64,000 nt of DNA from Candidatus Cloacimonadales bacterium (GTDB lineage Bacteria > Cloacimonadota > Cloacimonadia > Cloacimonadales > JAIOQZ01): assembly GCA_963662655.2 (NCBI GenBank), contig CAXXTU010000002.1:256001-320000 (forward strand). Direction: 5' to 3'. Below, piece by piece: positions 1-64,000 of the stretch; position 1 is the first letter of the stretch, and every line of letters starts with the position of its first letter. The notes beneath the pieces are model-generated. The model worked only from the letters and a program-made list of their open reading frames with translations, searched no databases and was not told where the DNA came from. Position numbers and translations under genes: made by a program.

Positions 1-1236
1 GTCGGGGATGCCGTAGGTGTGATACCCGTTCAGATCGCACTCCCCGATGATGGTGTCGAGAATGTCTCCGCCCCAGGTCAACGGATCGTTGTACATGTTC
101 TCACCCACCAGGAGAGGTCTGTTCAGCTCGCTTTCGACCGGCTCCGTCTGGTACATGAGAATCTTGTTCATCATGGCGTTGAACTCGTCCTGCTCGTCGA
201 ACGGCATGCGACCCACCGCCACGTCCGGCAGGAGATCGTCTTCGCCAATCTCGCCCCATAGGTCGTCGTTATCGTCGTTCCATGTGCCGTCCAACGCGGA
301 ATAGTACAAATCCGACGGGATGTCGTCGCTCTCGACGAGATCGCTCGACTGCACCTGACAGAAGAATCCGCGATACTGAATGATATCGACGTCGCCGCCC
401 AGCAGGACGTACTGGATATCGTGGTTGGTGTATTCCTGAATGATGTAGTTGCGCAGTTTTTCCTGATCGTCCTGCCCCATCTGGCTACCGGTTGCCTCGT
501 CGATCGAGACGATTTCGCATCGGATGCCTCTCTTTCTGTAGAGCTCGGTGAGTTGACCGAAATCGTCCATATAGTCGTCGGAGGTCACGATCAGCATTTC
601 GTAGGTGTCGGTACGAAGGTCGTTCAAGTTATATCTGTATGCCATCTGGGGATTTTCCGCGATCTTACGGGCTTCCATGCGGGAATGCTCGCTTACGCTC
701 ACGGGAAGTCTTCCGGTCCGGGTATCCGCGCGGGTTTCGATCGATACACGGATGGTGCGATAGTAGCGGATGGAACCTTCCGCCGGTGTGTATTCCACCG
801 GCGTTACAGTGAGGCTGGCAAAGCTGTATCCGCGCCATGAATCGACGCGAACGTCGCTGCGGAATCTGCTCGGATATGCGGAGGAAGAACTGTAAACATC
901 GTTATCTCTGATGTATGCACTGTGTCCGGCTTCCGATATCGGGCGAACGTGCTGCATGGGGAACACCGCCCAGCTTCCTTCGAGGTCGATGGGATCCTCG
1001 CGGTAGACGCTAATTTTCGAAACCGTTTCCTGTGGTGGAAGAAGCAATCGTATCGCGCGGTAAGGCAAGCTCGGTTCGCCGGGCAAACCGCTCTGCATGG
1101 TGTTTTCAAATTCGATCAACGTTTCGCCGCGATGGTTTTTCAGCTCCGGCGATGTGAAGTGGATCGTGTGCTCGATGGTCTCCGCAAACAGCGTGAATGC
1201 CAGTATCAGTACGATTACAGTTATCGCGTATTTCAT
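1..1236 (-). CDS. C25 family (gingipain-like) cysteine peptidase with N-terminal propeptide; 3' part runs off the window
   Basis: Not in ORF track. Manual translation from ATG at 1236: MKYAITVIVLILAFTLFA signal peptide, GEPSLP propeptide motif, QYVLLGGDVD, PSDLYYS, PDVAVGRMP; open to position 1. Confidence 0.85.
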   Translation of the reverse strand, partial: MKYAITVIVLILAFTLFAETIEHTIHFTSPELKNHRGETLIEFENTMQSGLPGEPSLPYRAIRLLLPPQETVSKISVYREDPIDLEGSWAVFPMQHVRPISEAGHSAYIRDNDVYSSSSAYPSRFRSDVRVDSWRGYSFASLTVTPVEYTPAEGSIRYYRTIRVSIETRADTRTGRLPVSVSEHSRMEARKIAENPQMAYRYNLNDLRTDTYEMLIVTSDDYMDDFGQLTELYRKRGIRCEIVSIDEATGSQMGQDDQEKLRNYIIQEYTNHDIQYVLLGGDVDIIQYRGFFCQVQSSDLVESDDIPSDLYYSALDGTWNDDNDDLWGEIGEDDLLPDVAVGRMPFDEQDEFNAMMNKILMYQTEPVESELNRPLLVGENMYNDPLTWGGDILDTIIGECDLNGYHTYGIPD

Positions 1237-1284
1237 GAATCCCCCAACTCTCTTTCTTTCTAAAACATATCCCCAGGAAAAATC

Positions 1285-1314
1285 TTGAACAGCGGAATTT
1301 CTTCCGCTGTTCAA
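1285..1314. terminator. 13-bp stem-loop between the C10 and C25 peptidase genes
   Basis: ttgaacagcggaa-tttc-ttccgctgttcaa perfect inverted repeat. Confidence 0.6.
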
Positions 1315-1354
1315 TCTATAAGGCAATTTTTGATCCGAAAAGATTTGTTCAGTG

Positions 1355-3130
1355 CTATTTAATCAACAGCGTTTTATGCGTTACGGTGGCATTGTCCGTT
1401 TTCAGGCGCATGAAATAAACACCGGACGCCACGGTGTTCAAGTTCGAGTCCCTACCGTTCCAAACGACGCTGTGCGGTCCGCTTCCAAGAGTCTCTCGAA
1501 GTAGCGTGCGCACTTTTCTGCCGCGGATATCGAACACATCCAGCTCAACCCGCGATCGAGCGTTCAGCGAGAACCGTACGGTCGTTTCCGGATTGAACGG
1601 ATTGGGGTAGCTGGTCAGGTTCAGGTTCGGTGACTGGACGCCGGTGTCGCCATTGGCGTAGTTGATATCGAGATCGATATCGTTGCCGTAACCATCCGTA
1701 ATCGCGTGGATGTTGAAGCAATCGACCATTCGCCATTGCTCGAAGTACCAGTTGATGTGAAGGGTGCAAGCCACCGTTGCCGCTGATTCGATCTGTATCG
1801 GCAGATCCGGAAGAATCGAGTATCCGTTGGCGTCCCCGATCTCGTTGGAATAATCACCCCAGACGATGATGTCCTCGATTGTGATAGGCTCGTTCGAGAT
1901 GTTCATGATCTGGAATTCGATGTCGTTATCCATGTACGCCGTAATCGGAATCCATTCAGGGAACATCGTGTACGTTGTGGTTCGCTGCACATCGACTATC
2001 GCGCCTTCCACGACGGTGAGATTGTATGGGATGTTCTCGAACAGCACATACCATCCGTTGGAGGTTCCGCCCCACCCGAAGTTCAGGTGATAATAGTCGT
2101 CCGTGTTGTAGCCGTCAACAACGATATGATGCCCCGCGTCCCATGCCGGAGTAACCAGAGCCAGCTCGACGGGGATCGCGTTCATGATATTGCCGGAAAT
2201 GCGTTCGAAGAGGTCGGGCGCGTCGTTGTCGAGACAACTGAAACCCTCGAAACCGAAGCGCGTGTAGGCATCGACGGATTGGTCGACGCCGAAGGTCCCT
2301 GAACCGCTTGATGAATACACTTGTCTCGCGGCAACACCGCAGGCAAAAACGAGCGCTGCGATATCATCGTTGTTGGGAATAATCGCATAGCGATACTTGT
2401 GTTGGAGCGTATCGAGACAGGTGTTCAGTTCCGGGAAGGACGGGAATCCGTTTTCTTCCCAGTCGTCGTCGATCCAGTAAGTTCGTCCGCCGTAGTTGTG
2501 GTAGTAATCGTCGTCGTCGTTAAGCTGAGTGCCATTGGTTGTTTGATGGTAGTTCAGTACCTGTGCCATGGCGACAGCCGGGCATCCGGCGATGCTGCGA
2601 TTCCCGCTGTTGGGGTCCATCGGGCACATTGCGTTGTAGGGGTAGGATTGTGTCCACAGGGTTTCGATCCAGCCATCTGTTTCAGTCGTGCCGTCCGGAG
2701 GCCATTGCTCTGGACGGTCGCGGAGCGTTCCCGCGAGCAGGTTGTCCCAGCGGGATTGGTGCATGGTACGGCTCTGCTGCGAGTAGTTCTGCAGCCTGTC
2801 TTTAAGATCGGTGGCGATCAGCTCGTCCAGGAGATTGGTTCCATCCGGGAGAATCGTCTCGTACTCGCTCGTGAAAGAATAGGCCAGGACAGGGGGGAGG
2901 TCTGTGTCGGCAGATACGACAATGTATCCCGTCGGATGCAAGCCGTAAACGTAAGCGAGAGGTCCCTCGGCTACCAGGATGGTGTGGTCGAATTCAAGAG
3001 AATTGTCGTATCGATCGTTGAGTGTCAGGAAACTCCCGGCGATAGCGTCGGCTGTCTCGACCGTCTCGGGGATTGCAAACATCTGAATCATTACAAAAGC
3101 AGCTATGAACAAAGAAATCCATCTTCTCAT
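1355..3130 (-). CDS. C10 family (streptopain-like) peptidase with prodomain and FlgD-Ig/T9SS-type C-terminal domain
   Basis: Signal peptide; GYIVVSAD prodomain; WTQSYPYN, AGCPAVAMAQ (Cys), GHHIVVDGY (His), NFGWGG; C-terminal YPNPFNPET...SGVYF. Confidence 0.9.
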   Translation of the reverse strand: MRRWISLFIAAFVMIQMFAIPETVETADAIAGSFLTLNDRYDNSLEFDHTILVAEGPLAYVYGLHPTGYIVVSADTDLPPVLAYSFTSEYETILPDGTNLLDELIATDLKDRLQNYSQQSRTMHQSRWDNLLAGTLRDRPEQWPPDGTTETDGWIETLWTQSYPYNAMCPMDPNSGNRSIAGCPAVAMAQVLNYHQTTNGTQLNDDDDYYHNYGGRTYWIDDDWEENGFPSFPELNTCLDTLQHKYRYAIIPNNDDIAALVFACGVAARQVYSSSGSGTFGVDQSVDAYTRFGFEGFSCLDNDAPDLFERISGNIMNAIPVELALVTPAWDAGHHIVVDGYNTDDYYHLNFGWGGTSNGWYVLFENIPYNLTVVEGAIVDVQRTTTYTMFPEWIPITAYMDNDIEFQIMNISNEPITIEDIIVWGDYSNEIGDANGYSILPDLPIQIESAATVACTLHINWYFEQWRMVDCFNIHAITDGYGNDIDLDINYANGDTGVQSPNLNLTSYPNPFNPETTVRFSLNARSRVELDVFDIRGRKVRTLLRETLGSGPHSVVWNGRDSNLNTVASGVYFMRLKTDNATVTHKTLLIK

Positions 3131-3167
3131 ACTTCCTCCAAATCATGCGGACATGATCAATTAGCGT

Positions 3168-3611
3168 TTATTCGATAATCTTGAACATATATTGAAACAG
3201 CATCACAACCACCACATTCGCCATGATGGATGTGATGATGAGAAAGAAACCGAGTCCGGCGATGAGCTTGCCTTTGGTCACAGCGGTGTCATCGAGTTGG
3301 ACGGGCGTGTCTCGTATCACCTTCACGCCGTTGGGCGGGAATCTGCGTTCGTTTTGAGCCCGTTTCCCGATCCGGATGAACCATATCCCGAAAACGATGA
3401 AACCCAGCAGGAAGGCGACCATGCATGCTTCCATGATCAACAGGCTGTTGCGGAGCTCCGCAATGCGATTTCCCTCTACAAGCTTCTCCAGGTAATTCTG
3501 AAACCAGGGTAAACCCCAAAAAACGATGCCAGCAAGGATCAGGATCGTTACGGCTGCGATACCGATCAGTAGGTTCCTGCGTCCTTTATCAGCCTTGATG
3601 ATTTCCGTCAT
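3168..3611 (-). CDS. Hypothetical membrane protein (about 3 TM)
   Basis: 147-aa ORF with hydrophobic segments and RFPPNG motif; start overlaps the upstream stop. Confidence 0.7.
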   Translation of the reverse strand: MTEIIKADKGRRNLLIGIAAVTILILAGIVFWGLPWFQNYLEKLVEGNRIAELRNSLLIMEACMVAFLLGFIVFGIWFIRIGKRAQNERRFPPNGVKVIRDTPVQLDDTAVTKGKLIAGLGFFLIITSIMANVVVVMLFQYMFKIIE

Positions 3612-4816
3612 TAGTTTCCTCCATCTTCGGATAGGTTGCCGTTGTTCAGTGTAATTTTCAATGTTTTTGTCATACGAGAGACCGTAGGATCCTCATCCGA
3701 TGCGATCAGAACAACATTTTCTGGAAGTTCCGGGAGCTCGACATCGCCGTTCTCGATCAATATCTCGACCCGATCGAGTGATTCCCAAGGGATGTCTGCG
3801 TGAACGAGGTTGTGGTACTCGGTAAAAAATCCCTTCCGGTAGATTTCGAAGACGGTCGTTTCCGGAGCGTCCTGGTTGGTTCGATTGCGTACCTTGCTTC
3901 CCGGGAAGCCGAATCCATTGGCCTCCCACTCGATCTTGAAGGTGTCGCCATTTTCCAGAATGAGGTCGCCGTCGTCGATGACAATCCGAAGACTGCGTCC
4001 AAGCGTTTCTGGTGCGATCGAAACAGACTTGTGCTTGTAATAGGGCGATCCCAGGAGAAACGCCGCGATTGCGATCAGTACAACCGGTATGCCGATCCCG
4101 ATGGCAAGCTTTTTGTGCTGAATGTGCTGCGTCCGGGGGACGTATAGGAGGCTTCTATCCAGCTTGAGCCATCGATAGACAGCCAGGGATACCAGGTAGA
4201 CCATTCCGCCGGCCCAAAGCACATCGCTGGCGAAGTGACCTCCCTGCTTCATCCGGGCATAGCCGATCAGGATTCCCATGATTAAGCCGAGAAGAAGCGA
4301 TAGCAGCGCGAACCAGCGCTTGGCCTTGCGCAGTATAAAGAACGGCGTGAAGAGGTAGAAGCCCATGGTCGCGTGGCCGCAGGGAAACGACTTCCCCTGC
4401 CCGGCGATTCCGGTTTCCCACGGCTGCATGAATTTTCCTTCTCCACCAAGTTCCACAACGTGACGGGGCCGGTTTCTGCCCCAGTAGTTCTTGAATCCAA
4501 GGTTCACGATCAACCCCGGCCCGAGGAGCATCGCGAGAACGAAGAACAGCACGATCTTGCGCCAGGCAATGTATTTCGTGCTCAGAAAACCCATGAACAG
4601 AAGGATTAGCGAGCCCACAGAGAGCAGTAGCGCCGGAATATTACCATAGTGATATAGAAATTTCCACGGCTGCGCGTCCCCTGCTTCCCATCCTGTTTCC
4701 TGAGAATAGAACATTCGCTCCAGCTTCATGTCCAGATTCATATTGGCGATAATCACAGTGCCGGCTACCAGAAGTAGCAGTAATCCTGAAATTTCGAGAA
4801 GTAACGCTTTGCTCAT
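3611..4816 (-). CDS. PAP2 family membrane phosphatase with C-terminal soluble domain
   Basis: KNYWGRNRP, SFPCGH, ARMKQGGHFASD motifs; probable start MSKALL at 4816 after GGAG. Confidence 0.85.
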   Translation of the reverse strand: MSKALLLEISGLLLLLVAGTVIIANMNLDMKLERMFYSQETGWEAGDAQPWKFLYHYGNIPALLLSVGSLILLFMGFLSTKYIAWRKIVLFFVLAMLLGPGLIVNLGFKNYWGRNRPRHVVELGGEGKFMQPWETGIAGQGKSFPCGHATMGFYLFTPFFILRKAKRWFALLSLLLGLIMGILIGYARMKQGGHFASDVLWAGGMVYLVSLAVYRWLKLDRSLLYVPRTQHIQHKKLAIGIGIPVVLIAIAAFLLGSPYYKHKSVSIAPETLGRSLRIVIDDGDLILENGDTFKIEWEANGFGFPGSKVRNRTNQDAPETTVFEIYRKGFFTEYHNLVHADIPWESLDRVEILIENGDVELPELPENVVLIASDEDPTVSRMTKTLKITLNNGNLSEDGGN

Positions 4817-5022
4817 CCCAACTCCATAAAAGTGAACTAATTTCATGTATTTTCATCTTTGAAGGTTTGTCAAGAGAGATTATGCCGGTGGAGTGTCGCA
4901 GGGAGAGAGATTCTTCTCCGCACACTTATTTCAAGATCATTATGCTCATGGAATTGTTAGCGAATGAATAATTGCTTGACATTACACACAATTATGAAGA
5001 AAAAATGAGAAATGGAGGATTT

Positions 5023-5646
5023 ATGAAGTATATTATTTTGTTGCTTGCTGTTGCTACGCTTTTCTCAGTCATCGGGTGCACGCCGAGTTATATTGTGCCC
5101 ACGGGAACCCCTGTCTATCTCGCGCATAACATGTGGTACAGATCGAATAAATTTGTCGAGGCAATCAACTTCAAGGGAATGCCTAACTTCATACCGGCCG
5201 GAACGCAGGTGATGCAAGTCAATGTCCGGTCGGATCGGGAAAACAACTACATCTATTTCAGGCTTGCAGAGCCTCCGCAGACCTATTTCCGTTTGTTCAT
5301 CAATGCCCGGTATCAAACGAACGGACATGACGAACTTACCCTGCAAGAACTCCACAACAGGATGTTTACGGAGAAGACGTTTGATCAGCTAACGGCGGGA
5401 TTTTCCAGCGATGAAATCGAGAACATCAGAAACGGAACCATTCAGCAGGGGATGTCGAAAGAAGCCGTTCTGGTTTCCTGGGGTTATCCTCCGCTTCATC
5501 AAACGCCGTCGATCGAGAGCGATCAGTGGTTTTACTGGAAAATGAGGCCGATCAAAACACTCTGTCAGTTCAGCAAGGACGGAACGCTCGTGGGGGCAAC
5601 CTGGTACGGAAATGGCGGGAATCCCTTCGAGAGGATATCGGAGTAA
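5023..5646 (+). CDS. Lipoprotein, paralog 1 (C-terminal SmpA/OmlA-like motif)
   Basis: GGAGG RBS, lipobox VIGC, YLAHNMWY, GMSKEAVLVSWGYPP. Confidence 0.8.
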   Translation: MKYIILLLAVATLFSVIGCTPSYIVPTGTPVYLAHNMWYRSNKFVEAINFKGMPNFIPAGTQVMQVNVRSDRENNYIYFRLAEPPQTYFRLFINARYQTNGHDELTLQELHNRMFTEKTFDQLTAGFSSDEIENIRNGTIQQGMSKEAVLVSWGYPPLHQTPSIESDQWFYWKMRPIKTLCQFSKDGTLVGATWYGNGGNPFERISE

Positions 5647-5668
5647 TTCAACAACAAACGAAAGGAAG

Positions 5669-5905
5669 ATGATTTTGAAGCGATTCATTCAATGTGTTAC
5701 AATTATTGCTATGGCTGTGATTCTTCTAAGTTGTGCAGTGAGTTCGAAGCCGGGATTCGTGATGCCGCAAGGGCAGCTTTAGCTCGCGCATAACCTTTGG
5801 TTGAACGACCCCGGGAAGATCGAGGCGATCAATATTCATCGAACCAAGATTCCACAGAAAAATGGGGGTATTCCTGGTAATGGTGTCAATGTCTTGACAT
5901 CTTAG
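5669..5905 (+). pseudogene. Truncated fourth copy of the same lipoprotein family
   Basis: AAGGAAG RBS, ATG 5669, lipobox LLSC, then QL*LAHNLW...KIEAIN with TAG at 5780-5782 where paralogs have YLAHN.W...EAIN; homology lost afterwards. Confidence 0.8.
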
Positions 5906-5938
5906 CGAATTCAAACGCATCATGGCTTCATGGGGGCG

Positions 5939-6577
5939 ATGATGAAAGTACATCGTTTTATCCTTTTCGTATTGGCCAGCATTGCTTTGGGAAGCTGTGC
6001 TTCCTCAAAATCTACGTTTTCCGACGAACCTTTGTATCTTGCGCATAATTTGTGGTATGAAGTTCCAACATATCTGCATTCCACGATTCCACTGGAAGCT
6101 ATAAACTACAAGGATCTTAACTCGATGATTCCCGCCGGAACCGAAATACGGGATGTCGAGGTGACGTCGCGGTCGGTACGATTTAAAATACCAGGCAACG
6201 AGGCGATATTCGAAATCACCATCAATCCTCACTACCAGTCGAGAATATCGAGAAACGGCAGGATTACTCTATCCGCCGAAGAACTTACAAAGCGCACTGT
6301 CACTACCAAAACCTTTGCTGAACTGACTTCCGGATTGAAGCCCGTTGAGATCGAGAACATCCGGAACGGTACAATCCAGAAGGGAATGTCGAAACAAGCC
6401 GTTCTGGTTTCCTGGGGTTATCCTCCTTTTCACAGGACAGAGAGCGTTGAGAACTCCTCCTGGAGTTATTGGAGATACAAGCTGGGACGAGTGAGAGTTG
6501 AATTCAACGAGGATGGATTGGTTCAATATGCTACCTGGTATGGAAAGAACGGTAACGAAATTGATATTATTCCCTGA
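5939..6577 (+). CDS. Lipoprotein, paralog 2
   Basis: Lipobox LGSC, LYLAHNLWY, IPAGT, GMSKQAVLVSWGYPP; exact start uncertain (5930/5939/5942). Confidence 0.8.
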   Translation: MMKVHRFILFVLASIALGSCASSKSTFSDEPLYLAHNLWYEVPTYLHSTIPLEAINYKDLNSMIPAGTEIRDVEVTSRSVRFKIPGNEAIFEITINPHYQSRISRNGRITLSAEELTKRTVTTKTFAELTSGLKPVEIENIRNGTIQKGMSKQAVLVSWGYPPFHRTESVENSSWSYWRYKLGRVRVEFNEDGLVQYATWYGKNGNEIDIIP

Positions 6578-6590
6578 TATGGAGGATACA

Positions 6591-7205
6591 ATGAAACAAA
6601 TTCCGATTGTCTTTTTAATTGTAACGATTGGGTTGATTTTGGGTAGCTGTGCTTCGCAAACGATTACGATCCGTCATAAACCCTTGTATCTCGCTCAAAA
6701 CATCTGGTACGAAGATCCCACCGAGATCGAATCGATCAATTTCATCGGACTGTCGAATAAGATTCCGGCGGGTACACTAATCGAAAAAGCATGGGTATCC
6801 ACTCTTGATGATAACGAAGGAATTGGATTTTACCTTGTGGGGAGCGGCAAGCGATACCGCATGTGCAAGAAGATTGACTCCTGGCACTGGGTCGACTATC
6901 AATCGAACTCCGGAAATACGATTACGCCGGAGCAATTGCTCGAAAGGACATTTACGACAAAACCTTTTGAGGAGATGACTGCTGGAATGACGCCCGAAGA
7001 GATCGACAACATCAAGAAGGGCAGCGTTACGATTGGAATGTCGAAAGAGGCTGTTCTGATATCCTGGGGCTACCCTCCTTTGCATTTCACGCCAAGCCTG
7101 GATTTGCCGGTGTGGCGTTACTGGTTCTTGAGAAAGCAACCTATCGTTGTGGAATTCGACGCGGAAGGCAAGGTGATGAGTTCGAATTGGTCAGAGGATG
7201 AATAG
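6591..7205 (+). CDS. Lipoprotein, paralog 3
   Basis: GGAGG RBS, lipobox LGSC, LYLAQNIWY, IPAGT, GMSKEAVLISWGYPP. Confidence 0.8.
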   Translation: MKQIPIVFLIVTIGLILGSCASQTITIRHKPLYLAQNIWYEDPTEIESINFIGLSNKIPAGTLIEKAWVSTLDDNEGIGFYLVGSGKRYRMCKKIDSWHWVDYQSNSGNTITPEQLLERTFTTKPFEEMTAGMTPEEIDNIKKGSVTIGMSKEAVLISWGYPPLHFTPSLDLPVWRYWFLRKQPIVVEFDAEGKVMSSNWSEDE

Positions 7206-7219
7206 TGAGCTATAAATGG

Positions 7220-7247
7220 AAAAAGCCGACATTGCTGTCGGCTTTTT
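7220..7247. terminator. Bidirectional rho-independent terminator, near-identical to 8177-8204
   Basis: aaaaagccgacattgctgtcggcttttt between convergent genes. Confidence 0.8.
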
Positions 7248-7281
7248 ATATCTGGATGCAAAGCGAAGTCGCAACCAATTG

Positions 7282-8034
7282 TTACTCGGTGAACCTCGTA
7301 AGCGTTACCGAGCAAACCTCATGATCATAGACAATATCGCCTTCTTCCCATTCGTCCTCAACGGGGAGCGTATCCTTGATCAGGTCTACGTAATCGTCCG
7401 AATCCGCCTTCAGGAAAGAACCGATTTTGCCGAGGAGCTTGAGCGCGCCTTCCAGTATGCTTGAGATCAGGGTGGTGGTTCCCTTGGTGACGGTGCCGCT
7501 CATTGTCAGCAGCATGCTCAAGTCGCTTTGCTTGTACTCCGTTGCCAACTTCTCGATGGTTTCGGAAATCTTCCGACGATCCTTGTCCGATTCGAGAAGG
7601 AAGATGTTGTACGCCAGGCCAGCCGTAACTTCTCGCGGAGGAAATATAACGAGCGGTTTTCCGTCGAAATCATACGTCTGATTGACTTTGATAGGAAGGA
7701 TGAACGAGTCGGGCGAAGTATCGATACTTGGGTAAATACTGGGAGGATTCTTGCTGAGGTCCCAGCAGAACGAAACGATGTAAATTTCATTCTTTTTATC
7801 GAATACATTGCCGAGAATGCCCTCGAAACCTTTGTTCAATCTGATGGACTTGATTCTCAAGCCACGCTTCTCTTTCGAAACGACTCCTTCGAGAGGAATG
7901 GGCTGAGCCTTGCGAATTGCTTGCTCAAACTCACCGATGGTTTTGAAATTACCAAGAACAGGAAATTGCTTTCTGATTTCATCGGAGACAATGACGGTAA
8001 ACAGATCGGTAGAACCCTTTGAGATAAGAGACAT
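7282..8034 (-). CDS. Hypothetical protein (250 aa), cargo of the tRNA-Leu islet
   Basis: AAAGGAGG RBS, TTGACA upstream; no recognised motif. Confidence 0.75.
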   Translation of the reverse strand: MSLISKGSTDLFTVIVSDEIRKQFPVLGNFKTIGEFEQAIRKAQPIPLEGVVSKEKRGLRIKSIRLNKGFEGILGNVFDKKNEIYIVSFCWDLSKNPPSIYPSIDTSPDSFILPIKVNQTYDFDGKPLVIFPPREVTAGLAYNIFLLESDKDRRKISETIEKLATEYKQSDLSMLLTMSGTVTKGTTTLISSILEGALKLLGKIGSFLKADSDDYVDLIKDTLPVEDEWEEGDIVYDHEVCSVTLTRFTE

Positions 8035-8174
8035 AACAACCTCCTTTGGTTATACCGAATCGAGATATATTTATTAGCGGTTGTCAAGAAGATATAATAT
8101 AATTGTTAAGTTGACGCAGGTTAAGCAAGCGCTAAACAAAGTAACAACAAGCTCTCCGCAGAGCCTGCGAGTAT

Positions 8175-8204
8175 AAAAAAAGCCGACATCGCTGTCGGCT
8201 TTTT
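8175..8204 (-). terminator. Terminator downstream of tRNA-Leu
   Basis: aaaaaaagccgacatcgctgtcggcttttt. Confidence 0.8.
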
Positions 8205-8210
8205 CAATAT

Positions 8211-8298
8211 TGGTGCAGAAGGCGGGACTCGAACCCGCACACCCGATGTGGGCACAAGATCCTTAGTCTTGCGTGTCTGCCAATTCCACCACTTCTGC
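8211..8298 (-). tRNA. tRNA-Leu, anticodon AAG
   Basis: GCAGAAG acceptor stem, GGAATTGGCAGAC D arm, anticodon arm CAAGA-CTAAGGA-TCTTG, long variable arm, GGTTCGAGTCC, ends ACCA. Confidence 0.92.
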
Positions 8299-8327
8299 GC
8301 TTCTATATTATCGTATAAAGATCGGTT

Positions 8328-8765
8328 TTATTCGCCTTTGGCTTTCTCGAGCGGTTGTGCTTCTTTCGAAGTTTGCGGCTGAGCTTTTACGTCGTCGGCT
8401 TTCTGCTTCACTTCGATCTGCATGGGCTCGGTTACAGGAACTTCCGTCGTGGTAGCGTCTGTAGCTTCACCTTCGGCAGCCTCTTCCTGAATCATTTCCA
8501 ACGCTGGAGTGTCAGGTGTTGTCTTGCCTGTTCGGTGCTGGTTGTTCACGAGCACGGCCATGAGAATGGAAGTCAGCATGAATGCGCCAGCGAAGATGCG
8601 TGTGAGCTTCTTCATGAAAGAAGTTGCGCCCTGGCTTCCCAGCATGTTCATGGCGGTTCCGCCGACGAGTCCGTCGATCGCTCCACCCTTGCTTGACTGG
8701 CTCAAGATGATCAGAATCAACGCGAAACTGATCAATACATGTATTACTAATAAAACATAAAACAT
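8328..8765 (-). CDS. secG: Preprotein translocase subunit SecG
   Basis: Two TM, ILSQSSKGG motif, followed by tRNA-Leu as in the known secG-leuU arrangement. Confidence 0.92.
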   Translation of the reverse strand: MFYVLLVIHVLISFALILIILSQSSKGGAIDGLVGGTAMNMLGSQGATSFMKKLTRIFAGAFMLTSILMAVLVNNQHRTGKTTPDTPALEMIQEEAAEGEATDATTTEVPVTEPMQIEVKQKADDVKAQPQTSKEAQPLEKAKGE

Positions 8766-9017
8766 CTTATAAACTCCAAGTTCACAATATCCGTAAGATC
8801 GAGAGCCACAATCAACACATGCGTTTTGGATGTCAATCTAATTTTTCGGAATTCTCAACTCATCAGTGGCGAGAAACGCATAACATATTGATAAAATAGT
8901 TAGATTGGTTGGCCTGCTAAATTGCCATCGATAATCAATCGGCTTCATGAAAGCATTTCTCTGGCTTGTGAGAAAAGAAAACAGAAAAAGCTTGACACCA
9001 ATAAAGTGCGGCGACAG

Positions 9018-9036
9018 TATAGCATTATATGATATA
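9018..9036. promoter_or_regulatory. Putative PadR operator (imperfect palindrome) downstream of TTGACA at 8992-8997
   Basis: tatagcat-tat-atgatata, 7/8 match, just upstream of the padR RBS. Confidence 0.4.
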
Positions 9037-9051
9037 GCAAGAGGTGATGTA

Positions 9052-9429
9052 ATGGGACTTGATAAGAATGTTCAGAAAACAATCTCGATCTGGAAAAGAG
9101 AGTACAAGAAAGGGCTTACCTCATACATGATTCTGCTTCTACTCAGGAATGAAAGGTTGTATGGGTACCAGCTGTGCAGTCAGCTAACGGAGTTAATGGA
9201 TGAGAAAATTGTTTTCAAGGAGAACGCAATCTATGGCATCCTGAAACAAATGACAAAAAGAGAATTCGTCTCGTTCGAATGGCAGGATTCAACAAAGGGT
9301 CCAAAACGCAAATACTACAATATCACAGCAACCGGACTCCAATTGATTGATCTTTTCACAAAGGAATATGTGAATCCCATGTTAAAGGGACTGAGTTCGC
9401 TTGTTCAAGAGAAAGCAAATAAAACATAG
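9052..9429 (+). CDS. PadR family transcriptional regulator
   Basis: KKG..ILLLL..YGY, IYGIL, GPKRKYYNIT..G; GAGGTG RBS. Confidence 0.9.
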   Translation: MGLDKNVQKTISIWKREYKKGLTSYMILLLLRNERLYGYQLCSQLTELMDEKIVFKENAIYGILKQMTKREFVSFEWQDSTKGPKRKYYNITATGLQLIDLFTKEYVNPMLKGLSSLVQEKANKT

Positions 9430-9447
9430 GCTCGAAACGGAGGGAAA

Positions 9448-10578
9448 ATGGTTGTGAGTCTTCCAGATATAAATATCGGCAATCTGCATGCCGAACATGC
9501 AATTATTCAGGGTGGAATGGGAGTCGGAATATCTCTATCCAACCTTGCATCTGCTGTGGCGGAACAGGGCGGAATCGGTGTGATTTCGTCTGTAGGACTG
9601 GGATTGATACATCCTGAAATGGGACGGAACTTCCACGAGGCCAATCTTAATGCCTTGAGAAATGAGATCCGTACTGCACGAAAGCAAACGAATGGCGTTC
9701 TTGGAGTCAATGTGATGGTGGCGGTATCTGACTATGACGATCTGGTATCGGTAGCCTTAGAAGAAAAGATCGATATCCTCTTCTTGGGTGCAGGATTACC
9801 GCTCAAACCACCAAGTCTCGTTTCCAGAAACGACCTCAGACGAGTCGAGACAAAAATCGCCGTAATCGTGTCATCAGAAAGAGCTGCAAGGATTGTTCTG
9901 AACACATGGGATAGGAAATTCTCGAGAGTGCCAGACGCTTTTGTTGTTGAAGGTCCCAAAGCGGGTGGGCATCTCGGTTTCAAGCGCGAGCAGATCGACG
10001 ATTCAAGTTTTTCGCTTGAGAGAATTCTTCCCGGCATCATCCATGTGGCGAACGAGTACTCCGCGAAATATCGAAGAGAAATTCCGGTAATAGCTGCCGG
10101 CGGAATCTTCAATGGAAAAGATATTCTGGATATCATGAGCCAGGGTGCGCAGGGTGTGCAGATGGGAACAAGATTCATTGCAACCGACGAGTGTGACGCC
10201 TCCGCCACTTTCAAAGATCAATTTATTCGTTGCGAATCGAAGGATATCGTGATAATCGATAGCCCGGTTGGGCTTCCTGGAAGGGCTATTGGTAATTCTT
10301 TCCTCGAACAAGTTAGTTGTGGCCAGAAGAAGCCCTTCAATTGCCCATGGAAGTGCCTTAAAAGTTGCGACTTCCATCACGCACCGTACTGCATTGCTCA
10401 GGCACTTAAAAATGCCAGAGAGGGTTTGTTCGATGACGGTTTCGCTTTCTCCGGCGCTAAAGCTTATTTGCTGGACCGAATTGTTTCTGTGAAAGAACTA
10501 TTCTCCAACCTTGCGAACGAGTATCAGAATGCATTCATCGACAGAGAGCTTGCAACGAACAGCTCCACGAGCATATAG
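9448..10578 (+). CDS. Nitronate monooxygenase family flavoprotein, FabX-like with C-terminal Cys cluster
   Basis: IIQGGMGVGIS, VEGPKAGGHLG, AAGGI, GVQMGTRF, CPWKCLKSC..YC. Confidence 0.85.
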   Translation: MVVSLPDINIGNLHAEHAIIQGGMGVGISLSNLASAVAEQGGIGVISSVGLGLIHPEMGRNFHEANLNALRNEIRTARKQTNGVLGVNVMVAVSDYDDLVSVALEEKIDILFLGAGLPLKPPSLVSRNDLRRVETKIAVIVSSERAARIVLNTWDRKFSRVPDAFVVEGPKAGGHLGFKREQIDDSSFSLERILPGIIHVANEYSAKYRREIPVIAAGGIFNGKDILDIMSQGAQGVQMGTRFIATDECDASATFKDQFIRCESKDIVIIDSPVGLPGRAIGNSFLEQVSCGQKKPFNCPWKCLKSCDFHHAPYCIAQALKNAREGLFDDGFAFSGAKAYLLDRIVSVKELFSNLANEYQNAFIDRELATNSSTSI

Positions 10579-10585
10579 ATTCTAT

Positions 10586-10624
10586 CTGGAACGCATAATT
10601 TCAACATAAGATTATGCGTTCCAG
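10586..10624. terminator. 14-bp stem-loop at convergent gene ends
   Basis: ctggaacgcataat / attatgcgttccag. Confidence 0.55.
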
Positions 10625-11686
10625 CCCTTTCCGCAATTCGTTTTCAGTCACGCCGTAACTGATTCTGATCCACCCTCTGCCCATCTCGCCAAACGCGGAT
10701 CCGGGGACGGTAATGACTCCCTCCGCGAGCAATCTCTTTACAAAATCGCTGTCCGGGCCTTCGACTTTAACAAACATATACGGCGCGGCGTCGTTGGGGA
10801 GGATGTCCCAACCTGAAAGTTTGTGCAGGACGATCTCGCGGTTTGCGGCGAGCTTATGGCGGAGCTGTTCATTCACTCGCCATCCATACTCGGAGAACAA
10901 ATCCACTGCCACTTCCTGAGATATCCTCGGGGCGCAGGTCGCGGTATACTGATGTATCCTGGTTGCAGCTTGAATCAGTTCTTTGCTCGCGTTGAGCCAG
11001 CCCAGTCGCCAGCCGGTCATTGCATGCGATTTCGAGAGCGCAGAGATCACGATGCACTTCTCGAAGCTTCCCGAGAAACTTTCCGGTCTTGTACCATGGA
11101 ATAGTTCGCGATATACTTCGTCCACGATGAGCCAGACGTCGTTCTTCCGGCAGAAATCGATGATAGCGCTGCGATCCGGTTCGCTCAGCGCGGTTCCAAG
11201 CGGATTGGACGGATTGCAGACGATCACCGCTTTGATGTTGCGGTGATCTGCCAGGTTTGCTCGATCGAGCTGGAAATGGTTTTCGGGATCGAATCGATAG
11301 GGAAGGGGTACGCCTCTGTAGTAGCGGACTAGGTTTGGATAGGCGAGATAGCCCGGATCCGGCACCAGAACGCTGTCGCCCGGCTCGATGATCGCTGCGA
11401 GCGCGATGAATATCGCTTCTTCCGCCCCGCAGGTCACGCAGATATTGCCGGGATCAACGCCATAGTGTTCGGCGAGTTTCCGCCTGAGCAAAGGCAGCCC
11501 AGCGTTGGGCGTATAGGTGATATCCCCGCGCTCGAGGGCGCGAAATCCGGCTTCCTTAATAAATGGATGGAGCGGGAACTTGAGTTCGCCCAGGCCGAGG
11601 TTGATTGCTCCAGCTGGCGCGTGATTGAATATCTCGCGAATCGGCGAAGGCCTGAGCTGGCGGGATCGGCCGGACAACTCCATCAT
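10601..11686 (-). CDS. PLP-dependent class I/II aminotransferase (possible DapC by context)
   Basis: [24 protein letters not shown]; coupled to dapD. Confidence 0.88.
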
Positions 11687-12495
11687 CGTAGGGTGTCCTC
11701 GAGCGTCACCGAGACATCGCTTTTTTCGTCGCGATACTTGATAATGATGGGGCAGTACACGGAAAAACCTTCATGACCTTTAAGTGGACGGCTCCCCGGC
11801 ACGATGACGGCTCCTTCGGGGATCCGCCGTTTGGAGCGATCGAGGAATTCGCCGTTGACCGCGTCGTAGACGGGCGTGCTTTGGGTGATGATCACGCCGG
11901 CGGCGATGATCGCGCGATTTCCCACGATGATTCCGTCGAATATCCCGGAGTTCCCACCGATGAATACGTCGTCCTCGATGATGACCGGCTGCGCTCCGAT
12001 TGGCTCGAGCACGCCTCCGAGAATCGCACCCGCGCTAAGATGAACACGCCTTCCCACTTGGGCGCAACTGCCCACGAGCGCGTGCGAATCGATCATGGAA
12101 CCTTCGTCGACATATCCGCCGACATTGATGTACGACGGAGGCATCACCACGACGGATTTTGCCAGAAACGAGCCGGTGCGCACGGATGTTCCGCCCGGGA
12201 CGACACGTACGCCGTCTTCGATCTCGAAGCTTCTTTCGGGGTAGGTGCTCTTATCGATGAAGTACTTCATCCGGCTTTGGGGCATCTTCTCCAGCGAGCC
12301 CATGCGGAACCCGATCAGGATTCCCTTCTTGATCCAGCCGTTGACCTGCCACGTGCAATCGATCTTCTCAGCAGCGCGGATTTCACCGCGGTTGAGCGCT
12401 TCGATGAAACGGGCGAACAGATCTCGATCCTGTTCTGAATATTTCTCCGGGGGATTGTTATATAGATTTTCAATAGCGTTTTTCAGGTTGTCCAT
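11683..12495 (-). CDS. dapD: Tetrahydrodipicolinate N-succinyltransferase
   Basis: GEIRAAE, WIKKGIL, RVVPGG, SCAQVG, GGVLEP hexapeptide repeats; start MDNLK at 12495. Confidence 0.92.
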
Positions 12496-13486
12496 ATTTT
12501 CTCCTGTGTTCTCTGATGTTGGCAAAAACATTGATCTCTTGCGCGATGCGACCAGGGTTCATCACGTGGACCGCAGCACCGATATCGGCGGCGACCTTGG
12601 GCATTCCATAGACCACGCACGTGGCTTCATCCTGCGCGACGGTGTGCCAGCCGGCCTTACGAAGCTCCAGAAGCCCCCATGCGCCATCCTCGCCCATTCC
12701 GGTGAGTAGAACAGCCATGCCGGGAGGTTGTCGCTCGACGATGCTGTTGAAAAATACGTCTACTGATGGGTGATAGAATCGCTGTGTGGGATCGTCGCGA
12801 TAACGGAAACGATTCCAGCGCGTGAGGACGAGATGTTCGTCGGTGGCTGCCAGGTAGATGTTGTTATCACGGGGAGAATCGCCGGATTGTGCGACCTGCA
12901 CGGGGATTTCCGTGTATTTCTGCATCCAGTCCACCATGCCTACGGCAAAGCTCCTGGCTATATGCAATATGATAATTACCGCGGCAGGCAGCGGTTCGTT
13001 CAGCTTTTCCATGATGGAGGTGAGGATTCCCGGTCCACCGGTGGAGGCTCCGATCGCGACAAGCGTTGGAAGGTTCGCCTCGCTGGATTCCGTCGTCATC
13101 GGGCTGGATAGATTTCCAAGATTGCGGATTTTACGAACGAACTCCACGAGGTTTTCGGCTGTCGGATCCTTGGGGACAATCGCGCGGTCGGTGGCTCCGG
13201 CCGCCATCAATTCGAATATGAAGCGGGTGTCGCGTCCCAGATTGTGCGCGATGACCAGCACCTGGCATTTCCATACCTTGAGTAGGTCCTCGACGGTCTT
13301 TTTAGCTACGACAAGCGGAATGTCGATGGCGATCATGAATACGTCCACGCGTTGCCTGCGGTGGAGCTCAACCGCCTCGGGGCCCGTCCTTGCTGCCCAG
13401 AGGATTTCGAGATCGTTCTCCGAGCGAGTCAGCGAGTAGATCAAGCCGGATAGCTGCCCGGATATGGTGAAAATCCCGATCTTCAA
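12470..13486 (-). CDS. cheB: Protein-glutamate methylesterase, WspF-like, degenerate receiver domain
   Basis: GASTGGP (Ser), ILHI (His), [13 protein letters not shown] (Asp), VVYGMP. Confidence 0.88.
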
Positions 13487-15294
13487 GATACGTCGCTTTC
13501 TCCGGAGTCGATGCCCCTGAAATATTTCAGCTCTTGCTGGAGATTAGCAGCCGCTTCCTTGAGCTGTCGCGTGGTCTTTTCGAAGTCCGCGATGGAGTCG
13601 GATGTCTTGAAGGCTGTCTGATTGAGGTCGGACATGGCGGTGCTGATTTGTCCGGCGCCTTCCGACTGCATCTGTATCTGCGCTTCCACTTCCTCGAAGC
13701 GAGGCGTGAGTTGTTGCACCTTCTCGATGATCCTTTCCAGCTTGGAGATGATACCCTGGACATCTTCCGTTCCACTTCGCACGCGGTGCATGAACTTCTC
13801 CATCTCCATCACGCCGGAGGAGACCGAGTTGTACATCTCCTTGATCATTTTGCCGATGTCCATGGTTGCAACGGCCGTTTGATCGGCGAGGCGACGGATT
13901 TCCCGCGCTACGACGGAGAATCCCTTGCCGTATTCGCCGGCTTTTTCCGCCTCGATCGCCGCGTTCAGCGAAAGGAGATTCGTCTTCTCGGCTACTTTGG
14001 AGATGGTGGTCGTGATTGTATTGATATTTTCCGTTCGTTCGTTGATGATGGTGAGCTTGTCCGAGATCGAGATGGAGGCGTCGAGTAGTTCGCGCATGGT
14101 TTTGTCCATCTGTATCAGGTCGTTCTTGCCGGTTCCGGCCAGGTCGGCGGTGTCGTTGGCGGAGTCGGTCACTTCGCTCATGGTCTGAACCAGCTCGCGG
14201 GATGTGGCGGAAATCTGCCTGGAGGCGGCCACCACCTGGTTGGTGGAAGAGCCGAGTCCGTTGATGTTATCCTGTTGCTGAAGCGCGGTTGCCGAAATCT
14301 CCGTGGCTGTCGAGATGAGGCTGATCACGGACCGCTTCACCTCCACGAGTAACGACTGGAAATGGAATTTCATCTCGTTGAAGGCATTCGCGAGCTGCTG
14401 TTGCTCGGTGGAGCCCTGCGGTGAGAAATCGGTGGAGAAATCTCCCTTGGACATTGATTCCACATGGTCCCGTAGACGCAGTACGGGCTTGGAGATGCGG
14501 TGCGAGAACCACACGCCGAATCCAATGGCAACGAGCAGAATCAGGAAATCTACCAGGAAGCCTACCATATAGAGGTGCTTCTTGATTCGTGTCGTCGTCT
14601 CGTCGAATCCCTTGTCGATCAGTGCGATGTGTGCGTTCGACTCTTTCTCGATCTGCTCGTGTACCGGCATGAAGTAGGCGTCGATGTTGACGGCAGCCAC
14701 GAGGATGAGTTTTGTGCCGGGTATATGACGGAGCACCATGAACTTGCGGCGCTCGTTGTTCTCTTTGTCCAGAAAGGTGTAGTATCCCTTGATGTGATCC
14801 TGCGTAAACGATTGCTCCACAAGGTCCCACATGACGGGGAACTGCTCCTGCCACTCGTTGAAATTGCGGCCTTCGATATCCTTATTCGGATGGAGGATCG
14901 AGATTCCTTTGTTGTCTAGAACATCCATGTATCCGGCCTTGCGGTCGTCGATGTGAATATCCTGTGTGGCGACGGCTCGCACCGGTTCATCTTTTCGGAG
15001 CTTGTTATAGTTGTTGGCGTCTTTCCCTTTCAACATCCAGGAAAGCTCGACGACCGCTGTGTTGGCCTGCGCTTCGACCAGCTTCTCGCCGTATCGACTC
15101 AGTACATTCTCCGAAAGCCGGTAATTGACTTCCGCGATGGATGTCGCCTGTTTCGAGGCAATGGAATGAACTTCGTCAACGATGGTTGAAAGCACGAGGC
15201 TGGTGAGGACCGCGGCGCTCGCCATAACCACGACGATGATCGTGAGATAGGACAGCATCAGCGATGTGCGAATCTTTACGCTTCTCAATGGCAT
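13483..15294 (-). CDS. Methyl-accepting chemotaxis protein (Cache-like sensor, HAMP), WspA-like
   Basis: Two [39 protein letters not shown] signalling hairpin. Confidence 0.92.
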
Positions 15295-15431
15295 TGGATA
15301 CTCCCGCCTGAATTTCTTGCAGGAAACTATGTAATACCACCGATTCTACGTCAATCTTTTCTCGAAAATCATCCTTTCGTCGTTTGCATCGCCTCGAAAT
15401 GTGATTGCTTTCGCCTGTTTTGCCGGGGAAA

Positions 15432-17972
15432 TTACTTCAGAAGCAGCATTCTCCTCGTTAGCGATTTACCCGTTGTCTCGATTCGGTAGAAATATACACC
15501 GCTTGAAACGTTCTTGCCATTGTTGTCGATTCCCTTCCAGATAACGTCGTGTGCGCCAGCGCTTTGGATATCGTCCACAAGCGTGGCGACCTTCTGACCG
15601 CGAATGTTGAAAACTTCCAGGAGAACATGGCTGTCTTGCGGAATGGAATAGCGGATCGCCGTCTCTGGATTGAACGGATTCGGGACGTTTTGCGCCAGTG
15701 TCATTCGATAAGGCTCTACATCGACTTCGGAACTCATCTCGCCGGTCGTGAAGCTGAACGTGCGCTCCGCCTGGATGCGATTGTCGTCTTTCACCATCAT
15801 GGTCAGTTGCCATGTCTGATCGTCTTCAATCGGGGTTCCCGAGAAAATCCCGTCCTCGCTAAGAATCATTCCTTCAGGGGTTTCCGGATACTCGTAATAG
15901 CATGAGTATGCTGGGAATATCTGCTCGTTTCCGGAGATCGAGAGCATATCGAAATTCACGCCGTCGCCTTTGGATACTCCCGCCGCCCAATTGCTGCTGG
16001 GATCGACATTCCCGTAGAAGAACTCGATCTTGCCATCGTTGTGGAGAAATGCCATCATCTCCAGGTCGAAACCGGGATCGTCGTAGCGAGAGGCTTTCCA
16101 CTTGATCTTCGCTCTGCGGGAATCGGTTTCGAACCAGATGCCGTCGCCGAGATCCGGAAAAAGCATCAGGTCTGATCCGTAAGGCGTAATGATGCGTTGA
16201 TTGATAATGGCGTTCTCGTTTCGCGCGCTGGTGGAGCCGTAATCGAAGCCGATGCTTCCATCCGTTCCTATGTAGATAAAGTCATGGATTTCGCCGTAAA
16301 AGGGGAAGTTGAACGGCAGCAACTGCATGGTGGAGCTGTCGTCGTAACCGGTCAGGTAGAGCTGCGTACCCTCGAAATCCGGATAATCCGATGTCGTCTC
16401 GATATCGGAGTAGTCCATCAGCATACTCCAGCGATAGGGCGGTTGCCCGTTCTCGGCAACCAGTTGGAACGAGTATGGCTCATTGACATCCGCTTCCGGT
16501 AAATCCTGCGGGGGAATCGTCACGCGGTCGAACTCGATGCTGGCGTTGACCGGGCAGTAGGTGATCCCATGGTTCTCGATGGGGACGGATGTCTCGCTCC
16601 AGGCGGTTTCAATTGGCTCGTCCTGGGTTTCATTGATGAACGAAAGAAAATCCACCGAGCCCTCGCCAATTCCATCCGGATCGTTCTCTTCCACGATGAG
16701 GAAGAAGCGGAATTCCTCGCCAAGCTCCACATAGCTCAGGAGCGGCGTGACGTCCAGCCCGATCTCGATGGTTTTGTCCGCAAGGGTCGTTCCGCCTTGC
16801 ATGTAGCGCTCGCCTCCCTGATAATTGAACATCGGATAGGAAATGGTGTAAGTGGGTTCGGTCGCTTCGGGATCCGCCGAGACTCCCGCGGATAGCCTGA
16901 TTTTGTTTCTGCAATCATGGGTAAGGGTGACCTTCGCGGTTGCGAGGGGTTGATACGTCTGTTTGGCTCGCATGACGTGAACGGTGTTGTTCCATACGCC
17001 TCCTTCTGATACGTCCAGCGCGAGAAGCCTGTACATCATGTATATCTTGCCGTCGTCTCCCCAGTCGTTTCCCCAGCTGTTGGCCACGATCAGAGCGCCG
17101 ATTTCCCAATCGCGCATATCGACGATGTTATCGCCGTTGGTGTCGATGTCGTTGGTGTACCGGCCATCGTTATTGTAGTCGTATCGGATGGAATCGTTGT
17201 ATCCGACGAACGTCATGGCGTGATTCATGACATCGCCCCACTGTATTACGCACTGTATGCCGGGCTCGGGATTGTAGTCGAACAGATAAACGGTCTGCAT
17301 TTCTGTAACACCGCAGGCGAAGTTCGCCAGGCCGCCGATTTCCGAGCCGTCGAGGTGGTCGTTCATCCACGCCTTGAGTGTTTCGAGACCGAGGGTGTCG
17401 CCAACGAAGATGGAAGAGACTTCCAGAACGCGGTTTTCCATTCCGGCGCGGTATTCGTCGTAACCGCTCATCCATCTCGTGCGCCCGCCCGTCGCGATGC
17501 CACCTCCATAGGTTTGCGTATTGGGGCATCCGTTCGCGTCGATGATGTTCCAGCCGTCCCAATACCACGATCCGCCTTCTTCACCGCCGTTCAGGAAGTT
17601 CCAGGTATAGTGGGTCGGATACACGTTTTCGGCAGTGTTCGCGTTGATGTCACGCTCCCAGTCGATCTCATACGTGAAGTTGTATCCGATACCGCTGGCT
17701 TGTCCGCAGCTTCCGCCATCCTGGTTGAAGATCGGGCGAAAATACGGGTAAAGCGAGTTGTCAACGGATGCCGGCCTGTTCCTAACCGCCTGGTCCCGGG
17801 TGAGTCTGAGATTCGGAAGCGATTCCAGATAGAGGGAGTCGGCGTGCGTGAGCGGTCGAAGTCCTCCCGCCAGCCAAGGCTCGCCGAAAGGATCGGGATT
17901 CAGATTGATCAGTTCCGCCAGGAGAATTACCTGCGCTATCAACAATATTGAAAGTAACATAAGCCTTTTCAT
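15432..17972 (-). CDS. Secreted papain-like (C1A) cysteine peptidase with FlgD-Ig/T9SS-type tail
   Basis: QDGGSCG (Cys), HAMTFVGY (His), NSWG (Asn), DxNxDG calcium-binding-like loops, VPNPFNPET tail. Confidence 0.85.
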   Translation of the reverse strand: MKRLMLLSILLIAQVILLAELINLNPDPFGEPWLAGGLRPLTHADSLYLESLPNLRLTRDQAVRNRPASVDNSLYPYFRPIFNQDGGSCGQASGIGYNFTYEIDWERDINANTAENVYPTHYTWNFLNGGEEGGSWYWDGWNIIDANGCPNTQTYGGGIATGGRTRWMSGYDEYRAGMENRVLEVSSIFVGDTLGLETLKAWMNDHLDGSEIGGLANFACGVTEMQTVYLFDYNPEPGIQCVIQWGDVMNHAMTFVGYNDSIRYDYNNDGRYTNDIDTNGDNIVDMRDWEIGALIVANSWGNDWGDDGKIYMMYRLLALDVSEGGVWNNTVHVMRAKQTYQPLATAKVTLTHDCRNKIRLSAGVSADPEATEPTYTISYPMFNYQGGERYMQGGTTLADKTIEIGLDVTPLLSYVELGEEFRFFLIVEENDPDGIGEGSVDFLSFINETQDEPIETAWSETSVPIENHGITYCPVNASIEFDRVTIPPQDLPEADVNEPYSFQLVAENGQPPYRWSMLMDYSDIETTSDYPDFEGTQLYLTGYDDSSTMQLLPFNFPFYGEIHDFIYIGTDGSIGFDYGSTSARNENAIINQRIITPYGSDLMLFPDLGDGIWFETDSRRAKIKWKASRYDDPGFDLEMMAFLHNDGKIEFFYGNVDPSSNWAAGVSKGDGVNFDMLSISGNEQIFPAYSCYYEYPETPEGMILSEDGIFSGTPIEDDQTWQLTMMVKDDNRIQAERTFSFTTGEMSSEVDVEPYRMTLAQNVPNPFNPETAIRYSIPQDSHVLLEVFNIRGQKVATLVDDIQSAGAHDVIWKGIDNNGKNVSSGVYFYRIETTGKSLTRRMLLLK

Positions 17973-18111
17973 ATATACACCTCGCTTGTCATGTCAACTT
18001 GCAACTTCCGTTCCTGAAGCATCTTGGATGAATTTGATTTATTTTATTTTACGCAACAAAAATGATTGACATTGAAAATTCTGTCGATATTTTTTCGATA
18101 GGAAGGTGTAA

Positions 18112-19101
18112 ATGAAAAGGAAATTCTGGATTCCTCTGCTGGGCTTGCTCATTGTTTTCACTGTGGCTACCGTTTTGCTCTATTGCAAGGATAAGAGATG
18201 CACGCTCTATCCCGTGCGTTTCGGATATGCCGAGTCTCTCAATTTTTTACCCTCGCTGGCGGACGATATCAAAGCGTATGAGGAGAATTGCATTAAAATC
18301 GAGCCGACACTGTATGGGACGGGCAAACAAGCTCTTGCGGGGCTTGTCGCGGGGGATGTCGATTTTTGCGTTGCCGGCCTTGGACCTTACGTGTACAGTT
18401 CGGTGGCGAATGACTCGCTACAAATCATTGCGTCCGTAGCGACGTTCTACAATCTATACCATGTTCTTGCCCGGGAAGATCGTGGCATTCACGAGCCCAT
18501 CGATCTGATCGGGAAAACCATCGGGACGACAAAAGGTTCTTCCATCCATTACTTCCTGAACAATTTTCTCCTGGAAAATCGAATTCCCGAAGAAGAAGTG
18601 CATTTCGTCTTCGATAAAGCAGGCAATCTCACGGACTTGATGATTTCCGGGAAGCTGGACGCAATCTGTTTGCGGGATCCGTATCTTGAGAAGATCGATA
18701 CGGCATTGAAGGGGAAAATCAACCGATTCAGCAGTCCCGAATTGCCTTCGAATACCTTGAACATCGTCACGACGAAGCAGTTCATTCGTGTACATCCTGA
18801 GGTCGTCTATGGATTCATCGCAGCGATTTATGAAGCCGAACTGGCATATCTGGACAAGACAGACGGGTACAAGGTTTTTTATTCAATGTTGAGTCCTGAG
18901 ATGAAAAGAAACTGGTCCAATCCCGAAACACGCTTGCACGTCTCTCTCGAGCAGAACCTGATTCTCGAGATGGAAAATATCGCGCGGTGGATGGTGCGAA
19001 TGGAGTTGATGCGCTGCGATGTCATCCCCGATTATCAGGATCGCATCGACACAACGTTTCTTGCTCAGGCCAATCCTCATGCAATCACCATTATTCAATA
19101 A
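18112..19101 (+). CDS. SsuA/THI5/NrtA-like solute-binding protein
   Basis: GKQALAGLVAGDVD, DLIGKTIGTTKGSS, GKLDAI. Confidence 0.85.
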   Translation: MKRKFWIPLLGLLIVFTVATVLLYCKDKRCTLYPVRFGYAESLNFLPSLADDIKAYEENCIKIEPTLYGTGKQALAGLVAGDVDFCVAGLGPYVYSSVANDSLQIIASVATFYNLYHVLAREDRGIHEPIDLIGKTIGTTKGSSIHYFLNNFLLENRIPEEEVHFVFDKAGNLTDLMISGKLDAICLRDPYLEKIDTALKGKINRFSSPELPSNTLNIVTTKQFIRVHPEVVYGFIAAIYEAELAYLDKTDGYKVFYSMLSPEMKRNWSNPETRLHVSLEQNLILEMENIARWMVRMELMRCDVIPDYQDRIDTTFLAQANPHAITIIQ

Positions 19102-19107
19102 AGCGCT

Positions 19108-20583
19108 ATGAAAATCAAGCATAAACTGAGGCTAAACATTTATCTGACGCTGTTCTTCGTCATCGTGGCGGGTTTTGTTATTTGGGGCGGAAACCGCGAG
19201 GCAGATCGCTTGGGAAAATTGTCTTTGGAGACATCCAACATTGTCAAATCCGTCACGGAACTGGAGACGTTGACCCATCAATACCTCCTGTATGTGGAGT
19301 CATCGCAGAAAAGTGTTTCCGAAACCCGGCAGCAGGATCAATGGCAGCACAAGTACAACTCGCTCATACAGCAGATCAATTCGACATCCTTCGTGGAGAA
19401 GGAGGAAGTTCGGATTTATAAGCAAGTCCAGATGAATATAGGGAAATTGCACAACCAGTACCGGAAGCTTCAGGCCGAGATCAAGCGCATGAGTAAACCG
19501 GACGCTCACAAGGAGATGACGAGGGAGAGAATCCAGAGTCTGTCGGATCAGATCCTCGTGTCCTCTCAGGAACTTGTGTCGTACGCCTTTGTTCTGCAGA
19601 ACATCGTGCGGGATAAAACGATATCGTCGCAAAAGAGAATAAACCTGTATATCTTCCTATTGAGCCTATTGCTCGTTCTCGTCATTGCGGTGGTGAATCA
19701 GTTCACCGCGACCAATGTTATTCGGGCGACGGATTATCTGATGAAGGATATCGATTATATCTCCAACGGTAACCTCGATTATCAGGTCGCCATACGTTCG
19801 AAGGACGAAATAGGCGTTCTTGCCGCAACAATCAACCGTATGACGGCTCGCTTGAAAAACCTGATCACGACCCGAGACGCGCTTGTTAAAGAGATTGACG
19901 AGCGTATGAAAATCGATGCAGCGCTCCAGGAATCGAACCAGACGCTCGAGACGATTCTTTCATCCTCTCCGATCGGGATCGCCATGATCCAGAATGAAGC
20001 GGTGCGATGGGCAAATTCGGGAATGAAGCAGATTTTCCAGTACGATGACGACGATCCTCTTACGGATATTCAGCTCCCAACGCTTTTTGTTTCCACGAGC
20101 GAGTACAAGCGTATTCAAGAATTGAAAAGAGAGATGCTGGCGAAGAATCTCCCTGTGGAGACGGACGCTCATTGCTGTCGCAGGGATGGAAGCAGCTTCC
20201 CGGGGCATTTGAAGATCAGCAACATCGATCAAGATTCGGATGTGGACCGGTTGATCATTACGCTTTCGGACGAATCCTGGCGGAAGATGGCCGAAGCGGA
20301 GAAGCTGATGAAGGAGAAACTCGAGGTGTCGCTTGAACTCGCGGGAGCGATTTGCCACGAGATGAATCAGCCGTTGCAGTATCTGAGCAGCGCCGTTGAG
20401 CTTCGACTGATGTCGGAGGCTACTGACAAGGGGAGTAATACTTTCGAGAAGATCAAGAGTCAGGTCGATCGACTCGGCGATATAACACGCAAACTTCAGA
20501 ATATCACACAGTACAAGACGCAGGACTACGTCGAAGGGAACAAAATCCTCGATCTGGATGGCTCTTCGAACCAGGAAGAATAA
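19108..20583 (+). CDS. Membrane sensor: HAMP-PAS-HisKA dimerisation domain, no HATPase domain
   Basis: Two TM, DEIGVLA HAMP, SSPIGI...RRDGSSF PAS, CHEMNQPL H-box about 75 aa from the stop. Confidence 0.8.
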   Translation: MKIKHKLRLNIYLTLFFVIVAGFVIWGGNREADRLGKLSLETSNIVKSVTELETLTHQYLLYVESSQKSVSETRQQDQWQHKYNSLIQQINSTSFVEKEEVRIYKQVQMNIGKLHNQYRKLQAEIKRMSKPDAHKEMTRERIQSLSDQILVSSQELVSYAFVLQNIVRDKTISSQKRINLYIFLLSLLLVLVIAVVNQFTATNVIRATDYLMKDIDYISNGNLDYQVAIRSKDEIGVLAATINRMTARLKNLITTRDALVKEIDERMKIDAALQESNQTLETILSSSPIGIAMIQNEAVRWANSGMKQIFQYDDDDPLTDIQLPTLFVSTSEYKRIQELKREMLAKNLPVETDAHCCRRDGSSFPGHLKISNIDQDSDVDRLIITLSDESWRKMAEAEKLMKEKLEVSLELAGAICHEMNQPLQYLSSAVELRLMSEATDKGSNTFEKIKSQVDRLGDITRKLQNITQYKTQDYVEGNKILDLDGSSNQEE

Positions 20584-20589
20584 GCATCG

Positions 20590-21321
20590 ATGAAGCGAAT
20601 TCTGATAACACTTCTTGTATTGGCGACATCCGTTTTATCCATCGCATCCGATAAAAAGCCTGCGCATCGGCTCGACGCGGATGGAAAGAATGTCAGCAAC
20701 GCTGTACTTGCCGCCGCTGCGGGGTCCATGCTTTTCATCATGCTACCGGGCTGGATGCTTGGCGATGAACTCTCCGATCGGTACGGGTATCAGGAGTATC
20801 CTTTTGCTGATGACGATGGCCTGAAAAAGGTGCGGGGCAAGGCCTGGGCTTTTCATTTCACCTTGAACGATCATGTCGGAAGCGATCTGGACAAGCATTT
20901 CGGTTTTACATTCCAGGGTGGATGGAAGCGGATTCTTCTGGAGACAGGATATCAGCGCGTCTCGCTGGATGAGGATGTCACCGGCAGCGAGTGGCGGGTG
21001 ATGCCGTCTTTTATATTCGCGCACAACGAGTATCTCGAATTCCGGCTTTGTGCCGGAGCGTCGGTTTATTCTGAGGATTTCGAGGGAACGTCCATCGATA
21101 TTGCCTATAAAGTAAGCGGATACGGGAAGCCTATGTATTTCCGCGTGAGCGCTGAGGATCGATTTTATCGCAACGACGGTGAGGATGAACAATTCTGGAT
21201 TGTTGAGGCGGAATGCGGGTATGTATGGAACCGATTCGAGGTCGGAGCTGGGTATGAGTACCGGGATTTCTTCAATGAGTACCGGAATATCTGGCGAATG
21301 AGAATGGGCTACTGGTTTTAA
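20590..21321 (+). CDS. Hypothetical exported protein, possibly an outer-membrane beta-barrel
   Basis: Signal peptide, alternating aromatic strands, C-terminal MGYWF. Confidence 0.6.
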   Translation: MKRILITLLVLATSVLSIASDKKPAHRLDADGKNVSNAVLAAAAGSMLFIMLPGWMLGDELSDRYGYQEYPFADDDGLKKVRGKAWAFHFTLNDHVGSDLDKHFGFTFQGGWKRILLETGYQRVSLDEDVTGSEWRVMPSFIFAHNEYLEFRLCAGASVYSEDFEGTSIDIAYKVSGYGKPMYFRVSAEDRFYRNDGEDEQFWIVEAECGYVWNRFEVGAGYEYRDFFNEYRNIWRMRMGYWF

Positions 21322-21342
21322 TGGCGTCCGCTGGCATACCGG

Positions 21343-21464
21343 CGCGGCATCTTCGCCCGATCTCCCTTTTCAACGTGGATATACCACATCATTGGGACTA
21401 TCGAGCGCAATAAAACGATGTGGAACACCACGTTGAAAAGGGAGATCGAACGAATCTACTCCCG
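21343..21464. repeat. Long palindromic intergenic element, copy A
   Basis: Perfect 21-bp arms 21358-21378 / 21428-21448; outer ends shared with 40213-40359. Confidence 0.75.
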
Positions 21465-21482
21465 CCTCTCAACGAATTGCAA

Positions 21483-22820
21483 TCAACTTCTACGCACCCA
21501 CTTTCCCCAGGCTGAGGGGATTTCATCCGGGTTGTCACAATCATACACCGTTTGGCCCCTCACGATAGTCTTTACGATGCTTGCGGAGAATCGTCGATTG
21601 TGGAAAGGACTGTACTTCCCTTTTGAGCGCAGTCGCGACTCGCTGAAGGCGGCATTCCTGCTTATATCGATGATGGTGAAATCCGCGTCGGAGCCTGGTT
21701 GCAGACTTCCTTTACGTGGGTACAGGCCGTGCCTTCTGGCGGGGTTGGCCGAGAGGAGATCGGAGATTTTCTGCAGCGGGATTCCGCGGCGGACGTGGAA
21801 CTCGGAGATGATATAAGGTACCAACGTTTGGGTGCCTGGAATTCCGCAGTAGACTTCCTGGAAGTCGGGCAGGTTCTTGCCGGTTTCCCAATCGACTCCC
21901 GCATGGTCGGTCGTGACGTAATCCACGGTGCCGTTTCCGATTGCCTGGCGCAGGGATGCGCGATCTTCGGCGAATTTCACCGGCGGCACTGTCTTGAGCT
22001 TCCCTTTAAGCGTGGCGTAATCGTCCCAAGTGAATTCGAGGTAGTGCGGGCAGGTCTCGAATGTGACGTTCCTGCCGTCGTTTCGCGCCTGGATGATCAG
22101 GTTTGCAGCCTTCTTCGAGCTGATGTGTACGAAGTGAATGCGGTTGTCTCGCTGGATGTCGAGGATGCGTTTGACGGCCTCGACTTCTGCCTCGACGCTG
22201 CGAATGCGGGGAAAACTTCTCCAATCGGCAGGGTTGAGAGTTGATGACTTGATGACATTCGGGTCCTCCGCGTGGAAAGCGAAGAGGATGTCCGTGCCGT
22301 CGAAGGTCTTGAACAACTGCTCGATGCGTTCGTAAGGTAGAGCCTGGAAGGTCTCCATGCCGGAAATCGTGTAGACTTTGAATCCGGTGATACCCCGGTT
22401 CCAAAGCTTCTCGATGCGCTCCTCCGAGAAGTTATCGTTGCCTCGAATTCCTCCCCAAAGGGCGAAATCGACGACAGCTTTTTCCTGAATTGCAGCGAGC
22501 TTGCTTTCCAGCGCGTGGACGTCCGTGATCGGTGGAAGGGATGTGCAGGGCATGTCGATGATCGTGGCGATCCCGCCTGCCGCCGCCGCCGCGGTTCCTG
22601 TAAAAAAGTCTTCGCGCCGGGTAAATCCCGGATCGTTGAAGTGGACGTGTGCGTCGATGCATCCGGGCAGGACAATGAAGCTGTTACCATCGACGATCTC
22701 GCTGAAATCGTCCGATGGTGGCATCTCATCGTGAATGCGACGGATGGTTTCGTCATAAGCGATATGCGCGACGCGGCTTCCCGAACCGTCCGGAATCCTG
22801 GCGTTGGTTAGCAGCTTCAT
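21483..22820 (-). CDS. Cyclic amidohydrolase (allantoinase/dihydroorotase family)
   Basis: DAHVH, AAAAGG, GFKVY, FHAED, HFVHIS, ETCPHY, TDHA. Confidence 0.88.
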   Translation of the reverse strand: MKLLTNARIPDGSGSRVAHIAYDETIRRIHDEMPPSDDFSEIVDGNSFIVLPGCIDAHVHFNDPGFTRREDFFTGTAAAAAGGIATIIDMPCTSLPPITDVHALESKLAAIQEKAVVDFALWGGIRGNDNFSEERIEKLWNRGITGFKVYTISGMETFQALPYERIEQLFKTFDGTDILFAFHAEDPNVIKSSTLNPADWRSFPRIRSVEAEVEAVKRILDIQRDNRIHFVHISSKKAANLIIQARNDGRNVTFETCPHYLEFTWDDYATLKGKLKTVPPVKFAEDRASLRQAIGNGTVDYVTTDHAGVDWETGKNLPDFQEVYCGIPGTQTLVPYIISEFHVRRGIPLQKISDLLSANPARRHGLYPRKGSLQPGSDADFTIIDISRNAAFSESRLRSKGKYSPFHNRRFSASIVKTIVRGQTVYDCDNPDEIPSAWGKWVRRS

Positions 22821-23284
22821 TTTTCGGCCGAATCAGCGGCCGCGCTCACGGCGTCAACGATCTGCTTGTAACCGGTGCAGCGACAGAGATTGCCGGAAAT
22901 GGCTTCCCTGATCTGCGCCTCGGTCGGGTGGGGATTGCTGTCCAGAAGCGCTTTGGCAGACATCAGCATTCCGGGAGTGCAAAAACCGCACTGGACGGCG
23001 CCATGCTCCAGAAAAGCCTTCTGCAAGCGGCTCATCTCACCGTCCTGATCGAGACCTTCGACGGTCATGATGCTGCTGCCGTCAGCTTGAACCGCGAGTA
23101 CAAGGCAGGAATTGATCGCCTGTCCATCCATAATGACAGTGCAAGCCCCACATTCGCCGATTCCGCAGCCTTCCTTGGTCCCCGTGAGGCCGAGGTCTTC
23201 GCGAAGCAAGTCGAGGAGCCTGCGGTTGTCCGGAACGTCGAGGGTGTGGCTGAATCCGTTAACGATGATATTTATGGTCTTCAT
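22817..23284 (-). CDS. Xanthine dehydrogenase family 2Fe-2S subunit
   Basis: GTKEGCGIGECGACT, QCGFCTPG, GNLCRCTGY. Confidence 0.95.
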   Translation of the reverse strand: MKTINIIVNGFSHTLDVPDNRRLLDLLREDLGLTGTKEGCGIGECGACTVIMDGQAINSCLVLAVQADGSSIMTVEGLDQDGEMSRLQKAFLEHGAVQCGFCTPGMLMSAKALLDSNPHPTEAQIREAISGNLCRCTGYKQIVDAVSAAADSAEK

Positions 23285-26200
23285 TCTTTCGCTCCTTTCT
23301 GATCAAGCTCTCTGACGGCATCGTCCAGGATTCCAACAAAGGCCGGAATCTTGTACTCGGACGACCACCTTCCACCGATTTCGCGATCGAGGATTGCGTC
23401 CAGCGTTTCCCGCGCGGCGGGGGAGAGGCCGTTTGCGGCCTTCTGGCCAAGCATGGCTTGTTCGACTTCGGTCAATCGCCCGGGTTTGGAGAGCAGCGAG
23501 CCCTGAACGATGCGGCAATTCTCGATGACACCATCCGGACTCATTTTTGCGGCGACGCTTACGCTCATGCGCGTGATGTTCATTGCGTTGCGTCTGCCAA
23601 GCTGGTAGTAGCCCCAGGATTCGGAGGGATCGCCTGCGGGGAGATCGATGGATGCGAAAATTTCTCCGGGTCGAAGCGCTGTTTTATAGGCATGGAGAAT
23701 GAAATCGGAGGCCGGGATTTCTCGCGTGCCACTTCTCGAGGCGATGCGAATGACGGCATTATATAGTATGAGAGGTGGTGCTGAATCGGCGCAGGGAGCG
23801 GCATTCACCAGGTTCCCGGCGATCGTGGCCCGATTGCGTATTTGCCTGGCTCCAATGCGCGAGATCGCTTCCCTGAGAACCGGACATCGCCGCATCATCT
23901 CTTTGTGAGCGAGAAGTTCGGAGAACGTGACGCCGCCCCCGATGCGATAACCGCCATCCATCTCCTGAATAGTATGAAGCTCCTCGATGCGGCTGAGATC
24001 GATGAGTTGAGCCGGAGCGCCCGTGTTGCGGAGCTGTACCAGCAGATCGGTTCCGCCGGCGAGGTAGCGCGATTCTCCTTCCGGATTAAGGCGCAGGGCC
24101 TCTTCAATGGATCCGGGGCGAACGACGGTCATTTCGCCCAGGCGGAGTTTCTTGATGGCGACGCCGCTTTCGCTGCTTCGGTGCGGCTTGTGGAGCGGCT
24201 TGCCGATCAGGACTTTCTCGAGGTTGATCGGGATGGATTCGCTGGGCTTACCTGATGCGTGGGCGTAAGCGTTGTTTACGGCGGCCGCGGTAAGCTCTAG
24301 CGTTGGCTCTCCCAGCGATTTCGCGCCGAAAGGCCCGAAATCGTCGGGATTCTCGATGAATTCGGCGTCGATGGGCGGGACGTCCATAGCCGTCGGGATG
24401 AGGTATTCATCCAGATTCTGCGATTTCAGAACGCCTCGCTGGACGTTGTAGTCTTCCATCATGCCGTAGCCCATGCCTTGCGCAACGCCACCGTATATCT
24501 GGCCTTCCGCGCCGGTGCGATTGATGATTTTGCCTGCGTCGTGGACGGCTGTGATTTTGACAACTTCCAATTTTCCGGTGGATTTCTCGATGCGCACTTC
24601 GGCGACCTGGCATCCATAAACGTAAGTATTGTAGGCTTTTCCCTGTCCTGTATGATGATGCCATTCCGCGTCAGGCATGCGGTACCAGCCGTACGCGGAA
24701 AGGTGCGCGCCCGTGAAAGCGGCTTTGCGAGCGATATCCGCGATCTTAAGCGGTTCCTTCGCGCTATCGCCCCTGGCGTGGATGAGCCCATCGTACCAGA
24801 TGAGGTCGTCAACGCCTTCGACTCCGAAGTGGTCTTTCACGAAGGGGAACAGCCGACTCTTCACTTCCGCGGCGGCAACCTGCACTGCTTTTCCGCCCAT
24901 CAGGGTACCGCGAGAGGCGACGGTCGGTCCGCCGTCGGAGACGGTGCCGGTCTGAGGATCGAGGAAAACGATGTCTTCCAGCCGAATGCCGAGCTCCTGC
25001 GCGGCGATCATGCAGAAGGAGGTTTTGAGTCCCTGTCCGTTTTCGTTCTGGCCGCTGATCACGTACACCGAGCCGTCCGCCTGCATGGAGACGATCGCGG
25101 TCGACGCGTCCGATCCTTCCGCGCCGAGGGAGCAGCCACGATGGCTGACCGCAAGGCCGATGCCGTAGCGATACCGGTGGTTTTCCATATCGGCATACTG
25201 CTTGCGTTTGGCGTAGTAGTCGCTCTTTTCGATCGCGCGATCGAGGACTGAGAGTAGCGACACTTCATGGTTATCGAGGCATTGGCCTGAAGCTGTTTTC
25301 GAGCCCTGTTTGTATCCATTGAGCCTGCGCAACGCCACAGGGTCCATTCCGAGGGCAGCCGCGATTTCATCCATGAGGGTTTCCTGTGCGAAAACGATTT
25401 GCGGGGAGCCGAATCCGCGGTACGCGCCGGTGTAAACGTTATTGGTGTAGATTCCGCGAATATCCGTGTGGACATTGGGTATCTCGTAGGGGCCCGTCGC
25501 CTGAACCACGGAGCGCCAGTTGACGAAGAAGGTCTGGGACGAGTACGCGCCGGAGTCCGCCAGGATATCGATGTTCATGGCGTTGAGTTTTCCGTCGTTG
25601 TTGTACCCGACTTTATAGCGCAGGATATAGGGATGACGCTTGTAGCTTTCGCGGAAGGATTCTTCGCGTTTGTAGGTGAGTTTCACGGGAAGGCCGGTCA
25701 GTTTGGCGAGAAGCGCAACACGGCAGCACATGGCGTTAACGGTGTCGTCTTTGCCGCCGAAGCTGCCTCCCAGGACGGATGCATGCACGTTTACGCGGTT
25801 CATGGGAAGTCCCAGGTAACCGGCCACGACGCCACGCGTCGAGAATGGGTTTTGTATGGATCCGTAAACCTTTACACCGCCTGAGGTAACGTCTGGCTCT
25901 GCTGTCACCGATTCCGGCTCGATGTAGGCATGCTCATGATAGCCGGTGCGGTAGGTGCGCTCCATAACGTGATCGGAAGCGCTGAAGCCGGCTTCAACGT
26001 CGCCTTTACGAAGCGGGTAATGCACAACAACATTGCTTTCAAACTCGGGGTGAACCAGTCTGGCGCTGGGTTTCACGGCCTCTTCGATGTCGAAGATACC
26101 TTCGGTGGGTTCGTACTCCACGTCGATCGCCTCCGCGGCCGCTTGCGCTTGTTCTTTTGTGGTTGCTGCCACCACGGCGATGACGTCACCTTCGTAGTAA

Positions 26201-26466
26201 ATCCGGTCGTTGACCAGCGGATACTGGTCCTTGCGGATCGCGCCAATCAACTGGTTCCCGGTAACATGCTTGTATGTCGCGATGCTGACAACGCCGGGCA
26301 TTGCCTCTGCGTTCGCTGTGCCCAGTCGTGTGATTCTACCGCAGGTAATGTCCGCGAACCGGCAGGCTGCGTGGAGCATGCCGGGCAATTGAAGGTCGTC
26401 GCCGAACTTGGCTTGTCCCCTGACTTTCGCTTCGCCGTCGATTCGTTTAACTCGTTTGCCAACCAT
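23281..26466 (-). CDS. Xanthine dehydrogenase family molybdopterin subunit fused to a C-terminal FAD-binding subunit
   Basis: GGSFGGK, AYRGFG, ASRG, KSLGEP, then YLAGGTDL and QIRNRATIAGNL; start MVGKRV at 26466. Confidence 0.9.
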   Translation of the reverse strand: MVGKRVKRIDGEAKVRGQAKFGDDLQLPGMLHAACRFADITCGRITRLGTANAEAMPGVVSIATYKHVTGNQLIGAIRKDQYPLVNDRIYYEGDVIAVVAATTKEQAQAAAEAIDVEYEPTEGIFDIEEAVKPSARLVHPEFESNVVVHYPLRKGDVEAGFSASDHVMERTYRTGYHEHAYIEPESVTAEPDVTSGGVKVYGSIQNPFSTRGVVAGYLGLPMNRVNVHASVLGGSFGGKDDTVNAMCCRVALLAKLTGLPVKLTYKREESFRESYKRHPYILRYKVGYNNDGKLNAMNIDILADSGAYSSQTFFVNWRSVVQATGPYEIPNVHTDIRGIYTNNVYTGAYRGFGSPQIVFAQETLMDEIAAALGMDPVALRRLNGYKQGSKTASGQCLDNHEVSLLSVLDRAIEKSDYYAKRKQYADMENHRYRYGIGLAVSHRGCSLGAEGSDASTAIVSMQADGSVYVISGQNENGQGLKTSFCMIAAQELGIRLEDIVFLDPQTGTVSDGGPTVASRGTLMGGKAVQVAAAEVKSRLFPFVKDHFGVEGVDDLIWYDGLIHARGDSAKEPLKIADIARKAAFTGAHLSAYGWYRMPDAEWHHHTGQGKAYNTYVYGCQVAEVRIEKSTGKLEVVKITAVHDAGKIINRTGAEGQIYGGVAQGMGYGMMEDYNVQRGVLKSQNLDEYLIPTAMDVPPIDAEFIENPDDFGPFGAKSLGEPTLELTAAAVNNAYAHASGKPSESIPINLEKVLIGKPLHKPHRSSESGVAIKKLRLGEMTVVRPGSIEEALRLNPEGESRYLAGGTDLLVQLRNTGAPAQLIDLSRIEELHTIQEMDGGYRIGGGVTFSELLAHKEMMRRCPVLREAISRIGARQIRNRATIAGNLVNAAPCADSAPPLILYNAVIRIASRSGTREIPASDFILHAYKTALRPGEIFASIDLPAGDPSESWGYYQLGRRNAMNITRMSVSVAAKMSPDGVIENCRIVQGSLLSKPGRLTEVEQAMLGQKAANGLSPAARETLDAILDREIGGRWSSEYKIPAFVGILDDAVRELDQKGAKE

Positions 26467-26591
26467 AAGATATCCTTTTGTATTGCTTTTCGCAAGATTG
26501 CGCCATTTACACGGGATTGTCAAGCAGAACAATGCTCGCTTGTGTATAGACTTCTTTGATGTGGAAGGTTAGCTGAGGCTGGAGGTACGTC

Positions 26592-27803
26592 TCATCTCCC
26601 CGCACGCCAGTCCCAGCCGGAGGGATTTTGGAAGATGCGGAGGTCGAACTCGGGGATGATGGCCAGCAGGTGATCGAAGATGTCGGCCTGGATGGATTCG
26701 TACATTGCCCACTCGGTGGTGGCAGTGAAAACGTATACCTGTAGCGGGATTCCCTGCGGGGTTGGCTCCAGATGCCGCACGAGGAAGGTCATGTCCTGCC
26801 GGATGGTGGAGAGGCTGTGCAGGTACGCCGCAATATATGCCCGGAAGGTGCCGAAATTGGTCATTCTGCGGCTGGTGGCGACAACACTGTCGTCCTTCTC
26901 GATGCTTTGGTTGAACGCCTCGATTTCCGCCCTCTTCTCCTCGATGTAACCCTTCAGCAAGCGAATCTGCGCAAGCTTCTCAATGTGCTCCTCATCCAGA
27001 AAGTGGACGCTGTTCATGTCGATGTTGAGCGACCGCATAATGCGCCGTCCGCCGGTCTCCACCATGCCCTGCCAGTTCTTGAACGATTCGTCCAGCAGTT
27101 TGTGCATGGGGATGGTGGTGATGGTCTTGTCCCAGTTGCGGATACGGATGGAGTGCAGCGCCATGTCGATCACCTCGCCGTCGGCGTTGTGCTGCGGGTA
27201 GCTTATCCAGTCCCCGATCTTGATCAGACCGTTTGAGGAAACCCTCACGCTGGCCACGAAGGATAGGATGGTGTCCTTGAAAACGAGGATCAGGACGGCG
27301 GTCATCGCGCCGAGGCCGCTCAGCAGGTAGATCGGCGATTTGTCGATGAGCACGCCCACGATGACGATGATCCCGAAGATAAAGAGGATCAGTTTGAAAA
27401 TCTGTATGAACCCCTTGATGGGGCGCTCGCGGGAGACGGGAAGCTCTCCGTATATCTCTTCGATGGTGTTGAGCACGCCGTAAAAGGTTCCGATCCCGAT
27501 GACGAACATCAGCGAGACGCAAATCTTGTGCAGGAAAGCCTGAACGCCCGGAAACAGGTAGGCGAAGAACCACACCGTCAGGACGGGAACCACCAGGATC
27601 ATGCGCCGGAATACACGGTGCTTGCGGAGCGTGTCGTCCCAGTGGGTTTTCGTTTTCTGCACGACCTTGTCGATGATTTTCAGCAGGATGTGTCTTGCGA
27701 TGAGGTATAGAACCCACGAGAGGAGCAGAACCACGACAGCCGCTAGTAGTCGTGACGACCGAACGGAAATGTTGAGCCAGTCGCTGATGAGGTCGATTGT
27801 CAT
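26592..27803 (-). CDS. Mechanosensitive channel, MscS family (YbdG/MscM-like)
   Basis: GLGAMTAVLILVFKDTIL, NWDKTITTIP, GGRRIMRS, QADIFDH. Confidence 0.9.
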   Translation of the reverse strand: MTIDLISDWLNISVRSSRLLAAVVVLLLSWVLYLIARHILLKIIDKVVQKTKTHWDDTLRKHRVFRRMILVVPVLTVWFFAYLFPGVQAFLHKICVSLMFVIGIGTFYGVLNTIEEIYGELPVSRERPIKGFIQIFKLILFIFGIIVIVGVLIDKSPIYLLSGLGAMTAVLILVFKDTILSFVASVRVSSNGLIKIGDWISYPQHNADGEVIDMALHSIRIRNWDKTITTIPMHKLLDESFKNWQGMVETGGRRIMRSLNIDMNSVHFLDEEHIEKLAQIRLLKGYIEEKRAEIEAFNQSIEKDDSVVATSRRMTNFGTFRAYIAAYLHSLSTIRQDMTFLVRHLEPTPQGIPLQVYVFTATTEWAMYESIQADIFDHLLAIIPEFDLRIFQNPSGWDWRAGR

Positions 27804-27824
27804 GGTTCCTCCCCGGATTTGTGA

Positions 27825-29432
27825 TTATTCTTTGGTTTTCTTGTTCTTGAGAGCGGCGCCGATGAAGTCTCGGAAAATCGGCTGCGGCCTGTTGGGTCTC
27901 GACTTGAATTCCGGATGGAACTGAACGCCGATGTAGAAAGGATGCTCGGGGATCTCGACGATTTCGACGAGGAGGTCTTCCTTCGTGGTTCCGGTGATGT
28001 TCATACCGTTCTCGACGATCTTTCCGCGGTAGTCGTTGTTGAATTCGTAGCGGTGCCTGTGGCGCTCGGAAATGACGTCCTCTTTGTAGATGCTGTGCGC
28101 CAGAGTTCCGGGCTTGAGCTTGCAATCGTACGCGCCGAGACGCATGGTACCGCCCACGAGTTCCATGTACTTCTGGTCTTCCATCATGGAGATGACCGGA
28201 TGCTCACAGGTTTCGTCGAACTCGACACTGTATGCACCGGTAAGACCGCAAACGTTTTTCGAGAATTCGATGACCGCCACCTGCATGCCAAGGCAGATTC
28301 CGAAGTAGGGTATCTTGTTCTCGCGAGCGTATCTGGCGACGATGATCTTACCATCGATGCCGCGCACGCCAAAGCCGCCCGGCACAAGGATGCCGTCGAC
28401 TTCGCTCAGGGTCTTCTCCATCTCCGCGCGGTGGTTGGTCTTCTCTGTATCGACCCAGCAGAATTTCAGCTTGGTGCGGTGATGCGCCGCCGCGTGAATC
28501 AATGCTTGCTCCACGCTCTTGTAAGCGTCCTGGTGCTCCACGTATTTACCGCAGATCGCGATCGTCACTTCCTGCTCGGACTGGGTGAGGTTGTTGAGGA
28601 ATTGCTCCCAATCGCTCAGGTCAACAGGCTTCTCTTCCAGGTGCAGGCTCTTACATATAATGCTGTGCAGCCCCGCCTCGCAGTAAACGATAGGAACGCG
28701 GTAGATGTGGTCGACGTCGATCGCGTTGATCACATGCGATTTCGTCACGTTGGTGAAGAGCGCGATTTTTGACTTGATCTCGTCGTTGAAGCTCTCTTCG
28801 GAGCGGCACAGGAGGATGTCGGGCTGAATACCGATTTCGCGCAGCTTGTAGACGCTGTGCTGGGTCGGCTTGGTCTTCAGTTCACCGGCCGCTCTAACGT
28901 ACGGCACGTACGTGAGGAATGCGAACAAGCTGTTCTCCTGGCCCACGTCGAGGCGCAACTGACGAACCGCTTCCAGGAAGGGAAGGCTCTCGATGTCGCC
29001 CACGGTTCCGCCGATCTCAACGATGATGACGTCGTTCTCACCTTCCTGCTTGCGGATGTTGTGGATAATCTCGTTGGTCACGTGAGGGATCACTTGAACG
29101 GTCTTCCCGAGGTATGCGCCCCGGCGTTCCTTGTCGATCACCTTCTCGTAAATCTTTCCGGCGGTCGTGTTGGATGCCTGCGTGAGGCTCTGATCGATGA
29201 AACGCTCGTAGTGCCCCAGGTCCAGGTCTGTTTCAGCGCCGTCGTCCGTTACAAAGACCTCGCCGTGCTGGAAGGGACTCATCGTCCCCGGGTCCACGTT
29301 CAAATACGGATCCAGCTTGATCATCCCGACCTTGTAGCCCATTCGTTTCAGTAAGAACCCAATCGTTGCCGATGCGATTCCCTTGCCCAGCGACGATACA
29401 ACTCCGCCGATTACAAAAATATACTTTGTCAT
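27825..29432 (-). CDS. pyrG: CTP synthase
   Basis: GGVVSSLGKG, DPYLNVDPGTMSPFQHGE, GICLGMQ, QFHPE. Confidence 0.98.
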   Translation of the reverse strand: MTKYIFVIGGVVSSLGKGIASATIGFLLKRMGYKVGMIKLDPYLNVDPGTMSPFQHGEVFVTDDGAETDLDLGHYERFIDQSLTQASNTTAGKIYEKVIDKERRGAYLGKTVQVIPHVTNEIIHNIRKQEGENDVIIVEIGGTVGDIESLPFLEAVRQLRLDVGQENSLFAFLTYVPYVRAAGELKTKPTQHSVYKLREIGIQPDILLCRSEESFNDEIKSKIALFTNVTKSHVINAIDVDHIYRVPIVYCEAGLHSIICKSLHLEEKPVDLSDWEQFLNNLTQSEQEVTIAICGKYVEHQDAYKSVEQALIHAAAHHRTKLKFCWVDTEKTNHRAEMEKTLSEVDGILVPGGFGVRGIDGKIIVARYARENKIPYFGICLGMQVAVIEFSKNVCGLTGAYSVEFDETCEHPVISMMEDQKYMELVGGTMRLGAYDCKLKPGTLAHSIYKEDVISERHRHRYEFNNDYRGKIVENGMNITGTTKEDLLVEIVEIPEHPFYIGVQFHPEFKSRPNRPQPIFRDFIGAALKNKKTKE

Positions 29433-29459
29433 TTCCCATCCCCTTTATATAATAATATG

Positions 29460-30560
29460 TTAGCCGTAAATAATGTCCCGTAGTAAATGTTCTTCGTTCT
29501 CCGTGATCAGTTTGACTCGTTTGTTTGTCAGGATGATCTCTTCACCGAAGGAAGAGAACATCTTGATCCCCACGTTGCCCTGCATTACCTGATCGTACAG
29601 GTAATAGCCGGTTGTCTCCGTGATTTGTTCATTCAGGCCGATGCAAAGACGATATTTTCCGCTGCGATTCATGATCGCATTGCGGAACTTGTTCCCGCCC
29701 TTGATGCCTGCGTCGAACTCGACGTAATACACTTTTCCTTCTGCGAAGTGGATACGGATATTGCGGAACATGTATTTTCCGTAGTATCCGCATTCCGCGA
29801 CAAAGACACCCGTAAGCCGGTCTGTTTCAAGCTCGAACTCGAGTTTCCCGCCCGGGAGAATCAGATTCTTCTCCTTGAATGGGTGAGAGGGCATGTTCTC
29901 AGCGAAGGTCCTGTCGAGCTTGATCTCGAGTGAAGCGACCTCCGCTTCGCTCTCTTCCGATGAGCCCAGCTTGAAGGTGTTCAGGCGCGTCAATTCGCTA
30001 CGAAGCTCTTCCGAGATGTGGATGATGCGATTGTAGTCGCAGTCGAGACCTTTGAAATACATGGCGAGGAGCTTCTCATATTCCAGTTCGAAGAATTCCG
30101 CCAAAGAGTGGGTGGGGAATCCGAGGAACAGGATGCGTTTCCCCTGCCGGTTCACGACATTCCAGATTTCCTGCGTGGAATTCTTGATCTTTCCGAAGAG
30201 CTTGTCCTCGATTCCTTCGTATAGCTGCGGCATGTTTCGCCAGCCGATATCGATGAAGAAGTCGATGCGCTCTGCCCATTTCGTGTAATAGGAGAGGGGG
30301 AGTTCGTAGATGTCTTCCGGCATTTCCGATAAAAATCTGCGCTTGAGATTGTCGGTGGAGAGGTCGATGACCGGGAAGGCTTTTTTCTTTCGGATCGCCA
30401 GTGCGAGCTCTTCAATCAGGGGGATTTCCGCAAGAATATCTTCCAACGCTTCGTCCTTGGGCGAGTTGTGGATGTCGCCGCTGACAGAAACGACGTCGTC
30501 CTTCTTGATTCCCAGAACGATGTTGGCGATTTTGAACGCGATGACAGGGTAGTTGACCAT
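29460..30560 (-). CDS. Divergent M29 aminopeptidase-like protein, probably inactive
   Basis: Weak family resemblance (LPGG, I.FAEGKV, IGLN...YD); probable start MVNYP at 30560. Confidence 0.5.
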   Translation of the reverse strand: MVNYPVIAFKIANIVLGIKKDDVVSVSGDIHNSPKDEALEDILAEIPLIEELALAIRKKKAFPVIDLSTDNLKRRFLSEMPEDIYELPLSYYTKWAERIDFFIDIGWRNMPQLYEGIEDKLFGKIKNSTQEIWNVVNRQGKRILFLGFPTHSLAEFFELEYEKLLAMYFKGLDCDYNRIIHISEELRSELTRLNTFKLGSSEESEAEVASLEIKLDRTFAENMPSHPFKEKNLILPGGKLEFELETDRLTGVFVAECGYYGKYMFRNIRIHFAEGKVYYVEFDAGIKGGNKFRNAIMNRSGKYRLCIGLNEQITETTGYYLYDQVMQGNVGIKMFSSFGEEIILTNKRVKLITENEEHLLRDIIYG

Positions 30561-30573
30561 TGCAACCTGCCCC

Positions 30574-31416
30574 TTACTGACAAGATGATTCCAGATTTTC
30601 CAGGAACCAGGTTTCTCCAAGTCGGACTTTTTGTAGTGGTTTGACATGATTCTGTAGTATCTTCCTTGCGATTTGTTCAAATTTCTGTTCGTTGTCACTT
30701 ACAAAAAAGCGGTCAGTCCCTTCGCCCGAGTCCGCGGGATCGGGGAGTATCTCCTTCAAATGAAACGCGATGGCTTCCGCGCTGTCGATCAAAGTAACGT
30801 CGTCTCCCGCGACCTGCCTGATGGTGTCCTTGAGGATCGGGTAATGTGTGCAGCCGAGGACGAGCGTATCGATATTCATGTGCAGGAGGTCTCTCAGGTA
30901 TTCCTCTGCGACCATCCTCGTGACGGTGTGGTCTTCCCAGCCTTCTTCAGCAAACGGCACGAACAGCGGACATGCAGTACCGAGAACCTCTTGATTCCCA
31001 TCGAGATCGTTGATCGCGTGCTTGTAGGCTTCGCTGCGGATGGTTCCTTCCGTTCCGATCACTCCGATCCGGCGATTCTTCGTCGCTTCGATCGCCATGC
31101 GCGCGCCGGGTTCGATCACCCCGATGACGGGGACATCGAAACGGGCCTGAAGCGCAGGCAGGGCAACGGACGCCGCCGTGTTGCAGGCGACCACGATGAT
31201 CTTGGCGTTGAGTTGCAGCAGGAAACGGGCGTTCTGGATGGAATAGTTGATGACGGTCTCACGAGATTTGGGGCCGTACGGTACGCGAGCGGTATCGCCG
31301 AAATAGACGATATCCTCGTGGGGGAAGAGACGACGAATTTCCCGGAAGACGGTGAGTCCTCCGACTCCTGAATCGAAAATGCCTATCGGTTGTTTTAAGC
31401 TCAACCTCGTTTTCAT
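30574..31416 (-). CDS. murI: Glutamate racemase
   Basis: FDSGVGGLT, VPYG, ACNTA, LGCTHYP. Confidence 0.97.
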   Translation of the reverse strand: MKTRLSLKQPIGIFDSGVGGLTVFREIRRLFPHEDIVYFGDTARVPYGPKSRETVINYSIQNARFLLQLNAKIIVVACNTAASVALPALQARFDVPVIGVIEPGARMAIEATKNRRIGVIGTEGTIRSEAYKHAINDLDGNQEVLGTACPLFVPFAEEGWEDHTVTRMVAEEYLRDLLHMNIDTLVLGCTHYPILKDTIRQVAGDDVTLIDSAEAIAFHLKEILPDPADSGEGTDRFFVSDNEQKFEQIARKILQNHVKPLQKVRLGETWFLENLESSCQ

Positions 31417-32486
31417 CAGTAATCCAGAATGGATTGCAGGGTTTTCGCGTCGAATTTCCGGCTGATAACGGTAATCAGCCTGATGAGGTTCTCGTAGTCG
31501 TCCATGGATATCGAGCCGATATGGCTGTGCGCGTATCGAACCGGGACTCCCAGGACGATGGACGGGATACCTTCGTGGGCAAGGTGAATCCTCGCGCCGT
31601 CGGTTCCGCCGCCTTTTCGGACAGCCATCTGGATCGGGATGTCGTTTTCTTTAGCCGTATCAATAACAAACTGGCACAATCCCTGATGGACGAGCATGCT
31701 CGGATCGTACAGGCGGACGTGAACGCCCTTTCCAACGCAAGTTTGCGGAGTCGATTTGGCGTACTGGCCGATGGTGTCGTCCGCAGGAGGACCTTCCAGG
31801 ATAAACGCGATATCCGGCTTGACGATGCTGGTGATGACCTGCGCACCGCGCACGCCGACCTCTTCCTGCACGCTTCCAGCGCAGTAGATCGTGTTCGGAT
31901 GATCCATTTTCTCTATGGCTTTACCCAGCTCGATCGCGGCGCCGATTCCGACGCGGTTGTCGAACGCCTTGTGGAACAATCGATTGGTTTCTTTGGTGTA
32001 GTTGGGGATGCAGTGGGGGACGATCGCGTTACCGCGAGTCACGTGGAAAACGTTCTCCGCTTCTTCGGCAGATGCCGCGCCGATATCGATGAACAGGGCG
32101 TCCATGTCAACGGAGGCGGATTCGCCTTTCTTCAGGTAATGCTTCGGTATCGAGCCGAAGACGCCGTAGACTTTCTCGCCCTTGTTGTTGATGATCTCCA
32201 CCGACTGTGACATCAGGGTTCCCGGATCCCATCCGCCGATGGGCTGGACTTTGATCAATCCCTTTTCCGTGATATCGAACACGATGAACCCGACCTCGTC
32301 CATGTGCCCGACGAATAGTAGTTTCGGGTCGTCGGAGGATCCCTTGTGCTCAAATACGATGGAACCGAGACGGTCGCGCTTGTAATTGTCTGCCAGTTCA
32401 CGAATCATGATCTCGCGTACCGGTTTTTCAAATCCGGAGATGGCAGGCGTATCGCATAGTTCTTGAAGAAGTTGCAGTTTTGTCAT
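31416..32486 (-). CDS. M42 family metallo-aminopeptidase
   Basis: GHMDEVG, KAFDNR, VQEEVG, GGTD, RYAHS. Confidence 0.93.
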   Translation of the reverse strand: MTKLQLLQELCDTPAISGFEKPVREIMIRELADNYKRDRLGSIVFEHKGSSDDPKLLFVGHMDEVGFIVFDITEKGLIKVQPIGGWDPGTLMSQSVEIINNKGEKVYGVFGSIPKHYLKKGESASVDMDALFIDIGAASAEEAENVFHVTRGNAIVPHCIPNYTKETNRLFHKAFDNRVGIGAAIELGKAIEKMDHPNTIYCAGSVQEEVGVRGAQVITSIVKPDIAFILEGPPADDTIGQYAKSTPQTCVGKGVHVRLYDPSMLVHQGLCQFVIDTAKENDIPIQMAVRKGGGTDGARIHLAHEGIPSIVLGVPVRYAHSHIGSISMDDYENLIRLITVISRKFDAKTLQSILDY

Positions 32487-32908
32487 ACGTTACCCCTTTC
32501 GTTTACTGCAAAATTCGGGAGCGCCGAGGAAATGTCAAGCGGAAAACAACCGTAAAAAGGATATTAAGAAATCAAAAAACCCGCGTGCTTTCTGCCAGCG
32601 GATTTCCGGCGTTTCCCCGTGACCGGCGATTGTGCGGCGAGCGGCAACAAGCGTAGCGGCCCTATTCGTCTCGCAGGAATTGGAACCCAGGGATTGGTGA
32701 TTATACTCACCGAATTCAGGATAATGCTTTCAGAATATCCTGGATTCTGGGCTCGATTAACTACGCGTCGCAATTTTTGTGTTGACATCGTTTTCATTGT
32801 GTTGTAGTTTATCTACAGCATGGACGCATGCTGTCTTTTCTTGCACTCCTTCATAACAATCCGAGTCGAACCGCAAGTGTATTCAATTAACCACGAAGGA
32901 GATGCAAG

Positions 32909-33256
32909 ATGATCAGCATTAGTGAAACCGCACGGTTGACGGCAGGTTTATCAACGGCAATCGGGGAGGCGCAGGCTTCTCAGATGGGGCTCGATAAAAC
33001 CTCAGCACAGGGTCTGGCGATTACCAACTTGATGGACTCATCCAATGGAAGCGCTTACAATGTGAGCATTGGGGACGGTCCGCAGTATCAAACCTACAAC
33101 TCGAAAGGACAGCTCGGGGCGGATATCGTGAATTCCACGTTGAACACGATGAATTCCGGACAGTATCAGCATCGTAACCGGATAAGTGGAGCTAACGCGC
33201 AACGAGCCAGCTATCATTTCAATAGGGATGTGCTCGGCTCTGCGTACGGTGGATAA
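32909..33256 (+). CDS. Hypothetical 115-aa protein
   Basis: AAGGAG RBS, TTGACA at 32782; no recognised domain. Confidence 0.6.
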   Translation: MISISETARLTAGLSTAIGEAQASQMGLDKTSAQGLAITNLMDSSNGSAYNVSIGDGPQYQTYNSKGQLGADIVNSTLNTMNSGQYQHRNRISGANAQRASYHFNRDVLGSAYGG

Positions 33257-33257
33257 A

Positions 33258-33452
33258 TCAGGAGGAGAGGATCGAAATCAGTAACAGAACGATGAATACG
33301 GGAAGAAGCATGAGATTCATTACGCAACCGGACTTGTTGTGCGTACGGTAGTCGCGATCGCGCAGCCTGTCCAGGCGACGGCGCATCTCGTAAAACTCTT
33401 CGCGTTCATCGCGATCTGAATGCTCTTCTGTGTGATCTCTTTCTTCTTCCAC
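33258..33452 (-). CDS. Small hypothetical protein with C-terminal TM segment
   Basis: 64 aa, GTG start, directly downstream of the DUF6165-like gene. Confidence 0.45.
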   Translation of the reverse strand: MEEERDHTEEHSDRDEREEFYEMRRRLDRLRDRDYRTHNKSGCVMNLMLLPVFIVLLLISILSS

Positions 33453-33463
33453 TTTAGGTACCG

Positions 33464-33853
33464 TTATTTTGATTGATAATCGGTGTATTGCTTTTCTTCG
33501 ATCAGCTCAGAGCCAAAGGCGAGGTTGATTTCCCGCTTGATCTCTGCGCGAACATCGTTACTGAAATAAACGCTACGGGCGAGTTCGATGAAAACTTCGT
33601 CGAATTCCCCGTCTTTTTCTTTGATGCGAATCCTGTCTTCGATATCCCAAAGCTTGAGATTGATTTCTTTCAGGCGATTGTAGTAGTCGGAATTTACATC
33701 GATGCCCAATTCGTTCATCGGCACGGCAAGAATGTCGTGCTCTCTTTTCACGTTTTTCTTCTTGTCGTCGTTCGTGAACTTCTCCAGCTTGATTGCAAGA
33801 ATCGTTACTTTGTCCACGAGTTCACCAATTGATACATCGATCTTCATTCCCAT
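33464..33853 (-). CDS. DUF6165-like protein
   Basis: VSIGELVDKVTIL, LWDIEDRIR, ELARSVY, EEKQY; GAGG RBS. Confidence 0.75.
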   Translation of the reverse strand: MGMKIDVSIGELVDKVTILAIKLEKFTNDDKKKNVKREHDILAVPMNELGIDVNSDYYNRLKEINLKLWDIEDRIRIKEKDGEFDEVFIELARSVYFSNDVRAEIKREINLAFGSELIEEKQYTDYQSK

Positions 33854-34038
33854 TACAACCTCAATAATAAAATTTGGGAACCATAACGTCAAACGAAAAA
33901 TATCTGTCAAGATTGGAATGTCGTTTCGTCGGAGGCCGTATTGTAATTGACTGCATAGCAGTATGATGGTTTTGTTGTGAATTTTCGTTCAGTTTTTGAG
34001 GCGGGAAAGGCAATCCTTGGAGAAAGGGAGCCCTCTGT

Positions 34039-34065
34039 TAAGCACTCTGTTGGGGCGAGTGCTAA
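34039..34065. promoter_or_regulatory. CIRCE operator (HrcA) upstream of htpG
   Basis: TAAGCACTC-N9-GAGTGCTAA, one mismatch to consensus; TTGACA at 34073 and TATTTT at 34096. Confidence 0.85.
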
Positions 34066-34126
34066 TTTTTGATTGACAACTTCCCGGCGGTTTCGTATTT
34101 TATCGCAAAAAAAGTGAGGTGAGCTT

Positions 34127-36013
34127 ATGGCTGAAGAAAAGAAAACGGCAGAACAAGAGAAAGGTCAAGAAACCGAGCTCAAGAAAGGCTCTCTGAAAAT
34201 ACATAGTGAAAACATCTTTCCGATCATCAAGAAATGGCTCTATTCCGAGCACGATATCTTCATCCGCGAATTGATCTCCAATTCCGTTGATGCCATGAAT
34301 AAAAGAAAGGTACTTCAACCGGATCTGGACGAAAAGGAACTTCGCATCGAGGTGAAGATCGATAAAGCCGCTCGCAGGATCGATGTGATCGACTACGGCA
34401 TCGGCATGGACGCGACGGAAGTGAAGAAGTACATCAACCAGATCGCGTTCTCGGGGGCCGAGGAGTTCATCGAGAAATTCAAGGACAAGCAATCGAATAT
34501 CATCGGCCATTTCGGGCTGGGCTTCTATTCGTCGTTCATGGTGGCGGAAAAAGTTACCATCGACACGCTCTCGTACAAGCCGAAAAGCAAGCCGGCTTTC
34601 TGGGAGTGCGACGGCTCGACCGATTACGCGATGGGGGCCGGCGCTAGGACGGAAGTAGGAACGACCGTTTCCATCCATGTGTCCAAAGACAACGACCAGT
34701 ACCTGGAGGAGAGCAAGCTTCAGGAGATCATCGAGCGTTTCTGCAACTTCATGCCCTTCCCGATCAAGCTGGGTGATACGGACATCAATCTCCAGGAGGC
34801 CCTGTGGTTGCGTCCGCCAAGCGAGGTCAAGGAAGAGGAATACAAGGAATTCTATAAGAAAATGTTCCACGAGTGGGACGATCCGTTATTCTGGATCCAC
34901 CTCAACGCGGATTACCCCTTCAACCTGAAGGGAATCCTGTTCTTCCCGAAGATCCGCAACGATCTGGATATCAATCGCGGCCAGGTGAAACTTTACTGCA
35001 ACAACGTGTTTGTGGCGGACAACCTGAAGGAGTTCATCCCGGAGTTTCTGCTGCTTCTCCGCGGTGGAATCGACGTGCCGGATATCCCTTTAAATGTTTC
35101 CCGCAGCTTCTTGCAGCAGGATCAGCAGGTGAAGAAGATTTCCAAGTACATCGTGAAGAAGGTAGCTGATCATTTCAAGGCGCTGTTCAAGGAAGACCGC
35201 AAGAAATACGAAGAGCTCTGGAACGACATGAACCATTTCGTAAAGGTCGGGATGCTGACAAACGAAGACTTCTTCGAGCAGTTGAAGGATCTGGTTGTCT
35301 ACAAAACTTCGGACGATCGCTGGGTGACGCTGGAGGAATACAAGGAGAAAAACCAGACCGACATTAACTTCGTCAAGGCAGGTATTGATGAGACAGACGA
35401 GCGGAAGAGCTATCGTTACTTCTACTCACCGGGCGAAAACTCGCAGGTCACCTACCTCAAGATGATGAAAGAGATGGGCGTCGAGGTGATCTTCACCGAT
35501 TCTCCTCTGGACACGCACCTCTTCCAGCGCTTCGAGATGAGCATGCCGTTTACGGGTTTTGCGCGAATCGATTCGGAATTGCTGGATGACGTGGTCGATT
35601 CAGGAAAAGCCGAGGTTGTCGACGCAAACAACAAGACAGAGGCCGAACGGGTGAAAGACGTGTTTGACAAGGCTTTGGATAACAAACAGATCACCGTGGA
35701 AGCCAAGCGACTGAAGTCCGAAGAAATCGCTTCGCTGGTCGTATTGAACGAACATGTACGCCGCTTCCAGGAAATGAGCATGATGATGCCCGGTGCAAAA
35801 GGCGATCTGCTTGCGAATCATACGCTTGTGGTGAACATCGAGAATCCGACGGTGAAGAAGATCATCAAGCTGGAAGGACTGGGCAAGGAAGAAGACGTAA
35901 AATTTTTATGTAAGTATTTACATCAGCTTGCGTTGATAGAACAGAAGCGATTTGACGGCGACGAGCTGAGGAGCTTCCTTGATAACGCCAATAAGGTTCT
36001 GCGTATGCTCTGA
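34127..36013 (+). CDS. htpG: Chaperone HtpG (Hsp90)
   Basis: FIRELISNSVDA, DYGIGM, IGHFGLGFYS, LNVSRS. Confidence 0.97.
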   Translation: MAEEKKTAEQEKGQETELKKGSLKIHSENIFPIIKKWLYSEHDIFIRELISNSVDAMNKRKVLQPDLDEKELRIEVKIDKAARRIDVIDYGIGMDATEVKKYINQIAFSGAEEFIEKFKDKQSNIIGHFGLGFYSSFMVAEKVTIDTLSYKPKSKPAFWECDGSTDYAMGAGARTEVGTTVSIHVSKDNDQYLEESKLQEIIERFCNFMPFPIKLGDTDINLQEALWLRPPSEVKEEEYKEFYKKMFHEWDDPLFWIHLNADYPFNLKGILFFPKIRNDLDINRGQVKLYCNNVFVADNLKEFIPEFLLLLRGGIDVPDIPLNVSRSFLQQDQQVKKISKYIVKKVADHFKALFKEDRKKYEELWNDMNHFVKVGMLTNEDFFEQLKDLVVYKTSDDRWVTLEEYKEKNQTDINFVKAGIDETDERKSYRYFYSPGENSQVTYLKMMKEMGVEVIFTDSPLDTHLFQRFEMSMPFTGFARIDSELLDDVVDSGKAEVVDANNKTEAERVKDVFDKALDNKQITVEAKRLKSEEIASLVVLNEHVRRFQEMSMMMPGAKGDLLANHTLVVNIENPTVKKIIKLEGLGKEEDVKFLCKYLHQLALIEQKRFDGDELRSFLDNANKVLRML

Positions 36014-36059
36014 GCGATCTGAATTGATCGCCAGTCGTAGAATCTCAGAAAAAATTATC

Positions 36060-36097
36060 AAAAAACAATTGCTTCTTTCGGGGAGCAATTGTTTTTT
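36060..36097 (+). terminator. Terminator after htpG
   Basis: aaaaaacaattgctt-ctttcgg-ggagcaattgtttttt. Confidence 0.75.
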
Positions 36098-36125
36098 GAT
36101 TACAAATGATATCTATGGAGGAAGT

Positions 36126-36614
36126 ATGCGCAGGATATCCCTTTTATGTTTCCTTGTACTATTCTTTGCTGTCGCAATGAGTGCACAGGAGGGTCAAGAT
36201 CAGAATCAAGGCCAGAATGTTTCGGCACCAAGAGGTACACCATATTCAATTGTTGCTTATATTTTTCACGAAGATGGAGAAACGCCACATAAAACAATTT
36301 CTGTGAAATTCAAGGACGAAGAAGTGCTTGCACCGGGTCAGGGTCCATACTATCTGAATTGGGAAGGTGAAGAAGATACGGCCCTGGGTTCACGTTATCT
36401 ACCAGAGTATGGATACCTTCAGATTCAATTGGGCGTGTTAACGTACAAAGCCCCAGGACATCACATCCATGTCTGGTTGATCGGTGACGATGGGACAGAA
36501 TATGAAACTGTGGTTGAAATGGATGATAAGGATTTTATTCGCATCGATGATATCATGATCGGGAAGAAGCCATACAAGATCAAGGACAATCCAACACAAA
36601 AATACGGGGAGTAG
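36126..36614 (+). CDS. Hypothetical exported protein
   Basis: GGAGG RBS, signal peptide ending AMSA, Q/N-rich linker. Confidence 0.7.
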   Translation: MRRISLLCFLVLFFAVAMSAQEGQDQNQGQNVSAPRGTPYSIVAYIFHEDGETPHKTISVKFKDEEVLAPGQGPYYLNWEGEEDTALGSRYLPEYGYLQIQLGVLTYKAPGHHIHVWLIGDDGTEYETVVEMDDKDFIRIDDIMIGKKPYKIKDNPTQKYGE

Positions 36615-36780
36615 GCTCGCTGGAGAATCCGCTTACGTTAATGATCAATAATGTTTGTGCGGATATCAATATTTTGTTTTTATGGTAACGCCAGATAAAA
36701 CAAAATCATTGACACACTTGATGAACCTCAAATCTTTGCATCGAACCAAATGGTTCGCTCTTCATAAAAGGAGGTTCTAA

Positions 36781-38028
36781 ATGGCGAAAATACGTCCATT
36801 CCGAGGTTTGAGACCCACACCAGATAAGGTGAAAGAAGTAGCTTCTCTACCCTATGATGTGATCAACTCTGCTGAAGCGAGAGAGATGGCGAAGGGAAAA
36901 CCTCACACATTTCTTCACGTTGTAAAACCCGAGATTGACCTTCCGGAAGATGTCGACCTTTATGATGATAAAGTATATGCAAAAGGTAAAGAGAATCTCC
37001 AGAAGCTGATCGCGGACGGCGTATTGATTCAAGACGACAAGCCTTCTCTGTACCTCTACCAGCAGGGAATGGGATATCACAAACAGATCGGCCTGGTTGC
37101 TTGCGCTTCCGTGGAAGACTACGAAAACGATGTGATCAAGAAACACGAATTCACCAGGGCCGACAAGGAAGCCGACCGTATTCGCCACGTTGATACGCAA
37201 AACGCGAATGCCGGCCCGATCTTCCTTACCTATCGTGCAAACGCCGAGATGGACAAACTCGTTAAAGATTTTGTGGAAAAGAACGATCCGATATACGACT
37301 TCGTAGCTGAAGACGGTATCTGGCACACGCTCTGGAAAATCGAAGACTCATCTATGATCGCCTGGATCGAGAAGTTCTTTGCAGGAACCGAAAGCTTGTA
37401 TGTTGCCGACGGTCATCACCGTTCAGCTTCTGCAGCCAAAGTCGGAGCGAAACGCCGTGAAGCCAATCCAAACCACACAGGCGAAGAAGAATACAACTTC
37501 TTCCTTTCGGTGATCTTCCCGCACGACCAATTATACATTATGGACTACAACCGCATCGTGAAAGACCTCAACGGCAATACCCAGGAACAATTCATCGGCA
37601 AGGTCAAAGAGAACTTCGATATCGAGCCGATCGAAGGTTCCGGCGGTTTCAGTCCCGAAAACCTTCACGAGTACGGTATGTACATGAACAGGAAATGGTA
37701 CAAGATTACCGCGAAAAAGGGTTCTTTCGACGCGAAGGATCCCGTCGGTTCTCTCGACGTTTCGATCCTGCAGAACAATCTGCTTTCCCCGATCCTCGGA
37801 ATCGAAGATCCTCGCAAGGACAAGCGGATCGATTTTGTTGGCGGAATCCGCGGTCTGGAAGAGCTTCGTAAACGTGTGGACGCCGGCGAAGCGGTAGCTT
37901 TTGCGATGTATCCGACAACGATCGAACAGCTTATGGCGATCGCGGACACGGGCAACGTCATGCCTCCGAAATCGACCTGGTTCGAGCCGAAGCTTCGCTC
38001 GGGCATCGTTGTTCATCTGCTCGATTAA
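36781..38028 (+). CDS. DUF1015 family protein
   Basis: PYDVI, KKHEFTR, YVADGHHR, MPPKSTWFEPKLRSG. Confidence 0.9.
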   Translation: MAKIRPFRGLRPTPDKVKEVASLPYDVINSAEAREMAKGKPHTFLHVVKPEIDLPEDVDLYDDKVYAKGKENLQKLIADGVLIQDDKPSLYLYQQGMGYHKQIGLVACASVEDYENDVIKKHEFTRADKEADRIRHVDTQNANAGPIFLTYRANAEMDKLVKDFVEKNDPIYDFVAEDGIWHTLWKIEDSSMIAWIEKFFAGTESLYVADGHHRSASAAKVGAKRREANPNHTGEEEYNFFLSVIFPHDQLYIMDYNRIVKDLNGNTQEQFIGKVKENFDIEPIEGSGGFSPENLHEYGMYMNRKWYKITAKKGSFDAKDPVGSLDVSILQNNLLSPILGIEDPRKDKRIDFVGGIRGLEELRKRVDAGEAVAFAMYPTTIEQLMAIADTGNVMPPKSTWFEPKLRSGIVVHLLD

Positions 38029-38051
38029 TAAAAAATAGCTTGATAAATCAA

Positions 38052-38085
38052 GAGTCTCCTGTCGGATTGGCGGGAGACTTTTTTT
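38052..38085 (+). terminator. Terminator after the DUF1015 gene
   Basis: agtctcctgtc...ggcgggagact followed by a T run. Confidence 0.75.
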
Positions 38086-38096
38086 GTGAGGAACGC

Positions 38097-39191
38097 TTGA
38101 ATATTCTTTTTTTTAATGCTAAGAAGGGATGGGGCGGTGTAACAAGCTGGATGGTGAAAACTACCCGACGCTTGAACGAACGCGGCCACAGGGTATCCAT
38201 CATCAGTCGCGGAGAATCACTTTTCACGAAGAAAGTGCCTTCCGATATCAATTATATTCCGATCAAGATAGGGATGGATTTCAATCCGCTTCTGATCGCG
38301 AAGCTGGTGCGGTACATCAGGAAGAACCGGATCGATGTCGTAATCACGAATACCCAGAAAGAGGTCTATGCGGCGGGAACAGCGGCGCGAATATGCGGAG
38401 TGCCGGTTTTGCGCAGACTAGGGACGGACCTTGATCTCGATTCCAGCTTCAAATCGCGTTTGTGTCAGAAATTCACAACCCATTACGTGATCCCCTGTCG
38501 CGACATTTACGTGAAGGTGGCGAAGAAGCAGTCAACGGCGAGGGAGATGGATTTTACGGTTGTCTACAACGGGCGGGATCCCGAGAATATTGGCGACGGA
38601 ACCATCCGGGAATTGCGCAAGAAATGGAACATCCCCTACGAAGCTTTTGTTATTGGCGTTACTTCGAAGCTGTCCAGAACAAAACGGGTCAATCTCATTA
38701 TCGATGTATTCTCGATGCTCAAAGATTCGTATCCGAATTTGTATCTGGTGATTGCTGGATCGGGAGAAGCCTCTCAGGATTTGATGGATCAGGTTGCCAG
38801 GCTGAATCTGAAAGACCGTGTGCGGTTCACCGGATTCACGGAAGAGACGATGACGTACGATGCGAGCTACGATCTGGCAGTCTCGGCATCGGTTCTGGAA
38901 GGATTTCCCAATACCGTCGTCGAATACATGGCTTCTGGAACGGCGGTTGTCAGCACGGATGTGAACGGGGTGCCGGAATTGATCGAGCACGAAGTGAACG
39001 GTCTGCTGATTCCACCGGACGACTCCGGTGCGTTGTACGAAGCCGTCAAGCGGATGATCGACGACGATACACTGCGCAGAAGGCTCAGGGATCGAGCGCT
39101 GGATACGATTCTGGCCCGATTTACCGAGAAGAAGATGATTGACGACATGGAGTCGCTCCTTTCCAAGCTGGTGGAGCGGAATCGGTCCTGA
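38097..39191 (+). CDS. GT4 family glycosyltransferase
   Basis: WGG, EGFPNTVVEYMASG, GVPELI; probable TTG start after GAGG. Confidence 0.9.
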   Translation: MNILFFNAKKGWGGVTSWMVKTTRRLNERGHRVSIISRGESLFTKKVPSDINYIPIKIGMDFNPLLIAKLVRYIRKNRIDVVITNTQKEVYAAGTAARICGVPVLRRLGTDLDLDSSFKSRLCQKFTTHYVIPCRDIYVKVAKKQSTAREMDFTVVYNGRDPENIGDGTIRELRKKWNIPYEAFVIGVTSKLSRTKRVNLIIDVFSMLKDSYPNLYLVIAGSGEASQDLMDQVARLNLKDRVRFTGFTEETMTYDASYDLAVSASVLEGFPNTVVEYMASGTAVVSTDVNGVPELIEHEVNGLLIPPDDSGALYEAVKRMIDDDTLRRRLRDRALDTILARFTEKKMIDDMESLLSKLVERNRS

Positions 39192-39286
39192 TCGTGCAAT
39201 TACTGCTTTATGCAAAAGTAACGCTTTTTAATTGACAGGTTTTCGTTGATATGGGGTTCATTGGGAATCAATGTTCTGGAGCGATT

Positions 39287-40186
39287 ATGAAGAACAAATT
39301 GAAGCGCTATCTCCTCGTCGATTACTACTTCATCGGGTACTTGCTGGCGGTATCGATCTTGCTGGTGCTGTTCCGCCAGAACGATGCTGACTGGTACATC
39401 AACGCTTCCATATATTTCGTGACCGCCGTGCTACTCATTGTTACGCTTCCGTGGTGGGAAAACGACCCGGACGGGAATCGCCTGTTTTACCTTTTACGAA
39501 CCGCGTATCCGATGATATTGATCGTCGTGACCTTCAAGCAGATCGAGCAGAATATGTACATCGTGATTCCCGAGTACATCGATCCCTGGCTGGAAAGCAT
39601 CGACCGGCTCATCTTCGGCGGAGCGCTTCCGTCCGACCGGTTTGCTCAGATCATTCCCTATCGCTGGTTTGGCGAACTGATGTCGCTGTTTTACGCATCG
39701 TACTATTTCCAGGTGTTCGGACTGATCATCATGTCATTCATCCGGAGAGAGCGCTACGAACGGATCGTATCGAACATCATCTTTGCGTTTTACGTTTGCT
39801 ACCTGACCTACACGCTGGTGCCGGCTCTGGGTCCCAGCTACGCGTACGGGACGTTGCACAACAACCTTTTCGAGGGCTACGGCATCACGTGGCTTCTGCA
39901 GAACGTCATTTTCATGGGCGACTCCAACGGCGCGGCGTTCCCGAGTTCCCATTGCCTGATAAGCGTCTTGTGTACGATCATGGCGCTGAAATATTTCCCG
40001 AGGATCGGCCGGTGGTACATCCTGTTCTGCCTCGGGCTGGTCGTCTCTACCGTATATATCAAGCAGCACTACGTAATCGACTCACTACTGGGCGTGATGC
40101 TCTCACCTGTGCTTTATCTGGCGGGGGACAGGCTTTACGGTCAGTGGGCTGCCTGGAGAGGTCCGGTGGGCGTGTCAGGTGAGTGA
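39287..40186 (+). CDS. PAP2/IPC-synthase-like membrane protein
   Basis: PALGP, AFPSSH, STVYIKQHYVID. Confidence 0.85.
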   Translation: MKNKLKRYLLVDYYFIGYLLAVSILLVLFRQNDADWYINASIYFVTAVLLIVTLPWWENDPDGNRLFYLLRTAYPMILIVVTFKQIEQNMYIVIPEYIDPWLESIDRLIFGGALPSDRFAQIIPYRWFGELMSLFYASYYFQVFGLIIMSFIRRERYERIVSNIIFAFYVCYLTYTLVPALGPSYAYGTLHNNLFEGYGITWLLQNVIFMGDSNGAAFPSSHCLISVLCTIMALKYFPRIGRWYILFCLGLVVSTVYIKQHYVIDSLLGVMLSPVLYLAGDRLYGQWAAWRGPVGVSGE

Positions 40187-40212
40187 TTGTCGAGATTCTT
40201 TTCATCGACGGC

Positions 40213-40359
40213 CGCGGCATCTTCGCCCGATCACCCCTCGAACGTGTATATAATACGGCTATCAGCGCAAGAGGAGCTTAATGACAGCGTGAATTCCCCG
40301 AGCGCTTCAAGCCGTATAACAACACGTTCTCTGGAGTGAAGCCGACGAATCTGCTCGCG
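40213..40359. repeat. Long palindromic intergenic element, copy B
   Basis: About 50-bp imperfect inverted arms; first 20 nt identical to copy A (cgcggcatcttcgcccgatc). Confidence 0.7.
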
Positions 40360-40509
40360 ACCTTGCAGCCGGGGAAATCAAATGAATTGCCGGAATTTTT
40401 TCAGTAATGGGCGATTCAACGCAATTTCGCATTCTCGCATGAATTTAAGATTGACAAAAAGTCCGATAAAGAAGGTCATGTATATAATAAGCACGATCAA
40501 AAACCGAGG

Positions 40510-41538
40510 ATGGAAGAAATGCCAAAGATCATGTTGGTAACGGGCGGTGCAGGGTTCATAGGCTCGAACTACATTCGTTATCTGCTCAAAAACGATACCG
40601 ACATGAAGATCATCAACTTCGATAAGCTGACCGCGGCAGGGAATCTTTCCAACCTATCCGGCTTGACGAACCATCCCAACTACTTTTTCGTACGCGGCGA
40701 CCTGACCGATCCGCGCCAGGTTGCAGACGTGTTCGATCGCTTCAATCCGGAAGTCGTCATGCATTTTGCGGCGGAGATGTACACGGATCGTTACATCGTG
40801 AATCCCGATTCTTTCGTCCATACGAACATCGTGGGGACGCACAACCTGATTCTCCAGGCGTTGGCGCATTCTCCGCAGAAATGCATCTATTTCTCCACCG
40901 AAGAAGTCTACGGTGCGTCATCCGGTCATCATCGCTTCAAGGAAGACGAAGCCTTGAATCCGATCAACGCCTACTCCGCCAGCAAAGCCTCCGCTGAGAT
41001 GCTCTGGCACGCGGTGAGCGAAGACGACAACATGCCGGTCAACATTGTCCGGTGCACCAGCGCTTACGGGCCTTATCAATTTCCGGACAAGCTCATCGCG
41101 GCGGTGATCTGCGGGGTTTTGAAGGAACAGGACATACGGCTGATCTGCAACGCGATGACAACGCGCGATTACATCCACATCATCGATGTGTGTTCCGCGC
41201 TGGACGCCGTACTGGATAGCGAGGTGGTCGGAGAGACCTACAACATCGGGACGGAGTCGGAGATCGACACCGCAGTGCTGATCCGGAAAATCCTGAATAT
41301 GCTCGACGAGGACGAGCACCCCTTGACATATGCCAGAAAGCGTTCCTTCCTCCCTCAACGGTTCGCCATCGATACGTCGAAAATCCGTGAACAACTGAAA
41401 TGGAAGCCGCGCGTCCTCCTTGAGGACGGACTCCTCCAAACCATTGAATGGTACCGAAATCACAGTGAATGGATTCAAGACCTCGAATCCGGAAAATACA
41501 TGGAGTACTATGACCTTCTTTACAACCAGGAAACCTGA
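40510..41538 (+). CDS. dTDP-glucose 4,6-dehydratase-like extended SDR (divergent)
   Basis: TGGAGFIG, STEEVYG, YSASKA, YGPYQFP. Confidence 0.85.
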   Translation: MEEMPKIMLVTGGAGFIGSNYIRYLLKNDTDMKIINFDKLTAAGNLSNLSGLTNHPNYFFVRGDLTDPRQVADVFDRFNPEVVMHFAAEMYTDRYIVNPDSFVHTNIVGTHNLILQALAHSPQKCIYFSTEEVYGASSGHHRFKEDEALNPINAYSASKASAEMLWHAVSEDDNMPVNIVRCTSAYGPYQFPDKLIAAVICGVLKEQDIRLICNAMTTRDYIHIIDVCSALDAVLDSEVVGETYNIGTESEIDTAVLIRKILNMLDEDEHPLTYARKRSFLPQRFAIDTSKIREQLKWKPRVLLEDGLLQTIEWYRNHSEWIQDLESGKYMEYYDLLYNQET

Positions 41539-43057
41539 AATCAAACGTAATGTCCAACTGATAATCCCCATCTTGCTCGTCTTGCTCATTACCTCCTGCA
41601 CAACGGTTACCTATTTCCGTCGCGCAGAAGAGATACAAAAAGACGAGGTCGCCGGGCCGACGATGAATGAATATGAAGCGGAGGCCCCGGACTCGCTCGA
41701 CGTCGCGCAATCGCTCGACGAGGCGACGGCCGGTTACGAGGACGTGATCGCCCAGCTTCAGCGTATGGTCGACAGCCTCCAGTTTCAGGTGGACTCCCTG
41801 AACCTCGAACTCGAATACGCAAACAGTCGTGTGGCAGTGTGCACTGACTTCGTGATACCGGACACCATAGTCTTTGCGGGAACGACGTTCCACCTGCATA
41901 ACGAGCGCTTTTACGCCAAATTCGAGGAAATCTACAAGCACGAGCTGAAATCGGCACAGCACTACATCCCCAAGAGCGGTAAGTATTTCCCCGTGTTCGA
42001 TTCCATCTTCGCGGAGCAGGGTGTCCCTCTGGACACAAAATACCTGGCGATCGCGGAAAGCGGATTGAATTCGGTGGCGCAGAGCTGGGTCGGAGCGATG
42101 GGATTATGGCAGTTCATGAAATCTACCGCCAAGGGCTATGGACTGGAAGTGAACAGCTTCATCGACGAACGTCGCAACACGTTCAAAGCTACAGAAGCGG
42201 CGGCCAAATACCTGAAAAACGCCATGAATATGCTCAGTAAACACGGAGCGGACGACTGGCTTCTCGCCATGGCGTCGTACAACGCCGGGCCGGGAGCTAT
42301 CATTCGCGAGATCAAGAATCAGGGTGGAACCGACTTCTTCAACTTGATCATGCGGGTGGATGAGACCAACCGATACGTTTGGCGCGCTGTGGCAATCAAG
42401 ATGATTTTCGAGCACGAAGAAGAGATTTTCGGCAAGAAGTTCGATCGGGAACCCTCGTTGCTGGATGAAACACGGCAGGTGCATCTGCTGCTGAAGGGCC
42501 ATTATAAGATAGACGAATGGGCCAAGGCGCAGGGAACTACCGTCAGCAAGGTGTGGGAGTACAATCCCTGGATTGATATCCTGCAAACCAAACGCAGCCG
42601 GTATACGCCCATCAACGAAGTCGTACTTCCTCCGGGAGATTTCTCGATCCTGATTCCCCGCGAAAGCTCACCGGACCAACAGGAAGTCGCCAAGATCGAG
42701 AAGCAGTTTCTCGAAAAGAACGCCGGCTACTTCAAGTATCATACGGTGCAGAAAGGCGATAACCTCTACAACATCGCACGAAAATACAAGACGACGGTAG
42801 CGCAGATCAAGGCCGCCAACAACATGAAGAGCGATACGATATACCCCGGACAGAAGCTCAGGCTTCGAGGCGAATCTGGTGGAGGAGGCGGATCGGGAGG
42901 CGTTTACGTTGTGAAGAAGGGCGATTCGATCAGCTCGATCGCCAACAAACTCAAGGTCAGCTCTTCGCATCTGATCAAGACGAACAACCTCAAGGTGAAA
43001 AAGAACGGCAACAGCACGGTTGTCATGATATATCCTGGGCAGAAGCTGAATTACTGA
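41510..43057 (+). CDS. Lytic transglycosylase lipoprotein with two LysM domains (MltD-like)
   Basis: Lipobox ITSC, AESG, GLWQFM, ASYNAG, VQKGDNL and VKKGDSI LysM domains. Confidence 0.9.
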   Translation: MTFFTTRKPEIKRNVQLIIPILLVLLITSCTTVTYFRRAEEIQKDEVAGPTMNEYEAEAPDSLDVAQSLDEATAGYEDVIAQLQRMVDSLQFQVDSLNLELEYANSRVAVCTDFVIPDTIVFAGTTFHLHNERFYAKFEEIYKHELKSAQHYIPKSGKYFPVFDSIFAEQGVPLDTKYLAIAESGLNSVAQSWVGAMGLWQFMKSTAKGYGLEVNSFIDERRNTFKATEAAAKYLKNAMNMLSKHGADDWLLAMASYNAGPGAIIREIKNQGGTDFFNLIMRVDETNRYVWRAVAIKMIFEHEEEIFGKKFDREPSLLDETRQVHLLLKGHYKIDEWAKAQGTTVSKVWEYNPWIDILQTKRSRYTPINEVVLPPGDFSILIPRESSPDQQEVAKIEKQFLEKNAGYFKYHTVQKGDNLYNIARKYKTTVAQIKAANNMKSDTIYPGQKLRLRGESGGGGGSGGVYVVKKGDSISSIANKLKVSSSHLIKTNNLKVKKNGNSTVVMIYPGQKLNY

Positions 43058-43506
43058 TGGAAAACGTTGAGCTTGTCATCCGCGCGATGACGGAAGGCGA
43101 CTTGGAACAGGTTATGCAACTGGAGAACAGGTTGTTCTCCAATCCCTGGTCGAGGAAGTCGATGCTGGATGAGATGAAAGGCCACGGTGCCTGGGTGATC
43201 GAAGAGGCTGACGTGATTTTGGGATACCTCTGCATCTGGAAGGTGCTGGACGAGTGCCAGATAACCAATGTCGCCACCCGGCCCGAAGCCCAGCGCAGGG
43301 GACTTGCAAGCAAGTTGATACAGTGGATGATCGAGAGGGAATACGCTGCTGGAAGCAGACTGTTCTTTCTGGAGGTTCGCCGGAGCAACGAGCCGGCGAA
43401 ACGACTGTATGAGAAACTGAATTTCATACCTGTCGGCATCCGCAGGGATTATTACACGCGTCCGAATGAGGACGCCATTGTAATGCTGCTGAACATGAGT
43501 GAATAG
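43057..43506 (+). CDS. rimI: Ribosomal-protein-alanine N-acetyltransferase
   Basis: NPWS, ITNVA, RRGLA, LEVRRSN, RRDYY, EDAIVM. Confidence 0.9.
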   Translation: MENVELVIRAMTEGDLEQVMQLENRLFSNPWSRKSMLDEMKGHGAWVIEEADVILGYLCIWKVLDECQITNVATRPEAQRRGLASKLIQWMIEREYAAGSRLFFLEVRRSNEPAKRLYEKLNFIPVGIRRDYYTRPNEDAIVMLLNMSE

Positions 43507-43528
43507 GGCAGCATGAAAGGAATACATC

Positions 43529-45127
43529 ATGAAATGCTTTGATTTTTTAGTCATTGGCAGTGGGATTTCAGGGCTTGTCTACGCCCTTGAGGTCTCAAAG
43601 ATTGGCAAAGTGGCTTTGCTGACAAAGAAAACCCTCGCCGACGGCGCAACCGATTTCGCCCAGGGCGGGATCGCTGCTGTCGTGAGCGAGCTCGATACAT
43701 TCGACGAACACGTTGTGGATACCTATAAAGCGGGATCGGAGCTGGGTAAGCTCCCGATCATACGCGCCATCGTTGAAGATGGGCCACAGGCGATTGATTA
43801 CCTCATGAAGATCGGCACCGCCTTTACGATGGCCAACGATAAAATCCAGCGCTCGATGGAGAACCTGGACCTTACGCGTGAGGGCGGACACTCTCAAAAG
43901 CGCGTGGTCCATTACGCCGATTCAACCGGACACGAAATTATGCGAGCTCTGATCAGGACCGTCAGGGAAACACCTAATATCACGATATACGAGAATTATA
44001 CGGCAATCGATCTGATTACCCAGCACCACGTGCTCAACGAGAAGGGTTTTATACCGGGCGTTTCGTGCTGGGGCGCATACGCGCTGGATGAAAACACCGG
44101 CCAGATCGAGGCGTTCCGCGCTCGCAAGACAATGCTCGCCACCGGAGGCGGAGCGCAGGTTTACGCCCATACCACCAATCCGGAAGTATGTACCGGAGAC
44201 GGCTTTGCGATGGCCAAACTCGCCGGCGCGCGGCTGGTGAACATGGAGTTCATTCAGTTCCATCCGACTGTCTTCTACTCGCTGATCGGGCAGCCATTCC
44301 TGGTAACCGAAGCGCTGCGTGGGGAAGGAGCGATTCTCAAGCTTGCCAACGGCAAGACGTTCATGGACAAATATCACGAGATGGGAAGCCTCGCTCCGCG
44401 CGATGTGGTCTCCCGTGCAATGGATTTCGAGCTGAAAAAGAGCGGTGAGAAGCATCTTTATCTCGATGCGACGGGGCTCTCGCAAGAGAAGATTCACGCC
44501 CATTTCCCCAACATCTACCGCAAGTGCCTGGAACAGAAAATCGACATCACCAAGGAACCGATTCCGGTCACGCCGGCTGCGCACTATTTCTGCGGCGGCG
44601 TCCTGACCACTCAGGACGGCCTTACCGACGTGAAGAACCTATTCGCCGCGGGTGAGGTCGCGTGTATCGGCTTGCACGGAGCGAACCGGCTGGCGTCCAA
44701 TTCGCTGCTCGAAGGGCTTGTCACTGCGCTCAGAGCCAGCAGGCATCCGTCGAATCACGAAGACGTCGATTTCCCGGAAATCCCCGAGTGGCAGGACGTG
44801 GGAACCTACAACGAGAACGAGTGGGTGGTCATTTCGCACAACCGCCAGAGCATTAAAAGCATCATGCAGGGCTATGTCGGGATTACGCGCTCCAAGCGAC
44901 TTCTCAAATACGCCAAGCATCGCATGCACAGCGTATACACGGAAATCAATAATTTTTACAATCACAATAGCGTGCGGCGCGAGGTAATCGAAACAAGGAA
45001 CATGGCGATTGTCGGGAGTGCGATAATCCAGTCGGCCCTGATGCGAAAAGAGAGCCGGGGACTGCACTACAACGTCGATTACCCCAATCGCGACGACGCC
45101 AACTACAAAAGGGATACGATCATCTGA
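43529..45127 (+). CDS. nadB: L-aspartate oxidase
   Basis: GSGISG, AQGGIA, REGGHS, QFHPT, HGANRLASNSLLE, ESRGLHY. Confidence 0.96.
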   Translation: MKCFDFLVIGSGISGLVYALEVSKIGKVALLTKKTLADGATDFAQGGIAAVVSELDTFDEHVVDTYKAGSELGKLPIIRAIVEDGPQAIDYLMKIGTAFTMANDKIQRSMENLDLTREGGHSQKRVVHYADSTGHEIMRALIRTVRETPNITIYENYTAIDLITQHHVLNEKGFIPGVSCWGAYALDENTGQIEAFRARKTMLATGGGAQVYAHTTNPEVCTGDGFAMAKLAGARLVNMEFIQFHPTVFYSLIGQPFLVTEALRGEGAILKLANGKTFMDKYHEMGSLAPRDVVSRAMDFELKKSGEKHLYLDATGLSQEKIHAHFPNIYRKCLEQKIDITKEPIPVTPAAHYFCGGVLTTQDGLTDVKNLFAAGEVACIGLHGANRLASNSLLEGLVTALRASRHPSNHEDVDFPEIPEWQDVGTYNENEWVVISHNRQSIKSIMQGYVGITRSKRLLKYAKHRMHSVYTEINNFYNHNSVRREVIETRNMAIVGSAIIQSALMRKESRGLHYNVDYPNRDDANYKRDTII

Positions 45128-45128
45128 T

Positions 45129-45767
45129 ATGAAAGGCGAAAAAGGCTTGTTTGTAACCTTCGAGGGAATCGAAGGCTGTGGAAAATCGACCCAGTCGAAG
45201 CTGCTCCGGGATTACCTGGAATCGAATGGGCTGGATGTCCTGCTCACGCGCGAACCCGGTGGGCCGAGGATTTCGGAGAAAATACGGCAACTGCTGCTTG
45301 ATCCCGAAAATACCGAGATGCTCCCCGAGACCGAACTGCTTCTCTACATGGCGAGCAGGAGCCAGCACACCGGCGAATGGATCATTCCCGCCTTGAAGAG
45401 AGGCAAGGTGGTGATCTCCGACAGGTACTACGATTCATCCATCGCCTATCAGGGCGCGGCACGCCAGCTCGACATGAAGCAGATCGACAACATCACCCTT
45501 TTCGCCACCTATTCGCTCAAGCCGGATATTACCTTTCTGATCGACCTCTCTCCCGATTCAGGCTTATGCCGGATCAAGCCTGAGGTCGCGGATCGCATCG
45601 AGAAAGAGAGCATCGAGTTCCATAAAAGAGTCCGAAAGGGATTTTTGGATGTTGCAAAACGGGAGCCGGATCGTTTCTGTATTGTAGACGGTTGTGGAAC
45701 GATCGAGGAAATCCATATTGAAATCGTGAAGAAAATGGATATATTATTGAAGAAGAACGAAATGTAA
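45129..45767 (+). CDS. tmk: Thymidylate kinase
   Basis: FEGIEGCGKSTQ, TREPGG, DRYYDSSIAYQG. Confidence 0.96.
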   Translation: MKGEKGLFVTFEGIEGCGKSTQSKLLRDYLESNGLDVLLTREPGGPRISEKIRQLLLDPENTEMLPETELLLYMASRSQHTGEWIIPALKRGKVVISDRYYDSSIAYQGAARQLDMKQIDNITLFATYSLKPDITFLIDLSPDSGLCRIKPEVADRIEKESIEFHKRVRKGFLDVAKREPDRFCIVDGCGTIEEIHIEIVKKMDILLKKNEM

Positions 45768-45776
45768 GACGAGGTA

Positions 45777-47939
45777 TTGAATTTGAGATATTATAAAGGA
45801 CTATTGATTGCGGTAACTCTCCTTGTTGCCTTTACGGCAATTGTGGCGGTCGAAGTCACGGACCGAAACAAGATTGTCATGATCGAAACCATGAAGATCG
45901 TGGATAAAATCCACTTTGATCCGCACGAGGTGGACAACGAACTCTCCGAGCGGGTTTTCGATATGTATCTGGACCGGCTCGACTACCAGAAGCGGTTCTT
46001 TCTGCAATCGGATGTCAACCGCCTGCAGGCGATGCGGGACGAGATCGACGACCAGATCAATTCCAAGGAGCTATCCGACAAGTTCGATTTTTACGTCAAG
46101 ACCAACACGATCTTCGAGGAACGCCTTGACCAGGTGGAATCCTTTTACGAAGGCATGCTGGCACAGCCTTTTGATTACTTCGAACAGGATTCACTTGAGA
46201 CCGACGGCGACAAGAGTGTGTGGTGTAGCGACATGGCGCACCTCAAACAACGCTGGGAGCAGCTACTGAAATACCAGGTACTCCAGCGCTATTTCATCCT
46301 CAAGGAAACCTCGGATTCCATCTCGACGGACGAGAACGAGGTCGACGAAAACCTGATGGATGTTTTCCTGAAAGACGGCAAGCTCGATAGCGAGCTCGAG
46401 GCGCAAGCGCGAGAGAAAGTGAAGAAATCCACCGAACTCATGCTGAAGCGGCTCAAGGATATGAACGAAGACGACCGTTTCGCCCTCTACATGAACTCCA
46501 TCCTGAATTCATTCGATCCGCATACAACCTATATGCCGCCCAAGGCTGAAGAGGATTTCCAGATCGACATGACGGGACAGTTCGAAGGGATCGGCGCGCG
46601 TCTCACGCAGGAAGACGGCTACATCAAAGTCACCGAGATCATACCGGGAAGCGCCTCCTGGCGACAGGGCGAGCTCGAACCGGAAGACAAGATCATCAAG
46701 GTGGCGCAGGGCGACGGCGAGCCGCTGGATGTGATCGATATGCTGGTGGACGATGCAGTGCAGTTCATCCGCGGCAAGAAGGGTACCGAAGTCCGCCTGA
46801 CCGTGCAGAAGGCATCGGGCGAGATCAAGGTTATCCCGATCATCCGCGATGTAGTGGTCATTGAAGAGACCTACGCGAAAGCCGCCCTGCTGAAAGACAC
46901 AAAGCGAAACAGAAATTACGGATACATCCGCTTGCCCGGGTTCTATCGCGATTTCACGAACAACACGAACCGCAACTCGACCGACGATATCGCGCAGGCG
47001 ATAGACAGACTCCAGGAAGAGAAGGTGTTCGGCATTATCCTCGATCTCCGCAACAACGGCGGCGGAGCGCTTCAGGACGCCGTGAGCATCGGCGGCTTGT
47101 TCATCGAGGAAGGCCCGATTGTACAGGTGAGTGACAAGATTCGCGGAACGCGCGTTCACTCCGATTACGACAGCCGCGTTCAGTGGGATGGACCGCTCGT
47201 GATACTGGTCAACCAGTTCAGCGCTTCGGCCTCCGAGATTCTCGCGGCCGCGCTTCAGGACTACAACCGTGCGATTGTTATCGGCTCGGAGCAATCCTTC
47301 GGCAAAGGCACCGTGCAGAACCTGAATGATCTGGATCGCTACGTGAATCCGATCTTCGCCTACCTGAAGCCGTTTGGGTCGCTCAAGCTCACCATCCAGA
47401 AGTTTTACCGCATCGACGGCACGACCACGCAGGACAAGGGTGTCGAACCGGACATCGTGATGCCGTGCCCCTACGATTACATCGATATCGGCGAAAAAGA
47501 ATACGAATATTATCTTCCGTACGATACAATAAAAGCGGCCGATTACGAGCTCTGGAGCAAGACGAAGCTTGATAATCCGCTCATCTCGAATCACAACAAG
47601 GAACGCATGAACAACAGCGACGCCTTGAAGTATCTGGAAGAGAGAAACGAAGCTTTGCGTAAGGAACGCGAAGAGACCAAGCTCGACCTCAACGTGCTCA
47701 GCATGATCCAGGAGAGGCAGAAGAATAAAACGTATCGCAAGAAGATGGAGAGTTATCTGCAGGAGAACGAAAACCTCGATGTTACGCTGAAAGAGCTTTA
47801 TCCTTCCGATGAAGAGAAGGACGCCTCACAGCTCGAGCAGGAGAAAGACCTGATAACCAACATCAAGAAGGACGTCTACATCGGCGAAGCGATGTTCGTC
47901 CTGGACGACTTGAAAGACACGAAAGCCGCAATGAAATAA
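45777..47939 (+). CDS. prc: Tail-specific protease (S41, Prc type)
   Basis: DPHTTY, PDZ domain, DLRNNGGG, SASASEI, GKGTVQ; 720 aa. Confidence 0.9.
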   Translation: MNLRYYKGLLIAVTLLVAFTAIVAVEVTDRNKIVMIETMKIVDKIHFDPHEVDNELSERVFDMYLDRLDYQKRFFLQSDVNRLQAMRDEIDDQINSKELSDKFDFYVKTNTIFEERLDQVESFYEGMLAQPFDYFEQDSLETDGDKSVWCSDMAHLKQRWEQLLKYQVLQRYFILKETSDSISTDENEVDENLMDVFLKDGKLDSELEAQAREKVKKSTELMLKRLKDMNEDDRFALYMNSILNSFDPHTTYMPPKAEEDFQIDMTGQFEGIGARLTQEDGYIKVTEIIPGSASWRQGELEPEDKIIKVAQGDGEPLDVIDMLVDDAVQFIRGKKGTEVRLTVQKASGEIKVIPIIRDVVVIEETYAKAALLKDTKRNRNYGYIRLPGFYRDFTNNTNRNSTDDIAQAIDRLQEEKVFGIILDLRNNGGGALQDAVSIGGLFIEEGPIVQVSDKIRGTRVHSDYDSRVQWDGPLVILVNQFSASASEILAAALQDYNRAIVIGSEQSFGKGTVQNLNDLDRYVNPIFAYLKPFGSLKLTIQKFYRIDGTTTQDKGVEPDIVMPCPYDYIDIGEKEYEYYLPYDTIKAADYELWSKTKLDNPLISNHNKERMNNSDALKYLEERNEALRKEREETKLDLNVLSMIQERQKNKTYRKKMESYLQENENLDVTLKELYPSDEEKDASQLEQEKDLITNIKKDVYIGEAMFVLDDLKDTKAAMK

Positions 47940-47961
47940 CACGTAAGCAAGGTATCATCGA

Positions 47962-49545
47962 ATGAAAATAACCAGGCGGAACAAACTTGTACTGCTCGCC
48001 ATCGCGATGCTGTGGTTTGCGCTCGGGCTGTGGGCGTACACCATTGCCGAAGCCCAGCCGAACCAGAATGCGGAGCGCGACACGGCGTATGAAAAAATCA
48101 GACTGTTCAACGAGATTCTCTACAGCGTCAACCAGAACTACGTGAAGGAGCTGAGCATCGAGGAACTGATCGATGCCGCGATTGACGGCATGATGGAAAA
48201 GGTTGATCCGCACACGGTCTATTTCCAAACGGACGAGTTCGAGGACTTCCAGTCCAATACGCGCGGGGAGTTCGAAGGCGTCGGGCTTTCCGTGGACAAG
48301 AAGGATGGCTATATCACCGTAGTGGCCCCCATCGAGGGTACTCCCGCGTACCGTCAGGGAATCCATGCGGGAGATCGTTTGATCGCCGTCGACGGCGAGG
48401 ATATCGTCGGAATCGGCACGGAAGACGCGATCAAGCTGATGCGTGGCAGCAAGGGAACACCGGTCGATTTGACCATCGAGCGCCCGGGCTACGACGATCC
48501 GATCGAGTTCCACATCATCCGCGATGTGATCAAGATCAAGAGCGTTCCATACGCCTTCATGCTCGACGATGAGATTGGATATATCCGAATCCGCCAGTTT
48601 AACGCCAACGCTTCCACGGAATTGCAGGAAGCGCTCGATTCCCTGGAGGCGCAGGGAATGAAAGGGTTGCTGATCGATCTCCGGTACAATCCGGGGGGAC
48701 TCCTGGACGAGGCGGTCAATACGGTGAACGAGTTCATCGGAAAGGGCAAGCGTGTCGTGTATACCCGCGGAAGGGCGGCGGGAACATCCAACGAGTTCTT
48801 CACGAAAATCCCGCGTCAGCGGAACGGGTATCGCGTGGTCGCGCTGATCAATCAAGGAACCGCGAGCGCAGCCGAGATTTTCGCCGGAACCCTTCAGGAC
48901 TACGATCAGGGGCTCGTCGTGGGGGAGACATCCTTCGGCAAAGGTTCCGTGCAGCAATTGTATCCGCTCTCCGAGGGCGGTATCAAGGTGACGACCTCCA
49001 AGTATTACATCAATTCGGGGCGCTGCATTCACAAGGACCTCCAGGACAAGAAGCTGAAAGGCATCGATGTCACCGAGGAAGAGGAGAAGCAAGCACAGGA
49101 GAAGACGGAAGAGGTCTATTACACGCAACGTGGCCGCATTGTCCACGGCGGTGGCGGGATCGCGCCGGATATCGAAATCGAGCAGGAGAAGCTGACCGAT
49201 CTCGAGCAGAAAATCAGACAGGCGAACCTCTTCTTCAGGTATTCGGTTGACTGGCTCGTCGATAACGGCCATGAGATCACACCGGATTTCACGGTGGAAG
49301 ATGCCATGTTCAACGACTTCGTGAAGTGGATCGATCAAGAGGAAATCAAATACGAGGCCGAGGACCTTCAGGAATCCGGGCAGTGGATCCGGGATATTCT
49401 GGCGAGCGAGATTATCTCGCAGAAGATGGGCGAGATCGAGGGATACCGGGCATCGCTGAAAGAAGATTCGCAACTTCAGGAGGCGATGGCGCTTTTCGAT
49501 AAATATCCCAGCCTCGAGGCGATGCTGAGCAGTACAAAGCAATAG
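47962..49545 (+). CDS. Carboxyl-terminal processing protease (S41, CtpA type)
   Basis: DPHT, PDZ domain, DLRYNPGG, ASAAEI, GKGSVQ. Confidence 0.92.
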   Translation: MKITRRNKLVLLAIAMLWFALGLWAYTIAEAQPNQNAERDTAYEKIRLFNEILYSVNQNYVKELSIEELIDAAIDGMMEKVDPHTVYFQTDEFEDFQSNTRGEFEGVGLSVDKKDGYITVVAPIEGTPAYRQGIHAGDRLIAVDGEDIVGIGTEDAIKLMRGSKGTPVDLTIERPGYDDPIEFHIIRDVIKIKSVPYAFMLDDEIGYIRIRQFNANASTELQEALDSLEAQGMKGLLIDLRYNPGGLLDEAVNTVNEFIGKGKRVVYTRGRAAGTSNEFFTKIPRQRNGYRVVALINQGTASAAEIFAGTLQDYDQGLVVGETSFGKGSVQQLYPLSEGGIKVTTSKYYINSGRCIHKDLQDKKLKGIDVTEEEEKQAQEKTEEVYYTQRGRIVHGGGGIAPDIEIEQEKLTDLEQKIRQANLFFRYSVDWLVDNGHEITPDFTVEDAMFNDFVKWIDQEEIKYEAEDLQESGQWIRDILASEIISQKMGEIEGYRASLKEDSQLQEAMALFDKYPSLEAMLSSTKQ

Positions 49546-49808
49546 ATTTGGTAAACAAATTGGGGTATTCCCGAAGAAGCGTTATTCAATTTAATTGATA
49601 TACCTTGGGAATTAACGAGCGTTAAACGATAGTGTAACCGATTACATTTTGGGCATTTATAATTTTAGGGGTGAAGCGGCAATTCAAAAACATTGCATCA
49701 GATCCAATTATTAATTGACATCTGCAATCTTCATGCTAAAATTCAAATTCTGGTCTAATGGACAAATTCTTGTTTTTTGAACTGGAAAAACAAGCAAAGG
49801 GTAGGACT

Positions 49809-52800
49809 ATGGCAAGACTTTTTGGCAATGAGTATCACGAACACTCCAACACCTGGTATTTTCGCAGCTCGGTAAAATCATTGCAACTTGGCAACCTTGA
49901 ATACAACTATTACAAAAACGAGAACGGGGATGTTGTTTTCCAATTCAAAGCGGCGAGCGCGGACGACGCACGTTTCCCGGGAACGCTGAAAATCATATAC
50001 GATCCGACGAACAGGAAGATATTGGAACAGCATTGCACGGTCTGTACACAGGAAGACACTTGCCCCCACTATTTAACCGTGCTGGATTACGCGTATCGTT
50101 TCTTATCGACCGATATCCTTGAAGCGCCCGTCGTGCAGACCTATCAGACGCGCCTTCTGCAATACAACGAGTACTGGCAGCGCGTTCTCCTCAACACGCA
50201 AATCGCGGTATCCGGAATCTACGACACCAACGACAAGGTGCGGTTCTATTTCAGGTACTACAAGCCGATCGATATTCGCCTGATCTCGCTTATCGCATTG
50301 GAGAAGGAATTGAAGGATGTCTCGGAGGAGCAGATCGAGCTCGCCCACAAGCAGATGGACGCTTTCACCAACGAAGAGATCGCGCTGCTGAAAATGCTTC
50401 AGGAGTACAAGTGCTCGTTTAGCCGTTCGAGCAACTTCTTCACGATCTATAAGCGGGATTTCTATCGCTTCATTCCGTTGATGCGGATTCTGCAGAATAA
50501 AATCTACGTGAAAGAGACCGGCGATCGCATCGTGTTCGAGAACGATCCATACCAGTTGAGCTTCCTGGTGTCGCCGATCGAAAACGATCAATATCTCTTC
50601 AGCGTTGCACCGGGAGAGAATATCTCGGCGTTCTTCGTGAATCGCATGTCCTACATTTTCCTCAAGAACGTTCTGCACTACATTCAGCTTCCCTTCAAGA
50701 AGGAGATTACGGAGAAAGTTCTCGGTGAAGGCTATGTCCTGCGAAAGGAAGACCTCGTCTACTTTGCTTCGGTGGTTACGCACCAGCTCGGGATTATTAA
50801 ATGCTACCTCGACTTCGACGAATCGATCGAATTGCCCGATATCTACGACCAGTCCCCCGTGCCGACGTTCAAGCTGAACAAAACGGGCGAACATCAGATA
50901 TCGCTGGAGGGATTCCTGGCCTACTCGCAGGAAGTCTCCGTGCCCATGTCCGTTCTCTACTATCCGGCGGAGCTTGTCCGCTACGACCAGCAGAAGAAGG
51001 AGACTTGGTTCTATATTCCACCCCAGGTGCGATACCAGATTTTCAGCTTCATTCAGAAGCTACCGCAAGCGATTGCCGAAGAACGCTCCCATGAGCATAA
51101 AATGCTCTTCGAGGGAGAAGAGGAAATCGATTTTCTGAAGAAGACCATCTTCGAGGAAACGGACCCGACCTGGAACATCCAGCTTTCCGACGAACTGAAG
51201 AAGGAATTCATCTACAAGGTGACGCTCATGCCGACTATCCGTGCGAAAACGACGGATCAAATCGACTGGTTCGAATATGAGGTTACCTATCAGTATAAAG
51301 ACCTGGAGTTTACGCATCAGGAGCTGAAGAAGTTCTTCAAACGCAAGGAGAAGTTCCTCAAGCTCGATGACGGACGCCTGCTCTATTTCACCAATCAGGA
51401 GACCTTCCGCGATGTCGAGCGCCTCATGAAGCGCAGCCAGAAAACGGAGAGCGATTACTACAAGCTGTCCGTGTACAATATTCCTTACATCTACCAACTC
51501 ACGTCGATTCGCGAGGGCATCCAGATAAAGGGTGACGAGTACTTGCAGAATATGTTCGAGGCGATATTGGCGCGGAAGATGGACGAGGATCATGCGGTTC
51601 CGTTGATTCTCATGCCGGTGATGCGCAGCTACCAAAAAGCGGGACATCAATGGCTCAAGATGCTGCAAAACTTCCACCTCGGCGGTATTCTCGCCGATGA
51701 CATGGGGCTTGGAAAAACCATCCAGGCTATTTCCATATTATCGGAACTGCCGCCGACTACCCGATCGCTGGTGATTTGCCCGAAAACCCTTCTCTACAAC
51801 TGGGCGGCGGAGATCGAGAAGTTTAATCCCCGCTTGAATTACATTATCTACGAGGGCAACAAGGACGAGCGCGTCGAGCTCCTCAAGACCCCGAATGTTC
51901 AGGTATACATCGCTTCCTACTCCATTATCATGAACGATCTGGACGAGCTTCAGCCTATCTTCTTCAACTACGTGATCCTGGACGAGGCCCAGCACATCAA
52001 GAACGCGGGTGCGCTCCGTTCCAAGGCGATCAAAAAACTGAATGCACGCTACAGGCTTGCTCTCACCGGTACGCCGATGGAGAACAACCCGACGGAGCTG
52101 TGGTCGATCTTCGATTTCCTCCTGCCGGGGTATCTTCCGTCACCGAGGAAGTTCAAGTCAGAATATGTCTCGCCGCTGCTCGAAAAGCACGAAAAGCAGG
52201 AGCATCTTGCAGCCTTGATTTCACCATTCATTTTACGAAGAAAGAAGAAGGATGTGCTCATCGAGTTGCCGGACAAACAGGAGCAGATTTCCTACTGCCG
52301 GATGTCGCCAATTCAAGAGAAGCTCTACGTCGAGGTGATCGACTCCGTTAAAAAAAACTTCATCAATCGCTTCGACCAGATCGACACGGGCAACTATATA
52401 CACGTTCTGGCAGCGCTTACGAGGTTGCGGCAGATTTGTAACCATCCAACGCTGGTGCAGAAGGACTTGAAGATTCAGCCCGACCTCTCCGGCAAGATGG
52501 AGCAGTTGATGATCATCCTCGAGGACGCGATCGATAGCGGCAGGAAGGTGCTGGTCTTCAGCCAGTTCGTTGAGACGCTCAAGCTGATCCGGCAGTATCT
52601 TGCGAAGCGGAAGATCGTTTTCGAATACATGGATGGCGACACGAAGGCCCGTCACAAACGCGTCGATAACTTCAACAACAACGCGAACGTTCGCGCCTTT
52701 CTCATCAGCCTCAAGACGGGTGGATTCGGCCTGAATCTCACCGCTGCCGACACGGTGGTGCTTGTGGACCCTTGGTGGAATCCCATGGGCGAGAATCAAG

Positions 52801-53018
52801 CGATCGACCGGGCGCACCGCATTGGCCAGACGAAGAAAGTGAACGTTTACAAGCTCATCACGTTAGGAACGGTCGAGGAGAAAATCCTGAATCTGCAAAA
52901 AGACAAGATCGAGATGTTCGAGAACATCATCGAGGGTGGGCAGAACATCTTACGGAAGCTCAATGTTGACGAACTTCGGAATCTCTTTGAGTACACGGCG
53001 GGGGAGGGCCACAAATGA
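49809..53018 (+). CDS. SWIM-type zinc finger SNF2 family helicase
   Basis: CTVC...[32 protein letters not shown]; probable start MARLF at 49809. Confidence 0.93.
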
Positions 53019-53431
53019 AAAGTTATCGCAAGGAATTGTGGTTTGAAACGAATACTCGGCGCAAGCTGCTTCACATAACGCCTCACATTGAAGAGTGCTT
53101 GCGGGAAAGTGGCATCAAGGAGGGCTTGTGCCTCGTGAACGCGATGCATATAACCTCCAGCGTGTTTATCAACGATAACGAGCCGGGGCTGCATTCCGAC
53201 TACGAGAAGTGGCTGGAGAAACTCGCCCCGGAGAAGCCGTACAATCAGTATGCGCATAACGGATTCGAGGATAATGCCGACGCGCATCTCAAGCGAACGA
53301 TCATGGGCCGCGAGGTTGTTGTGGCGATCACGGACGGGAGATTGGATTTCGGTCCGTGGGAGGCGATCTTCTACGGGGAGTTCGACGGAAAACGGCGAAA
53401 ACGTGTACTAGTGAAGATTATTGGGGAATAG
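53015..53431 (+). CDS. yjbQ: YjbQ/UPF0047 family protein
   Basis: HITSS, NADAHLK, LDFGPWE...EFDG. Confidence 0.9.
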
Positions 53432-53532
53432 TCGTAACAAGTAATTATTTTCTTGCACACTGACAAACTGAATAACATTTTGGCGTATAAGAAAAATAAT
53501 CGGGATATTATCTTACAACAAGCGAGTGGAAG

Positions 53533-54717
53533 ATGAAGATTGAAGAAATTCGCATTAAGAATTACAGGCTTTTCAAGGACATCCATGTTAAAAATGTACC
53601 CTCATACATGGTCATAGTGGGCGCCAACGGCACAGGTAAAACGACTTTCTTCGACATCATCGGCTTCCTCAAGGATTGCCTGAACACAAACGTGAAAATC
53701 GCTTTGCAACAACGTGGCGGTTTTAACGAAGTCATCTCTCGTGAATGCGGGGAGGACACGATCTTGATCGAGATGAAGTTCAGGATGCCGATAATAGGTA
53801 TCGAACGCCTCGTGACGTACCATCTTGAAATCGGGATGAAGGAAAGGTTGCCTGTAGTGAGAAGAGAAATTTTGCGCTATAAACGTGGTCGGCATGGTTC
53901 TCCATTCCATTTCCTCGATTTCAAAGAAGGTGCGGGATATGCGATAACAAACGAAGAGGATTTCTACAAACCTGATGAAGAGCTTGATCGGGAATCTCAA
54001 GTTCTTGATTCGCCAACCATCCTCGCAATCAAGGGACTTGGGCAGTTCGAGAAATTCAAGGCCGCCAAGGAACTTCGGCAATTATTGGAAAAATGGTTTG
54101 TGTCGAATTTCCACATATCTGATGCAAGAGGTGAAAAGGATTTTGCGTATGCGGACCATTTGTCGGTTTCCGGGAATAATCTTCCATTATATGCATTTCG
54201 CATGTATGAGGAATATCGCGAAGTCTTCGACCGTGTATTGGAGGTATTGAAAAGACGTATTCCGGGGATACAGGAAGTTGTGGCGGAAAAGATGATAAAC
54301 GATCAGATAATCCTGAAATTCCGATTCGACAATTTCGCGGCGCCATTTATCGATCGATATGTTTCGGACGGGACGATCAAGATGTTTGCCTATTTATTGC
54401 TGCTGAACGATCCTTCGCCACTTCCTCTTCTATGCGTTGAAGAACCGGAGAATCAGCTCTATCCGAGATTGATGAACGAATTGTCGGAAGAGTTTGAGCA
54501 ATACAGCGAAGGCAGGCAGGTATTCGTATCGACTCATTCACCTGACTTCCTGAATGCGGTGCCATTGGAAAGCATCTTCTGGATAAAAAAGGAAGGCGGT
54601 TATTCGATCGTGCAGCGCGCGCTCGACGACGAAAATCTGAAAAGTCTTTTCGATGAGGGTGACAAACCGGGATACCTTTGGAAGCAAGGATTGTTTGAAG
54701 GAGCCGATCCCGTATGA
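53533..54717 (+). CDS. ABC-type ATPase (AAA_15/AAA_21)
   Basis: IKNYRLF, GANGTGKT, SDGT, EEPEN, STHS. Confidence 0.9.
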   Translation: MKIEEIRIKNYRLFKDIHVKNVPSYMVIVGANGTGKTTFFDIIGFLKDCLNTNVKIALQQRGGFNEVISRECGEDTILIEMKFRMPIIGIERLVTYHLEIGMKERLPVVRREILRYKRGRHGSPFHFLDFKEGAGYAITNEEDFYKPDEELDRESQVLDSPTILAIKGLGQFEKFKAAKELRQLLEKWFVSNFHISDARGEKDFAYADHLSVSGNNLPLYAFRMYEEYREVFDRVLEVLKRRIPGIQEVVAEKMINDQIILKFRFDNFAAPFIDRYVSDGTIKMFAYLLLLNDPSPLPLLCVEEPENQLYPRLMNELSEEFEQYSEGRQVFVSTHSPDFLNAVPLESIFWIKKEGGYSIVQRALDDENLKSLFDEGDKPGYLWKQGLFEGADPV

Positions 54718-55271
54718 TCGTTTTCATGGTTGAAGAAGAATCGATGGAGGTTACTCTTCGTGCATTGATTGCATCACACAGTCTCGACTACGAAGAGAAG
54801 AAAGACTGGATATGTATAACGCACCAGGGAAAAAGCGATCTGGAAGCGTCGATCCCCCGTAAACTGAAGGCTTGGAGGCAAAAGGATGACGTTTTTGTCA
54901 TTCTCAGGGATCAGGATCAGAAAGACTGCATATTGGTAAAACAAAGTCTTCAGGAATTATGCGGAAATAATCATGGTCACCGTGTCATTATCAGAGTGGT
55001 CTGCCGCGAGCTTGAGTCTTGGTTTCTTGGAGATTTAAATGCAGTAGCAAATGCTATAGGAAAACCAAAGCTAAAGGATTTACAGAATAAAAGACTATAT
55101 AGACAACCGGATACAATTACGGAAGCATCCAAGAGATTATCTGAGATTACAAGTATAAAAGGGAAGGTATCTCGCGCTCGAATGGTTGCCCATCAGATGA
55201 ATCTAATTGATAATCGGTCTCACAGTTTCCAGGTATTCATGAAGACTCTAGATGAATTGTTTCCCCAATGA
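54714..55271 (+). CDS. DUF4276-like (TOPRIM-fold) protein
   Basis: VEEES, GKSDL, LRDQD, ELESWFLGD, SHSF; ATGA overlap with the ATPase. Confidence 0.8.
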   Translation: MIVFMVEEESMEVTLRALIASHSLDYEEKKDWICITHQGKSDLEASIPRKLKAWRQKDDVFVILRDQDQKDCILVKQSLQELCGNNHGHRVIIRVVCRELESWFLGDLNAVANAIGKPKLKDLQNKRLYRQPDTITEASKRLSEITSIKGKVSRARMVAHQMNLIDNRSHSFQVFMKTLDELFPQ

Positions 55272-55369
55272 ACAGATTTGACTGTAACGCTTTATAATTG
55301 ACTTGGCAAAGTTAGCTGAAAAATTACTTGCCAATCAGACATAGATTCTCAGATTGGTCACTCATGCGT

Positions 55370-55447
55370 CGGGATGTAGCGCAGTCCGGCTAGCGTACTC
55401 GAATGGGGTTCGAGTGGTCGCAGGTTCAAATCCTGTCATCCCGACCA
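55370..55447 (+). tRNA. tRNA-Pro, anticodon GGG
   Basis: CGGGATG acceptor stem, CTCGA-ATGGGGT-TCGAG, GGTTCAAATCC, ends ACCA. Confidence 0.95.
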
Positions 55448-55497
55448 TTTTTATTATCTAAATCCTTTGTTTGCAATGGCTTATGGGGCCTGTTGTT

Positions 55498-56127
55498 TGT
55501 AAAGTGACACCTACATTTTCCATGTCCCGTCCTAAAATAGTTGACCAGCTTTTTCGTGTTTGATTTCATTTCGATTGCTTCCTACGCTGCGTTCAATATG
55601 TAAAGTGACACCTTCATTTTCCACTTTGTGACAGCATGTTTTCCATCGTGCAACAAGTCGAAGTGACAGGAAATGCCTTTATCTCTCGCACCATCAATCA
55701 CATCAATGTAGTCACTCTTCCAAGTTGCAAGTGACGGCAGTCTTTCCTTCCAGTGACGGCAGTTTTTCCATCAAGGAAAACATGCTGGCACTTTTCGTGT
55801 TCAAGGGCTTCAGAAACTCCTGCTCATTTTTCAATGACTTACGAAAACTTCCAGTGATTGCAGTCTTTCCATTCCGCCCGATGGAAATTGTGACGTCACT
55901 TTTTCCACATCGCAAAAACGCCCAGTTATCTCACGCAATATCAATGACATGCTGAAACTTCCAGTGACGGCAATTTTTCCATCGTTTCGAGCCGTTTTCC
56001 AGTTGTTGCAAAGGATTAGAAACCCGAATGTCATTCATGCGGAGGCCAGCTATCTTCTCTTCAATCTGCAAGTTACAGCCAAACTGCAAGTGACGGCAGT
56101 TTTTCCTTAAGGAAAACATGCTGGCAC
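55498..56127. repeat. Array of GTGAC-N7/8-TTTCC motifs in both orientations
   Basis: Forward copies at 55504, 55605, 55628, 55731, 55753, 55854 (GTGAT), 55890, 55964, 56090; inverted copies at 55775-55791 and 56111-56127. Confidence 0.85.
55523..55598 (-). mobile_element. IS3-family right-end remnant (inverted)
   Basis: tgtcccgtcctaaaatagttgacc... matches the reverse complement of 63138-63214, including the terminal codons ILNAA*. Confidence 0.75.
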
Positions 56128-56206
56128 AAATGAAGCTATTGTCCTGAAAGCAAGGCAAATAGAAAGGCCTGAATCTTCCGACTCAGGCCTGCATTGCACG
56201 GTTATC

Positions 56207-56683
56207 CTACTTCTCCCCACTCCAGACATACAGCTTCCCGCCGTACGCGACGACTTCACCGATGACACCCTCTTCAGGCAGTTCGGTGACCTCCGCGATG
56301 ATGTCCGTGGTCTCGAGCTTGATATCGCCCTCAAGCGCGTGACCGTTGATCTTGGTGCGCGTTTCCACCTTGGCAGCGAGGGCCGTGGTGAGTCCGGATA
56401 TCTTGCTCTGCGCCAGCGTCGGGATGCGGTCGGTGGCGAGGGCGCCGGTCGCGATCTTGGCGGCGTCGAGGTCTGGTACGCGATCCACGACGAAGACGCC
56501 GGTGGTGATCTTGGAAGCGTCGAGGTCGGGTATCTGGCTCGCTTCGAGCACGCCTGTGATGTTCCCCGGCTCGATCTGCGGGATTTGCTCGGTGATCAGC
56601 TTTCCCGACTTGTCGAGCTGCGCGATACCGTTGGCGACGCCGAGTTGCCCGGAGTCGAGGATTTCCTGCCATGTGCCTGCCAT
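56207..56683 (-). CDS. Phage tail-fibre-like repeat protein (158 aa)
   Basis: AGGAGG RBS, GVANGIAQLD, 18-aa IPDLDASKITTG repeats, KINGHALEGDI; hairpin 56165-56190 downstream. Confidence 0.7.
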   Translation of the reverse strand: MAGTWQEILDSGQLGVANGIAQLDKSGKLITEQIPQIEPGNITGVLEASQIPDLDASKITTGVFVVDRVPDLDAAKIATGALATDRIPTLAQSKISGLTTALAAKVETRTKINGHALEGDIKLETTDIIAEVTELPEEGVIGEVVAYGGKLYVWSGEK

Positions 56684-56849
56684 CAGGCCTCCTTTGCTTC
56701 ACGTTCGAGCCGACTGAGCAGCAACACGGGCAGGCGAACTCGCCGTTTCGGATTTGTTGAGCATATCCTTCAGTGTATTCAAACCTTCGGTTTTCACCAA
56801 AGCGAAAGCCCATGATGCGGTCCCAATCGATCAAATCAATCTGTTTCAT

Positions 56850-59800
56850 GGGGTAACATCGAGATAGAGCTTGATGGAATTTTTGAAGGGGATGACGACG
56901 GCTGGGACTACCTTGGCGATATTCGCCTAGGCTACATAGAAGGTGATTACTGGTGTGGGTTTGGTAACCCCGAAGATAGTTGGAACGATATCCCAAGTAC
57001 ATCAATGTTGAGCAGCTATAACCGCTCGAATTACTTCTCATGGTTATTCGAAGAGACATCTCAAATCAACAATGCCAACGCTGTGAACGATATTCACAAT
57101 ATCGTTGAGGATGATCCAGCGGCTCCATGGTCAGCAGTTTTTACTATGTATGTTAGTGGAGACACGAGCTATCCTTATGACCAAACCAGTTATGAGCCAT
57201 ATCTCAACATGTGGGATGTTAGCCTCACGTTACACTATGAGGCGAGAGCCGTAATTTCAGGTCACGTCCTTGACATAGGTGGAAATCCGGTTCCTAACGC
57301 TCTGATTACTGTTCGGAATTCAGATAACTCTGTCTACACAACGATCACACCAAACTCGAGTAATGGTTCATATTCATTTGATGTCGATCCTGGTTGGACT
57401 GGTTCTGTTGTGCCCAGCGTTAGTACCGGCGATAGCTACACATTCGCTCCAACTGTAAGAAATTATACAGATATCGATCAGCACTACACAGCTCAGAATT
57501 TCACGGGGCATCTGAGCACTCCTCGAATTTCTGGCTATGTCCGTGATGTCGAAGCTGATCCCATCTCGAATGCGAGGATTTCTTTGAACAATACCAATGG
57601 CACTCTCCTTACGACTGTAATACCGAATAGCAGCACCGGCTATTACTCTGTCGAAGTGAATGCTGGTTGGTCTGGCACGGTTGTTCCGTGGGTAAATTCA
57701 ACCCAGAACTACGAGTTCGAACCGGCAGAAATCGACATCGATGCGATCGCTTTTCATACGCCAAACCAGAATTTCATCGGAGAGGCAGTGTTCACACTCT
57801 CAGGGGATATTGCTGTAGCAAGCGCTCAAACGTGGTCCAATCTATATAGCACAACATTGCGCTTCACTATATCTGGCGAAACACAGCCCAGTACATCGTT
57901 GACTCTAGCTCCCGGGGTGAATCATTTTTCCCAGGTGCTACCACCGGGTACATACACTGTTGAAGTTATCAGAAGCTGGTGTTTTAGCAGATCTTATAGC
58001 GGTATTACTGTCGCCGGGAATACAGATATCGGTACATTGACGATAACCGCGATGAATCCTTCGCTTATGCCTGTAACAAGTACTTCACAACAAAATACAT
58101 TCAATAGTGTGCAGGATGCGCTCGATATGCTCTTGTTCATGCAATACGATCCGAACCTGGCAAACATCGAAAAATACTTCATCGCAGTCGGACCTGGTAC
58201 TTACGACCCTATCTATATCTTCGATTTCGACGGCAAAGATATCACGGTTCATGGAACGAACAATAATACCGTCATCATCGAAGGCGAGAATTCATATCCT
58301 GGCATCAACATGAAGCGCAATATCGATTGTTCGATCAAAATAGAAGGTTTGAAGGTACAGAATTCGGAAGTCAGTGGTGTTGTTATCGACCGTCTGGAGT
58401 TGGCAACGGAAAATCCCTCCGATAACTGCGAGTACAGGCTGTACAACATGAAAATCGTAAATAGCGCGGTATATGGCTTCTCCCCATATGATGAGGAAGA
58501 AGATATGTCCGGGGCAGGTGTTTACTCGAACTACCCCGTAACCATCTCCGATTGCGAAATAACAAATAATCATGGCATTTGTGAGTACGGCAGCTATACC
58601 TATGGTTGGGGCCTTGGAGGAGGTATCTATGTCTGCAGTGAAGTCAATGGTAATACTGTCATAGAGGACTGCGTCATCTCGGGAAACTCGGCAAGGGAAG
58701 CAGGAGCGATTTACTTCGAGGGAGACGGCTCTCTATTGATTGACAACAACGAGATTTCGGAGAATGCGCTTGTGTTCCCAAGGACAGCCGGGGAAGGAGC
58801 AGGTCACTCGATGGGTGTTCATGTTGTCGTGTGTGATGAACTCACTGTCAGTAATAACGTGATCACCGACCATGAACGATATTTTGCCAATGGTACATGG
58901 TATCGGGGATATACTATGACAGTAGTGAATTGCGATGATTATCTGGTTATTAATAACACGATCGCCGATAACGAAAATCTTGATGGCGTAAAAATCAGTT
59001 ATGCATAAAATGGTGAAATTCTTAACAATATCTTCTTGAACAACAGAAGGCCCATCTACAGCACGACAAGTCTTATCGATGTTGGCTATTGCTGCTGGTA
59101 TGGCAATACTGGATCGAACTACTTCGGAGGTGGATATACGCCGGATGCCACCAATATAGCTGTAAATCCTTGCCTTGACACGAACTACATCCCCTTGTGG
59201 AACTCCACCACCCGCTCCCCAGTCATCGACAAAGGCGATCCCTCGATTACAGATCATGACAATACGACGAGTGACATCGGTGCAAAATGCGCTGTTACCC
59301 ACAAGCAAGAGGATTACACCTTCACACAGTCATCCGGTGGTTCACAGGAAATACACTGGGTGTGTTTCCCTGTGATTGACGACGTCTACACAGCCGATAA
59401 CGAGCCGGAAGTATTCTTTGTCCCTCTTGAAAACAACATGGACGGCATCATTGACAATGGTCATGAGGCTGTGTATAATAATGGTTGGCTCTACCCTAAC
59501 TTCGGGACAGTTGACCCAACCAGAGGCTACAAGGTCACCATGAACAGCACCACCTCCATGGATAAATCAGGTTTCCTTGCTGATCCGGACACGAAGATTT
59601 CTCTGGCCAATAATTCAACAACCTGGGTAGGTTACTTCCTCGAGGAAAGCCAGCAACCGACAAGCGCCCTTGCAGATGTATTGGATAATCTGCAGCAAAT
59701 CCAGCACCATGATTGGACGTTAACATACGATCCGCTGTGGGGATGGTTGGGTTTAAGTAGTTACACCCTAAACTATGGTGATATGGTGATTTTGACCACC

Positions 59801-60526
59801 AGAACAACGGGAGGCGCTTGCGAGTTCGCCTGGTCAGATAACCTGATCCCTGAAGACCCGAAGATGAAGAAAGCAACCAGTTACTTCGCTTGCAACGAAG
59901 AACCTGACTATGTCCCAGTCTATCTGAATCTCAGCGCTTACAACGAAAACATGCCGCAAGAAGTCGGCATGTATGCAGACGGGACATTGATAGGCGCAAC
60001 AGTGACTGATTCCGTAGAAACGCAGATCAACGCCTACGTGGATGAAATTGAAGATATCGAAAACGCGGAAATCAGCTTCGAGCTCTATTACGGACAGCGC
60101 AGTCCTGTCGAACAATGCGGGTTGTATACGGTAAGCTCGGAGCTGACGGATGGTTTCGTTACCACCTCGAAAATGTTCGCAACAAAATCACGTTACTACA
60201 TGGTGACATTGGGAGAAGGTGGAAATGGCGAACCTGTACCTGATCTTCCCAAGACTGTCAGCGTGAGAAACTACCCGAACCCCTTCAACCCCGAAACTAC
60301 GATCAGTTACGCGCTTCCACAGGACGGACAAGCCGTGATCAAAGTGTACAACCTGCGCGGTCAGTTGGTAAAGACACTGGTAAACGACAGGATGGAAGCC
60401 GGTTACCATGACGTTGTATGGGCAGGTAGAGATGAAAACAACAAGTCTGTCGCCTCCGGTATCTATTTCCTTCGTATGCAGGCAGGCGGCAAGACGCTTA
60501 CGCATAAGCTCATGCTGCTGAAATAA
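56850..60526 (+). pseudogene. Large FlgD-Ig/T9SS-tailed surface protein, 5'-truncated, in-frame TAA at 59006-59008
   Basis: Frame open upstream of 57005 with no start or signal peptide; ORFs 57005-59008 and 59036-60526 share a frame; two ~90-aa repeats, beta-helix-like GGGIY region, YPNPFNPET tail; 5' boundary approximate. Confidence 0.8.
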
Positions 60527-60541
60527 CTTGACGCAACAACA

Positions 60542-60570
60542 TGAGGGAGCAAGATTTTCTTGCTCCCTCA
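60542..60570. other. 13-bp stem-loop between the two cargo genes, no U tract
   Basis: tgagggagcaaga-ttt-tcttgctccctca. Confidence 0.6.
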
Positions 60571-60586
60571 ATCATTAGGAGGCTTC

Positions 60587-62969
60587 ATGCGTTTTGCCAT
60601 GCTTGTCGTGCTACTCATTCCTTGTTGTTGTCTTCTATCGGAAACCCTCACCGTTGCCCTCGACGGCAGCCAGGACTACACAAGCGTACAAGCTGCTGTT
60701 AATGCCGCAAACAACGGCGATGTGGTTCTTGTGCACCCAGGAACTTACTACGAGAATATCGTCATCGATGACAAGTTCATCACGCTCGCAAGCTTGAACT
60801 ACACGACTGGCGAGGAGCAATACATACACTCCACTATCCTCGATGGAAACTTCAGTGGCTCCGTTGTTCGTATGGTACTGGAAACTTCGCCCCAGCCAGC
60901 GGACGCCATCATTCAAGGTTTCACGATCATTCATGGTACAGGTTACATAAGAAACTGGTATTGGCCCGAATACGGGGGGGGGGGTTTATGTTGTTTGTGG
61001 AAATTATGATTACTGGATTGATGTAAAAATCTCAAATTGCCAGGTAAAATATAATGAAGCCGAATTTGGGGCGGGGATAAGATTCCATTACTGGGGTAAT
61101 CTCTACATGAGAAACGTTAGTATTCATGACAATACTGCATGGAGTTCGGCTGCTGGAATAAGTATAAACTACTCGTCACTGATAACATACCCGGAGTCCC
61201 CGTGCAATTTCTACGATAATATCGCTGCAACGGGACATGATATTACTATCGCTAATGCACTGAATGATTATGAAATCTACGCTGATACGCTAACGACAGA
61301 AACCCCCTATCCTGCCTATGCCGGTATCCAGTTTGATGACTATGTTACACCCGAGCCGCAATTGATTCTCCATCACAATCACTGGACATTCGAGGAGACG
61401 GATGCCGACCTGTACGTTTCTCCAAACGGTGATGACGGAAACAGCGGATTGAGCCCGGCCGATCCATTGCGTACGATTCGCAGAGCAAGCTACATGATTG
61501 CTTCCAATCCAGTATCTCCTCGGAGTATTTATCTCGAACCGGGTGTATATACAGACCTAAATGGAAATCAGGAATACGGTGTTGGTCTAAAATCACACGT
61601 GTCTCTCATTGGGGCTGGTTCCGATATGACATTTCTGGAGACGTATAATGCGCAGAAATTATTGTATTGTGGCTATGCCGATAGCATCAGGATTTCGGGC
61701 ATGACGCTCGCAAATTATTATCCTGTCTATCAGGATGAGATATGGTCTCCTCATACGTTATACTTACTTCATTGCACAGGCGCACTCGTCGAGGACATTC
61801 ATGTCTCGGGGCTCGAAACAGGCAGACTTCCATCTGTTACGCTGATTGGATCAAATCAGTTAACGTTGCGCAATGCTGTAGTAGAGAACAACGAAGGGTA
61901 TCTGGATGCAGGGCTTCTTGTGAATGGCCAAGACGTCATAATTGAAGATTGTATTGTTCGAAACAATCACGCCATTGGCGATGAGCCAGAATACAATTCG
62001 AACTCAGGCTTCAATATAAACGTCTGCGGTGATTCTCATATTAACGGCTTGGTCGTAGTGAACAACATAAATGACTTTGGGGCAGACTGGCACAGAGTGG
62101 GCGTTATCCTAAACGGAAGGGCAGAATCTGGCGCACACCTTGTGGTCTCAAATAGTCTTTTTGCCGATAATGTTTCACCCAATGACCACACTTTCTTCGT
62201 CGAGCCAAATTCTGGAAGCATTGCATTCGTGAATTGCACGTTCGCAGGCAATCAATCCGAGTATAGCACTATTCTGGTTCATCGAGTGAGTGATCAGTTT
62301 GATGTCGACCCAACACGATTTGTAAACTGTGTGTTTTACGATGAAACTGCGTACGAGTTTGAGAATGACAGCTCTGCGCCATGTGCGATAGAAGTGGGCT
62401 ACTCTCTTGTGAATAACGGAATTGACGGAATTTATTCCCCGAACAACGAGGTCATCTGGGGTGATGGTAATCTCGATCTCAATCCACTACTGACCAATGC
62501 CGAGCAATTTTACTACCCGCAGGAGGACTCCCCGCTCATCAACGCCGGTACGCCCGACACGACCGGACTGGGACTTCCGTCGCTCGACCTCTGCAAACGC
62601 GCACGGGTGTGGGACGGCTGTGTCGATATCGGCTGCCACGAATATGGCTCCGTGGGCGTCTCACCAGAGCCGGAACCTGAGGATGTCCCGGCAACAGCAC
62701 TTGCTCTTGCCAACTACCCGAATCCGTTCAATCCGTGGACACGCATCACATATAGCCTGCCAGAAGCAGCTCACGTGAAACTTAACGTGTACAATATTCG
62801 AGGGCAACGCGTAACGATACTGGTGGACGAACACCTCGCTGCCGGCAGGCACACCGCTGTCTGGGATGGCCGCAATGAGCGGATGAAGATCGTGGCGGGT
62901 GGGGTGTACTTGCTGCGCCTGCAAGCAGGGGATAGGACTGAGGTGCAGAAGGTGCTGATGGTGAAGTAG
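60587..62969 (+). pseudogene. FlgD-Ig/T9SS-tailed beta-helix surface protein frameshifted at a G11 tract
   Basis: AGGAGG RBS, signal peptide; removing one G at 60974-60984 joins ORFs 60560-61009 and 61107-62969 via YGGGVY. Confidence 0.85.
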
Positions 62970-63043
62970 GGGTTTTGGGATGTATGCTGTCTTCGGATAA
63001 ACAGATTTTCCTTTCAGAAGTGAAGAAAACGAATCGAAAGGAC

Positions 63044-63214
63044 TTTGACGACGCACAGAAACATGTGGAGAAAGCAGTTTAGATATACAACGAAGAGCGG
63101 CTCAACATCATGCAGGATTATCGCACGCCAAACGAGATTTTGAATGCGACATAGGAATCTACCGAAACGAAATTAAACAAAAAAAAAGCAGGTCAACTAT
63201 TTTAGGACGAGACA
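63044..63214 (+). mobile_element. IS3-family transposase 3' remnant with right inverted repeat
   Basis: FDDAQKHVEKAV*IYNEERLNIMQDYRTPNEILNAT*, resembling YN..R.H..L.Y.TP; ends gtcaactattttaggacgagaca. Confidence 0.7.
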
Positions 63215-63216
63215 GC

Positions 63217-63354
63217 TGTAAAGTGACATCTACATTTTCACACTTTGTGACAGCATGTTTTCCTTCATTCCAGTTCCTGAAGTGACAGGAAATACTTTTA
63301 TCTTTCGCCCTCTCAATCGCATTCATGTAGTCACTCTCCCAAACATCCAGTGAC
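63217..63354 (+). repeat. Imperfect direct repeat of 55599-55735
   Basis: Shared tgtaaagtgaca, cactttgtgacagcatgttttcc, gaagtgacaggaaat, atgtagtcactct blocks in the same order and spacing. Confidence 0.88.
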
Positions 63355-63414
63355 AGAAAATTTAACCCCCTAATAAAGCTTTATGTCACTCAGTCGTTAA
63401 GCTACAGAGCCACG

Positions 63415-63444
63415 AAAAAAGCGGAACCGATTTCTCGATTCCGC
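63415..63444 (-). terminator. Terminator of ompH
   Basis: aaaaaagcggaa...ttccgc. Confidence 0.65.
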
Positions 63445-63464
63445 CCAGGAAAGGTTGTATCGTC

Positions 63465-63989
63465 CTATTTACCAGCCTTATCCACGCCTTCCGCGATTTC
63501 GTCGGTGATATTGGTGGGCTCAATGGATTCTTTGAGATAGATAACTTCTGTTGTCGTGACGTCGATAATCACGTCGATATCCATTTCGGCAGCGAGGTCG
63601 TTGATCGCTTTCTGCGTGTTATCGAGAAGAGGCTTGATCAATTCTTCGTGCTTGACTTCCGCTTCACCGCCTTCACCGTAGATTTCCCCGCGAGCGGTTT
63701 CAAACTCTGTGTTCGCCTTTTTCAGCCTTTTTTTCGTAGCTTCGGATGAATCGCCGGCGTTGACGAGTCCCTGTAAGCGCTTGACTTCGGCCATCAGGAG
63801 GTCCAGCTCGTTCTGCCAGCTGTTTTGGAGCTTTTCATACTCTTTGGCGGCTTTCTGGTAGGCCGTTGACTTGACAAGCAGGCTGTCCGGATTCAAGTAA
63901 CAAACTTTCAGCGATGTGGCTTGAGACGCAGGTTCCACGGCTTGCAGCATCGCTGCGGCAAGTATTAAGATCATCAGAATGTATTTCAT
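63465..63989 (-). CDS. ompH: OmpH/Skp family periplasmic chaperone
   Basis: Signal peptide, KVCYLN, coiled coil, DVIID, NITDEI; AAGGAG RBS. Confidence 0.8.
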   Translation of the reverse strand: MKYILMILILAAAMLQAVEPASQATSLKVCYLNPDSLLVKSTAYQKAAKEYEKLQNSWQNELDLLMAEVKRLQGLVNAGDSSEATKKRLKKANTEFETARGEIYGEGGEAEVKHEELIKPLLDNTQKAINDLAAEMDIDVIIDVTTTEVIYLKESIEPTNITDEIAEGVDKAGK

Positions 63990-64000
63990 TTCGACTCCTT

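Follow-up and report, generated by a model that had tools for sequence, protein, structure and literature searches.

The array of binding-type motifs behind a tRNA-Pro gene of a Candidatus Cloacimonadales genome is almost certainly the right end of a Mu-like transposable phage of Cloacimonadota, its motifs being putative MuA-type transposase binding sites, as judged by identity with one arm of a complete prophage. The phage belongs to a clade, here termed alpha, whose right ends recur just 3' of tRNA genes, and we consider it likely, from the distribution of these ends among related genomes, that the clade actively homes to these positions by a route that does not involve TniQ. Mu serves as the standard example of a near-random transposon, and where insertion is aimed, selectors of the Tn7 type (TniQ/TnsD, Cas) are usually held responsible; the landing of alpha phages behind tRNAs in one orientation and without TniQ suggests a further way in which DDE transposition could be targeted.

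The motif array and the complete prophage

The window (the whole 64-kb stretch of DNA analysed) contains 11 matches to GTGAC-N7/8-TTTCC, against 0.36 +/- 0.58 expected from 100 shuffles. The initial annotation had counted eleven copies and placed them all in the array; the count stands, and nine of them lie within 55504-56106, with one more at 63247 and a stray match at 54963, inside a DUF4276 open reading frame, that is probably due to chance. The 11-mer TGTAAAGTGAC is present six times in the 3.8-Mb genome, three times at C2:2,758,868-944 and three times in the window, where a search recovers it at the positions first reported (55498, 55599, and 63217), the first copy beginning 50 bp 3' of the tRNA-Pro(GGG) gene that ARAGORN ends at 55447. 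Also borne out are the tandem site pairs 22-23 bp apart (55605/55628, 23 bp, and 55731/55753, 22 bp) and the two head-to-head pairs, one being 55883(-)/55890(+) and the other consisting of degenerate GTGCC sites that end at 55791 and 56127. Just upstream of the tRNA, at 53533-55271, Pfam identifies an AAA_21 ATPase and DUF4276 gene pair, possibly a defence or toxin-antitoxin pair.

Positions 55599-56726 of the window are 91-95% identical to the right arm of a 34,853-bp prophage that lies 2.4 Mb away in the same genome, with its right end (the C2:2,758,868-944 cluster) 59 bp after tRNA-Val(CAC), and this identity upholds the earlier reading of the array as transposase sites of a DDE-type element. 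The prophage encodes a 696-residue transposase (phrog_310, E 2e-92; Mu-transpos_C, PF09299) and a 240-residue AAA+ transposition ATPase resembling MuB (phrog_296, E 2e-25; AAA_22/TniB; Walker motifs at 38 and 113), and its genes further include a CI-like repressor, a ner gene recognized by a weak HTH match only, a 169-residue winged-helix protein, and DUF3164. Within the same 34,853 bp are terminases, Mu F, portal, protease/capsid, and endolysin genes, the tail genes being mostly unannotated. The two termini (left TGTAAGTTGACACC, right TGTAAAGTGACACC) are related and carry arrayed predicted transposase sites. We also note a cargo slot (L002:3706-8727) whose opposite strand encodes a helicase-like protein together with a DNA methyltransferase, a pair that may form a type III restriction system, and two tandem methyltransferases among the late genes.

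In their repressor-ner-A-B gene order, Mu-transpos_C DDE transposase, and AAA+ ATPase, and in their size of about 35 kb, arrayed end sites, TG or TA termini, and 5-bp duplication, these elements resemble Mu, B3, D3112, BalMu-1, and the Leptospira TG-CA/TA-TA prophages, as described in the accessible portion of PMC8705779. They differ from those phages in that the alpha transposase is 22-33% identical to the 20 best of the phage records listed, in the tandem winged-helix gene after MuB, and in the position of the right end 3' of tRNA genes in one orientation rather than near-randomly. The sole sequence match of the transposase in the PDB is ShTnsB (E 4e-8).

The window itself holds a deleted phage remnant with nested end stubs (Table 1), which no longer has the virion genes, a left end, or a target duplication. 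The initial annotation saw no cognate protein in the window, which holds for a transposase and fails for the last phage gene (56207-56683) and the endolysin stub, the latter marking the deletion of the head and tail module. The cargo-slot DNA (57005-62969) is 68-75% identical to the cargo slot of another prophage in the genome and 94% identical to DNA near a third; a stop near 59006 interrupts one of its genes, and a G-run frameshift near 60980, which may be a sequencing error, interrupts another. The 1333-bp insertion sequence whose fragment interrupts the first stub has orfA/orfB-type frames with a DDE-like motif and is called IS3-like from a reading of those frames, and the diverged IS3-like end at 63040-63214 probably forms the boundary of a left-arm deletion. 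A 32-bp inverted repeat (55523/63214) considered as an element boundary was rejected, its arms being two IS3-like ends. The tRNA-Val copy of the right end is shorter, without 211 bp between two near-identical sites, and the window has the longer form; a contig from another study joins tRNA-Pro to the same right end, also in the long form and from exactly 55599 to 56374. The nested right ends, a stub at 55498, a full end at 55599, and a decayed one at 63217, agree with the earlier suggestion of repeated insertion at this site, and we infer that the phage type landed here two or more times, probably three, before deletions took place.

Table 1. Features of the phage remnant in the window and of related prophages in the source genome (positions prefixed C1 or C2 lie outside the window numbering)
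Feature	Position	Strand	Basis
tRNA-Pro(GGG), landing site	55370..55447	+	ARAGORN
25-bp stub of an earlier phage right end (first predicted transposase site)	55498..55522	+	96% to 55599-55623
77-bp terminal fragment of 1333-bp IS3-like element, interrupting the stub	55523..55599	+	identical to 8 full genomic copies
Full right end of Mu-like phage, TG terminus and arrayed GTGAC-N7/8-TTTCC sites	55599..56127	+	93-95% to tRNA-Val prophage end
Right-end sites, forward	55605, 55628, 55731, 55753, 55854, 55890, 55964, 56090	+	motif scan
Right-end sites, reverse	55791, 55899, 56127	-	motif scan
Last phage gene, 158 aa, tail-fibre-like repeats	56207..56683	-	98% to tRNA-Val prophage last gene; weak PHROG tail matches
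Endolysin gene, 5' stub	56712..56852	-	tblastn 47%; query phrog_894 endolysin
Cargo-slot genes, secreted FlgD/T9SS-tail proteins, two broken	57005..62969	+	Pfam
Diverged (80%) IS3-like end, inverted	63040..63214	-	sequence match
Older, decayed right end of the same phage type	63217..63360	+	83% to 55599-55723
Beta-type Mu-like prophages/remnants, TA termini	C1:11,900-20,970 with C2:1-10,342; C2:477,000-510,900; C2:3,289,757-3,322,450; C2:1,616,700-1,619,430		
Gamma-type Mu-like prophage, two distant pieces	C2:344,725-365,600 and C2:1,307,330-1,316,600		

Right ends, tRNA genes, and target duplications

Loci were gathered by similarity to a phage end or to the transposase, blind to tRNAs, and a script assigned the ends to types from their alignment scores (threshold 20) and recorded how far each lay from the 3' end of a facing tRNA or tmRNA gene, both in the fetched loci and in the source genome. 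The tally left out L001-L015 and duplicates (L084-L094 among them), and the 37 alpha right-end rows became 36 loci after two ends at one tRNA were merged. Exact-pattern scans gave 12, 1, and 2 loci; a pattern match inside a gene of an unrelated genome (L095) was taken as chance.

The alpha right end lies within 300 bp 3' of a facing tRNA or tmRNA gene at 17 of the 36 loci, and within 100 bp at 14 of them. Positions within 300 bp 3' of such a gene make up 0.15% of the genome, or 0.74% when only intergenic DNA is considered, and the near-random target choice expected of a Mu-like phage is thus not what is found (17/36 against 0.74%), although related genomes share sites (Pro GGG in five genomes, Val CAC in three) that may be partly inherited, so that a binomial P overstates the excess. 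The initial proposal that tRNA 3' ends are targeted, made from a single locus, gains from these counts across relatives. No alpha left end faces a tRNA or tmRNA 3' end within 300 bp (0/20), and the orientation of the tRNA-facing alpha ends is fixed, with 17 right and 0 left. Ends of other types, for most of which 1.5 kb of flank was at hand, sufficient for a 300-bp test, face a tRNA in one case of 34, and that end scored at the threshold in a genome whose transposase is of the alpha clade. At least ten different tRNA or tmRNA genes serve as targets; the tally includes Pro GGG/CGG/TGG, Val, Asn, Arg CCT, and tmRNA, to which the ends that the rule missed or misclassed add Asp, Val GAC, and Lys. 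The distance from tRNA to right end is mostly 35-90 bp and ranges overall from 7 to over 200 bp.

The other 19 loci lack an intact tRNA in that 300-bp range, the nearest being at 712 and 767 bp for two of them. Displaced 3' fragments of tRNA or tmRNA genes lie 164-206 bp from two of these 19 ends and from one end outside the tally, a pattern that was defined after those loci had been viewed and that occurs at 0/36 control ends, with a background of 0.5%. About ten of the non-tRNA right ends adjoin other phage ends or IS ends, and some (G001, G006 C21/C22/C4) are without explanation. The G001 right end (L160:11672), away from any tRNA, is about 180 bp from a CRISPR array. Two alpha left ends from two genomes (L045:7578 and L149:6457) lie 207-518 bp 5' of the same tRNA operon.

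Target duplications of 5 bp, which the initial annotation had suggested looking for, are present in five of the seven full alpha prophages for which both ends were found, the flanks having been compared by eye. Among the mini-elements a 5-bp duplication is seen at only one of six loci, the one 46 bp after a tRNA-Pro, and neither the window locus nor the tRNA-Val locus yields one. Insertions that are clean, with the 5-bp duplication intact and older ends absent, are found 46 and 76 bp after tRNAs. Nested end stubs occur at Pro, Val, Asp, Arg, and tmRNA sites, and left ends often adjoin remnants of right ends, at positions -2 to +67, and do so at tRNA-free sites and among beta prophages too.

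Other clades and a candidate target selector

The source genome carries three end types, and homing and non-homing sister clades coexist in the same genomes. The alpha transposases form one clade (quick IQ-TREE, SH-aLRT 100, 35 rows). Among the prophages of the beta (7) and f3 (4) clades whose right side could be placed, none has a tRNA there, several beta right ends being truncated by insertion sequences. The four beta prophages or remnants of the source genome are likewise away from tRNAs (0/4); one of them has a 5-bp duplication and adjoins an older right-end remnant. A -35-like box lies 35-63 bp outside some beta and f3 ends (12/36, counted with no control set). Beta right ends often have a TTGACA-like box at 41-53 bp that points away from the phage (L074, L077, L080, and C2:10,342 of the source genome), and possibly prefer DNA upstream of promoters.

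The gamma clade is also found behind tRNAs, its right ends lying 7, 7, 64, and 79 bp after tRNA-Arg CCG or CCT in all four genomes with a match among the eight searched; that of the source genome begins 7 bp after tRNA-Arg(CCG) and has nested stubs. The CCG and CCT genes have the most alike 3' 30-mers among 50 tRNA genes, which for gamma favours reading of the tRNA sequence. Of the alpha targets, the three Pro genes resemble one another most, and Val CAC matches Pro GGG at only 21 of 30 positions at the 3' end (median 19). A hybrid whose MuB is nearer to that of the alpha prophage (70%) and whose transposase is of the beta type does not lie at a tRNA (n=1). One genome examined as a prospective test (G153) gave neither tail homologs nor a tRNA, and for several distant clades no right end was found.

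The gene that follows MuB encodes a 169-residue protein with two winged-helix domains (model pLDDT 94) and no integrase core-binding domain, and is often fused to DUF3164. We put it forward, tentatively, as the best candidate for a target selector. It has 52 matches at E<=0.001 among the representatives, and no relatives in viral contigs; its Atlas neighbours are hypothetical Cloacimonadota proteins and generic HTH clusters, and its model finds no PDB fold match at E<=0.001, the other matches being unnamed or generic viral ones. The winged-helix gene is the third gene in the non-homing clades too, so a selector role can only be proposed; its sequence is clade-specific, its tree separates homing from non-homing clades no better than the transposase tree does, and no selector unique to the homing clades was found. 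Should the proposal be true, MuA/MuB transposition would have in this protein a target selector of a new class. Within alpha, the subclade of L057, L060, and L064 has an extra gene of 222-223 residues between transposase and ATPase, and its transposases have long low-complexity N-terminal repeats.

Models for insertion behind tRNAs

In Mu transposition the transposase binds arrayed sites and is supplied with target DNA by the ATPase, and 5 bp are duplicated upon strand transfer. For lysogeny, alpha phages would be steered to DNA just 3' of certain tRNA genes, with a selector protein that probably reads the 3' half of the tRNA and positions the MuB-like ATPase and the transposase, as TnsD does for Tn7. 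The selector would also orient the complex, leaving the right end proximal to the tRNA. Later landings at the same address would cut earlier ends, which would give rise to the nested stubs and to the right-end remnants beside left ends. In its broadest form the model holds that protein-guided, TniQ-free tRNA homing evolved twice (alpha at Pro/Val/Asn/Arg/tmRNA, gamma at Arg CCG/CCT), the clade-specific winged-helix protein being an exchangeable selector and sister clades with diverged selectors going elsewhere; taken as a whole, we regard this as possible and somewhat doubtful.

Copies behind tRNAs could also accumulate if insertion were near-random, as for Mu, and only those at harmless sites survived, the island DNA flanking tRNAs being safe and the insertions then inherited. 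The intergenic position of the beta and gamma ends in the source genome is consistent with this, as is the finding that several genomes have the same tRNA site in common. However, no orientation bias is expected from survival alone, in contrast to the 17 right and 0 left ends that face tRNAs, the beta prophages of the same genomes are not at tRNAs, and the distances and flanks at shared tRNAs vary between genomes, with at least ten tRNA or tmRNA genes in use, and we consider survival an improbable explanation. Attraction of the transposase to its own old ends, such that a chance hit near a tRNA seeds repeated insertions and the tRNA itself goes unread, would fit the recurrence of nested stubs and the right-end remnants adjoining left ends, also in beta and also away from tRNAs. 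It leaves the first hits unexplained, and in particular the clean insertions behind tRNAs that have intact duplications and no older end, and as a substitute for homing it seems quite improbable to us; such attraction may act alongside homing.

Homing could be real and yet respond to transcription or to DNA topology downstream of short, highly expressed genes (a terminator, RNA polymerase, or supercoiling), the cue being read by MuB or a host factor rather than by a sequence-specific phage protein. The many different tRNAs and the tmRNA used by alpha, the loose distances, the modest likeness of Val CAC to Pro GGG, and the lack of a selector unique to the homing clades all favour such a cue, although few of the approximately 50 tRNA genes recur and each clade has its own set (the Pro/Val family for alpha, Arg CCG/CCT for gamma), and the single hybrid with the alpha-nearer MuB is not at a tRNA. 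We hold this version to be possible, as one that shares in the likelihood given to homing itself. The proposal of the initial annotation that the array represents ends of an undescribed Tn7-like or V-K CAST transposon, or iterons of an integrative satellite, now appears very improbable. The end sequence does resemble that of ShCAST, TGTACAGTGAC, which the initial annotation had named and which is indeed present in donor primers of a V-K TnsB paper (bioRxiv 10.1101/2022.08.05.502904), and the best PDB match of the transposase is ShTnsB. But phage tail and lysis genes form one continuous stretch with the array, which also matches the end of a full prophage. Genome-wide profile searches gave no match to TniQ (PF06527) or TnsA (PF08722), the controls being silent too, no Cas, TniQ, or primase was recognized with Pfam and PHROG among the 31 prophage ORFs scanned, and with no TniQ or TnsA found we do not take the element to be a Tn7 or CAST. 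Similarly, no integrase, primase/Rep, or att repeats were found around the array among the 14 window ORFs scanned, which speaks against satellite iterons.

Active homing by alpha, our preferred reading, has its closest parallel in the tRNA-homing Tn7-like and CAST elements (CyCAST I-D, type I-B2, V-K ShCAST), which share insertion shortly downstream of a tRNA, a similar terminus, and a related transposase. The alpha phages differ from them in that no TniQ/TnsD, TnsA, or Cas was found, in having head and lysis genes, and in their looser spacing (7 to over 200 bp). CyCAST homing is TnsD-dependent and falls 30-33 nt after the tRNA, and Mu is listed without a selector, in the accessible text of PMC10293859. 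Mu- and B3-like phages are given near-random insertion, 5/6-bp duplications, and TA termini in PMC8705779, and PMC11846083 and PMC12486242 treat Mu-like insertion as random or gene-biased and not as tRNA-aimed, in each case in those portions of the articles that are accessible. Among the openly accessible papers that literature searches listed, no report of tRNA-homing transposable phages was seen, a scope that leaves room for prior publication. Homing Mu-like phages would account for layered islands with nested end stubs behind tRNAs without calling on an integrase. Elsewhere in the source genome, at C2:2,454,000-2,455,200, a repressor fragment is joined back-to-back to a fragment of the last phage gene, beside a beta-type left end and an insertion sequence, and represents another collapsed prophage.
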